Below are positions 1 through 64,000 of a stretch of DNA of 64,000 bases, in pieces; position 1 is the first letter of the stretch, and each line of letters starts with the position of its first letter. The DNA is taken from assembly GCA_965205025.1 (NCBI GenBank), contig CBDBFU010000032.1, forward strand, positions 128,001-192,000. The letters are read 5' to 3'. Under the pieces are notes generated by a model. That model made no database searches, had not been told where the DNA came from, and worked only from the letters and a program-made list of their open reading frames with translations. Position numbers and translations under genes: made by a program. The DNA comes from Candidatus Poribacteria bacterium (GTDB lineage Bacteria > Poribacteria > WGA-4E > WGA-3G).

Positions 1-1152
1 AACAGAGAGAAGAAGACAGTAATTGGATTGATGAGTGGCACTTCTGCAGATGGTGTTGATGTTGCTGTAGTTGACATTGTAGGTTCTGGGTTGAATACGG
101 AAGTGTGTCTGGTTGCATTTGAAACAATACAGTATAAACCTGAGATACGTACGAGGATATTTGATCTGTTTAGTGTTGAGACAGCAAGGATAGATGAAAT
201 ATGTAGGATGAATTTCGTGATAGGTAAAATCTTTGCTGAATCTGTTTTAACGGTTTTGGAAAAGATTGGTATGAGTTCAGCACAGATTGATCTGATCGGT
301 TCACATGGTCAAACGATTCACCACTTACCATTAGGAGAAATCCCTGCGACACTTCAGATTGGAGAACCTGCTGTGATTGCACATGAGACAGGTATTCCAA
401 CTATAGCTGATTTTCGCGTTGCAGATGTTGCTGCTGGTGGTGAAGGTGCACCGTTGATTGCATATATAGATTATATGCTATTTCACAGTCCAACTGAGAC
501 AATTGGACTGTTGAACATAGGTGGTATTTCAAATCTGACGGTGTTACCGGTTGGTGGAAGTATTGATGTTGTTCAAGCATCGGATACTGGTCCAGGTAAT
601 ATGATCTTGGATGCATGTGTTGAAGAGATGACTCATGGAGAAAAGCAGTTTGATGAAGATGGAAAGATGGCTCAGCAAGGTAGTGTATGTAAGCCGCTTT
701 TGGATATGTGGCTTGCTCATCCGTACTTTGAATTAGCACCCCCGAAAACGACGGGCCGTGAGGCATTTGGTAAATCGTATGCAGTCACTTGCTTACAGCA
801 GATTAGGACAGAAGGGATATCGGAATATGATGGACTTGCTACGCTTACAGCATTTACAGTAGAGAGTATAGCTGAATATGTAATGCGTTTTGTTGAACCA
901 AATTCTCCATTGGATATTTTGTATGTCAGTGGAGGTGGGGCACAAAATGCATTTATGATGCGTTGTCTTGCTGAAGTATTTGATCCTATTCCTGTTATGG
1001 ATGTTGGTGAAAAAGGGGTATCTGGTGATGCGAAAGAGGCAATTGCGTTTGCTATTCTTGCGAACGAGGCGGTGTATGGGAATTATGCTAATGTGCCGAA
1101 TGCGACGGGGGCATCGTGTCGGAAGATTTTAGGAAAGTTTGTTTGTCCGTAG
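1..1152 (+). CDS. anmK: Anhydro-N-acetylmuramic acid kinase (5' end runs off the window)
   Basis: Frame is open from base 1 (NREKKTVIGLMSGTSADGVD). AnmK motifs GSHGQT, GGEGAPL, NIGGISN, DTGPGN, KTTGRE and AKEAIAFA are present. Confidence 0.95.
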   Translation, partial: NREKKTVIGLMSGTSADGVDVAVVDIVGSGLNTEVCLVAFETIQYKPEIRTRIFDLFSVETARIDEICRMNFVIGKIFAESVLTVLEKIGMSSAQIDLIGSHGQTIHHLPLGEIPATLQIGEPAVIAHETGIPTIADFRVADVAAGGEGAPLIAYIDYMLFHSPTETIGLLNIGGISNLTVLPVGGSIDVVQASDTGPGNMILDACVEEMTHGEKQFDEDGKMAQQGSVCKPLLDMWLAHPYFELAPPKTTGREAFGKSYAVTCLQQIRTEGISEYDGLATLTAFTVESIAEYVMRFVEPNSPLDILYVSGGGAQNAFMMRCLAEVFDPIPVMDVGEKGVSGDAKEAIAFAILANEAVYGNYANVPNATGASCRKILGKFVCP

Positions 1153-1194
1153 GTTAGTTTTTTTTTTGATAAATTTCTTTTTTTACCTGCTTTT

Positions 1195-1466
1195 CTACAC
1201 ATCTTTCGCCCCGCGAATCAAGGAATCAACGGTATGAATGCTATTTAGCATTCCCCGGGTATGAATGACATTATGAAGATTAATTTATTAATTCGGTAAT
1301 ATACGGGCGGGTTAACCCCGCCCCTACGATAAGTTTATGGACTGGATTACCGAAATATTTACTTAATACTCATTAGTCATTCCCCGGGACTCAATATCTG
1401 CCGGGTCTATAAGAGCAAAATCATTGGAAAAATGAAGTACATATTTCTATTTTCAAACTCACGTTA
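1195..1466. repeat. Nested repeat cluster: REP half-hairpin, palindromic module D, MITE-like element B with internal GTAG-REP, right end of element E
   Basis: gaatcaacggtatgaatgctatttagcattccccg at 1223-1257; atgaagattaa...ttaatactcat at 1273-1373 enclosing gggcgggttaaccccgcccctac; tcaaactcacgtt near 1453-1465. All recur elsewhere in the window. Confidence 0.85.
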
Positions 1467-1467
1467 T

Positions 1468-2493
1468 TTAAAACAGGATCCGTAGGGAGAGACGGTTACT
1501 GATGCCTAAATCTGGTTGTCGTTGGTATGCGTAGTCAACATGGAATGCAGCACCAGTTAGGAATTGGAGTTGAAGTCCAGCCCCGGCGGTAAAATACATG
1601 GCACGAGTTGTACCGTTTCTTCCATCTAATCCACACCGAAGTGCTAATAGGTCAAACAGGATATATTCCGCGCCGGTATGAAATTCATAGTCATTTCGTG
1701 TATCCATATCTGCTGCTAATGTGAGATGACTGTTGAAGAGTGAAATTTTTTGATGATATGCGAGACCAACTTTTAAGCGAGGTGAGACCGTCTCTGTATG
1801 AGGAGCATCACCTTCATTTTCTGGTGGAGTATTCCAATATAGTTTGGTTGTGAAGAAGTCGCTTGTAACAAGACCGAAAGAGAATGCAGTTGATTTTTCA
1901 GGATCAGTCTTAGCAAGAATACCGAGATCGCTTCCTCCACCGATAGCGTTTGTATTTCGATACGCACCGATATATATGAGTTTAAGACTTGCTCCAAGAT
2001 GGAGAGAGATGTGTTTCTTTAGTTTCTTAATTTGTCGTGCTCCACTGAGTACTAATGCATTGCTTGTATTGCTAAAAGTCCCGATGACATAGGGACGGTT
2101 CTCCGGTCCAATTGCTTTACTGGTAACTGGTATTCCGGTGATTGGTATATCATCTACTCCTACCCGTAGCCAACTAAGTCCCAATGTTGTTTTTGAAGAA
2201 AACGGGTAGATATAGCTTACGACATCATAGGCAGCGAGATCAGCAAGAGTGGCGTGCATAAAGTTAAATTCGTGGTGTGTTAGTTGTGAAATACCAGCGG
2301 GATTATAGTATGTTGTACTGGCTTCATCTGCTATTGCTGTAAATGCGTTTCCCATCCCTAATGGACGTGCCCCAGTTCCTAATGTGAGGAAGTCTGCAGT
2401 ATATGTCTGATTGGCTGCTGCGGGAAGTATTATTATTAAAAGAAAGATATAGATACAAGTTATTTTTTTCATAAGTTTGTTGTTTGTTTTCAA
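1468..2493 (-). CDS. PorV/PorQ-family outer-membrane beta-barrel protein (type IX secretion-like)
   Basis: Signal peptide, FLTLGTGARPLGMGNAFTAIADEASTTYYNPAG N-terminal motif, DYAY and a C-terminal Phe; lies downstream of a C25 peptidase gene. Confidence 0.8.
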   Translation of the reverse strand: MKTNNKLMKKITCIYIFLLIIILPAAANQTYTADFLTLGTGARPLGMGNAFTAIADEASTTYYNPAGISQLTHHEFNFMHATLADLAAYDVVSYIYPFSSKTTLGLSWLRVGVDDIPITGIPVTSKAIGPENRPYVIGTFSNTSNALVLSGARQIKKLKKHISLHLGASLKLIYIGAYRNTNAIGGGSDLGILAKTDPEKSTAFSFGLVTSDFFTTKLYWNTPPENEGDAPHTETVSPRLKVGLAYHQKISLFNSHLTLAADMDTRNDYEFHTGAEYILFDLLALRCGLDGRNGTTRAMYFTAGAGLQLQFLTGAAFHVDYAYQRQPDLGISNRLSLRILF

Positions 2494-2535
2494 TTTTCAG
2501 TTGTTAGTTTTCAGTTTCCCTCTTTTCAAGATATG

Positions 2536-5500
2536 TTACTTTAGTTTCATCATTTTGAGGATATGGGTTTGATCATCTTCGTCATCAAGACTTTTTACAA
2601 TCATCTTTCCATAGTATACACCGTTTGCTACCTCGTTTCCGTCGTCATCTTTACCATCCCATTTTAGTTGTATAAAGCCTGCGGAGGCTTCAGATTGTAG
2701 TTCTCTGATAAGTCGTCCAGTGAGTGTATATATTTTTACTATGAGTGATTCTGCAGGACGCGTCAATTCACATGTCACTGTAGTATCCGAATTAAATGGG
2801 TTCGGATAATTTAGGGGTTCAACTAATTGTAATTTTCCGTGTACTTGGAAAGCGATTTCACTCTCACCTGTATTTCCATCAAGGTCACTTGCTATAAGTC
2901 TTAGTTGATATTCACGTGGTTCAAGTTCAGGGGAATTATAGGTCAATATCAGTTGGCTTGAACCTGGATGCTGTGTAAGTTTATATTCTGTTTCTGGGAT
3001 TGGCTGAAACTCCCCAAGTTTTCCTAATTCAAGTTGAATGGGTCGGGTGATGTAATCAATCCCTCGCGGATCAGTAAGTGTTGCTTGGACGAGTGGGGAC
3101 GCATCCACGGGATCCCCGGAAACAAAATGCCCTTGATTGCCAACGGTCAACTGTATGTTAGGAGGAACTGTATCCTCACTTTGTAGACAAGTAATTGTAC
3201 CTAAGTATGATGTGGTTGATTGAATAGTTCCAACCGGAGAGGTATTGAACAGGAATCGATCTCCTGGTGTAAACGGGGTTGTTCCGTGTGTTATCAGTAG
3301 GTTCATTCCATAGTCCTTATACTCATAAGGTTTACCCACTGTGCCGTATACTGGTACCCCGTTGTTTTGTAATATTCCTGTGTTTTTTCCTTCGATCTGA
3401 TACTGGTTTTCTGTAACAAAGAGGATAAGCCAAGAATCCTGTGGTATCTTTGTATTTGTGGATAAATCCAGATATTGAATTGTTCCATTTCCGGCGTTAC
3501 GTGAAGTAAAAGAAGAAGCGAATAACTGTGAGACTTCTTCACCAGGTGCTTCAAGTTTTGCGATACGAAAGCGCATCATATCACCGAATTGAAATGGAAT
3601 CTCCCCCTCTTGTATTTCTAATAAGAAATTAGGTATATCTTCAATTGTTACCCCAAATACGCTGGTAAAGGATGTAATAGGTATTCCTCTTGCGATTTCT
3701 TTTAATTGGGGTTTGCCTACCAGATTCTCATTGGAAGTTTGATCAGTTAAGAAGAGAACTCTACAAGTATGCGTCGAGTCAAATAGGAGTATCCATGTCC
3801 CCGTATCAACACCGTCGGATGGTATAATGACATCATTGAGGGCAGCATCGGTATTATTTTTTGCTCTGATACCAGTTGCGCGTATAGCGGTATATATACT
3901 ACCATTCGTATGTTTTTTGACTTTAGACTCGAGTCGTGTCCAGTTTGCTATTTCATCAAGCCAAAGATAAGCACCAAGGGTTTGTGTTCTTGCTTGGATA
4001 GCAGTATTAATAGTTTCCTCAATATCGGACATTTCGTGTGTTACATCAACATCACTCCCAAACAGTTCACGAATAATTTCGTGCTGAAGTGCAGTAAAAT
4101 CGAAATCAAGTTCTATGGAAACAGGAGTTTGTAGTTTAAATGTGTTTCTTGTTTCTTTGAATTCAGAGTTTTTTATTTGGAGTGTGTATCCGAGCATAGA
4201 AGGTTCATTTGGGAATGTCACTGGTATAAGTGTTCCGGCTTGTAGATGACTTTTCTCTTTATTGCTAACAGATGAGAAGACCGGTTCAGATTTTCTGGCA
4301 ATCTCTCGTGCATTTCCCGTCCCACCAATAGCATAATCTTCGTCACTAAATGTTGTATCTGGTATTATTGATGAGATATTGAGGACAGTAGTTTTGTTTT
4401 GAATAACACCTGCTGGAAGGTTGATTCTTAATCCCCCATCAATACTTGCGACTCGTGCGGGACCTCCTCCAATAATGTTGCTTGAGACAGCAAGCTGTCT
4501 GTATCCGATATTATCATTCTCATTATTTTCCTTTACTTTCCCGTTTTCATCTGCTTCGTTAAAAACAGGATCAACATAGACGAAGACGTCGTGTGTACCT
4601 GTTCTCAATGATATGGGAATAATAACAGTAGCAATTGGGTTGATATTTAGCGGGTTGGGTATGTAGGCATTGGATCGATTGTTTAGTGGATTTCGTACCA
4701 CCCAATTCTTCGGTGTAATTTGTGTTTTACCGAGTATATGGGCGTCTTCATCAACGATGCCGTTATTATCAATATCTGGATTACCACTGAAAAATACGAC
4801 CTCTATATCCACATCGGATAATCCTAATACAGAAAGTAAATCATTTTCTGAATCAATTTTATCAGAGGAGTTTGCTGTGCCTACTAATTCAATATCAGCA
4901 GATAATACATATTCTTGCTCTCCATCTTCAGGATTCCCCACCTCATAATTGATCTGCGTTATGTTTTCCTCACGACTTGCAGCAACAGAAAGATTTGGAA
5001 AGGTATATGGATAGAAGCGGAGGATTTCAGATCTGATAGATTGTCCATCTGTATCTGTCACTTGGATATCATAACGTAATGCGGAACCATCAGTAGGAAC
5101 AGGTAATGCCTGAGGAATTTTCCACCATCTTGCGGTTGCTATATTAGGTTCATTAGTTTCAGGGCCTGATTGTGTAGGAATTAGTGATATTATTTCCCAA
5201 TTAGCAGTATTTGGATTACGCCATTCTAATTTAACAGAATCAACAGCTTTTTCATCGTCAGACACGCGAACAAATAGGTCAATCACATCCTCACCAGATG
5301 TTTTTGTAGTGAGTATTGGTTTTATATCAAGTATTTTTGGTATTTTGACAGTGAAACCGTCCCCACCGACAGCGATTTCAGTATTGTTTTCTGCATAGTA
5401 TTCAACGTGTGCATCACCAGCGGCAATGTTATTCGGTACATCTATTTCCACTGCAGGATAGCTTCCGTTTTTTACAGATATTGTTTTTGTTTTTATAACA

Positions 5501-8500
5501 TCTCCGGAGTAGAACTCTTTAGGGGCTCCAGTCTTATCTACACCGACTGATTGTTGTCCTGGGAAGACAACTTTGACAGTCAATTCTCCATTAAAGTTTG
5601 TATTTCGCGTGAATTTCTTCTGTTTTACAATAGGATCATAGCTTGCAGTCTGTATATATCCGTGTTCGATTTTTACAGTATCCCCAACTTTAACCGTCTT
5701 TGTCTGAATTGCGGGTAAGATTTCATAATCCGCCATAGCAATGTGCATAGCAGGATCACCGAATAGTGTATATTCCAGCATAATATCAAGTTGTCCAGTG
5801 CCTTGGGTTAGCAGATATTCAAGTTTGGAGTCAAAGCTTAGGGGTCCCAGTTGTCTAATATTACGTTTGAATAGCATATCAAATATGATCTGGTTTAGAT
5901 CTTCATTTCCACTGCCGTAAGTTAATCGAGTAGCACTGAGCATCCCTATGATTCCGCCTCTTTCTTTCCTTAGGAGTTTTTCAGCCAAACTCGGTTCACC
6001 CGGTTCATCAAAATATCCGTTATAACAACTCAAGACCAACATAAACGGCAGATGGTCTGTTTCTTTAACGTCATCAACATAAGCATTTCCGAAGATGGCT
6101 TCGTGTGCCCAGACAATATTTCCACCGTGTCCGGCGTATTGTGCGATAGCTGCTCCTTCCCCCAAAGCCTTAATAATCCTATCTCTTGCGACATGTCGAG
6201 GTAGAGTACTGGGAAATTGTTCAGGATTCGCCTCAACTTCATCTATTACATCTTCAAGATAAATCTCAATTGTTTCATATCCGAGGCGAGTATGGTTTTT
6301 TGCAATTTCGTTTAGACTCTTTTTAAAGATGTGATCACCGGGGTTATTCACCTCATCATCGGCAACAGATATAATGCGTCTTCTCCATGTACCATTTGGT
6401 CGTTTCGATTCGTAATTAATGATTTTATCAACAACAGCATCAGCTTCAGTCTGAGTTTCAACGGCGAGTCTCCCGATATATAAATCGACAAACTCATCAT
6501 GTCCTGAGACTGTAGCATACCAATGGTCAGTTGAAGTTCTACCATACGAATCTGTAGTGATGTAATGTGTAGGTATATATCCTGTGAGTTCAGGTGGTTC
6601 TGAATATATATCTTTATCTATACCTCGGAAATCGAAAGTGCCATCTCCTAAGATAACCATATATAAGAGTGCTGGAGGAGTCCAATTATGATAGGCATAG
6701 GTAAGGAAATTCTTTATCCAGATAGGATGGACTTTCCCGTCTCCAAATGTATTGTAAACATCGTTTATATCAACAACTTTTGTTCTATGTCCGCCTCCTC
6801 GTTGTGTGGATCGCCAGTTTGCTAACCTATCTGCTTGTTCTCGATATGTTGCATGGGTCAAGATAAGGTAGTCGACACTGTTCAGAGTGTTTCGTAGGTC
6901 GTTGGGTTGTATTGTTTCAATTTTAGCAGGTTTCCGAAGGGCTGAATTTGAAACAGCGATAAACTCAGTTGTTCTTGTATCTGGTATCTGAAAAATTGCG
7001 GAATATGTACTATTGGGAACACTTCTGAGATCTCCAGAATTTAATGCCCTTAGACGATCCTGCATTTCATGATTGACATTCTGCTGTAATATATTTACGC
7101 CTTGCAGCTTTGCAGTAAGAGTATTTCCGTCAGTTTCAAAAACATTAATTTTCGGATCAAGAAATGCATCAATCCGAAATTGGTGTATTCTCCCTTTCTT
7201 TTCTTCCTCACCCACTGTTTTAATGGGAGTACCAAATCGGAGTTCATCATTAACGGCTAAGAATAGTCGTGTATAATCCACCCAAAAGCGATTTAAGTAT
7301 ATATGATATGGATATCTCTTTGTGTCTTCTTCAAAAGTGCTATCGACTCGTGTTAGAGAAAGGATATTATTTTCGCCTTGCGAGGTATCTTTAAGGTTAT
7401 TCCAAACGCGAAGATTTTTTGAGAGAGTTACTTGCGATTGCAAATCCCATTTTGCGAGATCAATTTTAACACCGTTTACAGAAGCCAATATTTCATGGAA
7501 TACAGGTGTTCCTCCTTGTAATACGACGTGTATTTGTGGAGCATCGAAGCTTTTTGCTATATCGTGGAGTTGGAATTCATGTCTGAGTTCTCCTATATCA
7601 CTTGCATTTTTGATACCGTCCCAATACCAAAAGTCTAATGCGTCAAACCATTTATGTTTATCCCCATCTGAAACGACATCTGGATCAACGAATTCAAGGT
7701 TATTTGTGAGGTGATCCTCCTCAAAAATGACTCTTGACCGAAAAGTTGGGACTTGAACGGCGGTTGCATCGCTTGGACTTGCTTCAATTTGTGGCACACG
7801 TGATGGTAGTTGTCTATCGGATGATATCGTTAGCCAGTATACATTCCACAATGTATATGCATTTTTGGGATAGGGATTATCGGGATCTGTTGTGCCATGG
7901 GCGAGGAAGAAAATAGCATCGTTTGCATCAAAACTTCGATCTCCCGCGCCGCTAATATAGATAGGTATTTCTTGATCTGCATGTGAAAGTTGTATTTTCT
8001 GTGGATCAATACCGATGAGATTAATATCCCAATCGGTATGGAGTGATGCTGCTGAGACACTGTATATACCGGTCCTATCAATATACAATTTATAGCGTGT
8101 TTGATTTGATTTGTCATTTAATCCTGGTGCAGCGGGAGCAGATGGTACGTTTCCATTCTGAATATATGAAGGACGTTTTGTCTGAAAACCTGTGTTAAAG
8201 ATCTTTTTATAGTCTGAATAGTTGTGGATATGATGTGTTAGTGAATGCTTGTTGGAATTTAGACGTTCCTGTGAATTTGATAAAATAGAATTTAGTCTTG
8301 CTTCATTTCCAAGTTTAGATAGTTGTGATTGAAAAGGAATAGAGACTGTGAGACTGGTGTAAGACTGAAGTATACGTGTTTGTATATTGTATTGTACTGG
8401 ATGTAGTGCTAATGTAATGACGCGTTGAGAACGTATGTATCCATCCATTTCTATACGTGCCAAGACTGAAGGATAGAGATGAGAATGAGTAGATACATTT

Positions 8501-8961
8501 TCTTTATCAACTGGGAGTTTCACACCGTTGCGAGTTTGCAGAAAACCTGCATGAACTGATATGTCAGTATTGTTTAGTTTTACATCGGGAGGTATTGCTA
8601 AAAGCAGCCGTGTTGCAGGTAATTTTGGATAACCTGGATCTTGTATCCAATCACAATCTGAATAATGAACTGTATCATATACGATGTTTTCTTGCGGATT
8701 ACCATTGTTTACATCATGGGAAACTCTACTGACATGGAGTTGGGGTAATTTAAAAGTTACTGTTATACCGTCTTGGGTTGTGACATGGGAGACATCCGCA
8801 TATATGTCAGTATTAAAGGTGAATAAAACTCCCGCGAATGTGAGAAAATACAATAAAATTGCCCAGATGTGGGTTTTGGAGGTAATTACATTTTTAAAGG
8901 AAAATGATTTGATTTTTTTGTGATATATGAAAATATGATTTTGATGATTAATCTTGAGCAT
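2536..8961 (-). CDS. Large C25 (gingipain/PorU-like) cysteine peptidase with propeptide and C-terminal FlgD-Ig/T9SS-type domain
   Basis: DYLILTH, ILGDG, TDHWY, IGRL, catalytic YAGHG and SCYNGYF, LFGDP; the C-terminus has NYPNPFN...IYTLTGRLIR...WDGKDDDG..VANGVY. Confidence 0.85.
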   Translation of the reverse strand: MLKINHQNHIFIYHKKIKSFSFKNVITSKTHIWAILLYFLTFAGVLFTFNTDIYADVSHVTTQDGITVTFKLPQLHVSRVSHDVNNGNPQENIVYDTVHYSDCDWIQDPGYPKLPATRLLLAIPPDVKLNNTDISVHAGFLQTRNGVKLPVDKENVSTHSHLYPSVLARIEMDGYIRSQRVITLALHPVQYNIQTRILQSYTSLTVSIPFQSQLSKLGNEARLNSILSNSQERLNSNKHSLTHHIHNYSDYKKIFNTGFQTKRPSYIQNGNVPSAPAAPGLNDKSNQTRYKLYIDRTGIYSVSAASLHTDWDINLIGIDPQKIQLSHADQEIPIYISGAGDRSFDANDAIFFLAHGTTDPDNPYPKNAYTLWNVYWLTISSDRQLPSRVPQIEASPSDATAVQVPTFRSRVIFEEDHLTNNLEFVDPDVVSDGDKHKWFDALDFWYWDGIKNASDIGELRHEFQLHDIAKSFDAPQIHVVLQGGTPVFHEILASVNGVKIDLAKWDLQSQVTLSKNLRVWNNLKDTSQGENNILSLTRVDSTFEEDTKRYPYHIYLNRFWVDYTRLFLAVNDELRFGTPIKTVGEEEKKGRIHQFRIDAFLDPKINVFETDGNTLTAKLQGVNILQQNVNHEMQDRLRALNSGDLRSVPNSTYSAIFQIPDTRTTEFIAVSNSALRKPAKIETIQPNDLRNTLNSVDYLILTHATYREQADRLANWRSTQRGGGHRTKVVDINDVYNTFGDGKVHPIWIKNFLTYAYHNWTPPALLYMVILGDGTFDFRGIDKDIYSEPPELTGYIPTHYITTDSYGRTSTDHWYATVSGHDEFVDLYIGRLAVETQTEADAVVDKIINYESKRPNGTWRRRIISVADDEVNNPGDHIFKKSLNEIAKNHTRLGYETIEIYLEDVIDEVEANPEQFPSTLPRHVARDRIIKALGEGAAIAQYAGHGGNIVWAHEAIFGNAYVDDVKETDHLPFMLVLSCYNGYFDEPGEPSLAEKLLRKERGGIIGMLSATRLTYGSGNEDLNQIIFDMLFKRNIRQLGPLSFDSKLEYLLTQGTGQLDIMLEYTLFGDPAMHIAMADYEILPAIQTKTVKVGDTVKIEHGYIQTASYDPIVKQKKFTRNTNFNGELTVKVVFPGQQSVGVDKTGAPKEFYSGDVIKTKTISVKNGSYPAVEIDVPNNIAAGDAHVEYYAENNTEIAVGGDGFTVKIPKILDIKPILTTKTSGEDVIDLFVRVSDDEKAVDSVKLEWRNPNTANWEIISLIPTQSGPETNEPNIATARWWKIPQALPVPTDGSALRYDIQVTDTDGQSIRSEILRFYPYTFPNLSVAASREENITQINYEVGNPEDGEQEYVLSADIELVGTANSSDKIDSENDLLSVLGLSDVDIEVVFFSGNPDIDNNGIVDEDAHILGKTQITPKNWVVRNPLNNRSNAYIPNPLNINPIATVIIPISLRTGTHDVFVYVDPVFNEADENGKVKENNENDNIGYRQLAVSSNIIGGGPARVASIDGGLRINLPAGVIQNKTTVLNISSIIPDTTFSDEDYAIGGTGNAREIARKSEPVFSSVSNKEKSHLQAGTLIPVTFPNEPSMLGYTLQIKNSEFKETRNTFKLQTPVSIELDFDFTALQHEIIRELFGSDVDVTHEMSDIEETINTAIQARTQTLGAYLWLDEIANWTRLESKVKKHTNGSIYTAIRATGIRAKNNTDAALNDVIIPSDGVDTGTWILLFDSTHTCRVLFLTDQTSNENLVGKPQLKEIARGIPITSFTSVFGVTIEDIPNFLLEIQEGEIPFQFGDMMRFRIAKLEAPGEEVSQLFASSFTSRNAGNGTIQYLDLSTNTKIPQDSWLILFVTENQYQIEGKNTGILQNNGVPVYGTVGKPYEYKDYGMNLLITHGTTPFTPGDRFLFNTSPVGTIQSTTSYLGTITCLQSEDTVPPNIQLTVGNQGHFVSGDPVDASPLVQATLTDPRGIDYITRPIQLELGKLGEFQPIPETEYKLTQHPGSSQLILTYNSPELEPREYQLRLIASDLDGNTGESEIAFQVHGKLQLVEPLNYPNPFNSDTTVTCELTRPAESLIVKIYTLTGRLIRELQSEASAGFIQLKWDGKDDDGNEVANGVYYGKMIVKSLDDEDDQTHILKMMKLK

Positions 8962-9162
8962 TATCTTGCCTTAATTAGTTGTTAGTTGTTAGTTGATAAT
9001 TGTTTCCGTTTAACAGTGGCATTTTCAGAGTAAAGGTTTTTGGCACTCAACTTCATCCTGCAATTGTATCTGGATACCAATATTTTTCCCAAGTATTGTT
9101 CATTTGTATACATCTCAACTCCATTATTGCATTGTGACCTTCATCTGTCAATCTCATAATTA

Positions 9163-9270
9163 TATTAGATGTATGGCTATTGTGAATGGAAAAAGTGTTA
9201 ATTTTTGTCGTATTGAAATGGTTGCCCTTTCACGGAAACCTTCACGGAGCAATTTTACGAGCCCTTATTC
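9163..9270. repeat. ~108-bp dispersed intergenic repeat (second copy 16830-16936)
   Basis: tattagatgtatgg...ttcacggaaac(c/t)ttcacggagcaattttacga(g/a)cccttattc aligns between the two loci. Confidence 0.85.
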
Positions 9271-9421
9271 TATAAGGGTTTAAATTTTAATTAGACCGAT
9301 TTTCCGTGAATCACATTCGTTAATTTAATTATAACTTAAGTACTTATATGTTTTTCATACGAAATGTATTGGGACATAGCACTCCGCTGGAGTGCCAGAT
9401 TGTTCCGATATTGTTTTCTAT

Positions 9422-9573
9422 AACGTGAGTTTGATAAATCATATTTTTAAATTCGAATCAACGGTATGAATGCTATTTAGCATTCCCCGTGGTTAGGAAA
9501 CCGCACCTACCGGGCGTATAGGAGTAATATTTTAGGAAAATGAAACTTATTTGCCTATTATCAAACTCACGTT
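9422..9573. mobile_element. MITE-like element E with a 6-bp target duplication, carrying module D and a REP remnant
   Basis: 16-bp TIRs aacgtgagtttgataa / ttatcaaactcacgtt; ttctat is duplicated at 9416-9421 and 9574-9579. Confidence 0.8.
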
Positions 9574-10347
9574 TTCTATGGACATAGTACTCCGCTGGAG
9601 TACGGTATTTTTGATATAGAAAACTCCAAAAAATAGACTTATCATTAGATACTCAGTTTCCCTGAATTAGAATTTTCCAATTTAGGCTTTGTATATAATT
9701 GGCATATTTGGTCTTGAGAATACTCTTCAATAACTGATATTTCAGATTGTTAAAAAGGTCTAAAAACAGAGATTTAATCCTAATATACAGACAAAAAATA
9801 AGGTGTAAAAATAGACATTTAATCCTAAATCTCAGAGAGTAGATAGTGTTGTTGTTGCATGAGTCTATTCCTCGAAAAAATGAAAAAAGTTACACTTTTT
9901 GTCACACGGTGTGACATTGAAATTGGTGTAAATTACCCCTATAACCCCTGTCATAGACTGACTTTACTCCACTTTGAATTGACTTTATAAGAATTTCTAA
10001 AATGTGTGGTTTTGTGTTCTTTTTATCCTTCCTGATTTTGAGATTCCCAACGGTTAAAAAGGTATGCTTTTTTGACGTATATGAAACTTTGTATTTAGGA
10101 TCGTATTTATAAATTGTCATTTGTTTTTAGTTTGTGTTGTAACTTCTAATTTTATTTTCATTTTGACAGATATTCTTAATATGTGCTTCTATTTTTGTGA
10201 TATATGTATGTTAGTTGTTAGAGATGGATGTTTTCTTCATTAATTAGATCGGGGATCGGAATCCTCTCCTACACATAATACTATTTCTATAAATTATTGT
10301 CTCATTAGGTGGTTATTATGGCAGTCATTTTTCAGGTCACAAACTGA

Positions 10348-10491
10348 ATGAAGATTAAAATAATAATTCGGTAATGTGTTAGAAATTCGAATCAACGGTA
10401 TGAATGCTATTTAGCATTCCCCGTGGTTAGGAAACCGAACCTACCAAGTTTGGGAAAATGGGAATTACCGAATTTAAAACTTAATCCTCAT
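10348..10491. mobile_element. MITE-like element B inserted in a cacaaact/agtttgtg REP loop
   Basis: Imperfect TIRs atgaagattaa..ttcggtaat / attaccgaa..ttaatcctcat; contains module D (10389-10423) and ggttaggaaaccgaacctac. Confidence 0.8.
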
Positions 10492-10671
10492 AAAGTTTGT
10501 GGTACAAAAAAGAGACATTTTCAATTAGAAATGGTATAACATTCAGTGTGTATATAATAATCGACAAACAATCGAAAACTAAAAACCTTGGGATTATTGC
10601 ATTTGTGATTTATACTTTAGTTGTAAGATGTTTTGGTTTTCTTCAAAAAAAATATATTTTTCTAAATTATT

Positions 10672-11649
10672 TTATATTTTTAGTAGAATTTTTCCGAAAT
10701 TACGATTTGCCTCCATATATTCGTGCGCATTTCTTACCTGTTCTAATGTGAATACTGTATCAATGATGGGTTGGAGTTTACCAGTTATTAATTTTGGCAA
10801 CCAACGTTCTACAAATCGTTGTGTGATAGCTACTTTTTCTTCAAGGGATTGTGGTCTCATCACAGAACCAATTATCTTTAGACGTTTACGCATTACTATA
10901 CCTAAATTGATATTTGTTTCTGAACCGCTTATCAATCCGACTTGTAGTAACCGTCCTTTTATTTTTAGTATGCTCAAATTCCGTTGTAGGTATTCTGCCC
11001 CGATAAAGTCTAATACGACATCTACACCATCACCATTTGTCAAACGACTTATTTCGTCAGTGAAATCTGAGTCTTTATAGTTAATTCCTGCCTTTGCTCC
11101 AAGTTCCATGCATTTGTTGATTTTTTTGGTGTTTCCGGCAGTAACGAATACTTGAGCTCCTGCATGATCTGCTATCTGAATACCTGCGCTGCCGACACCG
11201 CTTCCACCTGCATGGATTAGAATTGTTTCACCTTCTGTGAGTTGTCCTAAAGTGAATATATTTTCATTTGCAGTAAAGAATACTTCTGGTACAGCTGCAG
11301 CTTCTTCAAAACTCCAATCTGAAGGGATGTGCATAGCCATTCGGTAGTCAATGACGGCTTTTTCTGCATAGCCACCGCCACCAACGAGTCCGAAGATTCG
11401 GTCCCCTATGTTAAACCTTTCTGTGTTTTTTCCGAGATCTGAGACTGTACCAGCGATTTCTAAGCCGAGTATTTCAGAATCTCCTGGGGGTGGTGGATAT
11501 CCTCCACGGCGTTGGATTAGATCAGCACGATTTAGAGCGGTTGCTTTGACATCTACGAGAAGTTGTGTTTCTGTTGGTTGAGGTGGAGGTATTTCTGCGA
11601 TTTTCAGGACATCTGTTCCACCATCACCTGTTCTAATAACTGCTTTCAT
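10672..11649 (-). CDS. NAD(P)H:quinone oxidoreductase, PIG3/zeta-crystallin family
   Basis: ALNRAD, GYPPPPG.SEILGLE, GGGYAE, HAGGSGVG and NFGKILL motifs. Confidence 0.93.
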   Translation of the reverse strand: MKAVIRTGDGGTDVLKIAEIPPPQPTETQLLVDVKATALNRADLIQRRGGYPPPPGDSEILGLEIAGTVSDLGKNTERFNIGDRIFGLVGGGGYAEKAVIDYRMAMHIPSDWSFEEAAAVPEVFFTANENIFTLGQLTEGETILIHAGGSGVGSAGIQIADHAGAQVFVTAGNTKKINKCMELGAKAGINYKDSDFTDEISRLTNGDGVDVVLDFIGAEYLQRNLSILKIKGRLLQVGLISGSETNINLGIVMRKRLKIIGSVMRPQSLEEKVAITQRFVERWLPKLITGKLQPIIDTVFTLEQVRNAHEYMEANRNFGKILLKI

Positions 11650-11707
11650 GTTTTCCTCAAATTGTATTCAGAAATTTTAACATATTTTAATTTAAGAGGT
11701 CAATTTT

Positions 11708-11948
11708 GAATGACATATGAAGATTAAAATAATAATTCGGTAATGTTTTAGAAATTCGGTTCGGTTAGGAAACCGAACCTACCGGGTTTATGAAAATGGG
11801 AATTACCGAATTTAAAACTTAATCCTCATTAGTCATTCCCCGGGGTTTAGGATATTGTTGATAACGACTTCTGTAGACATTTCGTCCCTACGGGATTCAA
11901 GATAAGTGTTGGATAGTTTTCCTATAAACATTCCGTCCCTACAGGACT
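11708..11948. repeat. Element B (11717-11829) inside a gaatgac/gtcattc palindrome, followed by two gtccctacgggac-type REP units
   Basis: Same architecture as 14911-16530 but without the IS; ctatagacattccgtccctacgggac-like units near 11870-11897 and 11922-11948. Confidence 0.85.
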
Positions 11949-12136
11949 CCATTTAGTGTCTGATTACTTGTTATTACAATGGTAGTTGGTTTGAATAAAT
12001 ATCCTATCAAGAAAACTGTGTAAGTCTTGACTATATTTATGAAATCTTTCATTTCTTTAACAATTACAACTTTCAAGGAACAAAAGCGTCTAATCAGGTG
12101 TATAAAATAAAATACATTATTCTGGAGGAGAATCGT

Positions 12137-12619
12137 ATGTCAGAAACTGTTGAAAAGCGAACGTTACAGCGTCATTTCAATCCTGTGAAGGCGAAATTGG
12201 CTTATATGGAAGAATGTTTTGATCAATTGCGAAACGGTCTTCCATCAAGTAAAGATGATTATATAGTCTCTGATCGTCTAACCCATTCTTATGTAAAAAG
12301 TTGCTTCCTGATGATTGTACAGAGAGCAGTTGACATAAACAATGCTATTATAGAATTTAGTGGTAATACACCTCCATACCAAAAGCAACAAAGTTTTCGT
12401 TCGATTCAGGAAAGCGGTGCAATTGATCTTGATACATTAAATTTCTTTGAACACGCCTTAGACTGTTACCAAAAAATCGCTAATCCTTATGAAGGATTAC
12501 CTGCCTCTGATCTTTATGATATATCTTCTTTACTTTTGCACCATGGTGAAGCGTATGCTCGGCAGATAAATGACTTTTTTGATGATACGAGTACAAAAAC
12601 AGTTGCTGAAGATAGTTAG
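12137..12619 (+). CDS. HepT/DUF86-like HEPN protein with a degenerate active site
   Basis: RBS ggaggag before ATG 12137. IVQRAVDINNAII..P....SFRSIQESGAID matches the DUF86 pattern, but RNxxxHxY reads YQKIANPY. Confidence 0.6.
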   Translation: MSETVEKRTLQRHFNPVKAKLAYMEECFDQLRNGLPSSKDDYIVSDRLTHSYVKSCFLMIVQRAVDINNAIIEFSGNTPPYQKQQSFRSIQESGAIDLDTLNFFEHALDCYQKIANPYEGLPASDLYDISSLLLHHGEAYARQINDFFDDTSTKTVAEDS

Positions 12620-12666
12620 TGGAGTACACACGGCTGCACCTCACTGCTATTATACAGTATACATTA

Positions 12667-12724
12667 ATAAATAAAACCTAATACGTACCGAAATTTCTTC
12701 AGTTCGTATTAGGTTTTATTTATT
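12667..12724. terminator. Bidirectional intrinsic terminator
   Basis: aataaataaaacctaatacg / cgtattaggttttatttatt inverted repeat between convergent genes. Confidence 0.75.
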
Positions 12725-12735
12725 AACCGTAAGTT

Positions 12736-13503
12736 CTATTTGAATTGAATTATTCCAGCATTACCTTTAAGAACGATATCAGGTTTCAATAATACTTTAT
12801 CTTCTGGTTCTTCTTTGAGTTCGTTTGGGTTAAGCATAAATGCGATGCGCTTTGGCAATTCTAATCCTAAATCTGCGAGCATTTCTATATCTTCTTTGAA
12901 GATGATCTGTGCACTACTTTGTGTCTGATAGGCGTACCAATACTTGAGATAGGATCTAATTTGATTGTTATATAAGACATTCCCATTTGATGTGTCAATA
13001 ATCTTTATACGTACTCTTCCGAAAGCAGATTGACGGGTAGTAATATATGTGGATGTCCCTGAAATTCCGGACTGTCTACCTTGTCGCATAAGGTGTTCAT
13101 TTGAATCCTTTCGACCAAGTTTGGGTTCGACTACCATACCCGTGATGATCAAATCTGCTTTTAGAGCTTGTCCTATTCTTGCAGCTAATGCTGGATCAGC
13201 GTAAACATCGTTGATATCGAGTCCAAGTTCTTGTAATTTATCTTTTACGGGTTGAACTTTTTCGGAAATGTCATATACCCATTCTTTATCTTTCAAAATA
13301 AGATCCAACCGCGTAGCTAAATTGGTAGTAATTCTACCTACGAGCTGTTGTCCATGTTCCTCTTCTGCAATGAAAGGAGTTACGACGATCCGTGTGGCAT
13401 TACTAAAAGAAGGGGGTTCGGTTATATTAACTTCTCCGGTACCAAAACATCCAATTATTGAAATGAGTAGGAGAGGTATGAATAGAAAACTGAATAAACG
13501 CAT
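12736..13503 (-). CDS. Lipoprotein, possibly CsgG/LpoB-like fold
   Basis: RBS aaggagg before ATG 13503; lipobox IIGC; ARIGQALKADLIITG and VRIKIIDTSNG motifs. Confidence 0.65.
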   Translation of the reverse strand: MRLFSFLFIPLLLISIIGCFGTGEVNITEPPSFSNATRIVVTPFIAEEEHGQQLVGRITTNLATRLDLILKDKEWVYDISEKVQPVKDKLQELGLDINDVYADPALAARIGQALKADLIITGMVVEPKLGRKDSNEHLMRQGRQSGISGTSTYITTRQSAFGRVRIKIIDTSNGNVLYNNQIRSYLKYWYAYQTQSSAQIIFKEDIEMLADLGLELPKRIAFMLNPNELKEEPEDKVLLKPDIVLKGNAGIIQFK

Positions 13504-13890
13504 TATAGATCTGCCTCCTTGACTATATTTTGTCAAACCTTGCGCTGCTCACATTATTAAGGGTTTAGTGAGTCTTTGCTTGTGTTAATGAACTTTAGAC
13601 GGAGGACAAAACCTGCACCTTGGCATGTCTCCAACCTTAGAACAAGGTATTAACCTGCTTTACCGTGTATTCAGTGGTATTTGACAGATTTCTCGACAAA
13701 TCATCAAGCCTGGTGTTCTATCCGTCTGTTTTAAACACTTTAGCATAAAGTGATTAAAATTGTCAATAAGCAAATTAAATAAGAGGGTTTATAATTCCTG
13801 CAATAACTTGCGTTTGATAATAGGTATATGAACTTCATTTACAAGCATATTGCATTCATTACCCCAGTAGGTGCGGTTACCTAACCGCAC

Positions 13891-14799
13891 TATTAGCGTC
13901 AATTTTAGAAAAAGGATGTCTGATTTTTCAATAATAATTATTGTTAAGTGAAAACACCTCCTATATAATGTATAAAAATATTACCTTTTCACTTTATACA
14001 AGAGGTGTTTCCAATGAATACATTATCACAGGTTCCTGAAAGAATGCAACAGATTCTAACGACCATTGCCGATGAAGCAACCCTTGAAACAGGGTTTTGC
14101 AAAAGAAATCGAAAACTCACAGGGAGTCAATTTGCTCAGATACTTACTTTTAGTTGGTTAGAAAATCCTGATGCTACCTATACTCAACTTACACATACTG
14201 CTGCTTCGCTCGGTACTCCTATCTCACGGCAAGCCATTGAACAACGATTTACAGCTGAAGCTGCACAAACCCTCAAAGCAACCCTTGATGCGGCTGCGTC
14301 CGAAATGATTTCCGCGGATCCACAAGTTCTTCCACTCCTTGAACAGTTCAACGGTATCTATATACAAGACAGTTCTTGGATAATACTCCCTGATACGCTT
14401 CACGATATTTGGGAAGGCGCCGGTAAAGATGAAAGTAAGATTAGTAGCTCAGAGACTCTCCGAAGAAGACACCGAAAAACGACGACGAGATATCAACTAT
14501 CGTGCCAAACGAAAGCATACACAAGCATCACAGGCACGGCTCCAACGGCATTGGGTGATGTTGGTCGTAGGATGGCGATGTTTACGACATAGTCTATCGA
14601 AAACAGTAGATCTTATTACATCCTACACACGCACAATCACAACAAACTTTCGCAAGTCTAAGAAGCATCTTAGGCAGACATTTGATGAAATAAAACAAGT
14701 ATTCGAAACAGGATGCTATATTGAGAGACGAGCTAATAGAAAAACAACATTGGAATATCTTGAAAATGCTATAAAAAAAACACTAAATTGACGCCTATG
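13891..14799 (+). mobile_element. Internally deleted non-autonomous copy of the IS4-family element
   Basis: Ends tattagcgtcaatttt / aaattgacgcctatg. Near-identical to 14989-16443 but lacks two internal segments (about 345 and 205 bp) that include the DLGY and RWQIE motifs. Confidence 0.9.
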
Positions 14800-14988
14800 A
14801 ATCAACGGTATGAATGCTATTTAGCATTCCCCGTGGTTAGGAAACCGCACCTACCAGCTCTGGGTCCAAATTACCTATTTTATTTTTTTAACTTCATTTA
14901 TCATTCCCCGGGTATGAATGACATATGAAGATTAATTTTTAAATTCGGTAATTTTGGAGAAAGATCCAGTGCGGTTAGGAAACCGCAC

Positions 14989-16443
14989 TATAGGCGTCAA
15001 TTTTAGAAAAAGGATGTCTGATTTTTCAATAATAATTATTGTTAAGTGAAAACACCTCCTATATAATGTATAAAAATATTACCTTTTACTTTATACAAGA
15101 GGTGTTTCCAATGAATACATTATCACAGGTTCCTGAAAAAATGCAACAGATTCTAACAACCATTGCTGATGAAGCAGCCCTTGAAACAGGATTTTGCAAA
15201 AGAAATCGAAAACTTGCGGGGAGTCATTTTGCTCAGACACTTATTTATAGTTGGTTAGAAAATCCTGATGCCACCTATACTCAACTTACACATACTGCTG
15301 CTTCTCTCGGTACTCCAATCTCACGACAAGCGATTGAACAACGATTTACTGCTGAAGCTGCACAAACCCTCAAAGCAATCCTTGACGCGGCTGCGTCCGA
15401 AGTGATTTCTGCGGATCCACAAGTTCTCCCACTCCTTGAACAGTTCAACGGTATCTATATACAAGATAGTTCTTGGATAACACTCCCTGATACGCTTCAC
15501 GATATTTGGGAAGGTGCCAGTAAAAAGGATTATCCGAACAAATCCGAACTGAAACTCCATCTACGCTTCGATGTTGCTACAGGGACATTCGAACACTTTC
15601 AACTCACCAACGGCATCACCGCTGATAGCACTGTAGAAAAACAGATTGACCGGCTCCCCCAAGGGAGTTTACGCCTTGCGGATCTCGGTTATTTTTCGCT
15701 ACAAACCCTTCAAGAACTTACGGACGAAGGGGTCTTTTGGATTTCACGGTATAAAGTTAGGTGTTCGGTTTTTGACAATACAGGAAAGCCTCTTTGTTTA
15801 CATAAATGGCTCAAGTTTCAGACCGAAAACATTATCGAAACAGATATTTTCATAGGTTCAAAAAAGCGGATGAAAGTAAGATTAGTAGCTCAGAGACTCT
15901 CCGAAGAAGAAACCGAAAAACGACGACGAGATATCAACTATCGTGCTAAACGAAAGCATACACAAGCATCACAGGCACGACTCCAACTCGCAGGTTGGAA
16001 TATCTACATTACAAATATTGGAACGGATCAACTCACCGCTGAACAGATATGTGTCATTGCGCGGATTCGATGGCAGATCGAGTTGATATTTAAGTGCTTT
16101 AAAAGCCTTGGAAAAGTAGACACATCACGAAGTAAAAAACCGTATCGTATTCTATGTGAAATATATGCTAAACTGATCGCTGCAATCATTCGGCATTGGG
16201 TGATGTTGGTCATAGGATGGCGATGTTTACGGCATAGTTTATCGAAAACAGTAGAGCTTATTACGTCCTACACACGCACAATCACAATAAGCTTTCGCAA
16301 GTCAAAGAGACATCTTAGAGAGACATTTGATGAGATAAAACAAGTATTCGAAAACGGGTGCTACATTGAAAGAAGAGCTAATAGAAAAACAACATTGGAA
16401 TATCTTGAAAATGCTACAAAAAACCGCTAAATTGACGCCTATG
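14989..16443 (+). mobile_element. Complete IS4-family (IS231-like) insertion sequence, 1455 bp
   Basis: TIRs tataggcgtcaattt / aaattgacgcctatg; flanked by identical 20-mers gtgcggttaggaaaccgcac at 14969-14988 and 16444-16463. Confidence 0.93.
15111..16430 (+). CDS. IS4-family DDE transposase (439 aa)
   Basis: RBS gaggtg before ATG 15111; IQDSS, LRLADLGYF and RWQIELIFK motifs. Confidence 0.93.
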   Translation: MNTLSQVPEKMQQILTTIADEAALETGFCKRNRKLAGSHFAQTLIYSWLENPDATYTQLTHTAASLGTPISRQAIEQRFTAEAAQTLKAILDAAASEVISADPQVLPLLEQFNGIYIQDSSWITLPDTLHDIWEGASKKDYPNKSELKLHLRFDVATGTFEHFQLTNGITADSTVEKQIDRLPQGSLRLADLGYFSLQTLQELTDEGVFWISRYKVRCSVFDNTGKPLCLHKWLKFQTENIIETDIFIGSKKRMKVRLVAQRLSEEETEKRRRDINYRAKRKHTQASQARLQLAGWNIYITNIGTDQLTAEQICVIARIRWQIELIFKCFKSLGKVDTSRSKKPYRILCEIYAKLIAAIIRHWVMLVIGWRCLRHSLSKTVELITSYTRTITISFRKSKRHLRETFDEIKQVFENGCYIERRANRKTTLEYLENATKNR

Positions 16444-17099
16444 GTGCGGTTAGGAAACCGCACCTACCGGGTTTGGGAAAATTAGAATTACCGAAATATT
16501 TAGTTAATCCTCATTAGTCATTCACCGGGGCTTAGTGTTTTGTGTTTATTACGTTTTCTACACACCTTTCGCCCCGCGAATCAACGGTATGAATGCCTTA
16601 TGGCATTCCCCGGGCTTGGGATATTGGTGATAACCACTTCTATAGACATTCCGTCCCTACGGGACTCATTCAGTTAATTGATCCGTTTTCTATAGACATT
16701 CCGTCCCTACGGGACTCAATACCTACCAGGTCTGGCGGAATTAGAATTACCGAAATATTTTCTTAATCTTCATCCAGTTTGTACTACATTTAAGAGATTC
16801 TATTAATGAGACTTTAATTACCAAAATGGTATTAGATGTATGGATAATGTGAAAGGAAAAGTGTTAATATTTATCATTTTGAAATGCTTGCACATTCACG
16901 GAAACTTTCACGGAGCAATTTTACGAACCCTTATTCATGAAGATTAATTTATTAAATCGGTAATATACGGGACTTGAAATACCATACTAACTGAAAGTTT
17001 TTACTACATTTAAGAGACCTTAATTTTAAAAATGGTATAAGAGTGTGGATTGGAATCCACACTCTTACTAAGAGTCTAATGCTTAAATTAACACCTATT
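16444..17099. repeat. Dense REP/MITE cluster
   Basis: REP 16444-16468, element B right end to 16514, module D 16578-16612, two ctatagacattccgtccctacgggact units (16640-16666, 16690-16716), solo B ends (16747-16773, 16937-16970), perfect hairpin agagtgtggat-tgga-atccacactct 17040-17065, IS-like right end 17085-17099. Confidence 0.85.
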
Positions 17100-17253
17100 G
17101 TGACAAATGATTTATGCACCCTTTGTATAACTATAGAATTCAATAAGAAAAATGCGTACAACAAATTCTTGCATCCCATTAATGTATAGAATATAATGTC
17201 TATCAATATTCTGATGACCAAACTTAATTGTAATATCAATATACTGGGAATAT

Positions 17254-18084
17254 ATGAAACTTAGTTGCCTTCCCGTATCCCTATACGATGACATTTTCTC
17301 AGGAAAAAGTACGGTTGCAGATTGGATTCATCTTGCATCTCAATTAGGTTTGGATGGTGTTGATTTTAGTATCAAATTCTTTCCAGATCGTAGTGAAAAA
17401 ACAATTAATAGAGTAAGGACTATACTCACAGAAAGAAAAATAGATGCCTGTATGATAGCATGCTATTCTGACTTTACAGATCCTGATAAAACAATGCGAA
17501 AACAGGAATTACTGGATATAAAAACAGATATTAGATTAGCAAAAGATTTAGGGGCTAAATTTGTAAGAGTGACTGCAGGGCAAAAACATCCCGGGATTAA
17601 ACGTGAGGATGGAATTCGTTGGGTAACGGAGGGTTTTCGACATGCTCTTGATGAAGCAGAAAAACATGGGATCACACTCGCTTATGAGAATCACACCAAG
17701 GGGGCACCATGGGAGTATTGGGATTTCTCACAACCGTCAGAAATTTTCATAGAAATCCTAAACGAACTATCGGATACACACCTTGGTGTCTGTTTTGATA
17801 CCGCTAACCCTCTTGTCCTTAACGAAGATGTTCTTGACCTTTTTGAGAAGGTATTAGATAGAATAGTAGTACTTCATATATTTGACATGAAGGAAATAGG
17901 TACATTTGAACCGGTTAGGGTTGGGACAGGTGCATCCCCAATTCAACAAATCCTCTCACGGTTACGACAAACTAATTATGATGGTTGGCTCAGTATTGAG
18001 GAAGCCAGTCGTCAAGGACGAAAAGGGTTTGAAGAGTCAGTTAATTATGTTCGTAAAGCGTGGAATGATGCATCATCCACGTGA
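17254..18084 (+). CDS. Sugar phosphate isomerase/epimerase (xylose isomerase-like TIM barrel)
   Basis: LAYENH, CFDTAN, HIFD, G.G and YDGWLSIE metal-binding pattern. Confidence 0.88.
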   Translation: MKLSCLPVSLYDDIFSGKSTVADWIHLASQLGLDGVDFSIKFFPDRSEKTINRVRTILTERKIDACMIACYSDFTDPDKTMRKQELLDIKTDIRLAKDLGAKFVRVTAGQKHPGIKREDGIRWVTEGFRHALDEAEKHGITLAYENHTKGAPWEYWDFSQPSEIFIEILNELSDTHLGVCFDTANPLVLNEDVLDLFEKVLDRIVVLHIFDMKEIGTFEPVRVGTGASPIQQILSRLRQTNYDGWLSIEEASRQGRKGFEESVNYVRKAWNDASST

Positions 18085-18924
18085 GGGTTCACTCATACTT
18101 TCTCGTGCTTGTTGTGAAAGTGCTGCAAGATGACCATCGTTTGCTCTAACCTGTTCCAGATGTATTTCCCGTTCTGGTGTTGCCGTATTTACCATTATTT
18201 CACTATATTTACGATCTATCCAGAAACGTGCTGAGCCTGCTATATAGGCTTGTAATGCTTCCAATTTTTCCTCTGGATACCTTTGGCAAAGATTCATAGT
18301 AAACATACGTCTTCGTTTGCCACCACCGAATGCTGCGTGTTTTGTATTGTGGTTAAACAGCACGAGATCTCCTGGTGTGGTTTCAAACACTACGGCAGGT
18401 ACATCTTTTCCGTGTATTTCCCACATTTCCTGACTCTTCCCTACTTGTTGACTCAGACCATCGGCATAGTTATCACCGAATAGATGACTTCCAGGAATTA
18501 CACGTAATGCACCAGAATCACGGGTCAGAGGATCCAAATAGAATGCAATTTTTAAATGCATTGGATCTTCTAATTTATGTCCTCCATCAGAATGCCATCC
18601 GGTATCACCTACATAGAAATTACCATCACTTCCCATATAGTTAAAATCATCTCCGAGAAGTGTTTTGGCAATTGCCAGGATACGCGGATCATCAAGTAAA
18701 GAACACAACACAGCACTTTGATCTATAAAGGGAACAATACAGGACCGTGCTGTACCTTCGTGGGGTCTTCCGTTATGACCGCCACCACGTTCTTCCCAAA
18801 CCGTTTCAAACGCATCCTGAATTTCTTTGATTCTATCTACCATTAATTGTGGAAAACTGAGGTAACCGAATGTTTTAAAAAAGTTTATTTCCGATTCAGT
18901 GACTGTATAATCATGTTGATTCAT
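18073..18924 (-). CDS. Phytanoyl-CoA dioxygenase (PhyH) family Fe/2OG dioxygenase
   Basis: WHSD, GALRVIPGSH, PGDLVLF..H and RR motifs; RBS ggagg. Confidence 0.9.
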   Translation of the reverse strand: MNQHDYTVTESEINFFKTFGYLSFPQLMVDRIKEIQDAFETVWEERGGGHNGRPHEGTARSCIVPFIDQSAVLCSLLDDPRILAIAKTLLGDDFNYMGSDGNFYVGDTGWHSDGGHKLEDPMHLKIAFYLDPLTRDSGALRVIPGSHLFGDNYADGLSQQVGKSQEMWEIHGKDVPAVVFETTPGDLVLFNHNTKHAAFGGGKRRRMFTMNLCQRYPEEKLEALQAYIAGSARFWIDRKYSEIMVNTATPEREIHLEQVRANDGHLAALSQQARESMSEPSRG

Positions 18925-19019
18925 TTCTCAAATCCTCCAGATGTCTGAATGATGGTATCATACATAAGCGTAATGAATATAGCAATAGAGATGAATACCA
19001 TAACTTCAGATCATACGAA

Positions 19020-19144
19020 AACTCTGGATAAGAAACGGAATACAGATGCTCTACCACTGAGCTACAACAGGTTTTACATTACATTCCACCCGTTGGCAGG
19101 AGTCGAACCTGCGACCCGATAACGCATTCACACGACCCAGAGTT
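19020..19144 (-). ncRNA. yrlA: YrlA-type Y RNA (circularly permuted tRNA mimic)
   Basis: Minus-strand order: closing stem AACUCUGG/CCAGAGUU, GAAUGCG/UGUAUUC, T arm GCAGG-UUCGACU-CCUGC, 7-bp acceptor-like stem CAACGGG/CCUGUUG closed by a loop, UA, D arm GCUC-AGUGGUA-GAGC. Confidence 0.8.
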
Positions 19145-19216
19145 AGAATATAGATTTTATGTAGAATTGACCTGAAGAAGTATGTATCCAAGGGATTATC
19201 CATATTCAGTGTGGTA

Positions 19217-19246
19217 ATTATAATGGATATGCAATTATTTTGTCAA
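19217..19246 (-). promoter_or_regulatory. Consensus sigma70 promoter driving the Y RNA region
   Basis: TTGACA (19246-19241), 18-nt spacer, TATAAT (19222-19217). Confidence 0.8.
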
Positions 19247-19646
19247 ATATAGTATAGATTAACATCAGTTTGATAATCAAAAATGTCAGTTCGATAAACA
19301 AAATTTTGTCTTGAAGATAGTCTTTGTAGCACAAACTTTCCAGTTTGTGCATCCTGGTGTTAACTAAAAGTTCGGGTTACAATGTGTCTAATCAAACTCA
19401 CGTTAGATTAAGTATGTTATTGTAAATTGGAATCCTTTCCTTCCAAAGCTTACATACATGCACATGAATGTAAATTCTAATCCTTCCTTAGCAACTATTG
19501 TTAATGTCAATCTCCCGTTAAGTCTATTGAAATATGATAACCATAAGGGTATAATTCTATAGTGTGAAACTGTTAAATTTACATATTTTTTATCTCGAAT
19601 TTTAATCTTCAAATTAGTGTATTGCTATATTTCCGTATGATGGTAT

Positions 19647-20729
19647 TTGATGAAGAAGTTTATTCTCCTAATTCTTTCCATTCTCATATTAGGTATTATT
19701 TCCTACTTCTTTTATTCCCGTTTAGTATTTAATCCTACTCCCATTCTCGTTAATATACCACCCTCAATACCCCATGAGCATGTTACTCCAGAAGGGGAAT
19801 CCGTTAAACATATTCATACCTATGACCTATCTTTTGAACAGCCAAAATTATATAGGGAAATCCCTGCAACAGATATACTAAAGAAACACCCTATCCAGCT
19901 TGAATGGGAACGGATTGACCTTCAAATGATCCGTGAGAAGTATCAACCCTATACTGTATCAGAAATGAAGAATAAATGGTATCAAGTATATAGGAATGAA
20001 TTTGGATCAAATTATCCAACGAAATTAGACAAAGCATACCCTCAAGAAAAATGGCTTAAACAAAATTTGGAATTAGGACAACCATTAGCAGAATACATGG
20101 ATTATAGAGTAGTAATGCAACGGAGAATATATATGATAAATAGACGTGATTTATGGAGGGTTGTTAGTCCAGAGAAAAAGGAAGCTATGCGAAATAGTCT
20201 ACAATTACCACTATATATTGATACCTGGAGAGAGTACGAAGATGCCTATCTTAAGTTCTGGATTGTTGCTTCGTACGAATCCTTGGTATCAGACAAAATG
20301 GAAACTGTTTCTGCTTATGTAGTGAATAAGGAGTTTTTCTCAAAATTCACTGGTGGACGGCTTAGTCGGAAAGAGAAATATGACTTGATGGTGTATGGGG
20401 TGATTCCTGATGGGAAAAACATCGTATATTATAAATCAGATGGTGAGATTCTACCACCACGTGTAAAACCTCGTTATTACGAACGCTATATGGTAGAATT
20501 AAATCAAGCACAAAAAAACGTAGATAAGATGATTAGGGATCATCAAAGTTTTTTTCAATCCAGCAAAAAGGAAAGAAGAAAAACAAAACTTAAAAATCCA
20601 GTAGCCTTCTCATTGTTAAAGGAACTTCATTGGGGTGAATATCCAGATGATCTTCAGACTTTAGAGAAAGCGATTACTAAACTTGAAGAAATACGGACTG
20701 ATGGGGAAGCAAAGATACATAAAAGGTGA
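19647..20729 (+). CDS. Hypothetical protein with an N-terminal membrane anchor
   Basis: Long ORF beginning MKKFILLILSILILGIISYFFY; no recognisable domain. Confidence 0.65.
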   Translation: MMKKFILLILSILILGIISYFFYSRLVFNPTPILVNIPPSIPHEHVTPEGESVKHIHTYDLSFEQPKLYREIPATDILKKHPIQLEWERIDLQMIREKYQPYTVSEMKNKWYQVYRNEFGSNYPTKLDKAYPQEKWLKQNLELGQPLAEYMDYRVVMQRRIYMINRRDLWRVVSPEKKEAMRNSLQLPLYIDTWREYEDAYLKFWIVASYESLVSDKMETVSAYVVNKEFFSKFTGGRLSRKEKYDLMVYGVIPDGKNIVYYKSDGEILPPRVKPRYYERYMVELNQAQKNVDKMIRDHQSFFQSSKKERRKTKLKNPVAFSLLKELHWGEYPDDLQTLEKAITKLEEIRTDGEAKIHKR

Positions 20730-20929
20730 AATTTCTTCAAAAACTGTCTGATTCCTATTCAATTGATATATTGCTTTTTTAATGTTAAATTAAGTATCAT
20801 TAACACCTAATGTCCATAACTCTAATCACGTTCTATCGTTGTATTTTTTCAGTTATTTAAAACATGATGTGGTCTTACGATATAATCCCTATTAAATGGA
20901 GAAACCGTTATATTTGGTAATTAATCTAC

Positions 20930-22813
20930 ATGGCAAAAATAAAAATTCTATCATCAGATGTTGCGAATAAAATCGCTGCAGGAGAAGTTGTCGAACGTCC
21001 TTCCTCTGTTGTAAAAGAACTTATTGAAAATGCAATTGACGCTGAGAGTACAAGTATTAGAGTAGAAATCCGAGCTGGTGGAAAAGCACTGATCCGTGTT
21101 TCAGATAATGGTATCGGTATGGAACGTGAGGATGCTTTACTGGCAATAGAACGACATGCAACAAGTAAAGTGAGTCAAATTGAGGATCTTGAGAATATCC
21201 ATACATTTGGATTTCGGGGTGAAGCATTGGCAAGTATTGCGTCTGTTTCTGAATTTGAACTTCTTACACGCACTCCTGATGCAATTCAAGGGACCCAGAT
21301 AAATGTTGATGGTGGTGTATTTCGATCGGTTGAAGAGAGTGGTTGTTCACCAGGAACACATATTTCGATTAGCAATCTTTTCCATAATGTCCCCGCACGT
21401 CTTAAGTTTCTTAAGACAGATACCACAGAAATTAACCATATAACTAACCATGTAACATGGGCAGCATTAGCACATCCGACGATTCATTTTTCTTTGACAC
21501 ATAATACAAAGACGATCTTAGATGTACGTGCTTGCGATTCCTATTTGGAAAGAACAAGACTATTGTATGGTAAAGATTTTGCTGATAATGTAATTGAATT
21601 TCAAGAGGAATTATCCGAATTCAATGTATCAGGACTCTTAGGAAAACCTGATTTTACTAAGACAAATCGTGAATATCAACTCTTTTTCATGAATCAACGT
21701 CCGATACGGAGTCAGATGCTTGGAGCAGCATTAAGGGAAGGGGTAAGCGCGACAGTACAAAAAGATCGACATGCAGTCGCATTTCTTTTTATGACTCTTG
21801 AACCTGATAAAGTTGATGTGAATGTGCATCCTGCTAAAATAGAAGTACGGTTCAGAAACGAACGTACAATATTTAGTGGAATTGTTAAGGTTTTACGGAG
21901 TGTGATAAATAGAGAGAAATTCATACCTAAAATAGAAACTCCTATAGAAACATCTGAAGAGAAAACACCTGAAGAATTACATCCAGATCCAATACCAGTT
22001 TCTACAACTACCCAACCACAATCCAAAACAACGACTTCAACAGATCATAGAATTGAACCTATCAACACATCTGAACCGATAGAGGAACGTATTGAAACAG
22101 TTGAACCTAAATCTGTAGAAACAGAAGCACAACCTGAAGAAGAAACTAAACCTACAAGTAAGGTTTCAGGAACTACCGTTGTTCACCCACAACAATCAAT
22201 ACCAGATGGTGTAAAACTAAAACTACTTGATTTTGAAAATGTCGAACTGAAGACAAATCTATTTAAGACCTATATTGTCGCTGAAGGTGAAGATAGAATC
22301 TTCTTTATTGATCAACACGTTGCTGCGGAACGTGTTCTATATGAACGATTTGTCAATCAGTTAAAAACTGATGGCATCCCAGTACAAGGTCTTCTACTAC
22401 CCATTACTTTAGAAGTGACTCCTCAACAGATTGGTATACTAAAGGTTCATGGAGAGTTATTCAAAAAAATTGGGTTTGATTTAGAAGACTTTGGTGGAAA
22501 TACCATCCTTATCCGAGCTATCCCATCAACACTTCCTACCCGATCAGCAGGACAAACTGTCACAGATCTTCTTGATAAACTCCCAGAACAACCACATTCT
22601 GAAGTGGAAATTCCCAAAGCAATTGATGATGCGCTGATTACGTTAGCCTGTCAATCAGCAGTAAAGGCTGGTGATACCTTGGACACTAAAGAAATGATTA
22701 ACCTCATTCGGGAGTTATCATACGCCAAACTCCCTTTCAATTGTCCTCATTCCAGACCAATCATCATAGAAATGGGTCGTGATGAATTGGAACGTCGTTT
22801 TCATCGATCCTAA
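20930..22813 (+). CDS. mutL: DNA mismatch repair endonuclease MutL
   Basis: IAAGEVVERP, GFRGEAL, DVNVHPAK, and endonuclease motifs DQHVAAER, ACQ and CPHSRP. Confidence 0.97.
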   Translation: MAKIKILSSDVANKIAAGEVVERPSSVVKELIENAIDAESTSIRVEIRAGGKALIRVSDNGIGMEREDALLAIERHATSKVSQIEDLENIHTFGFRGEALASIASVSEFELLTRTPDAIQGTQINVDGGVFRSVEESGCSPGTHISISNLFHNVPARLKFLKTDTTEINHITNHVTWAALAHPTIHFSLTHNTKTILDVRACDSYLERTRLLYGKDFADNVIEFQEELSEFNVSGLLGKPDFTKTNREYQLFFMNQRPIRSQMLGAALREGVSATVQKDRHAVAFLFMTLEPDKVDVNVHPAKIEVRFRNERTIFSGIVKVLRSVINREKFIPKIETPIETSEEKTPEELHPDPIPVSTTTQPQSKTTTSTDHRIEPINTSEPIEERIETVEPKSVETEAQPEEETKPTSKVSGTTVVHPQQSIPDGVKLKLLDFENVELKTNLFKTYIVAEGEDRIFFIDQHVAAERVLYERFVNQLKTDGIPVQGLLLPITLEVTPQQIGILKVHGELFKKIGFDLEDFGGNTILIRAIPSTLPTRSAGQTVTDLLDKLPEQPHSEVEIPKAIDDALITLACQSAVKAGDTLDTKEMINLIRELSYAKLPFNCPHSRPIIIEMGRDELERRFHRS

Positions 22814-22837
22814 CATTCAAATTGGTCCATAATAGAG

Positions 22838-24754
22838 ATGATGAATCTTACACGAACTACAATCGCGTTATTAATGACTATTTATTTTATAACATATAAT
22901 GTTAATGCAGATGATTTCTCAACATGGGAACTCCCTGAAGGTGCGGTTATGCGTCTTGGTAAGAGTCGGATAAGTGGAAATTTTGCTTTCTCACCGGATA
23001 GCACACGACTTGCAGTAGCCAGTGAAATTGGGATCTGGATTTATGATGTCCGATTGGATAATAAACCGAAAGAACTTATGCTCCTCACGGGTCATCAAAA
23101 TGGTGTTAAGAGGGTTGTTTTCTCACCTGATGGGAAAACCATTGCAAGTGGGGGTTCGGATCATACTGTTCGTTTATGGAATGCTGGAAATGGAGAGCAG
23201 GGGTATAGAATGGAAGGACACCCGTGGATAATCTCAGCATTAGCGTTCTCTCCTGATGGAAAAACACTTGCTTCAGCAAACGAACATTATGAGGATGGTA
23301 CGAGAATAATTGAATCGGAGATTAGATTGTGGGATGTAGAAAATGGACAACATATCACGACACTGAAAGGACATACAGATACGATCACATCATTATCATT
23401 TTCAATGGATGGTAAGACATTGGGAAGTGGTGGGAATGATAATGCTGTCTTATTGTGGAATATTGAGACTGAACAAATGACACCCTTATATGCTGAACAT
23501 GATAATAGCGTAAATTTTGTTGGATATACATCAGATGGCAACTCATTAATTACGGGGAGTTCGGATAACACTGTTAAAGTATGGGATGCTAAACGTGGAT
23601 ATAACAAATTAACAATAAAACTGAATCCATTGTTTGATTTATCAATAGTTGCAGTATCTCCTGATACCAAGACTATCGCTACTGGTGATTATGAGGCAAT
23701 TAAATTATGGAATTCAGAAACAGGTGAATTCAAAACAACAATCAAATCAAATGATTATAATATCTATAACTTATCATTCTCTCCTGATGGTAAAATTCTG
23801 GCATCTAAGGGATTTGGTGAAAATGTGATGTTATGGGATTTAGAAAAACTTAATCATAAGTCAACAATTGAGGGACATGGTGGTTCAGTCCTTTCTATAG
23901 CATATTCACCTGTTGGAAATACGATTGCTTCTGTGGGTAAGGGTAGAGCAGGTCTTTTATGGGATACACAGACTGGACAAAACAAAGCTGCCCTTAAAGG
24001 GTACTTTGCCTCTGTACTTACGTCAGTAGCCTACTCACCAGATGGGAATACCATTGCTACTGGAGGTAAGATGAAAAGAGTATTATTCTGGGAAGGACGG
24101 AAACGGATTTTACAGACATATTCAAGAAAACCGAAATCAGAAAGAATTGAAACCAGAGAAAATATAAATTCTATAGCATATTCCCCTGATGGTGATACAC
24201 TTGCTATAGGACTTACAGACAACACGGTCCGGTTATGCAACGCAAAGTTAAAAAAGGAAAGAAGAAAATTGGCAGGACATACAGATAATGTTACATCAGT
24301 CGATTTCTCCCCTGATGGTAGTATCCTTGCAAGTGGGAGTCAAGATACCACAATTAGTTTGTGGAACCTACACACAAAAGAACATGTGGCTAGACTTGAT
24401 GGACATAAAGCACGAATCACATCAGTTGCTTTTTCTCCTGATGGTACCACACTCGCGAGTGCAAGTGCTGATAATCATGTTTTCCTATGGAATGTTGAAT
24501 CCGAAGATATAAAATTGAAAATTGGAGAAAATAATTGGCAATTTCTGAGTGTTTCATTCTCCCCAGATGGTTCAAAAATTGTTACAGGGGATCGAAGAGG
24601 TCTTGTTCAGTTGTGGGATACAACAACTGGTAATCTAATACACACTTACAAAGGACATTCACAGGATGCAAATACAGTGAAATTCTCTCCTGATGGAAAG
24701 ACAATTGCCAGTGGTGGTAATGAAGGGACAGTCCTTGTTTGGAATCTGCCATAA
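22838..24754 (+). CDS. Secreted WD40-repeat protein
   Basis: Signal peptide, WELPEGAVMRLGK and many GH...FSPDG.TLASG..D.TV.LW repeats. Confidence 0.93.
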   Translation: MMNLTRTTIALLMTIYFITYNVNADDFSTWELPEGAVMRLGKSRISGNFAFSPDSTRLAVASEIGIWIYDVRLDNKPKELMLLTGHQNGVKRVVFSPDGKTIASGGSDHTVRLWNAGNGEQGYRMEGHPWIISALAFSPDGKTLASANEHYEDGTRIIESEIRLWDVENGQHITTLKGHTDTITSLSFSMDGKTLGSGGNDNAVLLWNIETEQMTPLYAEHDNSVNFVGYTSDGNSLITGSSDNTVKVWDAKRGYNKLTIKLNPLFDLSIVAVSPDTKTIATGDYEAIKLWNSETGEFKTTIKSNDYNIYNLSFSPDGKILASKGFGENVMLWDLEKLNHKSTIEGHGGSVLSIAYSPVGNTIASVGKGRAGLLWDTQTGQNKAALKGYFASVLTSVAYSPDGNTIATGGKMKRVLFWEGRKRILQTYSRKPKSERIETRENINSIAYSPDGDTLAIGLTDNTVRLCNAKLKKERRKLAGHTDNVTSVDFSPDGSILASGSQDTTISLWNLHTKEHVARLDGHKARITSVAFSPDGTTLASASADNHVFLWNVESEDIKLKIGENNWQFLSVSFSPDGSKIVTGDRRGLVQLWDTTTGNLIHTYKGHSQDANTVKFSPDGKTIASGGNEGTVLVWNLP

Positions 24755-24936
24755 TTATTAGTACATCAGGTTTGAAATATAATGTCCTTTGTAGGTTTAA
24801 GCATCCTATTTTATTACTAAATACATTTAGGAATTGACTTTTCCTTCTGACTTGTTCATTGTTATATTCCCTGTTTAACCCGAAATTCATTATACGCTAA
24901 CTAACTTACCTTGAAAGTACTAAATTAGAAAGTATT

Positions 24937-26850
24937 ATGAAGTTATTTAAAATCCTATTAATTTCCTCTTTCTTAGGTTGGTTTTTTCAAATAACTGCCA
25001 CAGGAGCAGATTACACCACATTGAGTTTGCCTGAAGGAGCAATAAAACGACTTGGGAAAGGTGTAATTACCGGAAATGTGGCTTTTTCTCCTAATGGTTT
25101 TCATCTTGCTGTTGGTAGTTCAATCGGTATATGGATTTATGAAATACGTGAGGATATGGTAAAAGAAATAGATCTTCTCACTGGACATACTGATAGTGTA
25201 TATACGTTAGCATATTCTCAGAATGGGAGGATGCTTGCGTCAGGAAGTTGGGATCATACGATACGATTGTGGGATGGACAAACAGGCATACTCATAGATA
25301 CACTTGAAGGACATACAGACAAAGTCAATTGTGTTGTATTTTCAGGAGATGGAAAAATACTTGCAAGTGGAAGTAAAGATAAAACAGTTAAACTTTGGGA
25401 CATAGAGACAGGGGACGTTAGTTATACAAATATAGACCATACTGACAGTGTTACTTCAGTGGCATTTTCTCCAGATGGTAATATCCTTGCAAGTGGAAGT
25501 AAAGATAAAACCATACGAATGATAAATGTACAAACAAAAGACCATATTACAACAATAAAAGAACATACCCATGAGGTTACAACTATTGCATTTTCTCCTG
25601 ATGGCAATATACTTGCAAGTGGTGGTAAAGACAAGACAATCCGTCTGTGGGATATTCAAAAAAATGAATCTATGATTCTACTTAGTGAAGATATAGGTAT
25701 AGTGAATACTTTGATATATTCTCCTGAAGGAAATCGATTGGCAAGTATGGATATGCAAAATGTCATACATTTATGGAACGGAAAAACAGGACAACACCAG
25801 TCTTCATTTAGAGTAAAGACTGCAATAGGTAAATATAAGTCAACAATAGTAGGTCATTCGGCTCCTATCCGGTCTTCAGTGGCAATTACGCCAGATGGAA
25901 ACATAATCGCAAGTGTAACTTGGGACAATATTATACGATTATGGGATACGCATACAAAGGAACTAATTCACCAAATCACTGGACATACGGATATAGTTAA
26001 CTCAATTGCATATTCTAATGAAAATATGATTGCTGCGGGTTATGAAGATGGCACAATGGTGTTGTGGGATATTGATTCTGAAACCAGCAAAACATACTTA
26101 GGTCATACAAGTTCTGTGCAATCTGTGGACATATCATCTGATGGAAACATGATTGCAACAGGAAGTAATGACTTAACCTTACGGCTGTGGGACACCAAAA
26201 CAGAAATGGAAATCACCACATTTAAAGAACATACTATAAATGTGTATACTGTTGCATTTTCTCCAGATGGCAGCAAAATTGTATCAGGCAGCTACGACAA
26301 AACAGTTCGACTATGGGATATAGATGCAAAACAGCATCTTGCGACTTTTGTTGGACATACACAACCAGTTGTGTCAGTTGCATTTTCACCAGACGGTTCC
26401 ACAGTTGCAAGTGCAAGTTTTGACGAGACAATATGTTTATTGGATTCAGACACACTTACAGATAAAGCAACACTTACAGATAAAGCAACACTTAGAGGAC
26501 ATCGTGGAATACTGACCTCTGTTAAGATTTCACCAGATAACTCAACAATCGCTTCGGGTGGTACAGATTCAAGAGTATGGCTATGGGATACACAAACCTA
26601 TGAACATAAGACTACTCTCATTGGACATACATCAACCGTTACAACACTTGACTATTCTCCTGATGGTAATCTGATAGTTACGGGTAGTTGGGATAAGACA
26701 ATTCGTTTCTGGCATGCTTCTTTTGGAAAACATATAACTACATTTACAGGACATACCATAGGTGTTACCTCAGTAGTGTTTTCTTCAAATGGCAATACTA
26801 TTGCGAGTGGTAGTTATGATGGCACAATACTAATTTGGAAGATTCAATAA
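24937..26850 (+). CDS. Secreted WD40-repeat protein (tandem paralog)
   Basis: Signal peptide, LSLPEGAIKRLGKG and about 14 WD40 repeats. Confidence 0.93.
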   Translation: MKLFKILLISSFLGWFFQITATGADYTTLSLPEGAIKRLGKGVITGNVAFSPNGFHLAVGSSIGIWIYEIREDMVKEIDLLTGHTDSVYTLAYSQNGRMLASGSWDHTIRLWDGQTGILIDTLEGHTDKVNCVVFSGDGKILASGSKDKTVKLWDIETGDVSYTNIDHTDSVTSVAFSPDGNILASGSKDKTIRMINVQTKDHITTIKEHTHEVTTIAFSPDGNILASGGKDKTIRLWDIQKNESMILLSEDIGIVNTLIYSPEGNRLASMDMQNVIHLWNGKTGQHQSSFRVKTAIGKYKSTIVGHSAPIRSSVAITPDGNIIASVTWDNIIRLWDTHTKELIHQITGHTDIVNSIAYSNENMIAAGYEDGTMVLWDIDSETSKTYLGHTSSVQSVDISSDGNMIATGSNDLTLRLWDTKTEMEITTFKEHTINVYTVAFSPDGSKIVSGSYDKTVRLWDIDAKQHLATFVGHTQPVVSVAFSPDGSTVASASFDETICLLDSDTLTDKATLTDKATLRGHRGILTSVKISPDNSTIASGGTDSRVWLWDTQTYEHKTTLIGHTSTVTTLDYSPDGNLIVTGSWDKTIRFWHASFGKHITTFTGHTIGVTSVVFSSNGNTIASGSYDGTILIWKIQ

Positions 26851-26884
26851 AGCTGCTCGGTGGACTGTCATGACCCTTATATAT

Positions 26885-28768
26885 TTACAATACCCAAACT
26901 GCCATTTGTCCTGCACCACGATTACTCCAAGCATAGTAGGGTATCGCGGTAACATCAATTTTATTCGAAATAGGTTTTGATAGGTAGAGTTGATTATCCC
27001 AATCGGATGCATCATATACTAAACCTGTTCCTTTTAACAACGTAACACCATTCAAGAACTCATTATTGTATTCTGCGTGAATTGAAGCATCATCGAAAAG
27101 AGATAACGTTTCAAAAGCTCCATCGGAGTTATCAATATCTTCAAAACAGTAAAGTAAGGGACCACGTTGTAAGGCGGATCGACCAAGATTATCTCTTACA
27201 TTGGGATGTGCAAAAATCCTATCAACTGGCATATCCATTTTCAATTCAACAATATCACCAGACTTCCATTGTCTATTAACGGTTAGATATCCCGATGAAG
27301 TTCCTGTATTATTAAGTCCTTCTCCATTAACAGTAATTGAATGATTTTTACACCAGCCGGGAATACGTAAATTGAGTGTGAAGGAAGTTGATTTTTCAGG
27401 ATTAACTGTTATTCTTACATATCCTGACCATGGATAATCGGTCTCTTGGGTTAATTTCAATGACACATCACTTGTAAGTGTTGTCGAAGCAGAACCACCA
27501 ACATATAGGTTTACCCATATATCATCTTCGGATTGAGCATAGATATACTCACCTAAAGATCCGAACAAACGCGCAATATTTGGAGGACAACATGCACACC
27601 CAAACCAAGGACTACGTTCTCTACCACCCCGACTTGCTAATGGATTCTGATAGAAGAAACCCGTACCATCAAGAGATACTCCAGACAACGCACCATTATA
27701 TAGGGCAGTTTCTAAGACATCCATATACCGTGAAATACCCTTTAATAGGAACATTCGGTGTGCCCAAAAGATTAATCCTATGGATGCACAAGTTTCAGCA
27801 TAGGCAGAAAAATTTGGTAACTCATAATCTTGTGTGAAACCTTCATTGTGTCCTGACGGACCCACACCACCTGTGATATATAATCTTTTTTCCACATTTT
27901 GCCAAAGTGCTTCAAGTGCATCTGTAATCTCACTATCTCCGGTCTCATTGGCAATATCTGCAGCACCAGCATATAGATACATTGCTCTAACAGCATGCCC
28001 GACACATTCTTTCTGATCTTTTAGGGGTAGATGTGCCTGTGAATATGTGCCTTCATATTTGCCATCACGTGTGTAATGATGTTGGTATGCCCCTAATCCA
28101 CCAGGTAAATCTGGATTCTCTAATTCTTTTTCAAACACATGCGGTGATTGACCACGTGTCTTTACAAAGTATTCCGATAGTGCCATATAACGTTTTTCAC
28201 CAGTTACACGTGCTAATTTTACTAAGGCAAGTTCTATTCCTTGGTGTCCAGGGAACCCATCCCGTTTTCCTGGTCCGAAAGTATTGTCAATAAGATCAGC
28301 AAAACGACAAGCGACATCAAGTAATTTATCACTCCCAGTCGCTTGGTAATGTGCAACCCCTGCTTCAAATAGATGACCAGCACAATATAATTCATGCATC
28401 ATACCAAGATTTTGCCATCTCTTTTCTGGTTCAACCAGAGTAAAATAGGAATTGAGATACCCGTCATCCTGCTGGCTTTTTGCAATTGTGTCTATCACCT
28501 CATTCAGTTCTTCTTCCCATTCGGGATTTGGGTGTGTGTGAAGAGTATAAGATGCAGCTTCAATTAATTTATGAACATCGGAATCATTGAAAAAAATCCC
28601 TTCAAAGTTGCCTTCCATTAATCCTGCTGCTTTAGCAAAATTGCTTATTCTTCCAGTTATCCTGCACTGTTCAAGTTCGTGAGGAATTGTTTTCTCAGAA
28701 TTCGTCTTTAGACGCGGTGACCAGAAACGGTCATTTATAGTAACATTTGTAAATGGAATTGCTTTCAA
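26885..28768 (-). CDS. Glycoside hydrolase family 127 (beta-L-arabinofuranosidase-like)
   Basis: HELYCAGH, GHAVRAMY, YAETCASIG, CACCPPN and IPYYAW.NRG motifs. Start is TTG 28768 after gaggtg, or GTG 28777. Confidence 0.93.
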   Translation of the reverse strand: MKAIPFTNVTINDRFWSPRLKTNSEKTIPHELEQCRITGRISNFAKAAGLMEGNFEGIFFNDSDVHKLIEAASYTLHTHPNPEWEEELNEVIDTIAKSQQDDGYLNSYFTLVEPEKRWQNLGMMHELYCAGHLFEAGVAHYQATGSDKLLDVACRFADLIDNTFGPGKRDGFPGHQGIELALVKLARVTGEKRYMALSEYFVKTRGQSPHVFEKELENPDLPGGLGAYQHHYTRDGKYEGTYSQAHLPLKDQKECVGHAVRAMYLYAGAADIANETGDSEITDALEALWQNVEKRLYITGGVGPSGHNEGFTQDYELPNFSAYAETCASIGLIFWAHRMFLLKGISRYMDVLETALYNGALSGVSLDGTGFFYQNPLASRGGRERSPWFGCACCPPNIARLFGSLGEYIYAQSEDDIWVNLYVGGSASTTLTSDVSLKLTQETDYPWSGYVRITVNPEKSTSFTLNLRIPGWCKNHSITVNGEGLNNTGTSSGYLTVNRQWKSGDIVELKMDMPVDRIFAHPNVRDNLGRSALQRGPLLYCFEDIDNSDGAFETLSLFDDASIHAEYNNEFLNGVTLLKGTGLVYDASDWDNQLYLSKPISNKIDVTAIPYYAWSNRGAGQMAVWVL

Positions 28769-28914
28769 GATTATCACCTCAGATAGTTATTGTATAATGA
28801 CTATAAATGCTTATTGGGTTGAGATACATAATTAAAGATATCAATCTATATCTTATGGATTTATTTGAACTATGCATAGGAAGGTAAAATAGTGTGTAAG
28901 TAAGGATAATAGAA

Positions 28915-29589
28915 TCAGCGACTTTTTACTGAAATCTGTGCGAAGGTTTCAATTGGAAGATATTTGCTTAATACCTTCCGTATATTTGCTTCTGACAGTT
29001 GTACACGAGAGATTAATACACACTGATTTCGTGAACTCCTTACAAAAGAAGTTTCAAAATCCTTGTAATCTACCCGGCGTTTTGCATTTCCATTTACCTG
29101 TTGTAGTGATACCTGTTGTGTTTGGTCGCTGTATTCAGAAACCGGTACAATTTCCGATTTTCTCCCGTGGAATTCATACTTAACTATTGGTGCCCACCCT
29201 TGTGCGACAAATGCTTTTAGGATATCTAAGTTACAGTTTGAGATTATTGCACTATGCCTGACATTTGCTCGGTTTCTTACATGAAAATCTTCAAGCCCAC
29301 TTCTGCTACTAACAGATGTAACGGGTGTCTTCAAAGCATCCTTAAGAAAAGTAATCTCCTTTAAGTCAACAATCGCTGCTTTCGGTAGATTCATGGAATT
29401 AGTGCTTTGAGTATTTGTTGTAATTTCAGATGAAGATGTTTCAGGAATAGGTAATCGTTGCGATGGCATTGGACCACAATTAATGGCGAAGAGTGTAATA
29501 GTTAGAAATATAAATAATGGAGGTAATGTAGAAGTGAGGTGTTTTGTTACATATTCATAAGATGAAGATTCATTTAATAGACGTTTCAT
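28915..29589 (-). CDS. Hypothetical lipoprotein
   Basis: Hydrophobic stretch then AINC lipobox; RBS aggag. Confidence 0.6.
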   Translation of the reverse strand: MKRLLNESSSYEYVTKHLTSTLPPLFIFLTITLFAINCGPMPSQRLPIPETSSSEITTNTQSTNSMNLPKAAIVDLKEITFLKDALKTPVTSVSSRSGLEDFHVRNRANVRHSAIISNCNLDILKAFVAQGWAPIVKYEFHGRKSEIVPVSEYSDQTQQVSLQQVNGNAKRRVDYKDFETSFVRSSRNQCVLISRVQLSEANIRKVLSKYLPIETFAQISVKSR

Positions 29590-29631
29590 TGTATCAATTC
29601 TCCTAATAAGATGTTTTATTATAACTGAAAG

Positions 29632-30681
29632 TTAATCGATTTTAACTCTAACTTCTCGTTTTTCTATCCAGGATTCGACAATAGCTTCTGTTATCCGCAT
29701 CGCCTGCAAACCATCACGACCTGTTGGTTCGGGTAATTGATCATTCAGTAAATCATCTACTAAGGCTGCCATCCGTAAAGCAAAAGTTCCATCAAATGCA
29801 AGTTGTTCCATCCTGAATATTGATGGACGATATTCTTCTACAACTTGATTGTCTCTTTTCATGAGTGTAGCTTTACTTAAGACATTATCAACAACAATCT
29901 CTCCCGACGCACCACAGATCTCTAATCGTTCAATTGGATGTATAAAATCGCTATCCCAACTTGCTAATAATGTAGCAACTTTTTCACTGTCATAGCGTAA
30001 AGAAATAGCCATACTTGTAAAGCACGCATCCTCACCATCGCGGGCTTCATGCTGACGGGGTTTTGCCATCTGAACACAAACGGCAACAATCTCTCCTCCA
30101 AACCAACGTAATATATCAAGCGCATGCGTTTGCAATTCATAGAGCAAATAATATTCACCTTTCCACGTTGATGCAGGACCTCCTTGAGAGAGTTTCATAT
30201 CTAAGTAATATACCTCGTCAATATCTCCAGCATCAAACCACTTCCTTGCCTGTACATAGCCTGGAGCAAACCTACGGTTATAGTCAATTGCAAGATATAC
30301 ACCCATTTCATCTGCCTTAGTCACCATCTGTTCCGCTTCATCAATTTTCAATGATAATGGTTTTTCTGATATAACATGCTTTCCTGCATCCAGACATTCC
30401 ATTACAGGTTCAAAATGTAAATGGTCTGCAGTGACTACATCCACAAGATCACATTCTTCATTTTCAAGCATCTCTTTAATTGAAGGATACCACTTCCCAA
30501 TACCGAGTTCTTCTGCACGAGCTTGTGCTTTATCTTTATCTATATCACAAACCGCAACCAATTCAGCACCTTGATGCTGGAGATAACCACGTTGATGTAA
30601 TAATCCAATACCTCCACAACCGACAGCCGCAATCTTCAATTTTCCTGCCATAATCATATCCCTCTTTGTGTTGTTAGTCAC
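29632..30681 (-). CDS. Gfo/Idh/MocA family oxidoreductase
   Basis: VGCGGIG, GKHVISEKP, YNRRF and HALD motifs; the true start is probably a few codons downstream. Confidence 0.92.
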   Translation of the reverse strand: MTNNTKRDMIMAGKLKIAAVGCGGIGLLHQRGYLQHQGAELVAVCDIDKDKAQARAEELGIGKWYPSIKEMLENEECDLVDVVTADHLHFEPVMECLDAGKHVISEKPLSLKIDEAEQMVTKADEMGVYLAIDYNRRFAPGYVQARKWFDAGDIDEVYYLDMKLSQGGPASTWKGEYYLLYELQTHALDILRWFGGEIVAVCVQMAKPRQHEARDGEDACFTSMAISLRYDSEKVATLLASWDSDFIHPIERLEICGASGEIVVDNVLSKATLMKRDNQVVEEYRPSIFRMEQLAFDGTFALRMAALVDDLLNDQLPEPTGRDGLQAMRITEAIVESWIEKREVRVKID

Positions 30682-30802
30682 AAAATATAACTAATCCTAT
30701 ATACATAATAAAAAATATAAAAGAAAATAGCAAGATATATTGGTGGATATAAGATGCTTCATGCGATACTGTTTAAATAAGAATCGCAATTCTTCTCTTC
30801 TG

Positions 30803-30828
30803 TAGGAGCGATCTCCGAATCGCGACCT
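30803..30828 (+). repeat. GTAG-type REP (family also at ~10248-10273 and 61012-61106)
   Basis: gtaggagcgatctccgaatcgcgacc, preceded by tcttctcttct as at 61036-61052. Confidence 0.65.
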
Positions 30829-30855
30829 GTGATGTAGCATTATTTATAGGTCAAG

Positions 30856-33444
30856 TTAGACTTCTTCTGAGTTGAATAAGAAACCATCATTAACATAATC
30901 AACACAAACTGCATCACCCTCTTTGAATTTACCTTCTAAGATATCAACTGCTAAGGGGTTGAGTATATCTCGTTGGATTGTTCGTCTGAGGGGTCGGGCT
31001 CCGTAGACTGTATCAAACCCTCGATTTACCAATTCTGTAGTAGCATTATCAGTTAATGATAGTGTCATTTCTTTCTCTGCAATTCGATCACTCAGTTGAG
31101 AAAGCTCAAGTGTAACAATCTGTTTTAACTCTTCAATTCCTAAACGCTCAAAGATTATAAGGTCATCAATACGGTTAAGAAATTCTGGAGGGAAATGTGA
31201 TTGTAATGCCTCCATAACTTTTTTACGAATATCATCAGGGGCAAGATGTGAATCGCTAATCCATTGACTGCCAATGTTAGATGTCATTATCACCACTGTA
31301 TTTTTAAAATCTACAGTACGTCCCTGTCCATCGGTCATTCTGCCATCATCAAGCATTTGTAAAAGGACATTAAACACTTCTGGATGTGCCTTTTCCACTT
31401 CATCAAGTAGAATTACAGAATAGGGTTTCCGTCTCACTGCTTCGGTTAGTTGCCCCCCTTCATCATAACCTACATATCCCGGTGGAGCTCCGATCAGGCG
31501 TGAAACAGTATGTTTCTCCATATACTCACTCATATCAATACGAACCATTGCATTAACATCGTCAAATAGGAATTCAGCCAGTGATTTGGCAAGATGTGTT
31601 TTACCAACCCCTGTTGGTCCCATAAACAAGAATGAACCTAATGGACGATCCGGATCACCAAGACCAACACGAGAACGTCTTATCGCATGAGATACTGCAG
31701 ATACAGCTTCAGATTGTCCAATGACATTTTCACATAGACGGTCTTCCATGTGGAGCAATTTTTCTGTTTCTCCTTCCATCAGACGGAAAACAGGAATTCC
31801 CGTCCATTTTGCCACTATTTCTGCAATATCTTCCGCACCGACACGTTCTTTTAATATATGTGTACCATTCAATTGGTCTTCTACAACTTCTCTAATAGAC
31901 TTTAGCCGTGTTTCAAGTTCTGGAATTTTACCGTATTCCAGTTCAGAGGCTTTTGTAAGATCACCTGTTCGTTTTGCTTGTTCTGATCCTTTACGTAAGA
32001 CATCAATTTGTTCCATCAAGTTACGGATTTCAACAATTTTCTCTTTTTCATTCTTCCAATTTGCCTTGAGGACATCTGAATTTTCCTTTAATTCCGCAAG
32101 TTCAGCAATTAGTTTCTCTAATCGTTGTTTAGATGCATCATCCTCTTCCTTTTCAAGAGCCTGTTGTTCAATCTGCAATTGAATAATTCTACGTTCAACT
32201 TCATCAATCTGTTCTGGAACACTATCAATTTCAATCCGTAATCTGGATGAGGCTTCATCTACTAAATCTACTGCTTTATCAGGGAGAAAACGGTCTGCAA
32301 TATATCTTTGAGATAAGGTTGCAGCTGCAACGATAGCATTGTCTTGTATTTGTACACCGTGATGTGTTTCATACTTCTCTTTTAACCCCCTAAGGATAGC
32401 AATGGTATCTTCTACAGATGGTTCTTGAACCATGACAGGTTGGAATCTACGTTCAAGTGCTGCATCTTTTTCTATATGCTTACGGTATTCGTCAAGCGTG
32501 GTAGCACCAATACAACGTAATTCTCCCCGTGCCAAAGCAGGTTTTAGCATATTTGATGCGTCAACTGCTCCTTCAGCGGCACCAGCTCCTACAATTGTAT
32601 GAAGTTCGTCAATAAATAGAATTACCTCGCCTTCTGCTTGTTCGATATCAGAAAGTACAGCTTTTAAACGATCTTCAAATTCTCCACGATATTTACTACC
32701 AGCAATTAATGCCCCTAAATCTAACGCGATAAGTTTCTTCTCTCGAAGACTTTCAGGCACATCACCATCTGTTATCCGTTGTGCTAATCCTTCTACAATA
32801 GCAGTTTTTCCTACACCAGGTTCGCCAATGAGGACAGGATTATTCTTTCGTCTCCGTGAAAGAACTTGCATGACACGTCGAATTTCATCATCACGTCCTA
32901 TAACAGGATCGAGTTTTCCTGTCATAGCTTCATGTGTAAGTTCTCTACCAAAACGTTCAAGTGCTTGATACTTATCTTCAGGATTTTGATCTGTAATGCG
33001 TTGGTTTCCGCGGATATCAACAAGTGCTTTTAGAATCTTATCTTTTGTCGCACCGGCATTACGGAGAATTTCTCCAACTTTACCTTTTTTATCTTCAGTA
33101 CAAGCAATGAGAAGGTGTTCTGTACTGATATATTCATCTTTTAGTGTTGTTGCTTCTTTCTGAGCTGACTCAAGAACACCTTGCAGTGACTGTGAAACTC
33201 GTAAATCAGAATCTACCCCTTGGACTTTAGGAGAATTCTGAATTATATCTTTAAGTTTAGTTATAATTTCCTCTGTATCTACACCTATTTTTTGACATAT
33301 TGGTACAACAATTCCATCTGCTTGTTCCATTAGGGACAATACTAAGTGTTCAATACTTAGTTCAGGATTTTTAGCTTCGCTTGCAATGTTTTGTGCATTA
33401 TGTAATGCTTCTTGTGCTTTTAATGTAAATCTATCTAATCTCAT
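30856..33444 (-). CDS. clpB: ATP-dependent chaperone ClpB
   Basis: Two AAA+ modules ([16 protein letters not shown]), coiled-coil middle domain, RIDMSEYME and GARPL. Confidence 0.97.
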
Positions 33445-33481
33445 TTCTATTCACCTCACTAAAATTCTATAGTAAATACTG

Positions 33482-33498
33482 AGCAATAACTGTGCCAA
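33482..33498 (-). promoter_or_regulatory. Sigma54 (-24/-12) promoter of clpB
   Basis: Minus strand TTGGCAC-AGTTA-TTGCT, about 38 nt upstream of the clpB ATG. Confidence 0.75.
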
Positions 33499-33599
33499 TC
33501 TAATGTGTGTTTAATTGTCATTATTTAGGTACATAGATTTACATATTGGCACTCTTTATGTCAATTTGACAAGTTGAATGGGATATAAACATAAAAGCA

Positions 33600-33632
33600 A
33601 GAAGCACGATAGGTAATACCTATCGTGCTTCT
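33600..33632. terminator. Intrinsic terminator-like hairpin after the LamG genes
   Basis: agaagcacgataggta-a-tacctatcgtgcttct perfect inverted repeat. Confidence 0.7.
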
Positions 33633-33662
33633 GATTTCAAATTCAATTTCAAATGTAGGAAT

Positions 33663-34490
33663 CTACTGTAACATACGATGTGATTTAAGAGCACCCCATG
33701 TTGTAGTGGATTTTCCTTGTGCTTCAACATTAGTTGACTGTAGTATACTTGCGAATTCAGCAAAATCACTTGAATCAAATGGAGAATTATATACAAGTAC
33801 TTCATCAATCATGCCGCCGAAATAATGTATATTAGTCCCTGCCCCATCGTCATCATGGAAGACGACATTTGCATTAGTATGTGCTATACCGTTATCATCT
33901 CCGTGTGCAAAAATTTGCCCACCGGGTTCACTTGCGATTTTCTCACCATCTAACCACATTTCAAATATGTCATCTTGCACTTCATTAGTTCCGTTTCGTA
34001 ATACCAAGGCAACATGATACCATCTGTTAGATTCGATATCTGCAGAGGGCCATGCACCTGCCCATTGATATTCCGCTCGATTCCATGCACCGACATAAAC
34101 TTTACCACCAATGACATTTAGCACTAAACCACGTGTACGGCCACCCTCTTCAAAGATTGTCTGTTTGTGATCTGTGATACTAACATCAGAACAGTTAAAG
34201 AATGCTGCAATTGTTCTATTAGTAAACGGTCCACCTGTATTTAAGCCATTGGAATCGGGGAGTTTGACTCCATCATCTACACCATCAAATTTAAGTGCTT
34301 TTCCAACAATACCATCAACAACTTCAGGATCACCAACAAATGTTCCGTTTACATCTTTTCCGGAAGTATCTGCTGCATCACCTTCATCAAAAGTCCAAAT
34401 TGCTTGTGCGGTCTCTTCGTCTCTTTGCGCATAGACTGACAAGGATAATAACATAAGTAAAATACTAAAAACTGTGAAGATCTTTATCAT
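33663..34490 (-). CDS. Secreted LamG-like jellyroll protein with a VExxGKxTTTWG C-terminal motif
   Basis: Signal peptide, W.FDEG, GKALKFDG, WYHVA, FGGMIDEV and VEAQGKSTTTWGALK. Confidence 0.88.
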   Translation of the reverse strand: MIKIFTVFSILLMLLSLSVYAQRDEETAQAIWTFDEGDAADTSGKDVNGTFVGDPEVVDGIVGKALKFDGVDDGVKLPDSNGLNTGGPFTNRTIAAFFNCSDVSITDHKQTIFEEGGRTRGLVLNVIGGKVYVGAWNRAEYQWAGAWPSADIESNRWYHVALVLRNGTNEVQDDIFEMWLDGEKIASEPGGQIFAHGDDNGIAHTNANVVFHDDDGAGTNIHYFGGMIDEVLVYNSPFDSSDFAEFASILQSTNVEAQGKSTTTWGALKSHRMLQ

Positions 34491-34614
34491 TTTATTTTCT
34501 CCTATGATTGATGCAGAGTGTTCCCTGCGTAATAGAAAATAGGTCTAATATGAAAAATTTCAGACATAATTAACACTATTAAGGAATCAGAATTTATTTC
34601 TATTCTGTTATGTT

Positions 34615-35466
34615 TTAGAATCTCTGTCTTTTGATTCTTGACCACATTGTAGTAAATTTGTCTTCAGGTTCAACACTTAAGGCACCAGCGAGATTGGCAA
34701 AATCATTTTTGTTGAATGCTGATCCATATACAATGACTTCATCAATTACCCCATCAAACCAATCTATGTTGCTACCACTCCCAAGATCATCATGATAGAC
34801 TGTGTTTTGATTTACGAAACCAATTCCAGTATCATCCCCATGGGGATGTAGTTGACCCCCATCAGCTTTATCGTGTAGTTTTCCATCTAACCACATTTCA
34901 AATTTGTCTTTTTCTACTTTTCCAGTTGCGTCTCGTATTACTAAACCGACATGGTACCATTGATTTGACTTAATATCTGCAGATAACCATTTTCCCTGCC
35001 AGTTATACTCAGCGCGATTCCAACCCCCGATATAAACTTTCCCATCATGAACATAAAGCACTAAGCCTCGTGTTCGACCCCCTTCTTCAAAAATCACCTG
35101 TTTAGTATTCTTATTAACATCATTACATTTGAAGAGAGCGCCAATAGTTCGATTCGTAAAAATATTTGTAATATTTATTCTGGGAGAATCAGGAATCTTA
35201 ATGCCATCACTTTGACCATTAAATTCCAATGCTTTATTGGATATACCCGTCACTGATTTTGGATTACCAACAAGAACTCCATTTAATGAATGTTTTGAAG
35301 TATCATTTGCTGTTCCATCATCAAAGGTCCATATTCCTGCAACTGTGGCTTCATCTCTTTGTGCATTTGCAGGAACATTAAACATAAACGATAATAGCAG
35401 GAAACTGATACAAGAAAGAATGATTGTCTTACTGGAAAAGTTTAATGAAATATTCTTTAGGATCAT
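34615..35466 (-). CDS. Secreted LamG-like jellyroll protein (tandem paralog)
   Basis: Shares IFEEGGRTRGL and WNRAEY with its neighbour; ends VEPEDKFTTMWSRIK. Confidence 0.88.
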   Translation of the reverse strand: MILKNISLNFSSKTIILSCISFLLLSFMFNVPANAQRDEATVAGIWTFDDGTANDTSKHSLNGVLVGNPKSVTGISNKALEFNGQSDGIKIPDSPRINITNIFTNRTIGALFKCNDVNKNTKQVIFEEGGRTRGLVLYVHDGKVYIGGWNRAEYNWQGKWLSADIKSNQWYHVGLVIRDATGKVEKDKFEMWLDGKLHDKADGGQLHPHGDDTGIGFVNQNTVYHDDLGSGSNIDWFDGVIDEVIVYGSAFNKNDFANLAGALSVEPEDKFTTMWSRIKRQRF

Positions 35467-35658
35467 ATAAATTCCTCCATAAATATACTGATCTTTTTTG
35501 CTAATATAACAATACCTTGCTATATTATATTTTACAAAGTTTGCATTTTATGTCAATTCTTTTATGTTCAATAGATTATTAAACTATTAATAGTCGTATA
35601 TGATAGAATTAAGTCCATAGTAATTCTATGTGTGTAGAAAATGATAGAATATAGATTC

Positions 35659-36585
35659 CTATTCAATATCGTTGCTATCAGATAACGAATGAACTAAATC
35701 CCGTGCTTGAATAACAGTTTCTTCATCTCCATACCTAATTTCTAATAACTTAATAATATCAGATGGTATGTCAGGGAATACTTCATCCCACGCCAAGTCT
35801 CCTGAACCAGGAGGGTGATACATATCAAGATCTTGTAAATCATGGAGTGATACTCCTATAAGATATTCACTATATGATTTCACCCATTCATAGGACCAAG
35901 TTAGTCCTAATTTTTCTTGATATGCAGCATGTCCATGATTATGCCAATAACGCATTGGACTTCCATAGAATTCTTCAAAGAATAGACCTACTTCATCAAA
36001 ATTGGGTATCTGGTAGTAGTGGGCAGGATTCTCAATTGCAATGTGTAGGTCCATTTTTAGTGCATTTTCATTAAGCTCATCAAGGCTTCGAAGTACAGCA
36101 TCTCTATGTTTTACCTCTTTTCGTTTTCTCCACTCTGTAGCTTCAGTTACTTTTTCATTAAATGCTTCAAATTCCCTTTCACCATATTCGTATAGGTCGG
36201 TCATAAGGTACGATCTATCGTATGTGTCTACCTCCCCAAGTCTAAGCACAACAGTAGGAACTTCTAAATCTATTGCATGTTGCATCGTCTGAAGCGTTCT
36301 TCGGATAGCTTCATTCCGTTCATCATTATTTAAACTTGATAATGATATCTTGTCGTTATCTGATTCAGTTGGTATAATTCCAGGGAGAATTGGACAAAAA
36401 TTATGGATAGAACAAGGAGGGATTTGTCCAATTTCTTTAAGCATCGGTTTGAGCTGTTCAATCTGATCCTGAGTGAGATGTCGACTAAGTGCGATGATTT
36501 CAAAACCGAGATCTTTCAACTCATCAAACATTGCAGCCCCATCCGGTTGCTTAAAAGCGTTCCACATTGTTGAGATTGCTACCAT
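35659..36585 (-). CDS. Sugar phosphate isomerase/epimerase-like TIM barrel
   Basis: SIHNFCP, AIEN, WHNHGHA, LHD and HPPGSG motifs. Confidence 0.8.
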   Translation of the reverse strand: MVAISTMWNAFKQPDGAAMFDELKDLGFEIIALSRHLTQDQIEQLKPMLKEIGQIPPCSIHNFCPILPGIIPTESDNDKISLSSLNNDERNEAIRRTLQTMQHAIDLEVPTVVLRLGEVDTYDRSYLMTDLYEYGEREFEAFNEKVTEATEWRKRKEVKHRDAVLRSLDELNENALKMDLHIAIENPAHYYQIPNFDEVGLFFEEFYGSPMRYWHNHGHAAYQEKLGLTWSYEWVKSYSEYLIGVSLHDLQDLDMYHPPGSGDLAWDEVFPDIPSDIIKLLEIRYGDEETVIQARDLVHSLSDSNDIE

Positions 36586-36652
36586 AGTCTTTCCAGTTTT
36601 GTGTGAAATGATCTGAATATAGTGGATACACCTTCAATACATAATGGGTAGT

Positions 36653-37267
36653 TTAAAGTATAGCGTTAGGTAAGCTTACTATTCGTCCTTCAACTTGGAT
36701 TTTACCTTGTGCGAATAGTTTGATAACTTTTGGGTATAGATCATGTTCTTCTACCTGAATACGCTCATGAAGACTTTCTTCAGTGTCTGTATCATAGACA
36801 GGAACTACCCTCTGAGCAATGATTGGACCGGTATCTACATTTTCATCAACGAAATGCACAGTTACACCCGTAACCTTAACTCCGTAAGCTAATGAATCTG
36901 CTACAGGTGTAGCCCCAGGAAATGCTGGTAATATACTGGGATGGATATTTATAATGCGATTGCGGAATTTACTGACAAATGGTGATTGGAATAGTTTCAT
37001 ATAACCGGCAAGAACAATCAATTCAACAGAATATTCGTCAATTATATGTGAGATTGCCTCATCAAAAAGTATGCGATTTTCATAGTCTTGTGCATTTACT
37101 ACGTGGGTTGGGATTCCAGCTGTTTTTGCGCGAGTCAATGCATAAGCGTTTTTTCTATCACTAATCACAACAACGATTTCTATGTCTGATGTTGAGTCAG
37201 TGTGTAGTTTATCAATTAAGGTTTGTAGATTCGTACCGCTTCCTGAAACAAGTACTGCAATTTTCAC
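36653..37267 (-). CDS. purN: Phosphoribosylglycinamide formyltransferase
   Basis: VSGSGTNLQ, LAGYM, INIHPS.LP.FPG, HFVDE.VDTGPII and EH motifs. Confidence 0.97.
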   Translation of the reverse strand: MKIAVLVSGSGTNLQTLIDKLHTDSTSDIEIVVVISDRKNAYALTRAKTAGIPTHVVNAQDYENRILFDEAISHIIDEYSVELIVLAGYMKLFQSPFVSKFRNRIINIHPSILPAFPGATPVADSLAYGVKVTGVTVHFVDENVDTGPIIAQRVVPVYDTDTEESLHERIQVEEHDLYPKVIKLFAQGKIQVEGRIVSLPNAIL

Positions 37268-37333
37268 TATTAATCTCTTTCTAACAAAGTTATACCATTC
37301 TATAAATTTTATCGTATCTCCAGTGAGATGTAA

Positions 37334-39139
37334 TTACCAGAAGTTGTTATTCGTAGAATGTCCATTAGGCATTGGAACCCATATACCACCAGTTTCTATT
37401 GTCACTTCCTGCTGAAAATCGTCATAAACTCCAATAACACTTACAACCACATGCATTTCCTCAAGGTATTGTATCGTTGCAGCTGCCGATGTATTCTTTG
37501 CAATTGGTTCATCAGTAATGAGTATGATATGTGTCGTGGCATCCGGACGCAACTTAATTCGTTGCAATCCTTCCGATACAGCCTCTAACAGATTCTCATC
37601 TTGTTGACATGGTAGTTCTATGATCTTATTAATTTGCTCAAATGATTGTGGAGGATTGTAGACATTCACAATGTTTAAAGAACCCCGAGCACGAAACCGC
37701 ACCACACCAATTTGATAGTCAATTAACGAGTTATCCCAATCCCGGATCCATTGACCCAATTGCTGTGTCAACTGTGCTATTTTGTTCTCCATGCTACCAC
37801 TACCATCAATAAAAAGTACAATATCTATTGGTGTATTTCCTGCCTGATTTAGTAAAGATTTTCCAATTCTCTGTACCTGAGTCCACTTTGCTCTCCCTAA
37901 ATATTGAGCAATTGTCTTTGGTGTTTGTGGTCTAAATGATCGTTGCCCTCTTTGTATTGTTCTGGGATTAACAGGTATTGCATGCCACTTACCGTTTGTT
38001 TGTGATGCGAGTTGTTTGTGTTCCTCGTCCTGAATACCCAATACATTTACATATATTCCATATTCTCTACAGAGTGTGATTGAATCCTCAGTTTTAATCC
38101 CATCTAAACTGGTGAAGGGTTCATCTGTAACGATGATTAGATGTTTTTTGGATGTAGCACGGAAGCGAAGTTCACTAACAGTTTGTTCTATAGCATCCAA
38201 GGCATTTTCATCACCACGTGGGACAATAGCATATAAATCTTGTTTATATTGGTTCAGATTCTTAGTCAGTTGTAGTACTTTAATTCTATTGAGCTTTTTT
38301 GGTGAAGAAAATTCTGTTAATCCAAGTTGATAATCAATGTTGGATGATTTATATACATCAATCATTTCTGTTAGATGTTCTGCGACTGCCTTGATATTGT
38401 CTCCCATACTACCACTTGCATCTACAACAAAGACAACATCAATTGGTCCACCATCACTTGTTTCAGCAATCTCGGTTGCGAGATTCTTCATCACAGAACT
38501 GAATGGTATATAAGGTAATGCAGGTTTATTTCCAGGTTGTAAGTAAGATTTATTTCCAGATTCATCTCCAAAACCTGTTTCCACAACATCATCGTCACTT
38601 ACGCCTGGTCCAGTAACATCAAGCGTTGATCGTGGAGATTTTCGTGGTACACCTACATCACCTGTTCGTTTTGTTCCTAATGTATCACCAAAGGTTGGTT
38701 GTGCAGCTTCTGTTTTAGACAATCCATTTTCAACTTCACGAAGTTCTCTGACTGCGGTACTAACATCAATAGTTTCATCAGGAGTAGTATTTGTATGATC
38801 CAGTCTTGGTTTAACTGTCACAATCGGAGCATCCTCAATTGTCTTAGGTTGAAAACTCATTTCAGGTACGATTGCTTGTATTTTAGCAATTGAATTCTCT
38901 GCAGGTTCATAGACTGTAGGTTTCCGTTGTTGAATAGGGTGTTTCTTAGGTAGTTTGGTAGGAGATGGTTTTGGTATTGTTGTTATGTCAGCATCCATCT
39001 TATCTTGGAATAGAGGAATCGGTTGATTCATAACAGCAAAATAGAACATCGTAATAGCAAAGGTTAAATGAAGCACCATTGAAAAAACCAAAGCTTTTCG
39101 AGTGATTGATCTTCTGATATGTTTGGAAATTTTTATCAT
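37334..39139 (-). CDS. Membrane-anchored protein with two vWA domains
   Basis: N-terminal TM (SMVLH); two MIDAS motifs DASGSM and DGSGSM, each followed by EN and TDE. Confidence 0.85.
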   Translation of the reverse strand: MIKISKHIRRSITRKALVFSMVLHLTFAITMFYFAVMNQPIPLFQDKMDADITTIPKPSPTKLPKKHPIQQRKPTVYEPAENSIAKIQAIVPEMSFQPKTIEDAPIVTVKPRLDHTNTTPDETIDVSTAVRELREVENGLSKTEAAQPTFGDTLGTKRTGDVGVPRKSPRSTLDVTGPGVSDDDVVETGFGDESGNKSYLQPGNKPALPYIPFSSVMKNLATEIAETSDGGPIDVVFVVDASGSMGDNIKAVAEHLTEMIDVYKSSNIDYQLGLTEFSSPKKLNRIKVLQLTKNLNQYKQDLYAIVPRGDENALDAIEQTVSELRFRATSKKHLIIVTDEPFTSLDGIKTEDSITLCREYGIYVNVLGIQDEEHKQLASQTNGKWHAIPVNPRTIQRGQRSFRPQTPKTIAQYLGRAKWTQVQRIGKSLLNQAGNTPIDIVLFIDGSGSMENKIAQLTQQLGQWIRDWDNSLIDYQIGVVRFRARGSLNIVNVYNPPQSFEQINKIIELPCQQDENLLEAVSEGLQRIKLRPDATTHIILITDEPIAKNTSAAATIQYLEEMHVVVSVIGVYDDFQQEVTIETGGIWVPMPNGHSTNNNFW

Positions 39140-39152
39140 TGTCTTATCCTGA

Positions 39153-39686
39153 TTAACGTGTTTTAAGTGTACGTTTTGGTTCTTTTTGTGTAATTACCTC
39201 AAAAGAAATGAGTCTTTCCTGCGGGTTATCTATTGATTGTGAATTGAAATTGGTGAATAGATTTAATTTCTCTATCCGAGGTGAGTAGAGTGTCGCACCA
39301 ATCATTATAAATAGACCAAATATAAAACTGAACATAAACACTGGATTGGATACACTAATGTTACTTCGAAACCAGAACTGTATACTATTGATTATACTAA
39401 CAATACGGTTGGACGCTACTGGTTTCACTTTAGAACGAATATAAAATGTATTAGCTTTTGACATTACAGCATCAATAAAGTTGTCAGAAGCTTTGATGGG
39501 TTCAATGAATCGTAATGTACTATCTGTATGTTGCATTATCTTAACTTGAGATGAACAATCAAGACATTGCTTCAAATGCATTTGGATTCTAAGTCGTTTC
39601 CAGTGTGCTAATTCTTTATCTAAGTAGGCAGATAGATTTGTCTGAATAGATTTACATTCATTTGTATTAGATTTTAGCATTGACAT
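39153..39686 (-). CDS. Zinc-finger (zf-HC2) anti-sigma factor
   Basis: LSAYLDKEL...HLKQCLDC plus a TM segment; overlaps the ECF sigma gene. Confidence 0.88.
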   Translation of the reverse strand: MSMLKSNTNECKSIQTNLSAYLDKELAHWKRLRIQMHLKQCLDCSSQVKIMQHTDSTLRFIEPIKASDNFIDAVMSKANTFYIRSKVKPVASNRIVSIINSIQFWFRSNISVSNPVFMFSFIFGLFIMIGATLYSPRIEKLNLFTNFNSQSIDNPQERLISFEVITQKEPKRTLKTR

Positions 39687-40278
39687 TTCCCCCTATTCCT
39701 ACTTTTTTTAATTGTTTTTTCATGTTTTGGCGTGCACGATGAATTAACGACTTAATGGCACCAACTGAGCATTCAAGAATTTCCGCGATTTCATCGTAGG
39801 AAAGTTCTTGATAGGTAACAAGTGTTAATGCAAGTCTTTGATTTTCAGGTAACTCATTGAGCGCTTTTTTAATCAGTTGTTGACGTTCTTTCTGTTCAAG
39901 AAGAATGTCTGGTTGATGGCGTGTATCTGTCATAATAGTAGAATGATAAATATCCTCACCTTCATCAACCATATCATCTAATAAGTAAGTATTCCTACGG
40001 ATTCGATTACGAATTTCGTTGCGAGATAAGTTTGTCGCGATGGTATATAACCAATTTTTAAATGCTGCTTTTGGTTTATATCGTGGTGCACTTTTCAATA
40101 CACGTAAAAATGTCTCTTGCGCAAGATCTTCAGCACGATGATAGTCGTTGATTGTTAAGTGTATATAGTTAACGATAGCATCTTGATATCTTCTTACCAG
40201 AAGTTCAAATGCACTCATATCACCTTTGCCACATTCCAACATCAAATCTTCGTCAGATACATACATTGCAATCTCCAA
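39667..40278 (-). CDS. ECF sigma-70 family RNA polymerase sigma factor
   Basis: AEDLAQETF, WLYTIATN, LPENQR and SYDEIAEIL..SVGAIKSLIHRAR. Confidence 0.93.
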   Translation of the reverse strand: MEIAMYVSDEDLMLECGKGDMSAFELLVRRYQDAIVNYIHLTINDYHRAEDLAQETFLRVLKSAPRYKPKAAFKNWLYTIATNLSRNEIRNRIRRNTYLLDDMVDEGEDIYHSTIMTDTRHQPDILLEQKERQQLIKKALNELPENQRLALTLVTYQELSYDEIAEILECSVGAIKSLIHRARQNMKKQLKKVGIGGNVNAKI

Positions 40279-40310
40279 CTTTCAAATTTACAGTCTAAAC
40301 AACGATTGTA

Positions 40311-40940
40311 TTATTCTTCTTCAGAAACTTCTGATTTAACTGGTCTATACGGTTTTGTAGCATTTATTTTATTCAGCATAGCAGTTTTAAAGGCAGTTAT
40401 TGCTTCTCTACGTTTACCTTGAAGGGTATAAAGTGCCCCCAGTTCAGAAAACAACTCAGGATTATCAGGTCTGATTTTTGTCGCCTGTTCATATACAGAA
40501 ATAGCATCATCATAACGTTTTAATAATCGATAAATATCCGCAAGATTTGTATAAGATTCAATTTCATTAGGTTCACAAGTTATTGCCTTCTTGTAGGCAT
40601 CTATTGCTTTATCATAGTCATTTAACATGAAATAAGCCAAACCAAGATGGAAATGTGCCTCTGCTGAATCATTATTGTATTGTATTACTTGAAGAAATTC
40701 TTGGATTGCTTTTTCATATTCTCGGGATTTTAATGCTTCAGCTCCTTGTTTCAAATGTTTTGATATTGTTTGATGTAGGTGTATGTCTAACCGACCACGT
40801 TGTATAAATCTCTTCTGGAGTATTTCATTCGTTATTTTGGCACTATCTTGTGTTAAGGAAGATGTCATGGTCTCACCATCATTTGATTTCTTCTGTTCAT
40901 TTGATGGCATATTATCATCGTTCTTCTTATCATTATCCAT
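40311..40940 (-). CDS. Tetratricopeptide-repeat protein
   Basis: AEAHFHLGLAY, YTNLADIY and FSELGALY TPR helices. Confidence 0.85.
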   Translation of the reverse strand: MDNDKKNDDNMPSNEQKKSNDGETMTSSLTQDSAKITNEILQKRFIQRGRLDIHLHQTISKHLKQGAEALKSREYEKAIQEFLQVIQYNNDSAEAHFHLGLAYFMLNDYDKAIDAYKKAITCEPNEIESYTNLADIYRLLKRYDDAISVYEQATKIRPDNPELFSELGALYTLQGKRREAITAFKTAMLNKINATKPYRPVKSEVSEEE

Positions 40941-41038
40941 ATTTAAACTCTAATGTTGAGGAGAATCCTACTGTTATAACACCCCAAATTTTGGAAAGTA
41001 ACGCATTTTTCTTTAGTCAAGATAATTACTTCCATATT

Positions 41039-41938
41039 TTATACTGCAATTCGAAATCCGAGTACAAATTCAGAATAATCCTTGCTGAAGAAATCGAAAC
41101 TGGTACATGTACTATAGTCGTGGTTGTAATACCAAGATCCTCCACAAGCAACTCCGAATTGACCTTCATCGTCATAGTCTGTTGCTGTCCATTCCCATAC
41201 ATTACCAATCATATCATAACAACCAAAAGGACTGATTCCATCATAAAATGAAACGACAGGTGTGGTATTTTCTGCTCCGAGTTCAGCGGTATTACAACGC
41301 GGCTTATCAATCTCATTACCCCAAGGAAAAAGTCTATCGTCATATCCACGTGCACAATATTGCCATTCTTGGAAAGTAGGTAATCTACCATTGATATGAT
41401 TGGCATATACTTCAGCATCTCCACTACTAATCCAAATTACTGGGTGGTCCCCTTTTAGCTCATAACATGTGTAATCCAAATCGGGATTGTCATCATGTGT
41501 GTCACTCAACCAATGTTTAGGTGGATTGTATAGGGTTTCTTGTATAAACTGAAAGTATTGTGCGTTAGTTACAGGGTAGACACCTATCTCAAATTCATTC
41601 ACCTCAACAGGTATGCCTTCTTCTCCTATAAGAGCTGTACCTTTAGGAATAGGAAGTCTTGCGTTAAGGATTTGTAAAGCTGCAATACGGACTTCTTCTT
41701 CTGGATGAGCAAGTGCGTATCCAATAGGAGAAACCACTTCACCTACTGGAGGGGTCGTAAGTTGAGGTACATTTTCCCATTCCAAGTCTGTCTTTAATAA
41801 CAGATTGACAGCATCAAAGAATGAATCCTCATAATACCAAGTCCAATAATTGTTTAGTAATTTTTTAAATGCCTCAGGACTACCATCTTCCAATAATGAA
41901 ATTCTTGATGCTTTCGGTTTTGAAGGGTTTAGTAGCAT
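41039..41938 (-). CDS. FGE/SUMF1-domain protein
   Basis: YPVTNAQY, HPV, RLPT..EW, FPWG, DMIGNVWEW, GGSW and GFR motifs. Confidence 0.88.
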   Translation of the reverse strand: MLLNPSKPKASRISLLEDGSPEAFKKLLNNYWTWYYEDSFFDAVNLLLKTDLEWENVPQLTTPPVGEVVSPIGYALAHPEEEVRIAALQILNARLPIPKGTALIGEEGIPVEVNEFEIGVYPVTNAQYFQFIQETLYNPPKHWLSDTHDDNPDLDYTCYELKGDHPVIWISSGDAEVYANHINGRLPTFQEWQYCARGYDDRLFPWGNEIDKPRCNTAELGAENTTPVVSFYDGISPFGCYDMIGNVWEWTATDYDDEGQFGVACGGSWYYNHDYSTCTSFDFFSKDYSEFVLGFRIAV

Positions 41939-42884
41939 ACATTTTCTAATGATAGGTTACAATTTATTTCGTAAGGTATCGTGCTACGATTTGTAGCCAC
42001 TATTATAGCATGATGTATGATGCCATTCAAGTAAGATCAAATTGAAGTGTGTGTAAAGTTTTTGGCATGAATATTACGGAATCATAGGGTTCTTTTTTTC
42101 ATGTATTATATTGAACCGAGGGTAATTTTACTGTAATTTTGCTGTTTTTTATGTTCACAATAGTAATATTTTAGTTATTTATATGTTGAATAAAGTTACA
42201 CTTTTTGTCACATGGTGTGACATTGATAAAACCCCTCTCCCGTCAGTACTACACTGGGTTTAGATCCATTTTTTTAAGGTCACAAGAATTTGTAAAAATT
42301 ATAAAGTGGTGATGAATTTTGTATCTTTTACTTTTCTCTTTGATCCATTGATTTAGGATTGTTTTAATGTGAAGTTTTTTATCCCTCCATTTTGACAAGA
42401 TATTGGAACATATCTCATAAATCATAGATTTGGAGGATTCTTTGTACGTACCATTTGCTATATTTTGAACCAACGTACAGGGAAACCCCAATTCTATGAA
42501 GAGAATTATATCTGTATGGACGATTCGTAGTAATGAGATACAGTGTAGTTTTCTGGTGTGCATGATAGTCTGTTTTGTTTGAAGTCGGTCTAATTTTTAG
42601 TTTTTCAAGTTTTTTTAGTTGCTTTTTAAGAAATGATTTTTTAATTGGCTGTAAACCCTGTTGGGGGTTGGGATAACAAAGGATTTGATTAATAGGTGTA
42701 AAATTTTTAAATTAGAAAAACTAAAAAAATATTCGGTTGAATTCGCATTGATTTTCCTCTGTATCTGCTTATGAGGTGATAATTCTGAATGTTTTAGTTG
42801 TAATTCTAACATGGATTTTCCTATTTCCCAGATAGTGGATTTGGTTGAATTTGGCATAAAGTTTAGAAGCCTAAATAATTAGAA

Positions 42885-43006
42885 CAGGACTTACGCAACT
42901 TAATCAGAATAAGGTAAAATTTGACTTAAAAAGCCGTCATTTCAGTGCTTTAACCCCCTAAATCCCCCTTATCAGGGGGACTTTAAGATGAAATGCGTAA
43001 GTCCTG
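42885..43006. mobile_element. 122-bp MITE with a 5-bp target duplication
   Basis: 13-bp TIRs caggacttacgca / tgcgtaagtcctg; tagaa at 42880-42884 and 43007-43011; internal tccccct-tatc-aggggga hairpin. Confidence 0.88.
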
Positions 43007-43330
43007 TAGAAAATAGTTACACTTTCACGGTATAAATAATATTTTGTATCGCCCAAGTAATGTGTTATCTTTAGTTTATAATTAGTGAACGATATAGTAT
43101 TGTATCATTTTGTTTGCATTTTGACAATTATATTTAATTTATTTTATGTTATTGTGATATATGTGTGTTAGTTGTTATATGTTTGTATTTTCTTCAAATT
43201 ATTTTAAGTCTTATGGAAAAAGTGTGAAATTAGAATTTGATACAGTTTATATTAAGAACATGTATTTGATCCGTTTCTATTACGTAAATTAATGCCATAA
43301 ACTTTACACACCCTAGTTGTACCTAAAATG

Positions 43331-43360
43331 TTGACAACCTAATACACATTAAGATACACT
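43331..43360 (+). promoter_or_regulatory. Putative sigma70 promoter of the FRG-TPR/MTase operon
   Basis: TTGACA, 18-nt spacer, TACACT. Confidence 0.55.
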
Positions 43361-43378
43361 ATTCTAAACTATTATCGG

Positions 43379-45238
43379 GTGTTTGAACAATTTTCTTTCC
43401 CGTTCTGCCACCCTCCCACTACATCAGAGATAATTCACTGGAATTGGAGAAATTTGCTTAATAAGATAATGAATATCAGTGAAAATAAAAAACTAATTCC
43501 GAGTATTGCTAAACAACTTATCATTGAACTATTCGCTGGACAAACAAAAGAATTAAATGAAATTAAAACTAAAGTTGAAGAAGTACATAAGCAACGAGGT
43601 GGGTTGCCGTTTACGTCTAAGTATCATCCTGTCCAAATAGCACTTACAAAATTGAAGAAAACTGAAGTGGTTGAAAACCCACAACTTGGGTATTGGTCAA
43701 TACCTATTAGGAAACTTGAAGATTTCATAAATTGGGCAAAACAATTTCAGGAAGGTGATTTTGTTTTTAGAGGTGTTCCAAATGAAGCATTCGAAATTCA
43801 AGCATCAGCATCCCTCCGACCACACGTAATTGAACAAATGTACATTGAAAAACAACAAGATGAAGAGAAAAGAAATTATAATAAATACCTTTACATCAAT
43901 AAGGAATTGATTACAAAATCAAAACAGCGAGGTTACGATAAGAAGGACGGCAAGGAATTTAACATATTAGATATACTTGCTGAACTTCAACATTATGGAG
44001 CAGCAACGTGTCTAATAGATTTTACATGTAGTGCACAAATCGCACTCTGGTTTGCTTGTCAACCTTATCAAAAGATTAAGAATGAACATCAAGACAAGAA
44101 AGACAAGAAGAAGGAGACTGAAGACAGCATAAAACATATCAATGGTAAGGTTTATGCGGTGAAGCATGTACCTCCAAGGTCGTCTGGGTTGCCAAAATGT
44201 ATAGAGATTACACCAGAGTTCTTGGAGAAAGATGCTGAAAAAAAGAAAGATATCAGTTATTTTCTTAAAGAAGAGAAGGATGCACCGCTTTATTACTATC
44301 AGCCGAAATATCAGAACCACCGAATTATTGCTCAGCAATCTGTTTTCTTATTTGGACAATACAAGTTCAAAGCAGATAATGAATGTGTCATTGCAGCAGA
44401 TTGCAAAGAAAAAATACTAAATGAACTTCATAAATCATCAGGTCTAACAGAAGACAAGTTGTTTCCTGACTTTGAAGGTTTCGCCACATGGGTGCATAGT
44501 AAGGATTCACCATACACAGAACCTATCCCGTCTGCACTTAAAGCACGAAGTCGTACTGTTTTTGATAAGAGTCATGCAACTGAAATAGAACTCGAAGAGG
44601 TAATTGGGGATTTATCAAGAGCAATTAACAAAGACGATAATGATGTTGAATCATATAACTTACGAGGTAAGGCATATACTCAATTGGAGGATTTTGGCAA
44701 TGCATTAGCGGATTTTGCAGAGGCAGAAAATATAGATCCAGAAGATGCTGAAACTTATTTCAATAGAGCATGTTTATACCAAGAGCAAGGTCAATATCAG
44801 GAAGCCATAAATGATTATGACACAGCAATTAGTAAAAAAGAAGTTTATGGAGAGGCATTTTTTAGGCTTGGGCAGATTAAGTATGAACTTGGTCAGGTGG
44901 AAGAAGCTTTGACAGATTTTACTGAAGCGATTCGGTTAAAACCTAACTTTTTTAATGCATATTATGAACGTGCATTGACATTGAAGGAATTACAGGAATA
45001 TCCTTCTGCACTTGATGACTTTACTATGGCAATTAACCTAAACCCTAATGATATATTTGCTCACTATTATAGATCACAAACTTTGTATTATCTAAAGCAA
45101 GTTAATGATGCAAAACAAGAACTTTTAGTTGCATTAGATCTTGCCAAACAACAAGAAAATGAAGAAATGGTTGCTAAAATTAACGTCGAATTTCAGGACG
45201 TTTTCGGTTATAACCCAAGTGAGGAAGATGATGAATAA
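43379..45238 (+). CDS. FRG-domain protein with an N-terminal Mrr_N-like wHTH and C-terminal TPRs
   Basis: FVFRG, QHYGAAT.LIDFT, N.RIIAQQSVF and LFPD FRG motifs; about 5 TPRs; true start probably 43453 or 43469. Confidence 0.85.
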   Translation: MFEQFSFPFCHPPTTSEIIHWNWRNLLNKIMNISENKKLIPSIAKQLIIELFAGQTKELNEIKTKVEEVHKQRGGLPFTSKYHPVQIALTKLKKTEVVENPQLGYWSIPIRKLEDFINWAKQFQEGDFVFRGVPNEAFEIQASASLRPHVIEQMYIEKQQDEEKRNYNKYLYINKELITKSKQRGYDKKDGKEFNILDILAELQHYGAATCLIDFTCSAQIALWFACQPYQKIKNEHQDKKDKKKETEDSIKHINGKVYAVKHVPPRSSGLPKCIEITPEFLEKDAEKKKDISYFLKEEKDAPLYYYQPKYQNHRIIAQQSVFLFGQYKFKADNECVIAADCKEKILNELHKSSGLTEDKLFPDFEGFATWVHSKDSPYTEPIPSALKARSRTVFDKSHATEIELEEVIGDLSRAINKDDNDVESYNLRGKAYTQLEDFGNALADFAEAENIDPEDAETYFNRACLYQEQGQYQEAINDYDTAISKKEVYGEAFFRLGQIKYELGQVEEALTDFTEAIRLKPNFFNAYYERALTLKELQEYPSALDDFTMAINLNPNDIFAHYYRSQTLYYLKQVNDAKQELLVALDLAKQQENEEMVAKINVEFQDVFGYNPSEEDDE

Positions 45239-46760
45239 ACTGTATTTGGGAGACAACCTTGACATCTTACAGAAAATCGAAGATGAATCTGTGGATTTAA
45301 TCTGTACAGACCCGCCATTCTACAGTGGATCCTACAATAAAGACTATTTCAGTGTTTCCTCTACTAAGAAAGAAACCATGAAGAAAGTGGAGTTCACGGA
45401 CATCTGGACTTGGGATAAAACAGCAGAAGACACACGAGTTGACATTAAAGAACGAGCTGCAAGTTGTAAAATCTATAATGCCCTCAATGAATGTCTAAGT
45501 GCATACGATATGTTGCTAAGCAATAGTGTGACTGGATCCAAAGGCGTATTGCGGGCATATCTTACTTTTATGGGACCGACACTTGTCGAAATGCACCGAA
45601 TACTCGCTGAAACCGGAAGTATGTATATGCACTGTGATCCTGATATAAGTCACTATCTTAAAGTGTTAATGGATGCTATCTGGAACCATAACAATAAAAA
45701 GGAAAGTAACTCTTTTAAGAATGAAATAGTGTGGTATTATCGTGGTCCTTCACGCGCTTCAAAAAAATACCTAAAAATGCACGATATTATTCTGTTCTAT
45801 ACAAAAACTGAAAATTATGTTTTCACTACACCTAAACCTGTGTATGAAAACGAGCTTTTTCGTCAAGATATAGTAAAAGATAAAATAGACAGAAAAACGG
45901 ATCCTATAAAAGATGATAATGAGAAATTTAAAAGAATTCGTACAAGAACAGACGATGCATTCTTGCGTGATGTTTGGGATGATATTGGCACTCTTTCCTT
46001 AGCGTTTGCCGAACATCGGGGTTATCCCACACAAAAGCCAAGTCTACTTTATAAACGTATGATAGAAACGTCCTCAGAAGATGGATCCGTGGTATTAGAC
46101 CCGTTCTGCGGCTGTGGTACTACGCTTGATGCTGCGCAAGCACTCAAACGGAAATGGATAGGTATTGATAGCTCAATTATTGCATTGGATGTGACAGAGC
46201 ATCGTCTCAAAGATAAGTACAGTTTAAAACCATCAGAAGATTACGAGATAGTGGGATTTCCAACAAACTTCAAGAATGTGAAAGATCTCGCCAGTAAAGA
46301 AACCAAGCATAAAATATTATCATATTGGGCAGCAACACGGCTTAATCTTACGCCAACTAAAAATGCCGACAATGAAGTGGACATTACATTATGGTCATTG
46401 AGAGATGAGAAAAGAAAAGATGTGCGGATAGCTGCTGAAGTTAAAGTTGGGAAACCAAGTCCAGATCAGGTTCGTCAACTTCAGAAATTTATTGAGAATG
46501 ATACTGCAGATATAGTTATATTGATTACGCTTGAACCTGTCACCACCGAAATGCGCGAAATAGCTGACAAAATTGAAAAGTTCAAGTATAAAGGACTCTC
46601 ATTTCCACGACTTCAGTTTTGGCAAATCACAGAAAAGTTTTTTGATGATCCTGACTCAATCTATGACGAACTAAAAATACCTGGGAAGTTACGCTTTAAA
46701 CCGAGAAAGAAAGGCGATCGACGTTTTCCCGATATTCAATTTGATACAGATATGAAGTGA
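45231..46760 (+). CDS. Beta-class N6/N4 DNA methyltransferase with a C-terminal Mrr-like nuclease domain
   Basis: DPPF, YPTQKP and DPFCGCGTT; C-terminal AEVKVG...ILITL; start overlaps the upstream stop (RBS gagga). Confidence 0.88.
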   Translation: MNKLYLGDNLDILQKIEDESVDLICTDPPFYSGSYNKDYFSVSSTKKETMKKVEFTDIWTWDKTAEDTRVDIKERAASCKIYNALNECLSAYDMLLSNSVTGSKGVLRAYLTFMGPTLVEMHRILAETGSMYMHCDPDISHYLKVLMDAIWNHNNKKESNSFKNEIVWYYRGPSRASKKYLKMHDIILFYTKTENYVFTTPKPVYENELFRQDIVKDKIDRKTDPIKDDNEKFKRIRTRTDDAFLRDVWDDIGTLSLAFAEHRGYPTQKPSLLYKRMIETSSEDGSVVLDPFCGCGTTLDAAQALKRKWIGIDSSIIALDVTEHRLKDKYSLKPSEDYEIVGFPTNFKNVKDLASKETKHKILSYWAATRLNLTPTKNADNEVDITLWSLRDEKRKDVRIAAEVKVGKPSPDQVRQLQKFIENDTADIVILITLEPVTTEMREIADKIEKFKYKGLSFPRLQFWQITEKFFDDPDSIYDELKIPGKLRFKPRKKGDRRFPDIQFDTDMK

Positions 46761-47064
46761 TTCTGACAACAATCTTGCTCGTATTAAGTGTCAATCCGCT
46801 ATTTTGTTAGACAGAATACTCATATTTACAATATATAGTTATTGTTCCCAACACCAAAGCCACCCTACTCATCGGGAACAATCGGTTATAGTAACACCAT
46901 CATATCCACACCAACCAGATCCACAAACATAAAGTAAATAGTCAAAATAAAAGACTGAAATCATATCAATGTGAGTTGCTGACATTACGTGTGGTTTATT
47001 ACCAAATAGTATTGTTATCATCAATTTTAGAGTATACCCATTCATCCTATCCTGTTTCTCAAAA

Positions 47065-47093
47065 TTGACATAGTGAATAACACATGATAAACT
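47065..47093 (+). promoter_or_regulatory. Putative sigma70 promoter of mod
   Basis: TTGACA, 17-nt spacer, TG-n-TAAACT. Confidence 0.55.
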
Positions 47094-47157
47094 AACACAG
47101 ACAATCAGAACAGCATACTTTCAGCAGTTGAATTTGCTCAGAAGGGACACCACCAAA

Positions 47158-49074
47158 ATGTCAACACAGGACTTTAACGAAAAACTGACCGCACTCCTCA
47201 AAACCAACCCCGACTTTACTGACGAATCAGGTGAACTACTCCCCGCTACAGTCAAAGACCATGCATGGAAACTCAACCATAACCTTATCAGGCTGTTGCT
47301 TACCGACTCAGAAATAAAAACAACCTTTTTTGACGAAATTGATGAACATTGGGTTTTCAACCACAACAAATTTATTGACTACATTTCTGCTAAGAACTTC
47401 CTTGCCAACTCCTACACCCAATTCCGCAACAAAATCGGCTTAAATATAGACGGCAAATTCCTCCGTGAACGCGGTGAAGTTTCACTCGTATGGCCCTATA
47501 AAGATTGTATACTTGAAGGTGGCCAAACAAAAGAAGAGGAAAAACGCAAAGAGATATTCTTCAACGAAATCCTTGCACAAGACGAAATCAACCGGATGTT
47601 TGACCCGAAGGTGCTTACTAACTGGAAACGACACACCACTACGGGTGAACAAGACGTAACAGACATCCAACGTGATGACCACGGTACAATTCGCGAAAAC
47701 CTCATCATCAAAGGCAATAATCTAATTGCACTCCACACCCTCAAACAGCAATTCCGCAGACAAGTCAAACTGATTTACATTGACCCACCATATAATCCAA
47801 ACAGTCCGTCAAATACTTTTATGTATAACAATAGTTTCAAGCGTTCGTCGTGGTTAACCTTTATGAGAAACAGATTAGAAGTGGCTAAAGAGTTGTTAAG
47901 AAAAGATGGAAGTATGATTGTTGCAATTGATGAAAACGAACAGAATTATCTTGGGGTTTTGTTAGATGAAGTATTTCCAAAACGCGAAAAACACTGTATC
48001 ACTATAGTTCATAACCCACGTGGTGTACAAGGTACAAATTTCTCATATATTCACGAGTATGCATTTTTTGTTATTCCTAAAGGTGAAAAAGTAATTGGTG
48101 ATAGAGAGATTCCCATTGAAGAAATTACTTGGAATAACTTTAGAAATTGGGGTGGTGAATCAAGACGTGAAGATGCCGAAAATTGTTTCTATCCAGTGAT
48201 AGTAGAAAATGACAATGTTGTCGGATTTGGGGACGTACTTGAAGATGATGAACATCCATCCGCTCAAACAGTGCAACATGATGACAAGTTTTTTATATAT
48301 CCAATAGATAAAAACGATATTGAAAGAAAATGGAGATATGCTAGACAAAGTGTAGATGAAATCAAACATTTGTTACGACCAAAAAAGGTAGATAGAGGTT
48401 ATGAAATTCACCTTGGTAAAGATTTTGGCATGTATAAAACCGTTTGGATAGATAAGAAATACGATGCTAATAAATATGGAACCCAACTTGTTAAAGAACT
48501 CGTGCCAGGATGTAATTTTGATTTCCCAAAATCGCTTTGGAATGTTTATGACTGTTTGCTCGCAGCAGTGGAAAATGACAAAGATGCTATTATACTCGAC
48601 TTCTTTGGTGGAAGCGGCACTACTGCCCATGCTGTGTTGGAACTAAATAAAGATGGTGGCAACCGCAAATTCATTATTTGCGAACAAATGCATTATGTTG
48701 AAACTGTAACAAGAAAACGCGTCAATAAAGTCATAGAACAAAATAATTGCGATGACTTTATCTATTGCGAACTGATGCTATACAACCAAGCCTATATGGA
48801 CAAAATTCAAAACGTACAATCCTCCGAAGAACTTGTAGCACTCTGGAAAGAAATCGCTGAAAACTCCTTCCTCAACTGGTATGTCAACGAAGCAACACCC
48901 CAAGATGCAATAGGCGATTTCATCGCTATCGACAACCTTGATGCACAGAAACACTGCTTAGTAGAACTATTGGATAAAAACCAACTCTATGTTAACCTCT
49001 CAGAAATAGAGGACGCGGATTTTGAGGTAAGTGGGGATGATAAGGATTTAAATAAGAAGTTTTATGGAGAATAA
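47158..49074 (+). CDS. mod: Type III restriction-modification methyltransferase (Mod)
   Basis: NLIIKGNNLIAL, IYIDPPYN, FPK, ILDFFGGSGTT and LLDKNQLYVNLSEI.D; ATG 47158 after aaggga. Confidence 0.92.
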   Translation: MSTQDFNEKLTALLKTNPDFTDESGELLPATVKDHAWKLNHNLIRLLLTDSEIKTTFFDEIDEHWVFNHNKFIDYISAKNFLANSYTQFRNKIGLNIDGKFLRERGEVSLVWPYKDCILEGGQTKEEEKRKEIFFNEILAQDEINRMFDPKVLTNWKRHTTTGEQDVTDIQRDDHGTIRENLIIKGNNLIALHTLKQQFRRQVKLIYIDPPYNPNSPSNTFMYNNSFKRSSWLTFMRNRLEVAKELLRKDGSMIVAIDENEQNYLGVLLDEVFPKREKHCITIVHNPRGVQGTNFSYIHEYAFFVIPKGEKVIGDREIPIEEITWNNFRNWGGESRREDAENCFYPVIVENDNVVGFGDVLEDDEHPSAQTVQHDDKFFIYPIDKNDIERKWRYARQSVDEIKHLLRPKKVDRGYEIHLGKDFGMYKTVWIDKKYDANKYGTQLVKELVPGCNFDFPKSLWNVYDCLLAAVENDKDAIILDFFGGSGTTAHAVLELNKDGGNRKFIICEQMHYVETVTRKRVNKVIEQNNCDDFIYCELMLYNQAYMDKIQNVQSSEELVALWKEIAENSFLNWYVNEATPQDAIGDFIAIDNLDAQKHCLVELLDKNQLYVNLSEIEDADFEVSGDDKDLNKKFYGE

Positions 49075-49891
49075 ACAAACCACAATACGACACTATTTTG
49101 TAGACGAGGGAGGCGATGGTGTCCTCTTTTCACGGAAGGGAAAGGCACTTGTAGGTACGGAGGGATGTTCCCGATTTTTCATACTTGGATTACTGAATGT
49201 ATTAGATCCAAAAACGTTGAAGGATAATTTTGACGAATTGCGATCAAGACTAATGGGTGATACCTATTTCAAGAATGTTCCATCCATGCAACTATCCGAG
49301 CGAAAAACGGCACTTGCCTTTCACGCTAAAGATGATTTACCTGAGGTTCGAAGAGATGTTTTCAGACTCTTGCGCGACACGGAGGGATTGCGCTTTTTCG
49401 CTGTCGTTGCTGATAAACTAAACGTACTTGAATACGTGCGTCAACGCAACAAACGAGAACCCGATTACCGTTATCACCCTAACGAACTTTACGACTATTT
49501 GACAGGACGACTGTTGAAAGAAAGACTGAGTCAACATGATAGGTATGATATTATTTTTTCAAAACGAGGAAAATCTGATAGACTCACCGCTTTGCGCCAG
49601 TTGGTTGAGACTGCACACACCGATCTTGATACACAGCAGAACATGCGTGAAGATGTTACCATCAACGTATCTGCCGCAACGCCAAAGGAGCATGCAGGTT
49701 TGCAAGCCGTTGACTATTTTGTTTGGGCATTACAGAGACTCTATGAGCGAGGTGAAGATCGATATTTGGCATATCTATGGGAGGCATTTCGGCTTGTGCA
49801 TGATATTGACGACGCGCGGGAATCAAATCAGGGTGTCTATTACACACAAAAGACACCTCTGACTGCGCCAGCCTTGAAGTGGAGAGGATAA
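49064..49891 (+). CDS. DUF3800 family protein
   Basis: N-terminal YFVDEGG, FHAKDD and C-terminal GLQAVDYFVWALQR (DE...QxxD pattern); start overlaps the mod stop. Confidence 0.85.
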   Translation: MENKQTTIRHYFVDEGGDGVLFSRKGKALVGTEGCSRFFILGLLNVLDPKTLKDNFDELRSRLMGDTYFKNVPSMQLSERKTALAFHAKDDLPEVRRDVFRLLRDTEGLRFFAVVADKLNVLEYVRQRNKREPDYRYHPNELYDYLTGRLLKERLSQHDRYDIIFSKRGKSDRLTALRQLVETAHTDLDTQQNMREDVTINVSAATPKEHAGLQAVDYFVWALQRLYERGEDRYLAYLWEAFRLVHDIDDARESNQGVYYTQKTPLTAPALKWRG

Positions 49892-49966
49892 AAACACCAG
49901 GGATATAGGATTGCACGAACCGCAGCCCGGCAATCACGCGGCATGGAGCCGCATTTCATCCCTGGC
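49890..49966 (-). ncRNA. DUF3800-associated structured ncRNA, transcribed convergently to the gene
   Basis: Three-way junction with G-U pairs and a cUGCGg tetraloop only on the minus strand; own promoter and trailing U-tract. Confidence 0.75.
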
Positions 49967-49972
49967 AATTAC

Positions 49973-50002
49973 ATTATAGTATAAAAGTTAAGTAAGAGTC
50001 AA
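49973..50002 (-). promoter_or_regulatory. Sigma70 promoter of the DUF3800-associated RNA
   Basis: TTGACT (50002-49997), 18-nt spacer, TATAAT (49978-49973); predicted +1 near 49966. Confidence 0.75.
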
Positions 50003-50115
50003 GTAATTTTTCGGAGGGGTGTGTAAAGTAATTGTCACCGTTTTTGTCTGAATCGCTGATTACGCTGAGAACGCGGAAGACGCGGAAGTGTATTTTGGGA
50101 ATTTCAAGGTATTTT

Positions 50116-50186
50116 TCTGAAATAGAGGATTCGGATTTTGGGGTGAGTGATGATGATAAGAGGTTGAATTAGGCGTTTTATGGAGA
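50116..50186 (+). pseudogene. Relic second copy of the mod 3' tail
   Basis: 57/71 ungapped identity to 49000-49070; SEIEDSDFGVSDDDKRLN*AFYGD versus SEIEDADFEVSGDDKDLNKKFYGE. Confidence 0.85.
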
Positions 50187-50195
50187 TTATAGAAG

Positions 50196-51650
50196 GTGAC
50201 AGAAATGACTGAAGAGAGAAAAGAAGAACTAAAGCAGTTGCTTGAAGAAGCATTGGAGAATTTGGAAATACGACCCTATAGTGGATTTGAAGGGATATCT
50301 ATATTTCTCAATGCATATAAAAGGCACCTGCAACAAGTCTGGACATCTTATTCACAGAATTCTTTATGGATTGTGACGCATTTTTCACTTGACATTCGTG
50401 GAAATATAAAATCAAAATTACTTGACTTCATGAGAATGGAGTTAGATTCATTTATCCATGAAGACAAAATTCTATCCGCTACATTTTATGTATGTGATGG
50501 TGGTGATTGGAAAGGAACACCATTGGAAACTTTTTTAGATCATCTTTTGAAAATTACTATTTTTCAAGGAACTGACGGGGCAGTATCCAATCTTGAAAAG
50601 CATACTAAAGAAATACAAGGTTCTTTTCAAATCATAACCTTACTTGAAGGAATAAAAATAGATGAAAAAATTCAAGTCTTTGAGGGAATACACCTTACTC
50701 CTCTTCCGAGTTCAGTAGAGGAGTTTCCAACCTATTTTGGAAATAATATTACTGCTAAAATACCACATAATGTGATCGGAAAAACACTACTCGTTATTGA
50801 TTTTACTATATTTCCAATATTTCACAAACCCTCTTCTCTCGTTAAAGGACCAGATGAATCTGTCTCGTACGTATTGCACCTTCCCGGATTCGGATCACCC
50901 GTTCCAAATTACGTTCCGGTGGAATGGGCTAAGCAAAGAGAACGGTTCAAGGTTGAGGTAGATGGAGGTAAATTTCCTGACTTTAAAGAGGCAGACTTCA
51001 ATGACAAATTCTGTGAAGCCTTGTCTTTAGCCTGTAACTCGGCTGTTGAATTTTCGATGAGATGGAAATTTATAGTGCCACATGAGTTATTTCACGCGGG
51101 CTTTTCTCCTAGCACATCTTATGTACAAAGAGCATTTGGAGATTCTATTCAGGTCGGTGAGGTGCATATAGATAAAGCTAAAGATCTGTATAAAGCCTTA
51201 GTTAATCCTGCTTCAAACGTTGGAACCAAATTGCAGATACCGATTGATAGATGGATAAAATCCAAAACATCAAAAACTCCAGTTGATAAAATCATTGACT
51301 TAGGCATAGCCCTTGAAGCACTCTATTTATCAGAAGGCACCAAAGAACAATTGACGCTTCAATTCCGTCTACGTGCTTCGTGGTACTTGGGAAAAGATAA
51401 AGAACATAGAAAAAGGTTAATAGATGAGTTTAAGTCAATATATAACTTGCGTTCCCAAGCTGTTCACAGTGGAAAGATTCCCGATGAGATTAAGATTAAA
51501 AAAGGTGAGAACCCCACTACTACATCAGAATTCATTACAAGAGCACAAGACCTATGTCGGGACTCAATACTAAAGATTCTGGAAGATGGAGAATTCCCCG
51601 ATTGGAACAACTTGATACTTGGTGAAGAGTCTTGTACCACAAACTGTTAG
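50196..51650 (+). CDS. HEPN-domain protein (ApeA-like C-terminal HEPN)
   Basis: IDLGIALEALY...FRLRASWYL...IYNLRSQAVHSG with an intact Rx4H motif. Confidence 0.82.
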   Translation: MTEMTEERKEELKQLLEEALENLEIRPYSGFEGISIFLNAYKRHLQQVWTSYSQNSLWIVTHFSLDIRGNIKSKLLDFMRMELDSFIHEDKILSATFYVCDGGDWKGTPLETFLDHLLKITIFQGTDGAVSNLEKHTKEIQGSFQIITLLEGIKIDEKIQVFEGIHLTPLPSSVEEFPTYFGNNITAKIPHNVIGKTLLVIDFTIFPIFHKPSSLVKGPDESVSYVLHLPGFGSPVPNYVPVEWAKQRERFKVEVDGGKFPDFKEADFNDKFCEALSLACNSAVEFSMRWKFIVPHELFHAGFSPSTSYVQRAFGDSIQVGEVHIDKAKDLYKALVNPASNVGTKLQIPIDRWIKSKTSKTPVDKIIDLGIALEALYLSEGTKEQLTLQFRLRASWYLGKDKEHRKRLIDEFKSIYNLRSQAVHSGKIPDEIKIKKGENPTTTSEFITRAQDLCRDSILKILEDGEFPDWNNLILGEESCTTNC

Positions 51651-51653
51651 TGT

Positions 51654-52334
51654 GTGCATATTAGTACGCAACTTAGGTTATTCAAAAAACAAATAATGCT
51701 TACACAAAACCAACAAACGGTATATAATTGGATAAACGGCGAGCTTGAGTTCCCAGTCTATGCTGCAGCATACAAAGGAGCATTAGAACAACTAAACAAC
51801 AAATCACCGGGCTACATTACGTTCGTATCCCATGCCGGAAGGGATTTGATGAACGGTCTTGCTACTGCAGTAAATAGGATCACGAGTGAATATGTTCAAT
51901 ATGTCCATCTTGTAAATGAATTCCAAGACAATTGGAAAGATGAATGGGGAGGAGAAAGGAACAATATCACAGAAACTAACGATGAAAACGGACATCTGAT
52001 CCCTAATGAAATCTGTAAGAAGATCAAAAAATTAGTTGATGACCACAAAGAAGGCCGTCTCAGAGCTGAAGAGATAGATAGTTCTTTTTTTACCACTTTT
52101 CTGGATTATCCTAATAAAGAGAGTATTCCGGAGGACTTATCTCAAGAATGGAGGCGCGCCAGAAGTTGGTTTGTTGGTCATGCACACTTACGTAAGAAGC
52201 AGTTTTCCATAAGAACTTATGATGAAGTGGAAATGCATTTTCAAAACCTTCATAGTTTTTTATACGCTGCTGCAGCAAGCGAAATTGATCAGTTAAGGAG
52301 TATCCATGAAATCTTGGACGAAGCCAACCGATGA
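51654..52334 (+). CDS. Hypothetical helical protein, possible HEPN-like effector
   Basis: SHAGRDLMN and WFVGHAH motifs; 3' end overlaps the next gene; start may be ATG 51696. Confidence 0.6.
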   Translation: MHISTQLRLFKKQIMLTQNQQTVYNWINGELEFPVYAAAYKGALEQLNNKSPGYITFVSHAGRDLMNGLATAVNRITSEYVQYVHLVNEFQDNWKDEWGGERNNITETNDENGHLIPNEICKKIKKLVDDHKEGRLRAEEIDSSFFTTFLDYPNKESIPEDLSQEWRRARSWFVGHAHLRKKQFSIRTYDEVEMHFQNLHSFLYAAAASEIDQLRSIHEILDEANR

Positions 52335-55252
52335 ACTTATTGATAAAGCACTTGCCTCAATCAACAAGGTAACCGCGCGCAAATATTTTTTCTCGCACTT
52401 GGAAAATCCATTGTGGTTACAACCGCTTGTTGAACGTGGTCGTTTTAAGTATCCGCCAAAAGCATTGCGATTTGATGATGGTACTATTGGATTTCCTTAC
52501 TGGCCCGAATTGCGATACCTCAAAAACGTATGTACCGATTTGCCGAATGAAGTTATCAATTTAGTAGTGAATCTGCCGAAAGTTGATAACCCCGTTGTCT
52601 ATGACGGTATTTTAGAAATTGCATTGCAGCTGCCTGGAAAGTACTCTGTAAAACTAAAAAAGAAAATACTTGAATACGCGGGTATGGATCACCAATTCCA
52701 AACACATAAATTCGCAAATCTGCTAACACATTGGGCAGAGGAGAATCAGGCATCAGCAGCATTGGAACTCGCCATAATACTGGTTAAGTTTGCCCCCGAC
52801 CCGCAGTCAGAGAGTAAACAGAAACTCCGTATAGAAAATCCCATGGACAGTAATGCGATGCTTGAACCTTCACCCCGTATGCCACCTGGGGAATACCGTG
52901 ATTTAATGGTGAAAGGCATACGACCTATAACGGAAAGGGATCCTTACAAAGTTGCTTGTATCTTGATTGATGCTACAGCAAATATGATCTATTTACGAAG
53001 ACACAAACAAGATTTTAATATAGAGAAAGACGCTTCCTGGTCCTGGTGTCCTTGCCTTTACAAACCAGGTAAAGACGGTGGAAGTTCAGAGGAAACACTT
53101 GTACACACGCTGACCTATGCATGCGAAAAAGTGTTTGAAAAATTACCCAATACTATAGTGGAATTAGACAAAATTTTACGAAATCAACATTGGAATATTT
53201 TCAAACGCCTACGCCACCACCTTTATGCCAAATACCCTAGTGAACAAACCAAACCGTGGATTCTGGAATTGATTCTAACACCTGCATATTACAATCGATG
53301 GAATCATTCTTATGAATTCCAACTGATGATACGGGGTGCTTGCAAACATTTTGGGGAGACTTTACTCACGAAGGAAGAACGAACACAAATCTTTGATACT
53401 ATTCTTGCAGGACCATCAAAAATGGATTACCAAAAGAGGATGATGGAATTCTTTGGTATTGAATCTAACAATGAGGGTTTCCTGCAGTATAAACGTCATC
53501 GCCAACAAATTCAGTTTACGCCTTTTGCTCCTGTGCTATTTGGAAAATATGAAACCTACCTCCAAGAGTTAGAGACTGAAGACACTCTCCGAATTTTTTG
53601 ATGAGGATTATATCCCTTCTAAAGCAGAGGTACGTGAGGTCACTGTATCCAAACGTAGTCCTTATTCACACCAAGAACTTGCAAAGTTAACTGATAATAA
53701 TCTTCTCAACTTCATAAATGCTTGGGATGATGAAGATAAATATCATGAAAATCAAAATTGGGTGAAAATTAATATTGAAGCACTCGCCAACGCTTTTCAA
53801 ACTGTTTTCAAAGAGTCAATAATTCCCGACCCCATCAGATTAAAGTTTTGGATGAAAAATCGTGATCAGATTGAGAGACCTATTTACATTCGAATGATGG
53901 TTTATGCAATGGAAACACTTGTAAAGGAAAAGAACTTCGACCAACTCAACGAATGGTTAGCATTCAGCGAATGGGTGCTTTCACATCCTGATCGTGAGCA
54001 CGGTTCAGACTATACACAAGGCGATGAATCCCGAATAAATAAGAACTGGACGAATGCACGTAGGATGGTCGGCGACTTTATCGGGGTATGTCTTGAAAAA
54101 GAGACAGATGTCCCCATTACATTCCGAAAACAACTCGAAAAGATTCTGAAAATGCTTTGCACACAGTATGATTGGAACTTAGATGAAAGTAATCCAAACA
54201 GATTATATCGTAATGATCTACTCACCGAAGGCATCAATAATACACGAAGTCGAGCGTTGGAGGACCTTGTCAAATTCGGTTATTGGCTACGGAGACATGA
54301 ACCTGAATGTGAAGTTCCCGAAATAATAACGATTCTTGAAAAACGGTTTAACACAGAAACCGATTATTCCTTAACGCCGCCTGAGTATGCAATTCTGGGT
54401 AAGAATTATGGTTCAATTTACAGTTTCAATGAGAAATGGACAATTGAGCATAAATCAGATTTTTTTCCCCAAGCACAAAATAAACGCCAAGAATGGTACG
54501 CAGCATTTAATAGCTTTGTACTCTGTAATGGTGCAGTTAAGCCACTCTTTGAGATCCTTAAAGACGATTTCAATTTTGCATTACAGCATCTGTCTGATTT
54601 CAAAAATCATGATCTCATCACACGACAACCAATTGATGTTTTCGGTGAACGCCTTTTTAACTATTATCTGTGGGAAATGTTCCCACTTAAAGGGGAAGAA
54701 AGTCTACTTGAAAAATTTTACCAGCAAACTGATGAAAAACCAGAACATTGGGCAAATTTATTCAATAATATAGGACGTCGCTTGTCAAACACTGGGCAAG
54801 ACTTAGACCCAAGTATGAAAGAAAGAGTAAAACAATTCTTTAAATGGCGTCTCAAACAGGGAGAACAGAGAGAACTCCGATATTTTACTTATTGGTTGCA
54901 AGCCGAGTGTTTGGAGGCTAAATGGCGATTGAAGGCATATTCCAAAGTTATAGATGCATGCAAAGGCGAAGTAGAAGATTGGGAAATTTATTTAAAGGAG
55001 TTATGCCAAATGCTTCCAAAATATACCGCTGAAGTAGTTGAGTGCTTCTGTAAGCTAACCAATGATATTCATAATAAAAACATCTACATGCAGACAGAGG
55101 AAGCGAAAACCATTCTAAAAGCAGGACTTCACAGCTCAGACACCATTGTCCAAAAGAATGCAGAACTCGCCCTTAATAACCTACTCAGTGCTGATAAAAT
55201 GGAATATATGGATCTTGTGATAAATAAAGAACAAAAAGTTTTGGGATTATAA
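52306..55252 (+). pseudogene. Large alpha-helical protein (~981 aa) split by a +1 frameshift in a T6 run
   Basis: ORFs 52306-53601 and 53762-55252 join if one T is removed at 53594-53599. The second frame is open from 53600 (DEDYIPSKAEVREVTVSKRSPYS...). Confidence 0.75.
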
Positions 55253-55295
55253 GGCAATTTCATTTAATGATTACAAAGTTCCTTTCATGCTAATT

Positions 55296-55324
55296 TTGAC
55301 ATTTTGTTTCTTTTGTGATACACT
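55296..55324 (+). promoter_or_regulatory. Putative sigma70 promoter of the XRE-IrrE/PIN pair
   Basis: TTGACA, 17-nt spacer, TG-n-TACACT. Confidence 0.6.
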
Positions 55325-55395
55325 TTAATTCACAACATGTATTAAGTTGTATTTACAATTGATTTCTGTCTTCAAGTTTAGTAGGAGTACATATT

Positions 55396-56568
55396 ATGGC
55401 TAAATCTGTAAAAGCACTCATTACACCAGAAGTTCTAAAGTGGGCGCGGGAAAGGCGTATCAGATTAGAACTTGATTTCGCGGCAGAAAAATTAAAGATA
55501 ACCCCCGAACGTCTTGAAGCATGGGAAAACGGCACAGAAAAACCCACCTTCGCGCAATTAAAGAAGATTGCCAATATCTATAAGACGCATGTTTCTATTT
55601 TCTACTTACCAAAACCCCCTATGAGTTTTCCTTGGCCCGTTGATTACAGAATATTACCTAATTCAAAAAAAGCAGATAAAGAACAGAAATACAAACTAAA
55701 TGCCAATATTGTTGAAGCAAATGATAGACGCAAGAGATTACTTCATATTTACGAGATGTTGGAGAAAACACCACCTAAGGTGGATCTAAAAATAAATTTT
55801 AACGATTCCCATAGAACTGCAGCTAAAAAAATTTTGGATTTTCTCAATTTCAAAAGAGAGAATCTACCGAAAACTTCTAATGCTTATAATGCTTTGAGAT
55901 TTTGGAAACAGAGTATTGAAGCCAAAGGGGTTCTTGTTTGCCAAACTTCTGTTAACACACACCTATCAGTTGAATTGAATACATTCCGTGGATTCTGTAT
56001 AGCACTTAAACCATTTCCAGTAATTGTTGTTAACCCTAAAGATAAACCTTACGGTCGTATATTTACTATTATTCACGAGTTAGTTCACATAGGCATGGGA
56101 AAAAGTATCATTCAGAATTCGGGGTTAAGTGATATAAGAAAACCATCTTTGGAGAAAACAGAACGTTTTTGTAATATGGTAGCTGGTGAAGTTTTAGTAC
56201 CAGAAAATGAATTACTTGATAGAATTGACCCTAAGACACTCCAAGAGGACTTACCTGAAATCTCAAGACATTTCCAAGTGAGTACTGAAGTAATAATGCG
56301 TAGGTTGTTAATTCTCGAAATAATATCACAACAAAAGTATTATGCATATAGAAAAATGTTATATCATAATATCAATGAGAAACAAGATGACTCAAATCCT
56401 CTAATCCCTTACCATATCCGTCTTCTTAGTACATCTGGAGAATATTTTACCCGTACTGCTTTCGATGCATATTATGAGAATAAGATTACACTCACTGAAT
56501 TGTCCGCTGCTTTTTATAATTGTTCCACAAAACATCTTTTTGAAATGGAGAATAGTATCTCCACATGA
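55396..56568 (+). CDS. XRE-HTH plus ImmA/IrrE-family metallopeptidase (antitoxin-like)
   Basis: LKWARE...WENG..KPT..QL HTH; FTIIHELVH (HExxH); E.FCN.VAGEVLVP. Confidence 0.9.
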   Translation: MAKSVKALITPEVLKWARERRIRLELDFAAEKLKITPERLEAWENGTEKPTFAQLKKIANIYKTHVSIFYLPKPPMSFPWPVDYRILPNSKKADKEQKYKLNANIVEANDRRKRLLHIYEMLEKTPPKVDLKINFNDSHRTAAKKILDFLNFKRENLPKTSNAYNALRFWKQSIEAKGVLVCQTSVNTHLSVELNTFRGFCIALKPFPVIVVNPKDKPYGRIFTIIHELVHIGMGKSIIQNSGLSDIRKPSLEKTERFCNMVAGEVLVPENELLDRIDPKTLQEDLPEISRHFQVSTEVIMRRLLILEIISQQKYYAYRKMLYHNINEKQDDSNPLIPYHIRLLSTSGEYFTRTAFDAYYENKITLTELSAAFYNCSTKHLFEMENSIST

Positions 56569-57061
56569 ACCTACTATTGACCATGATCAGATAGTTTATA
56601 GTATGGATGCAAGTTCATTAATTGAAGTTTATCATAAATATCCGTTTGATATATTTCCATCTTTGTGGAATAACTTGGAAGAACTCATTAAAGATAATCA
56701 ATTAAAAATGTTTGAACTCGTCTTTGATAAAGAAGTGAAAGATGAAGGAATCAAAGATTGGTGTAAAGAAAAACAATTAGACTCTTTGCTTCGAGTAACG
56801 GCAGATCAAGTTGATCAAACTAAGGCACATATCCTAACTCCCTTATTGGTAGATCCTGATACAGGAGATTCAGGGGGTGACCCGTGGGTAATTGCCTTAG
56901 CACAAGATTTACCAAACGGTATTGTAGTGACTGAGGAAAGACCAAGTCGCAACAAGGATAAACCAAAAATACCAAATGTCTGTGAAGATCTTGATATAGA
57001 ATGTATTGATATACTCGGTTTGATGAGGAAAGAAAATTGGGTCTTTAATTCAGATTCTTGA
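56540..57061 (+). CDS. DUF4411 PIN-like protein
   Basis: YSMDASSLI, GDPWVIALA, VVTEE and KIPNVC motifs; start uncertain (in-frame TTG 56540). Confidence 0.85.
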   Translation: MKWRIVSPHEPTIDHDQIVYSMDASSLIEVYHKYPFDIFPSLWNNLEELIKDNQLKMFELVFDKEVKDEGIKDWCKEKQLDSLLRVTADQVDQTKAHILTPLLVDPDTGDSGGDPWVIALAQDLPNGIVVTEERPSRNKDKPKIPNVCEDLDIECIDILGLMRKENWVFNSDS

Positions 57062-57071
57062 AAGAAGTAAT

Positions 57072-59625
57072 ATGCCAGAACCATACCTATACCAACAACT
57101 TGAAACTGCATTCAGATTTGGTGTCCCCCCAACCAGAAATCCCAAACAGCATCACACAAAACATCAACCCAGCCTTTGAACTGCGCGAGTATCAAATAGA
57201 CGCATTCGCAAGGTTCATACACTGCTATAACAATGACTTCCCCGGCAAAGAGAATCCTCTACATCTGCTTTTCAACATGGCAACAGGAAGCGGAAAGACC
57301 CTTATCATGGCAGGTTCAATCCTCTACCTATATGAAAAGGGATACCACAACTTTCTATTCTTCGTCAACTCCACCAATATTATTGAAAAAACAAAGGACA
57401 ACTTCCTAAACAAGACTGCAGCAAAATACCTATTTAGTGAGGAGATCCATATTGAAGGGAAACGGGTTACAGTTACTCAAGTTGATAACTTTGATGGTGT
57501 TAACGAAAGCGACATCAACATCTGCTTCACAACTATCCAGCAGCTACACACAGATATGAATTCGGAACGTGAGAACGGCTTAACCTATGAAAACTTCGCA
57601 GAACAGGAAATCGTACTCATAGCAGATGAAGCACATCACCTGAATGTCAGCACAAGATCACAGCAAACATTGTTTGAAAGTTGGGAAAACACAGTAGAAC
57701 GAATCTTCAAATCGAATCAGAATAACCTACTCTTAGAATTCACGGCTACACACGACTATGATACCCCTGAGATGGCAGGAGAATATCAAAATAAGGTTAT
57801 CAATCGCTATGATTTAAAGGACTATCGAAAAGATCAGTTTTCTAAAGAGATCGAACTTGTCTACTCTGATATGGACACCAAAGCACGTATGTTGCAGGCA
57901 CTGATTCTCAGCCAATACAAACTGAAGGTTGCGAATATGGCTAAAATTAATTTGAAACCTGTAATCCTATTCAAAGAAAAAACGATAGCACGTTCTGACG
58001 AAAATAGAGAACGTTTCCGCAATCTACTTGATAGCCTTAATGAGAACGATATAAACAATATCCGCAGATCAGATGTACCTGCTGTTCAACGTGCGTTCCA
58101 ATTTTTTGAGGACGATAATACAAGTGTGTATGCGTTAATACAAGAACTGAAAAGTGATTTTGCCGAAGAACACTGCCTATCTGTGAATAGCAAAGAACAG
58201 AGAGAAAACTATCAGATCCTTATAAACACACTTGAGGACAGAGATAATCAGATACGGGCAATCTTTGCTGTCCAGCAACTCAATGAAGGATGGGATGTGC
58301 TGAATCTGTTTGACATAGTACGATGTTACGAAACCCGCGACTCTGGTAGAACGACAATTTCAGAGGCACAACTCATTGGTAGAGGAGCACGCTATTTCCC
58401 TTATGTCTTACCAGATAAACCTGATAGATTCCGTCGTAAGTTTGACGATGACCTTAACAACGAACTCCGCATATTGGAAGAATTACACTACCACAGCATG
58501 CAAGACTCACGCTACTTATCAGAAATCCGTAACGCATTGATTGATGAAGGTATGTTAGATGAAAAACGAGAGACACGTGAAATCAAACTTAAGGACGAAT
58601 TTAAGGCAACAGAATTGTACAAAAAAGGCGTTGTCTGGTTAAACAAACGGGTTAAGAAAAATTATCAACACATCAATTCTTTTGCTGATTTAGGGGTAAC
58701 GAACAGAGATTACAGACATCATGTTGCAACTGGTGAGGGTGGTTCCGTTACCGCTCTTGAAAATCAGAATATACCTATTGTATCCAATGAGAATCCACAG
58801 GATTTACACGTCAGAGATATTGAGAAAAACATCATGAAATCTGCAGTTGCATCTAATCCATTTTTCACCTTCGCATCCCTCCAAAGATATTTCCCACAGT
58901 TGACATCTATACGGGAATTCATCAATTCAGAGGATTATCTTAGCGGATTAACTATCAACCTTCAAGGTAACATAGAGGAATTAGGCATCAATCGTTCTGA
59001 AAAGTTTGCTGCGTGTCAAGGATTGTTATCGCAAATTGAAAGTGAAATTAAAGAGCAAATTACCGAATACGAAGGTACAAAAGAATTTCATGAGGAATTT
59101 ATCCAAGCGATTTTCACAGATAAGAAATTGGAATTCAGTTCTGAAACTTTACGATTAAGAGATGACCCACAGACGGAACATTTTGTATCAGTTAGAGATT
59201 GGTTCGTTTACGATAATCTTTTCGGCACAAGTGAAGAAAGAGAATTTCTACGTTTATTAGACCGATGGATCGGGGATACTGGAAATGACTACGAGTCAAT
59301 TTATCTGATACGCAACGAGGGACATTTCTCTCTATACAACTTTGATGATGGACAAGGATTTCAACCTGATTTTGTACTGTTCTTACGAAAGAATAATGGA
59401 GAAGCGATTACTTACCAACTATTCATTGAACCAAAAGGTGAACACATCGCTGAAGGTGATCGATGGAAACTAAAATTTTTACAACAGATATGCACAGACT
59501 ATAACGGTAGAATCTTCTCTGAAAACGACAAATATCGTCTAATAGGCGTCCCATCATTCTATAATGAGTCAGATGAAAACGAATTCAGAGAAGATCTGAA
59601 TACTGCATTGCAAAACGATGGGTAG
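57072..59625 (+). CDS. res: Type III restriction subunit (Res), apparently frameshifted at a C6 run near the start
   Basis: LREYQ, MATGSGKT, DEAHH, EGWDV, QLIGRGAR and PDF...IEPKG. ATG 57072 (MPEPYLYQQLE) joins the main frame only if C6 at 57125-57130 is C5. Confidence 0.88.
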
Positions 59626-59753
59626 ATTCCTGTTGACTTACAACTTCCCATAACGAACCTATTCCGCTACCCTTGAGAAGAAATTTCTCACTGACTAATT
59701 CTTATCCACCTAATCCTTGATTTAGAAAAACATCTCTTTGTACTACAAACTTT

Positions 59754-59854
59754 ATGAAGATTAATTTTTTAAATCGGTAATATACGGGCGGGTTGACCCC
59801 GCCCCTACGATAAGTTTATGGACTGGATAACCGAAATATTTACTTAATCCTCAT
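59754..59854. mobile_element. MITE-like element B with an internal GTAG-REP
   Basis: Near-identical to 1273-1373; sits in the loop of acaaact/agtttgt. Confidence 0.85.
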
Positions 59855-60106
59855 TTAGTTTGTGATCTTACTCCTTACCCTCTACAAACACTCTTATCCG
59901 TGTAATCTGTGTAATCTGTGATTCAGACAACTCAACATTGATATAAATAAACAGATCTCACTAAATTGACACCTATTGACCCAAAGGTGACAAATTATTT
60001 ACACTCCCAAATTTTGAATTGACTTGCATATAAACTTTTTACATGTTATTATTACGCACAATGGAAGTGTTCATTTTTCCAATAAATTATATAAGGAGAC
60101 TAAAAG

Positions 60107-60895
60107 ATGAAACGCTCTTTAGTTATTATTGCTTGCCTTGTGTTGGCATCTCAATGGAATGTCTTTGCGGCTAAAGTGTTAGATGAAGATTTAATAATTT
60201 ACTTTGATTACGAAGAATTCTCTGGTGATACAGTTATTGAAAAATCGGGTAATGAATACGATGGTGAAATTGTTGGAAAAGTGGTTCAGTCCGATGATGG
60301 AAAGTTTGGTAAGGCAGGACATTTTTCCCAATCCGGTTATCTTAAATTAGATATTGACAACATTGACCCTAAACATATACCTACAACTGGTATGAGTATT
60401 GTTGCATGGATAAATGTTGAATCCGTTTCAGATATGGCGATTTTTAATGCCCGCGCAGGTGATGGTACATGGCTTGTCCACCCTGAAGCACGTGGTGATG
60501 GGAATTACCGTTGGCTCAATCGAGGACATAACCCTGGTAAAACGTTATTTGATATACGTGCAGGTAAAAACACACCTAATGAATGGGTACATTACGCTGG
60601 CACGTTCAATCATGCAGAACAAATGGCTCACCTATATATCAATGGTGAACAAGTTGGCGAAGAAAAAGCACGATTGCCAGATAAAATCGCTGGAGACTGG
60701 GGACAAGGTGCACGCGTAGGTTTTAATATAGACGACAAACGTCCATTTACTGGCTTAATGGATGAACTAAATGTTTGGAAACGTGGATTAACCCAAGATG
60801 AAGTCAAGGCAATTATGAATGAGGGGTTAGAGTCGTATTTTGCTGTAGAAGCACAAGGTAAATTAACTACCACATGGGGTTATTTGAAAAGATAA
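60107..60895 (+). CDS. Secreted LamG-like jellyroll protein
   Basis: Signal peptide, GKFGKA, EWVHYAGT, LYING, FTGLMDE and VEAQGKLTTTWGYLK. Confidence 0.88.
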   Translation: MKRSLVIIACLVLASQWNVFAAKVLDEDLIIYFDYEEFSGDTVIEKSGNEYDGEIVGKVVQSDDGKFGKAGHFSQSGYLKLDIDNIDPKHIPTTGMSIVAWINVESVSDMAIFNARAGDGTWLVHPEARGDGNYRWLNRGHNPGKTLFDIRAGKNTPNEWVHYAGTFNHAEQMAHLYINGEQVGEEKARLPDKIAGDWGQGARVGFNIDDKRPFTGLMDELNVWKRGLTQDEVKAIMNEGLESYFAVEAQGKLTTTWGYLKR

Positions 60896-60947
60896 CTTGG
60901 AGAGTATGATTCTGTACTAAGGTTAATCCTATCTTATAGCATTTAAC

Positions 60948-60986
60948 AATCAATCCGCTGGTGATACATCAGCGGATTGATTTTTT
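60948..60986 (+). terminator. Intrinsic terminator
   Basis: aatcaatccgctg / cagcggattgatt stem followed by a T-run. Confidence 0.8.
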
Positions 60987-61011
60987 CTGTATATAGAATA
61001 TCATCTAAATC

Positions 61012-61150
61012 TGTAGGAGGGGTTTCAAAACCCGATCTTCTCTTCTGTAGGAGGGAACTCCGATTCCCACTGTATTTGGGATCGCGATTCCGATATCGCT
61101 CCTACAAAAGAGTCCATTTACATTTAATTTAAGCTAAATTGACCCCTATG
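61012..61150. repeat. GTAG-REP cluster (tandem plus inverted pair) and a solo IS-like right end
   Basis: gtaggagggg..., gtaggaggga..., ...cgctcctac; aaattgacccctatg at 61136-61150. Confidence 0.7.
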
Positions 61151-61177
61151 GCACTACTAATTCCATCACCCACCTAA

Positions 61178-62065
61178 TTAACTAGGGAAAGATGAATAGG
61201 CTGTAACATGTAAAGGCAAGAAGAATGGTCGTTTGGCACTTAGCACTTCCATCCGAAGACGTTCAGATAAAGTGTCTACATCAACTTGCTCAGATGTTGC
61301 TAAACCGTATTCCTCAATAAGCGGGAGAAGACTCTCAAAAATAGTTGCCATGTACCGATATCCAGACCAATTCCCTTCCCCACCAATAGGGGACTGAAGA
61401 TGCATCTCTGGTGCCGGTAATCCAGCATCTATGAATATCCGATACAAACCAAGTCCCGCATTTAGATGTGCCCCAGAACGATGAAATACATCCAAAATCC
61501 AACTGATAAGTTGGTTAATCAGTGGGGTATCAGGATGTTTAAATGCAGGATATAGTGTATATTCCGGTTCTTGAAAAGCAACAATTCCTTCAGGTTTGAG
61601 ATGTGAAATCAACTTTGCAAGGGCTGCGGTAGGATCAGACATATACATCAAAACGAATCGTCCTATGATTGCATCAAATTTCTCCTCGAATACGATCTCT
61701 CGTCCATCCCCTGCAAGGAATTCAATATTATCTATGCCTATCTCCATTACACGTTGGCGTGCAGACTCAAGAATCGTAGGATTAATATCCACACCGATGA
61801 CCTGTCCAGTTTCACCCACAAGTTCAGAAAGCATGATTGCCACATCCCCTGCACCACTACCAATTTCCAGAACACGCATGCCTTCAACAATACCAGCTTG
61901 TTCACAAAGCCGTTTTGTCGATTCACCGTAGATTCTGGATTGTTCAATCAATCGGTTCGTTTCATGGGAGGTACGTCCCAATGTATAGGTCGCATCTTTT
62001 TTCAAGGAATGTGGCGGAACTGCTTTATCCTTAGACATATTCAATTTAGGAAGGGAGTGTGACAT
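61178..62065 (-). CDS. Class I SAM-dependent methyltransferase
   Basis: VLEIGSGAGDV, FDAIIGRFVLMY and LKPEG; start may be ATG 62038. Confidence 0.9.
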   Translation of the reverse strand: MSHSLPKLNMSKDKAVPPHSLKKDATYTLGRTSHETNRLIEQSRIYGESTKRLCEQAGIVEGMRVLEIGSGAGDVAIMLSELVGETGQVIGVDINPTILESARQRVMEIGIDNIEFLAGDGREIVFEEKFDAIIGRFVLMYMSDPTAALAKLISHLKPEGIVAFQEPEYTLYPAFKHPDTPLINQLISWILDVFHRSGAHLNAGLGLYRIFIDAGLPAPEMHLQSPIGGEGNWSGYRYMATIFESLLPLIEEYGLATSEQVDVDTLSERLRMEVLSAKRPFFLPLHVTAYSSFPS

Positions 62066-62882
62066 GTGCCGTGATGTGGGGTGGCAACATAATTGGACGT
62101 TTAGATGTCGCTACCTCTTTTTGTATCCGTTCTGCAAGTGTATCAACACCTACCTGTTCAGCAGTAGCAATTTCATATTTCTCTATTAGTGGAAGGATAC
62201 TTTTGAAACTGTTTTCAAGGTAGTCAAAACCAGGCCAGTCTGCGGGACCACCCATAGGTGCTTCAAAATGTAGTATTGGTTCCGGTAAACCGGCATCCAC
62301 AAATGCCTTATAGAGGTCCATCCCCATTTCAGTATGAGCACCAGATTTTTCAAACACAGTACGTCCCCATTCTACAAGATTATTGATCAATGGTGTATCT
62401 GGATGAATGGCAGCAGTATACGGCGAAAATTCAGCCTCTTGAAATGCAACTATTCCACCCGGTTTCACAAGTGTAATTATATACTTGAGTGCTTCTGCCG
62501 GATCAGCCATATACATAAGAACAAGTCTACCAGCAACAGCATCAAAATCATCTGGAAGGTCAAGTGTTCGGATATCACCAGCAATAAATTCTATGTTCTT
62601 ATATCCTTCTGCATCAGCACGCATTCTTGCAGTTTCCAATATATCTGGGTTTACATCTACACCAATTACACTTCCTTCTTCCCCAACGAAATCTGCAAGT
62701 GTAATAGCTACATCTCCAGCACCACTTCCCACGTCAAGAACTTTCATTCCGTTAGTTATACCACTTCTTAGAAAGAATCGACGGGTGACATTATCATAAA
62801 GTTGTGATTGTTTTATGAGTCGGTCTGTTTCGGATTCAGTACGACCCATTGTATATTCAGCATCTCTTGTTTGATTAGTCAT
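62046..62882 (-). CDS. Class I SAM-dependent methyltransferase (tandem paralog)
   Basis: VLDVGSGAGDV, FDAVAGRLVLMY and VKPGG. Confidence 0.9.
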   Translation of the reverse strand: MTNQTRDAEYTMGRTESETDRLIKQSQLYDNVTRRFFLRSGITNGMKVLDVGSGAGDVAITLADFVGEEGSVIGVDVNPDILETARMRADAEGYKNIEFIAGDIRTLDLPDDFDAVAGRLVLMYMADPAEALKYIITLVKPGGIVAFQEAEFSPYTAAIHPDTPLINNLVEWGRTVFEKSGAHTEMGMDLYKAFVDAGLPEPILHFEAPMGGPADWPGFDYLENSFKSILPLIEKYEIATAEQVGVDTLAERIQKEVATSKRPIMLPPHITAHVTLPS

Positions 62883-63271
62883 ATTGTATAAGTCCTTTCT
62901 ACATTAAAATAAAATAAATGAAATATAAAAATAAACTTAGGTTGACATCTTCTAATATGATTCATAAATATATAATTTTCAAAAATGTCAGTTTTAAGAC
63001 GAATTAACTATAACATTTTCACGCTTAGATTTCCATATTTCTATCAGGTTTCAAGTGAAAATAATTATATGAGCTGTGTAATACTACTATAGTTTAGACA
63101 ATATCAGGTTCAACATTTAGAACATTGTTCACTCCTAATGAAAAACCAATATTATCTCCCTTATAATTTGGAATCATTGTGATTACAACATGTCTTAAAA
63201 AGAGGAAGGCGTGTGTTATCTGCTATTGAAAACAGCTAACTTACACGCCTACCAAAGTTTAGGTTACATAT

Positions 63272-64000
63272 TTAGAAACTATAGCCAACCTTAGCGTACC
63301 AGAATGCACCATCAAATCCGAAAGGACTAAATTGACCATATTTGTTTCCGATATCTGGTTCACCTTCGATACGAGGTGGTACATAAGCTGGGTTTTCATC
63401 TGGGTAAGTATCAAAAATGTTGTTACCACCCAATGTCATTGATATACCACTATCAGCTGTATAACTTAGTTCAAGATCAAATATTAACTTGCCAGTGTAT
63501 GTGGCATCATCTTCGGAATCGTACCAGTCACCCCAGTAACCTCCGCGGACCAATACACCGAAATCATCCATAAATGGTTGCACAACTGTCAAACTTGCTC
63601 TCTGTTTTGGCAAGTTCTCTTCTAATTCCTTGATACGTAGGTCATCAAGGGTTACTGGATTATGATCTGTTACTGTTGTAACTGTCCAGTTATACACAGC
63701 AATTACATTTCCTTCCAGGAGTGGTAAGGTAACCACAGCATCAATACCTTGAGTCGTAGTATCAAAGTCATTTGTAAAGAATCGGAATTCTTCTAAGTTT
63801 GCTGCACTGGTAACACCTGCGTCAATTAAATCTTGTTTCTGTTCTTCTTGTAGTGCAAAATCTTGTGAAAGTGACAGACGATCTTTCATACGAATATCAA
63901 AGAAGTCAACAGTAAGATTCACATCAAGAAGTTCTACAGTGAAACCACCCGTAAAGTTATTTGATGTTTCAGGTTCAAGAGGTTTTCCACCAACAAGCTC
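63272..64000 (-). CDS. TonB-dependent receptor, C-terminal part (starts beyond the window)
   Basis: Beta-strand pattern, GGNNIFDTYPD and SPFGFDG.FWY...Y.F C-terminus. Confidence 0.85.
   Translation of the reverse strand, partial: ELVGGKPLEPETSNNFTGGFTVELLDVNLTVDFFDIRMKDRLSLSQDFALQEEQKQDLIDAGVTSAANLEEFRFFTNDFDTTTQGIDAVVTLPLLEGNVIAVYNWTVTTVTDHNPVTLDDLRIKELEENLPKQRASLTVVQPFMDDFGVLVRGGYWGDWYDSEDDATYTGKLIFDLELSYTADSGISMTLGGNNIFDTYPDENPAYVPPRIEGEPDIGNKYGQFSPFGFDGAFWYAKVGYSF

Follow-up and report, generated by a model that had tools for sequence, protein, structure and literature searches.

The window analysed here, a stretch of 64,000 nucleotides forming part of contig C32 of a Candidatus Poribacteria genome (G000; 5.66 Mb, 33 contigs), carries a Y RNA gene of the YrlA type that has lost the Ro60 gene (rsr) beside which its relatives lie. 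It stands alone because about 1.9 kb holding rsr was lost between the RNA and the adjacent phyH gene, and its sequence has changed far less than its flanks since. The only rsr in the genome is on another contig, C2, where it has a Y RNA module of its own. We consider it fairly probable that the stranded RNA remains functional as a Y RNA and serves, in trans, the C2-encoded Rsr.

Structure and classification of the RNA

The RNA gene, its parts and its neighbours are located as follows.

19020..19144, minus strand: YrlA-type Y RNA gene, the stranded copy, recognised by fold, Rfam YrlA core match and the genus model R1
19142 to 19022, minus strand: RNA body, from CUCUGG at 19142 to CCAGAG at 19022
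19123..19142, minus strand: 5' strand of the terminal helix, CUCUGGGUCG UGUGAAUGCG, presumed Rsr-binding side
19096..19112, minus strand: T arm (helix 3), GCAGG-UUCGACU-CCUGC, 100% paired in 29 homologues
19065..19095, minus strand: acceptor-like stem of 7-8 bp, CAACGGG(U)/(A)CCUGUUG, with a 15-nt closing loop
19064..19063, minus strand: UA linker (tRNA positions 8 and 9)
19062..19048, minus strand: D arm (helix 6), GCUC-AGUGGUA-GAGC
19022..19046, minus strand: 3' strand of the terminal helix, ending in GUAUUCCGUUUCUUAUCCAGAG, then UUUU
18985..19013: junction of the rsr deletion of about 1.9 kb relative to genome G018, with 27 nt in place of 1.9 kb
18073..18924, minus strand: PhyH-family gene (Pfam PF05721, E = 3.3e-13), 95 nt downstream of the RNA on the same strand
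19217..19246, minus strand: promoter-like site TTGACA-18 nt-TATAAT
19647..20729, plus strand: P0003, a divergent gene for a 360-aa hypothetical protein, the conserved neighbour on the 5' side of the RNA

A preliminary description of this DNA, made from the sequence alone, had read the element as a circularly permuted tRNA mimic with a T arm, a closed acceptor-like stem, U-A and a D arm in that order, enclosed by a long terminal helix. All of these elements are present at the positions above. The terminal helix is reproduced by the minimum free energy fold and its ends pair in 29 homologues, and the YrlA-type architecture proposed at that time is confirmed by the Rfam YrlA core match together with the fold. 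Read 5' to 3' (19144 to 19020), the RNA begins with CUCUGGGUCGUGUGAAUGCG, the 5' strand of the helix, and continues through UUAUCGGGUC into the T arm; the outer helix is formed by CUCUGGGUCG from 19142 downward and by CUUAUCCAGAG with its end at 19022. The terminal pairing is made up of a 9-pair and a 7-pair helix, which are 98% paired in the 29 sequences and mostly invariant. The minimum free energy fold has the same layout at -40.3 kcal/mol (z = -3.0), with 1 of 200 shuffles as good. The V region starts with UUAU (RNA positions 23-26), which fits YUAY as defined in PMC4201824, and a Levitt pair between C32, before the T stem, and G15 in the D loop is predicted from the sequence.

An Rfam scan of the window at the default threshold gave no match. 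Infernal with the Rfam YrlA model (RF02553), a check proposed in the preliminary description, recovers the core at 19116..19048 (model positions 27-81 of 114, comprising the T, acceptor-like and D parts) with 32 bits (E = 4.6e-5 in a search of 601 bases, E = 1e-4 in the whole genome), short of the 69 bits set as gathering score, and leaves the outer helices unaligned. The T arm fits the model consensus with high posterior probability. The default scan missed the RNA because the outer helices of this lineage differ from those of the Rfam seed. The rsr-adjacent YrlA on C2 likewise falls below the gathering score at 33.7 bits, so RF02553 under-represents this lineage. There are three sub-threshold RF02553 matches in G000: the stranded copy, the C2 copy and one on contig C28 (29.8 bits), which was rejected as a Y RNA since it is a run of tRNA genes.

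We aligned 29 copies over the whole RNA length and built from them a covariance model, R1, with which 40 genomes of the same genus were searched; the stranded copy scores 155 bits over all 133 positions. Under the consensus structure, standard pairs make up 98.3% of the pair cells in the 29 homologues. Two-sided changes occur at 10 of 34 pairs, compared with 3.6 +/- 1.0 in shuffles (0 of 500 reach 10) and with 1-4 pairs in a control with slid partners. The covariation is centred on the acceptor-like stem (6 of 7 pairs) and on a pair in its 15-nt loop that adjoins the conserved UGUAAUG and is G-C in 19 rows and A-U in 9. Of the alignment columns 52 are invariant, among them those of CUCUGG.UC and UUAUCCAG in the terminal helix, which are found in 29/29 copies and in all Rsr clades; the UA linker and the D-loop GG are conserved too. 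The 5' motif, a presumed Rsr contact with the family form GNCGAAN0-1G (PMC4201824), reads GUCGUGUG in the stranded copy and is followed by GAAUGCG, invariant or nearly so in the alignment. The C2 YrlA has the exact family motif (GUCGAAUG), and GUCGUGUG is the commonest form among rsr-linked copies of the genus, as read by eye from the alignment rows.

The T arm of one tRNA gene followed by the D arm of the next could give a similar picture, and debris of two tandem tRNA genes was named in the preliminary description as the explanation that would undo the assignment; PMC4201824 also warns of this artefact. The T arm, spacer and D arm of tandem tRNA genes do give the same YrlA-model core match, as at the C28 cluster with RF02553. 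R1 finds a match of about 33 bits in nearly every genome of the genus, which in G000 is the tRNA-Arg/tRNA-His junction on contig C20 (33.6 bits), with a T arm of the same sequence as that of the stranded RNA, and which was discarded. Tandem tRNA genes, however, are detected by ARAGORN (as elsewhere in G000), possess anticodon arms and have no conserved terminal helix, whereas ARAGORN found 0 tRNA genes in the window and no anticodon arm or tRNA variable region lies on either side of the stranded RNA. Moreover, the outer stems are invariant in 29/29 relatives, the T-D stem covaries and the RNA is tied to rsr across the genus. We therefore reject tRNA debris with near certainty; 19144..19020 is a bona fide YrlA-type Y RNA gene.

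YrlA RNAs have been described from Salmonella Typhimurium, Mycobacterium smegmatis and more than 250 other bacteria and phages (PMC4201824; structure in 10.1101/312249). The stranded RNA resembles them in the order of its parts (5' helix strand, YUAY-type V region, here UUAU, T arm, acceptor-like stem, UA, D arm and 3' strand), in its nearly invariant D and T sequences, in a possible G15:C48 Levitt pair and in its family's location, with 49 of 51 copies upstream of rsr. It differs in its low RF02553 score with unaligned outer helices, in the 5' motif, in the 15-nt loop with conserved UGUAAUG on its acceptor-like stem, and in its distance from rsr. The 2014 survey, in what it reports of YrlA, took only copies within 4 kb of rsr, so that unlinked copies were invisible by design, and its supplementary tables may hold unlinked hits (PMC4201824). 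For the G018 orthologue and 49 of 51 genus copies, rsr is no more than about 4 kb away on the same strand; the stranded copy differs in this, which is a matter of location and not of the molecule.

Linkage to rsr and the deleted neighbour

A DNA search of 60 related genomes returned full-length homologues in 30 of 36 from the same genus and, outside the genus, only D-arm-sized fragments of at most 27 nt. With R1 there are 51 matches of at least 82 bits in 34 of the 40 genus genomes, and 49 of these share contig and strand with rsr and are no more than 2.6 kb from it. The two unlinked matches are G000:C32, the stranded copy, and G004:C57. One rsr locus each is present in 34 of the 40 genomes and the RNA is found in all 34, while the six genomes that lack rsr (G006, G012, G013, G014, G017 and G022) have only the match of about 33 bits and no copy of the RNA. 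Since the RNA is found in the genus only where rsr occurs, an orphan acting in trans is favoured among the readings first offered.

By tblastn on the fetched loci from other genomes, leaving out the G004 orphan, rsr flanks the RNA in 27 of 28 and is 2.5 kb away in the remaining one (G029). Many loci of the genus hold a second, longer YrlA-type RNA (82-91 bits), and a YrlB-like hairpin directly follows each YrlA in nearly all rsr loci, giving modules in which one rsr is accompanied by at most two RNAs of the YrlA type and two YrlB-like hairpins. A P0003 homologue flanks the rsr-linked RNA in L007, L009-L014, L021 and L034 and in 7 of 22 further loci.

In G000 Pfam TROVE has one match, on contig C2, an ORF of 548 aa with TROVE and vWA_Ro60 domains. 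The genome-wide search thus returned a single rsr, and with it a paralogous YrlA 170 nt upstream. This C2 YrlA is full length and 82% identical to the stranded RNA over the RNA body (127 aligned bases), the two being distinguished by 25 positions, with the CUCUGGGUCG...CUUAUCCAGAG helix identical in both. It is flanked by two hairpins of about 65 nt (z = -3.7 and -4.6), whose bulged helix has GCCGAAG, an exact form of the GNCGAAN0-1G motif, close to its 5' end and which look like YrlB-type Y RNAs. The C2 module, of about 1.95 kb, is thus ordered YrlB-like hairpin, YrlA, YrlB-like hairpin and rsr, with a DDE transposase gene upstream. G004 also has a module of the C2 type, 93.5% identical over 1984 nt, and one rsr.

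In the window, tblastn detected no TROVE gene or rsr remnant (best E = 0.019). The preliminary description had listed a PhyH dioxygenase and a hypothetical gene as neighbours and neither TROVE nor RtcB in the 64 kb; this agrees with our results, the sole RtcB match of the genome being on contig C12 and P0003 having only a sub-threshold Pfam match to DUF5078. No YrlB-like hairpin was matched in the window at up to 3 substitutions. A candidate in the 95-nt spacer before phyH was rejected, its hairpin being no better than shuffles (z = -0.8); the 3' half of that hairpin is old phyH upstream sequence, present in G018 too.

The reason for the isolation of the RNA is seen by comparison with G018. 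In the 18 kb fetched around its copy, which differs from the stranded RNA at 6 of 123 aligned positions, the order is TIM barrel, phyH, rsr (545 aa), YrlA, P0003 and mutL. Window 17187-18985 aligns to 5629-7430 of this locus (L035) and window 19013-19151 to 9342-9480, and the rsr ORF lies between both blocks at 7575-9212. G004 aligns unbroken across the junction (88% identity over window 17122-19253), so the deletion is common to G004. These alignments show that about 1.9 kb with rsr was deleted in the common ancestor of G000 and G004. The gene order of G018 together with the deletion identifies phyH as a former neighbour of rsr and not as a new partner of the RNA. Conservation of phyH at the locus had been put forward as a point to examine: phyH does recur there, coming after rsr in G018 as well as in 6 of 22 further loci, and is thus the former neighbour on the downstream side of rsr. 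As a dedicated partner phyH was rejected, no functional link having been found; its place beside the RNA looks like inherited gene order.

An assembly or binning artefact, with C2 and the window contig derived from different strains or the deletion produced by a mis-join, would also separate the RNA from rsr. Both genomes with this arrangement are in many contigs (33 in G000, about 120 in G004), and G000 has an estimated contamination of 4.3%. Against this, the two genomes were assembled separately, are about 88% identical in DNA and share both the junction and the second locus, and there is exactly one rsr in each. A DNA contig from run X4 covers 18000-19123 across the junction with no differences, although X4 may be the source of the window itself and so perhaps not independent. 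We consider an artefact very improbable and, from the presence of both loci in both assemblies, take C2 and C32 to belong to one cell.

Two histories of the C2 rsr were weighed. We favour, from the sequence comparisons, a second module that would have arrived at C2, with the native rsr lost thereafter; the alternative is that the native gene was relocated to C2. G008, G036 and G002 resemble the C2 locus over the module of about 1.95 kb alone, and contig C50 of G018 has the C2 flanks with rsr absent. These findings, and the mere 82% identity of the C2 YrlA to the stranded one, speak against a transfer of the native gene by simple cut-and-paste. The 96.8% identity of the C2 YrlA between G000 and G004, set against its 82% identity to the stranded copy, shows that it is not a recent duplicate. 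Arrival of a second module is complicated by the Rsr phylogeny, where the companions of the G000 protein come from relatives that have rsr at the phyH site. In the maximum likelihood tree the Rsr proteins of G000 and G004 group with those of L042 and L041 (support 97/93), and this group is sister to a clade with RNAs 90-93% identical to the stranded copy (98/98). The G018 Rsr is a long, unplaced branch (0.68). Between G000 and G018 the proteins are 84% (TIM barrel), 94.7% (PhyH), 86% (P0003), 89% (MutL) and 73% (Rsr) identical.

Sequence constraint and transcription signals

The deletion could have left a functionless relic, a Y RNA pseudogene as yet undecayed, its cognate rsr being gone and the other YrlA beside the remaining rsr making it possibly redundant. 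The rate of change argues against this. Between G000 and G004 the RNA body differs at 2 of 125 bases (98.4% identical) and the pooled flanks at 232 of 1873 (12.4%), for which the binomial probability of two or fewer differences in the RNA is 1.2e-5. The TIM-barrel gene is 86.6% identical, phyH 90.0% with 24% of third codon positions different, the 5' leader (66 nt) 89% and the spacer before phyH 76%. Both changes in G004 keep pairing, A-U to G.U in the T stem at 19110 and G.U to A-U in the acceptor-like stem at 19091, a test of pair preservation that comprises two substitutions only. In the stranded copy 0 of 34 pairs are broken, and it deviates at none of the columns that at least 90% of the rows conserve; the rsr-linked C2 copy also keeps every pair but has 5 such deviations, so that the stranded copy is in this respect nearer the family consensus. 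With 9-17 differences, the distance of the stranded copy to six outgroup RNAs is no greater than that of the rsr-linked G018 copy (15-19). A recent recombination tract is unlikely as the cause of the RNA identity because the flanks right beside the RNA have diverged at the background level. With its promoter boxes intact as well, the RNA is improbable as a relic; the comparison indicates that the stranded copy is kept under purifying selection.

The G018 locus merits separate mention. Its RNA is conserved beside an Rsr that is only 73% identical to that of G000, and its YrlB-like hairpin is missing. The constraint on YrlA may come from more than Rsr, and near-invariance of the RNA beside a diverged Rsr fits a constraint not set by the cis-encoded protein.

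The promoter-like site at 19217..19246 agrees with the sigma-70 consensus at 12 of 12 positions and is about 70 nt upstream of the RNA body; G004 and G018 carry these boxes in the corresponding position. The scan of 18850-19650 called no terminator-like site. From runs X1 and X2, whose RNA type is guessed, contigs of 169 and 211 nt match 19019-19157 with 4 differences and have unlike flanks. They are a relative's copy and mark the limits of the conserved element, not transcription here. Run X3, a metatranscriptome, matches only a dispersed repeat at 19322-19357.

This arrangement, in which promoter and RNA precede phyH by 95 nt on its own strand and no terminator-like site was called between 18850 and 19650, would suit a role free of Ro60, in which the RNA is a leader or processing signal of phyH or its tRNA-like domain has another partner (a tRNA-binding enzyme, PNPase alone or the ribosome). 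The G018 RNA, conserved despite a diverged Rsr and the loss of the hairpin, points the same way. A leader or promoter role alone, however, would not explain 125 bases at 98.4% identity next to a leader at 89% and a spacer at 76%. The RNA was also never found without rsr somewhere in the genome (40 genus genomes; 6 of 6 without rsr lack it), and its most invariant part is the terminal helix, the Ro-binding part in the Y RNAs characterised in PMC4201824. We regard a role independent of Ro60 as unlikely.

Proposed function and relation to known Y RNAs

Service to the C2-encoded Rsr in trans, the reading that we prefer, could work as follows. Through the deletion, promoter and RNA gene came to lie immediately before phyH. 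The stranded RNA would be made from its own sigma-70-type promoter and trimmed to a body of about 120 nt. Rsr from C2 would bind it in trans through the terminal helix, which varies little or not at all among the genus copies, that on C2 included, and would do so alongside the C2 YrlA and YrlB-like RNAs. The tRNA-like domain may then serve the Ro60 ring as a gate or as a tether, to PNPase for instance, as its counterparts do in Deinococcus and Salmonella. These steps draw on known systems, in which the two ends of a Y RNA pair into the helix that binds Ro60, the effector domain of YrlA closely mimics a tRNA but has no free CCA end, and the Y RNAs of Deinococcus and Salmonella tether Rsr to PNPase (PMC4201824; 10.1101/312249).

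Among other Y RNAs, YrlB of Salmonella and M. smegmatis, which is short and without a tRNA-like domain, is resembled by the C2 hairpins of about 65 nt with GCCGAAG, whereas the stranded locus has no YrlB-like companion. Metazoan Y RNAs share the terminal helix with a conserved 5' strand bound by Ro60. They are transcribed by polymerase III, and their genes are, as far as is known, unlinked to the Ro60 gene, like the stranded copy. In contrast to the RNA described here they have no tRNA-like domain, according to PMC4201824. Yrn1 of Deinococcus radiodurans is also similar in having a T-arm-like module, in lying near rsr and in tethering Rsr to PNPase (PMC4201824; 10.1101/312249), and differs in the absence of a full D arm as described in PMC4201824, the stranded RNA having a complete one.

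A literature search found no paper treating Y RNAs in Poribacteria; both words co-occur in one paper. The present data add a whole Poribacteria lineage of Y RNA modules below the Rfam YrlA threshold. What is new is an RNA gene kept intact after the loss of the neighbouring rsr; its other biology is as known for YrlA, so that the gain is incremental. A Y RNA could outlive its own Ro60 gene by serving the Rsr of another module or, which seems doubtful to us, through a tRNA-like role free of Ro60 and possibly tied to phyH. The locus is a natural experiment, in which a YrlA without a neighbouring rsr evolves at about one eighth of the rate of its flanks. This suggests that genes for Y RNAs can act in trans and be shared between Rsr variants and, if this is true, Y RNAs would be interchangeable parts across these variants.

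Y RNA complement of the rsr modules

Many Poribacteria modules built around rsr, the bacterial Ro60 gene, contain a second, longer YrlA-type RNA of ~150 nt, scoring 82-91 bits. Whether it is found on the distal or the proximal side of the main copy varies between clades. Examples from three genomes are:

G008:C62:13221-13370
G036:C1:1698515-1698664
G019:C47:2423-2573

There are therefore up to four Y RNA genes per rsr. The modules also carry one or two hairpins of ~65-75 nt with the pattern GGGCCGAAGUAUU(A/G)CG ... ACACACCUUGCCC. Two of these are found on contig C2, which holds the only rsr of G000, the Poribacteria genome under study:

L002 1418-1490, minus strand, YrlB-like hairpin 1
L002 1652-1728, minus strand, YrlB-like hairpin 2

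In the majority of rsr loci (L008-L034, L040-L060) such a hairpin also follows YrlA directly. Their loops vary, and the bulged helix carries an exact GNCGAAG motif, matching the published presumed Rsr-contact motif GNCGAAN0-1G; for the two C2 hairpins, fold z was -3.7 and -4.6. In appearance these hairpins resemble minimal Y RNAs of the YrlB type.

No YrlB-like hairpin was found within the window or at the rsr locus of the close relative G018 (L035 9213-9347). In the Rsr tree, the G018 protein (gene at L035 7575-9212) has a long branch (0.68); its identity to the Rsr encoded on C2 is only 73%, neighbouring proteins sharing 84-95%. Despite this divergence and the missing hairpin, the G018 YrlA differs from the stranded RNA, the YrlA of the rsr-less window locus, at only 6 of 123 positions. 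A further module, that of genome G025, may be broken or rearranged: its rsr match (G025:C70:14695-15966) is spread across two ORFs (299 aa and 316 aa), upstream of which the RNA seems to be present as two overlapping partial copies.

Potentially mobile and repeated elements around the Y RNA loci

Several repeated or potentially mobile features lie close to the Y RNA genes:

window 15039-16430, DDE transposase gene, 2.6 kb from the stranded RNA
L002 1796-2896, DDE transposase gene, immediately upstream of the C2 rsr module
window 22838-24754, large WD40-repeat protein, near the stranded RNA
L001 2-577, large WD40-repeat protein, near a Y RNA locus
window 19260-19410, dispersed repeat of ~150 nt, adjoining the putative promoter of the stranded RNA on its upstream side

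The DDE transposases present at both Y RNA loci may have mediated rearrangements. Large WD40-repeat protein genes are likewise close to both loci, and are multi-copy in these genomes, giving many partial matches in sequence comparison. The dispersed repeat is possibly MITE-like; it has 41 other matches in the genome at 87-95% identity, 40 of them spanning most of its length, shows very high DNA depth in sequencing run X4, and is missing from the corresponding site in the sister genome G004.

A tandem tRNA pair resembling YrlA

In nearly every genome of the genus, the YrlA covariance model built for that genus gives one tRNA tandem ~33 bits, because a YrlA-like T arm is followed by tRNA-His:

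G000:C20:324419-324576 (L039 170-327), tRNA-Arg(TCT) then tRNA-His

The T arm sequence, GCAGGUUCGACUCCUGC, is identical in tRNA-Arg(TCT) and YrlA. This resemblance fits the published idea, as outlined in 10.1101/312249, that YrlA derived from a dimeric tRNA transcript.
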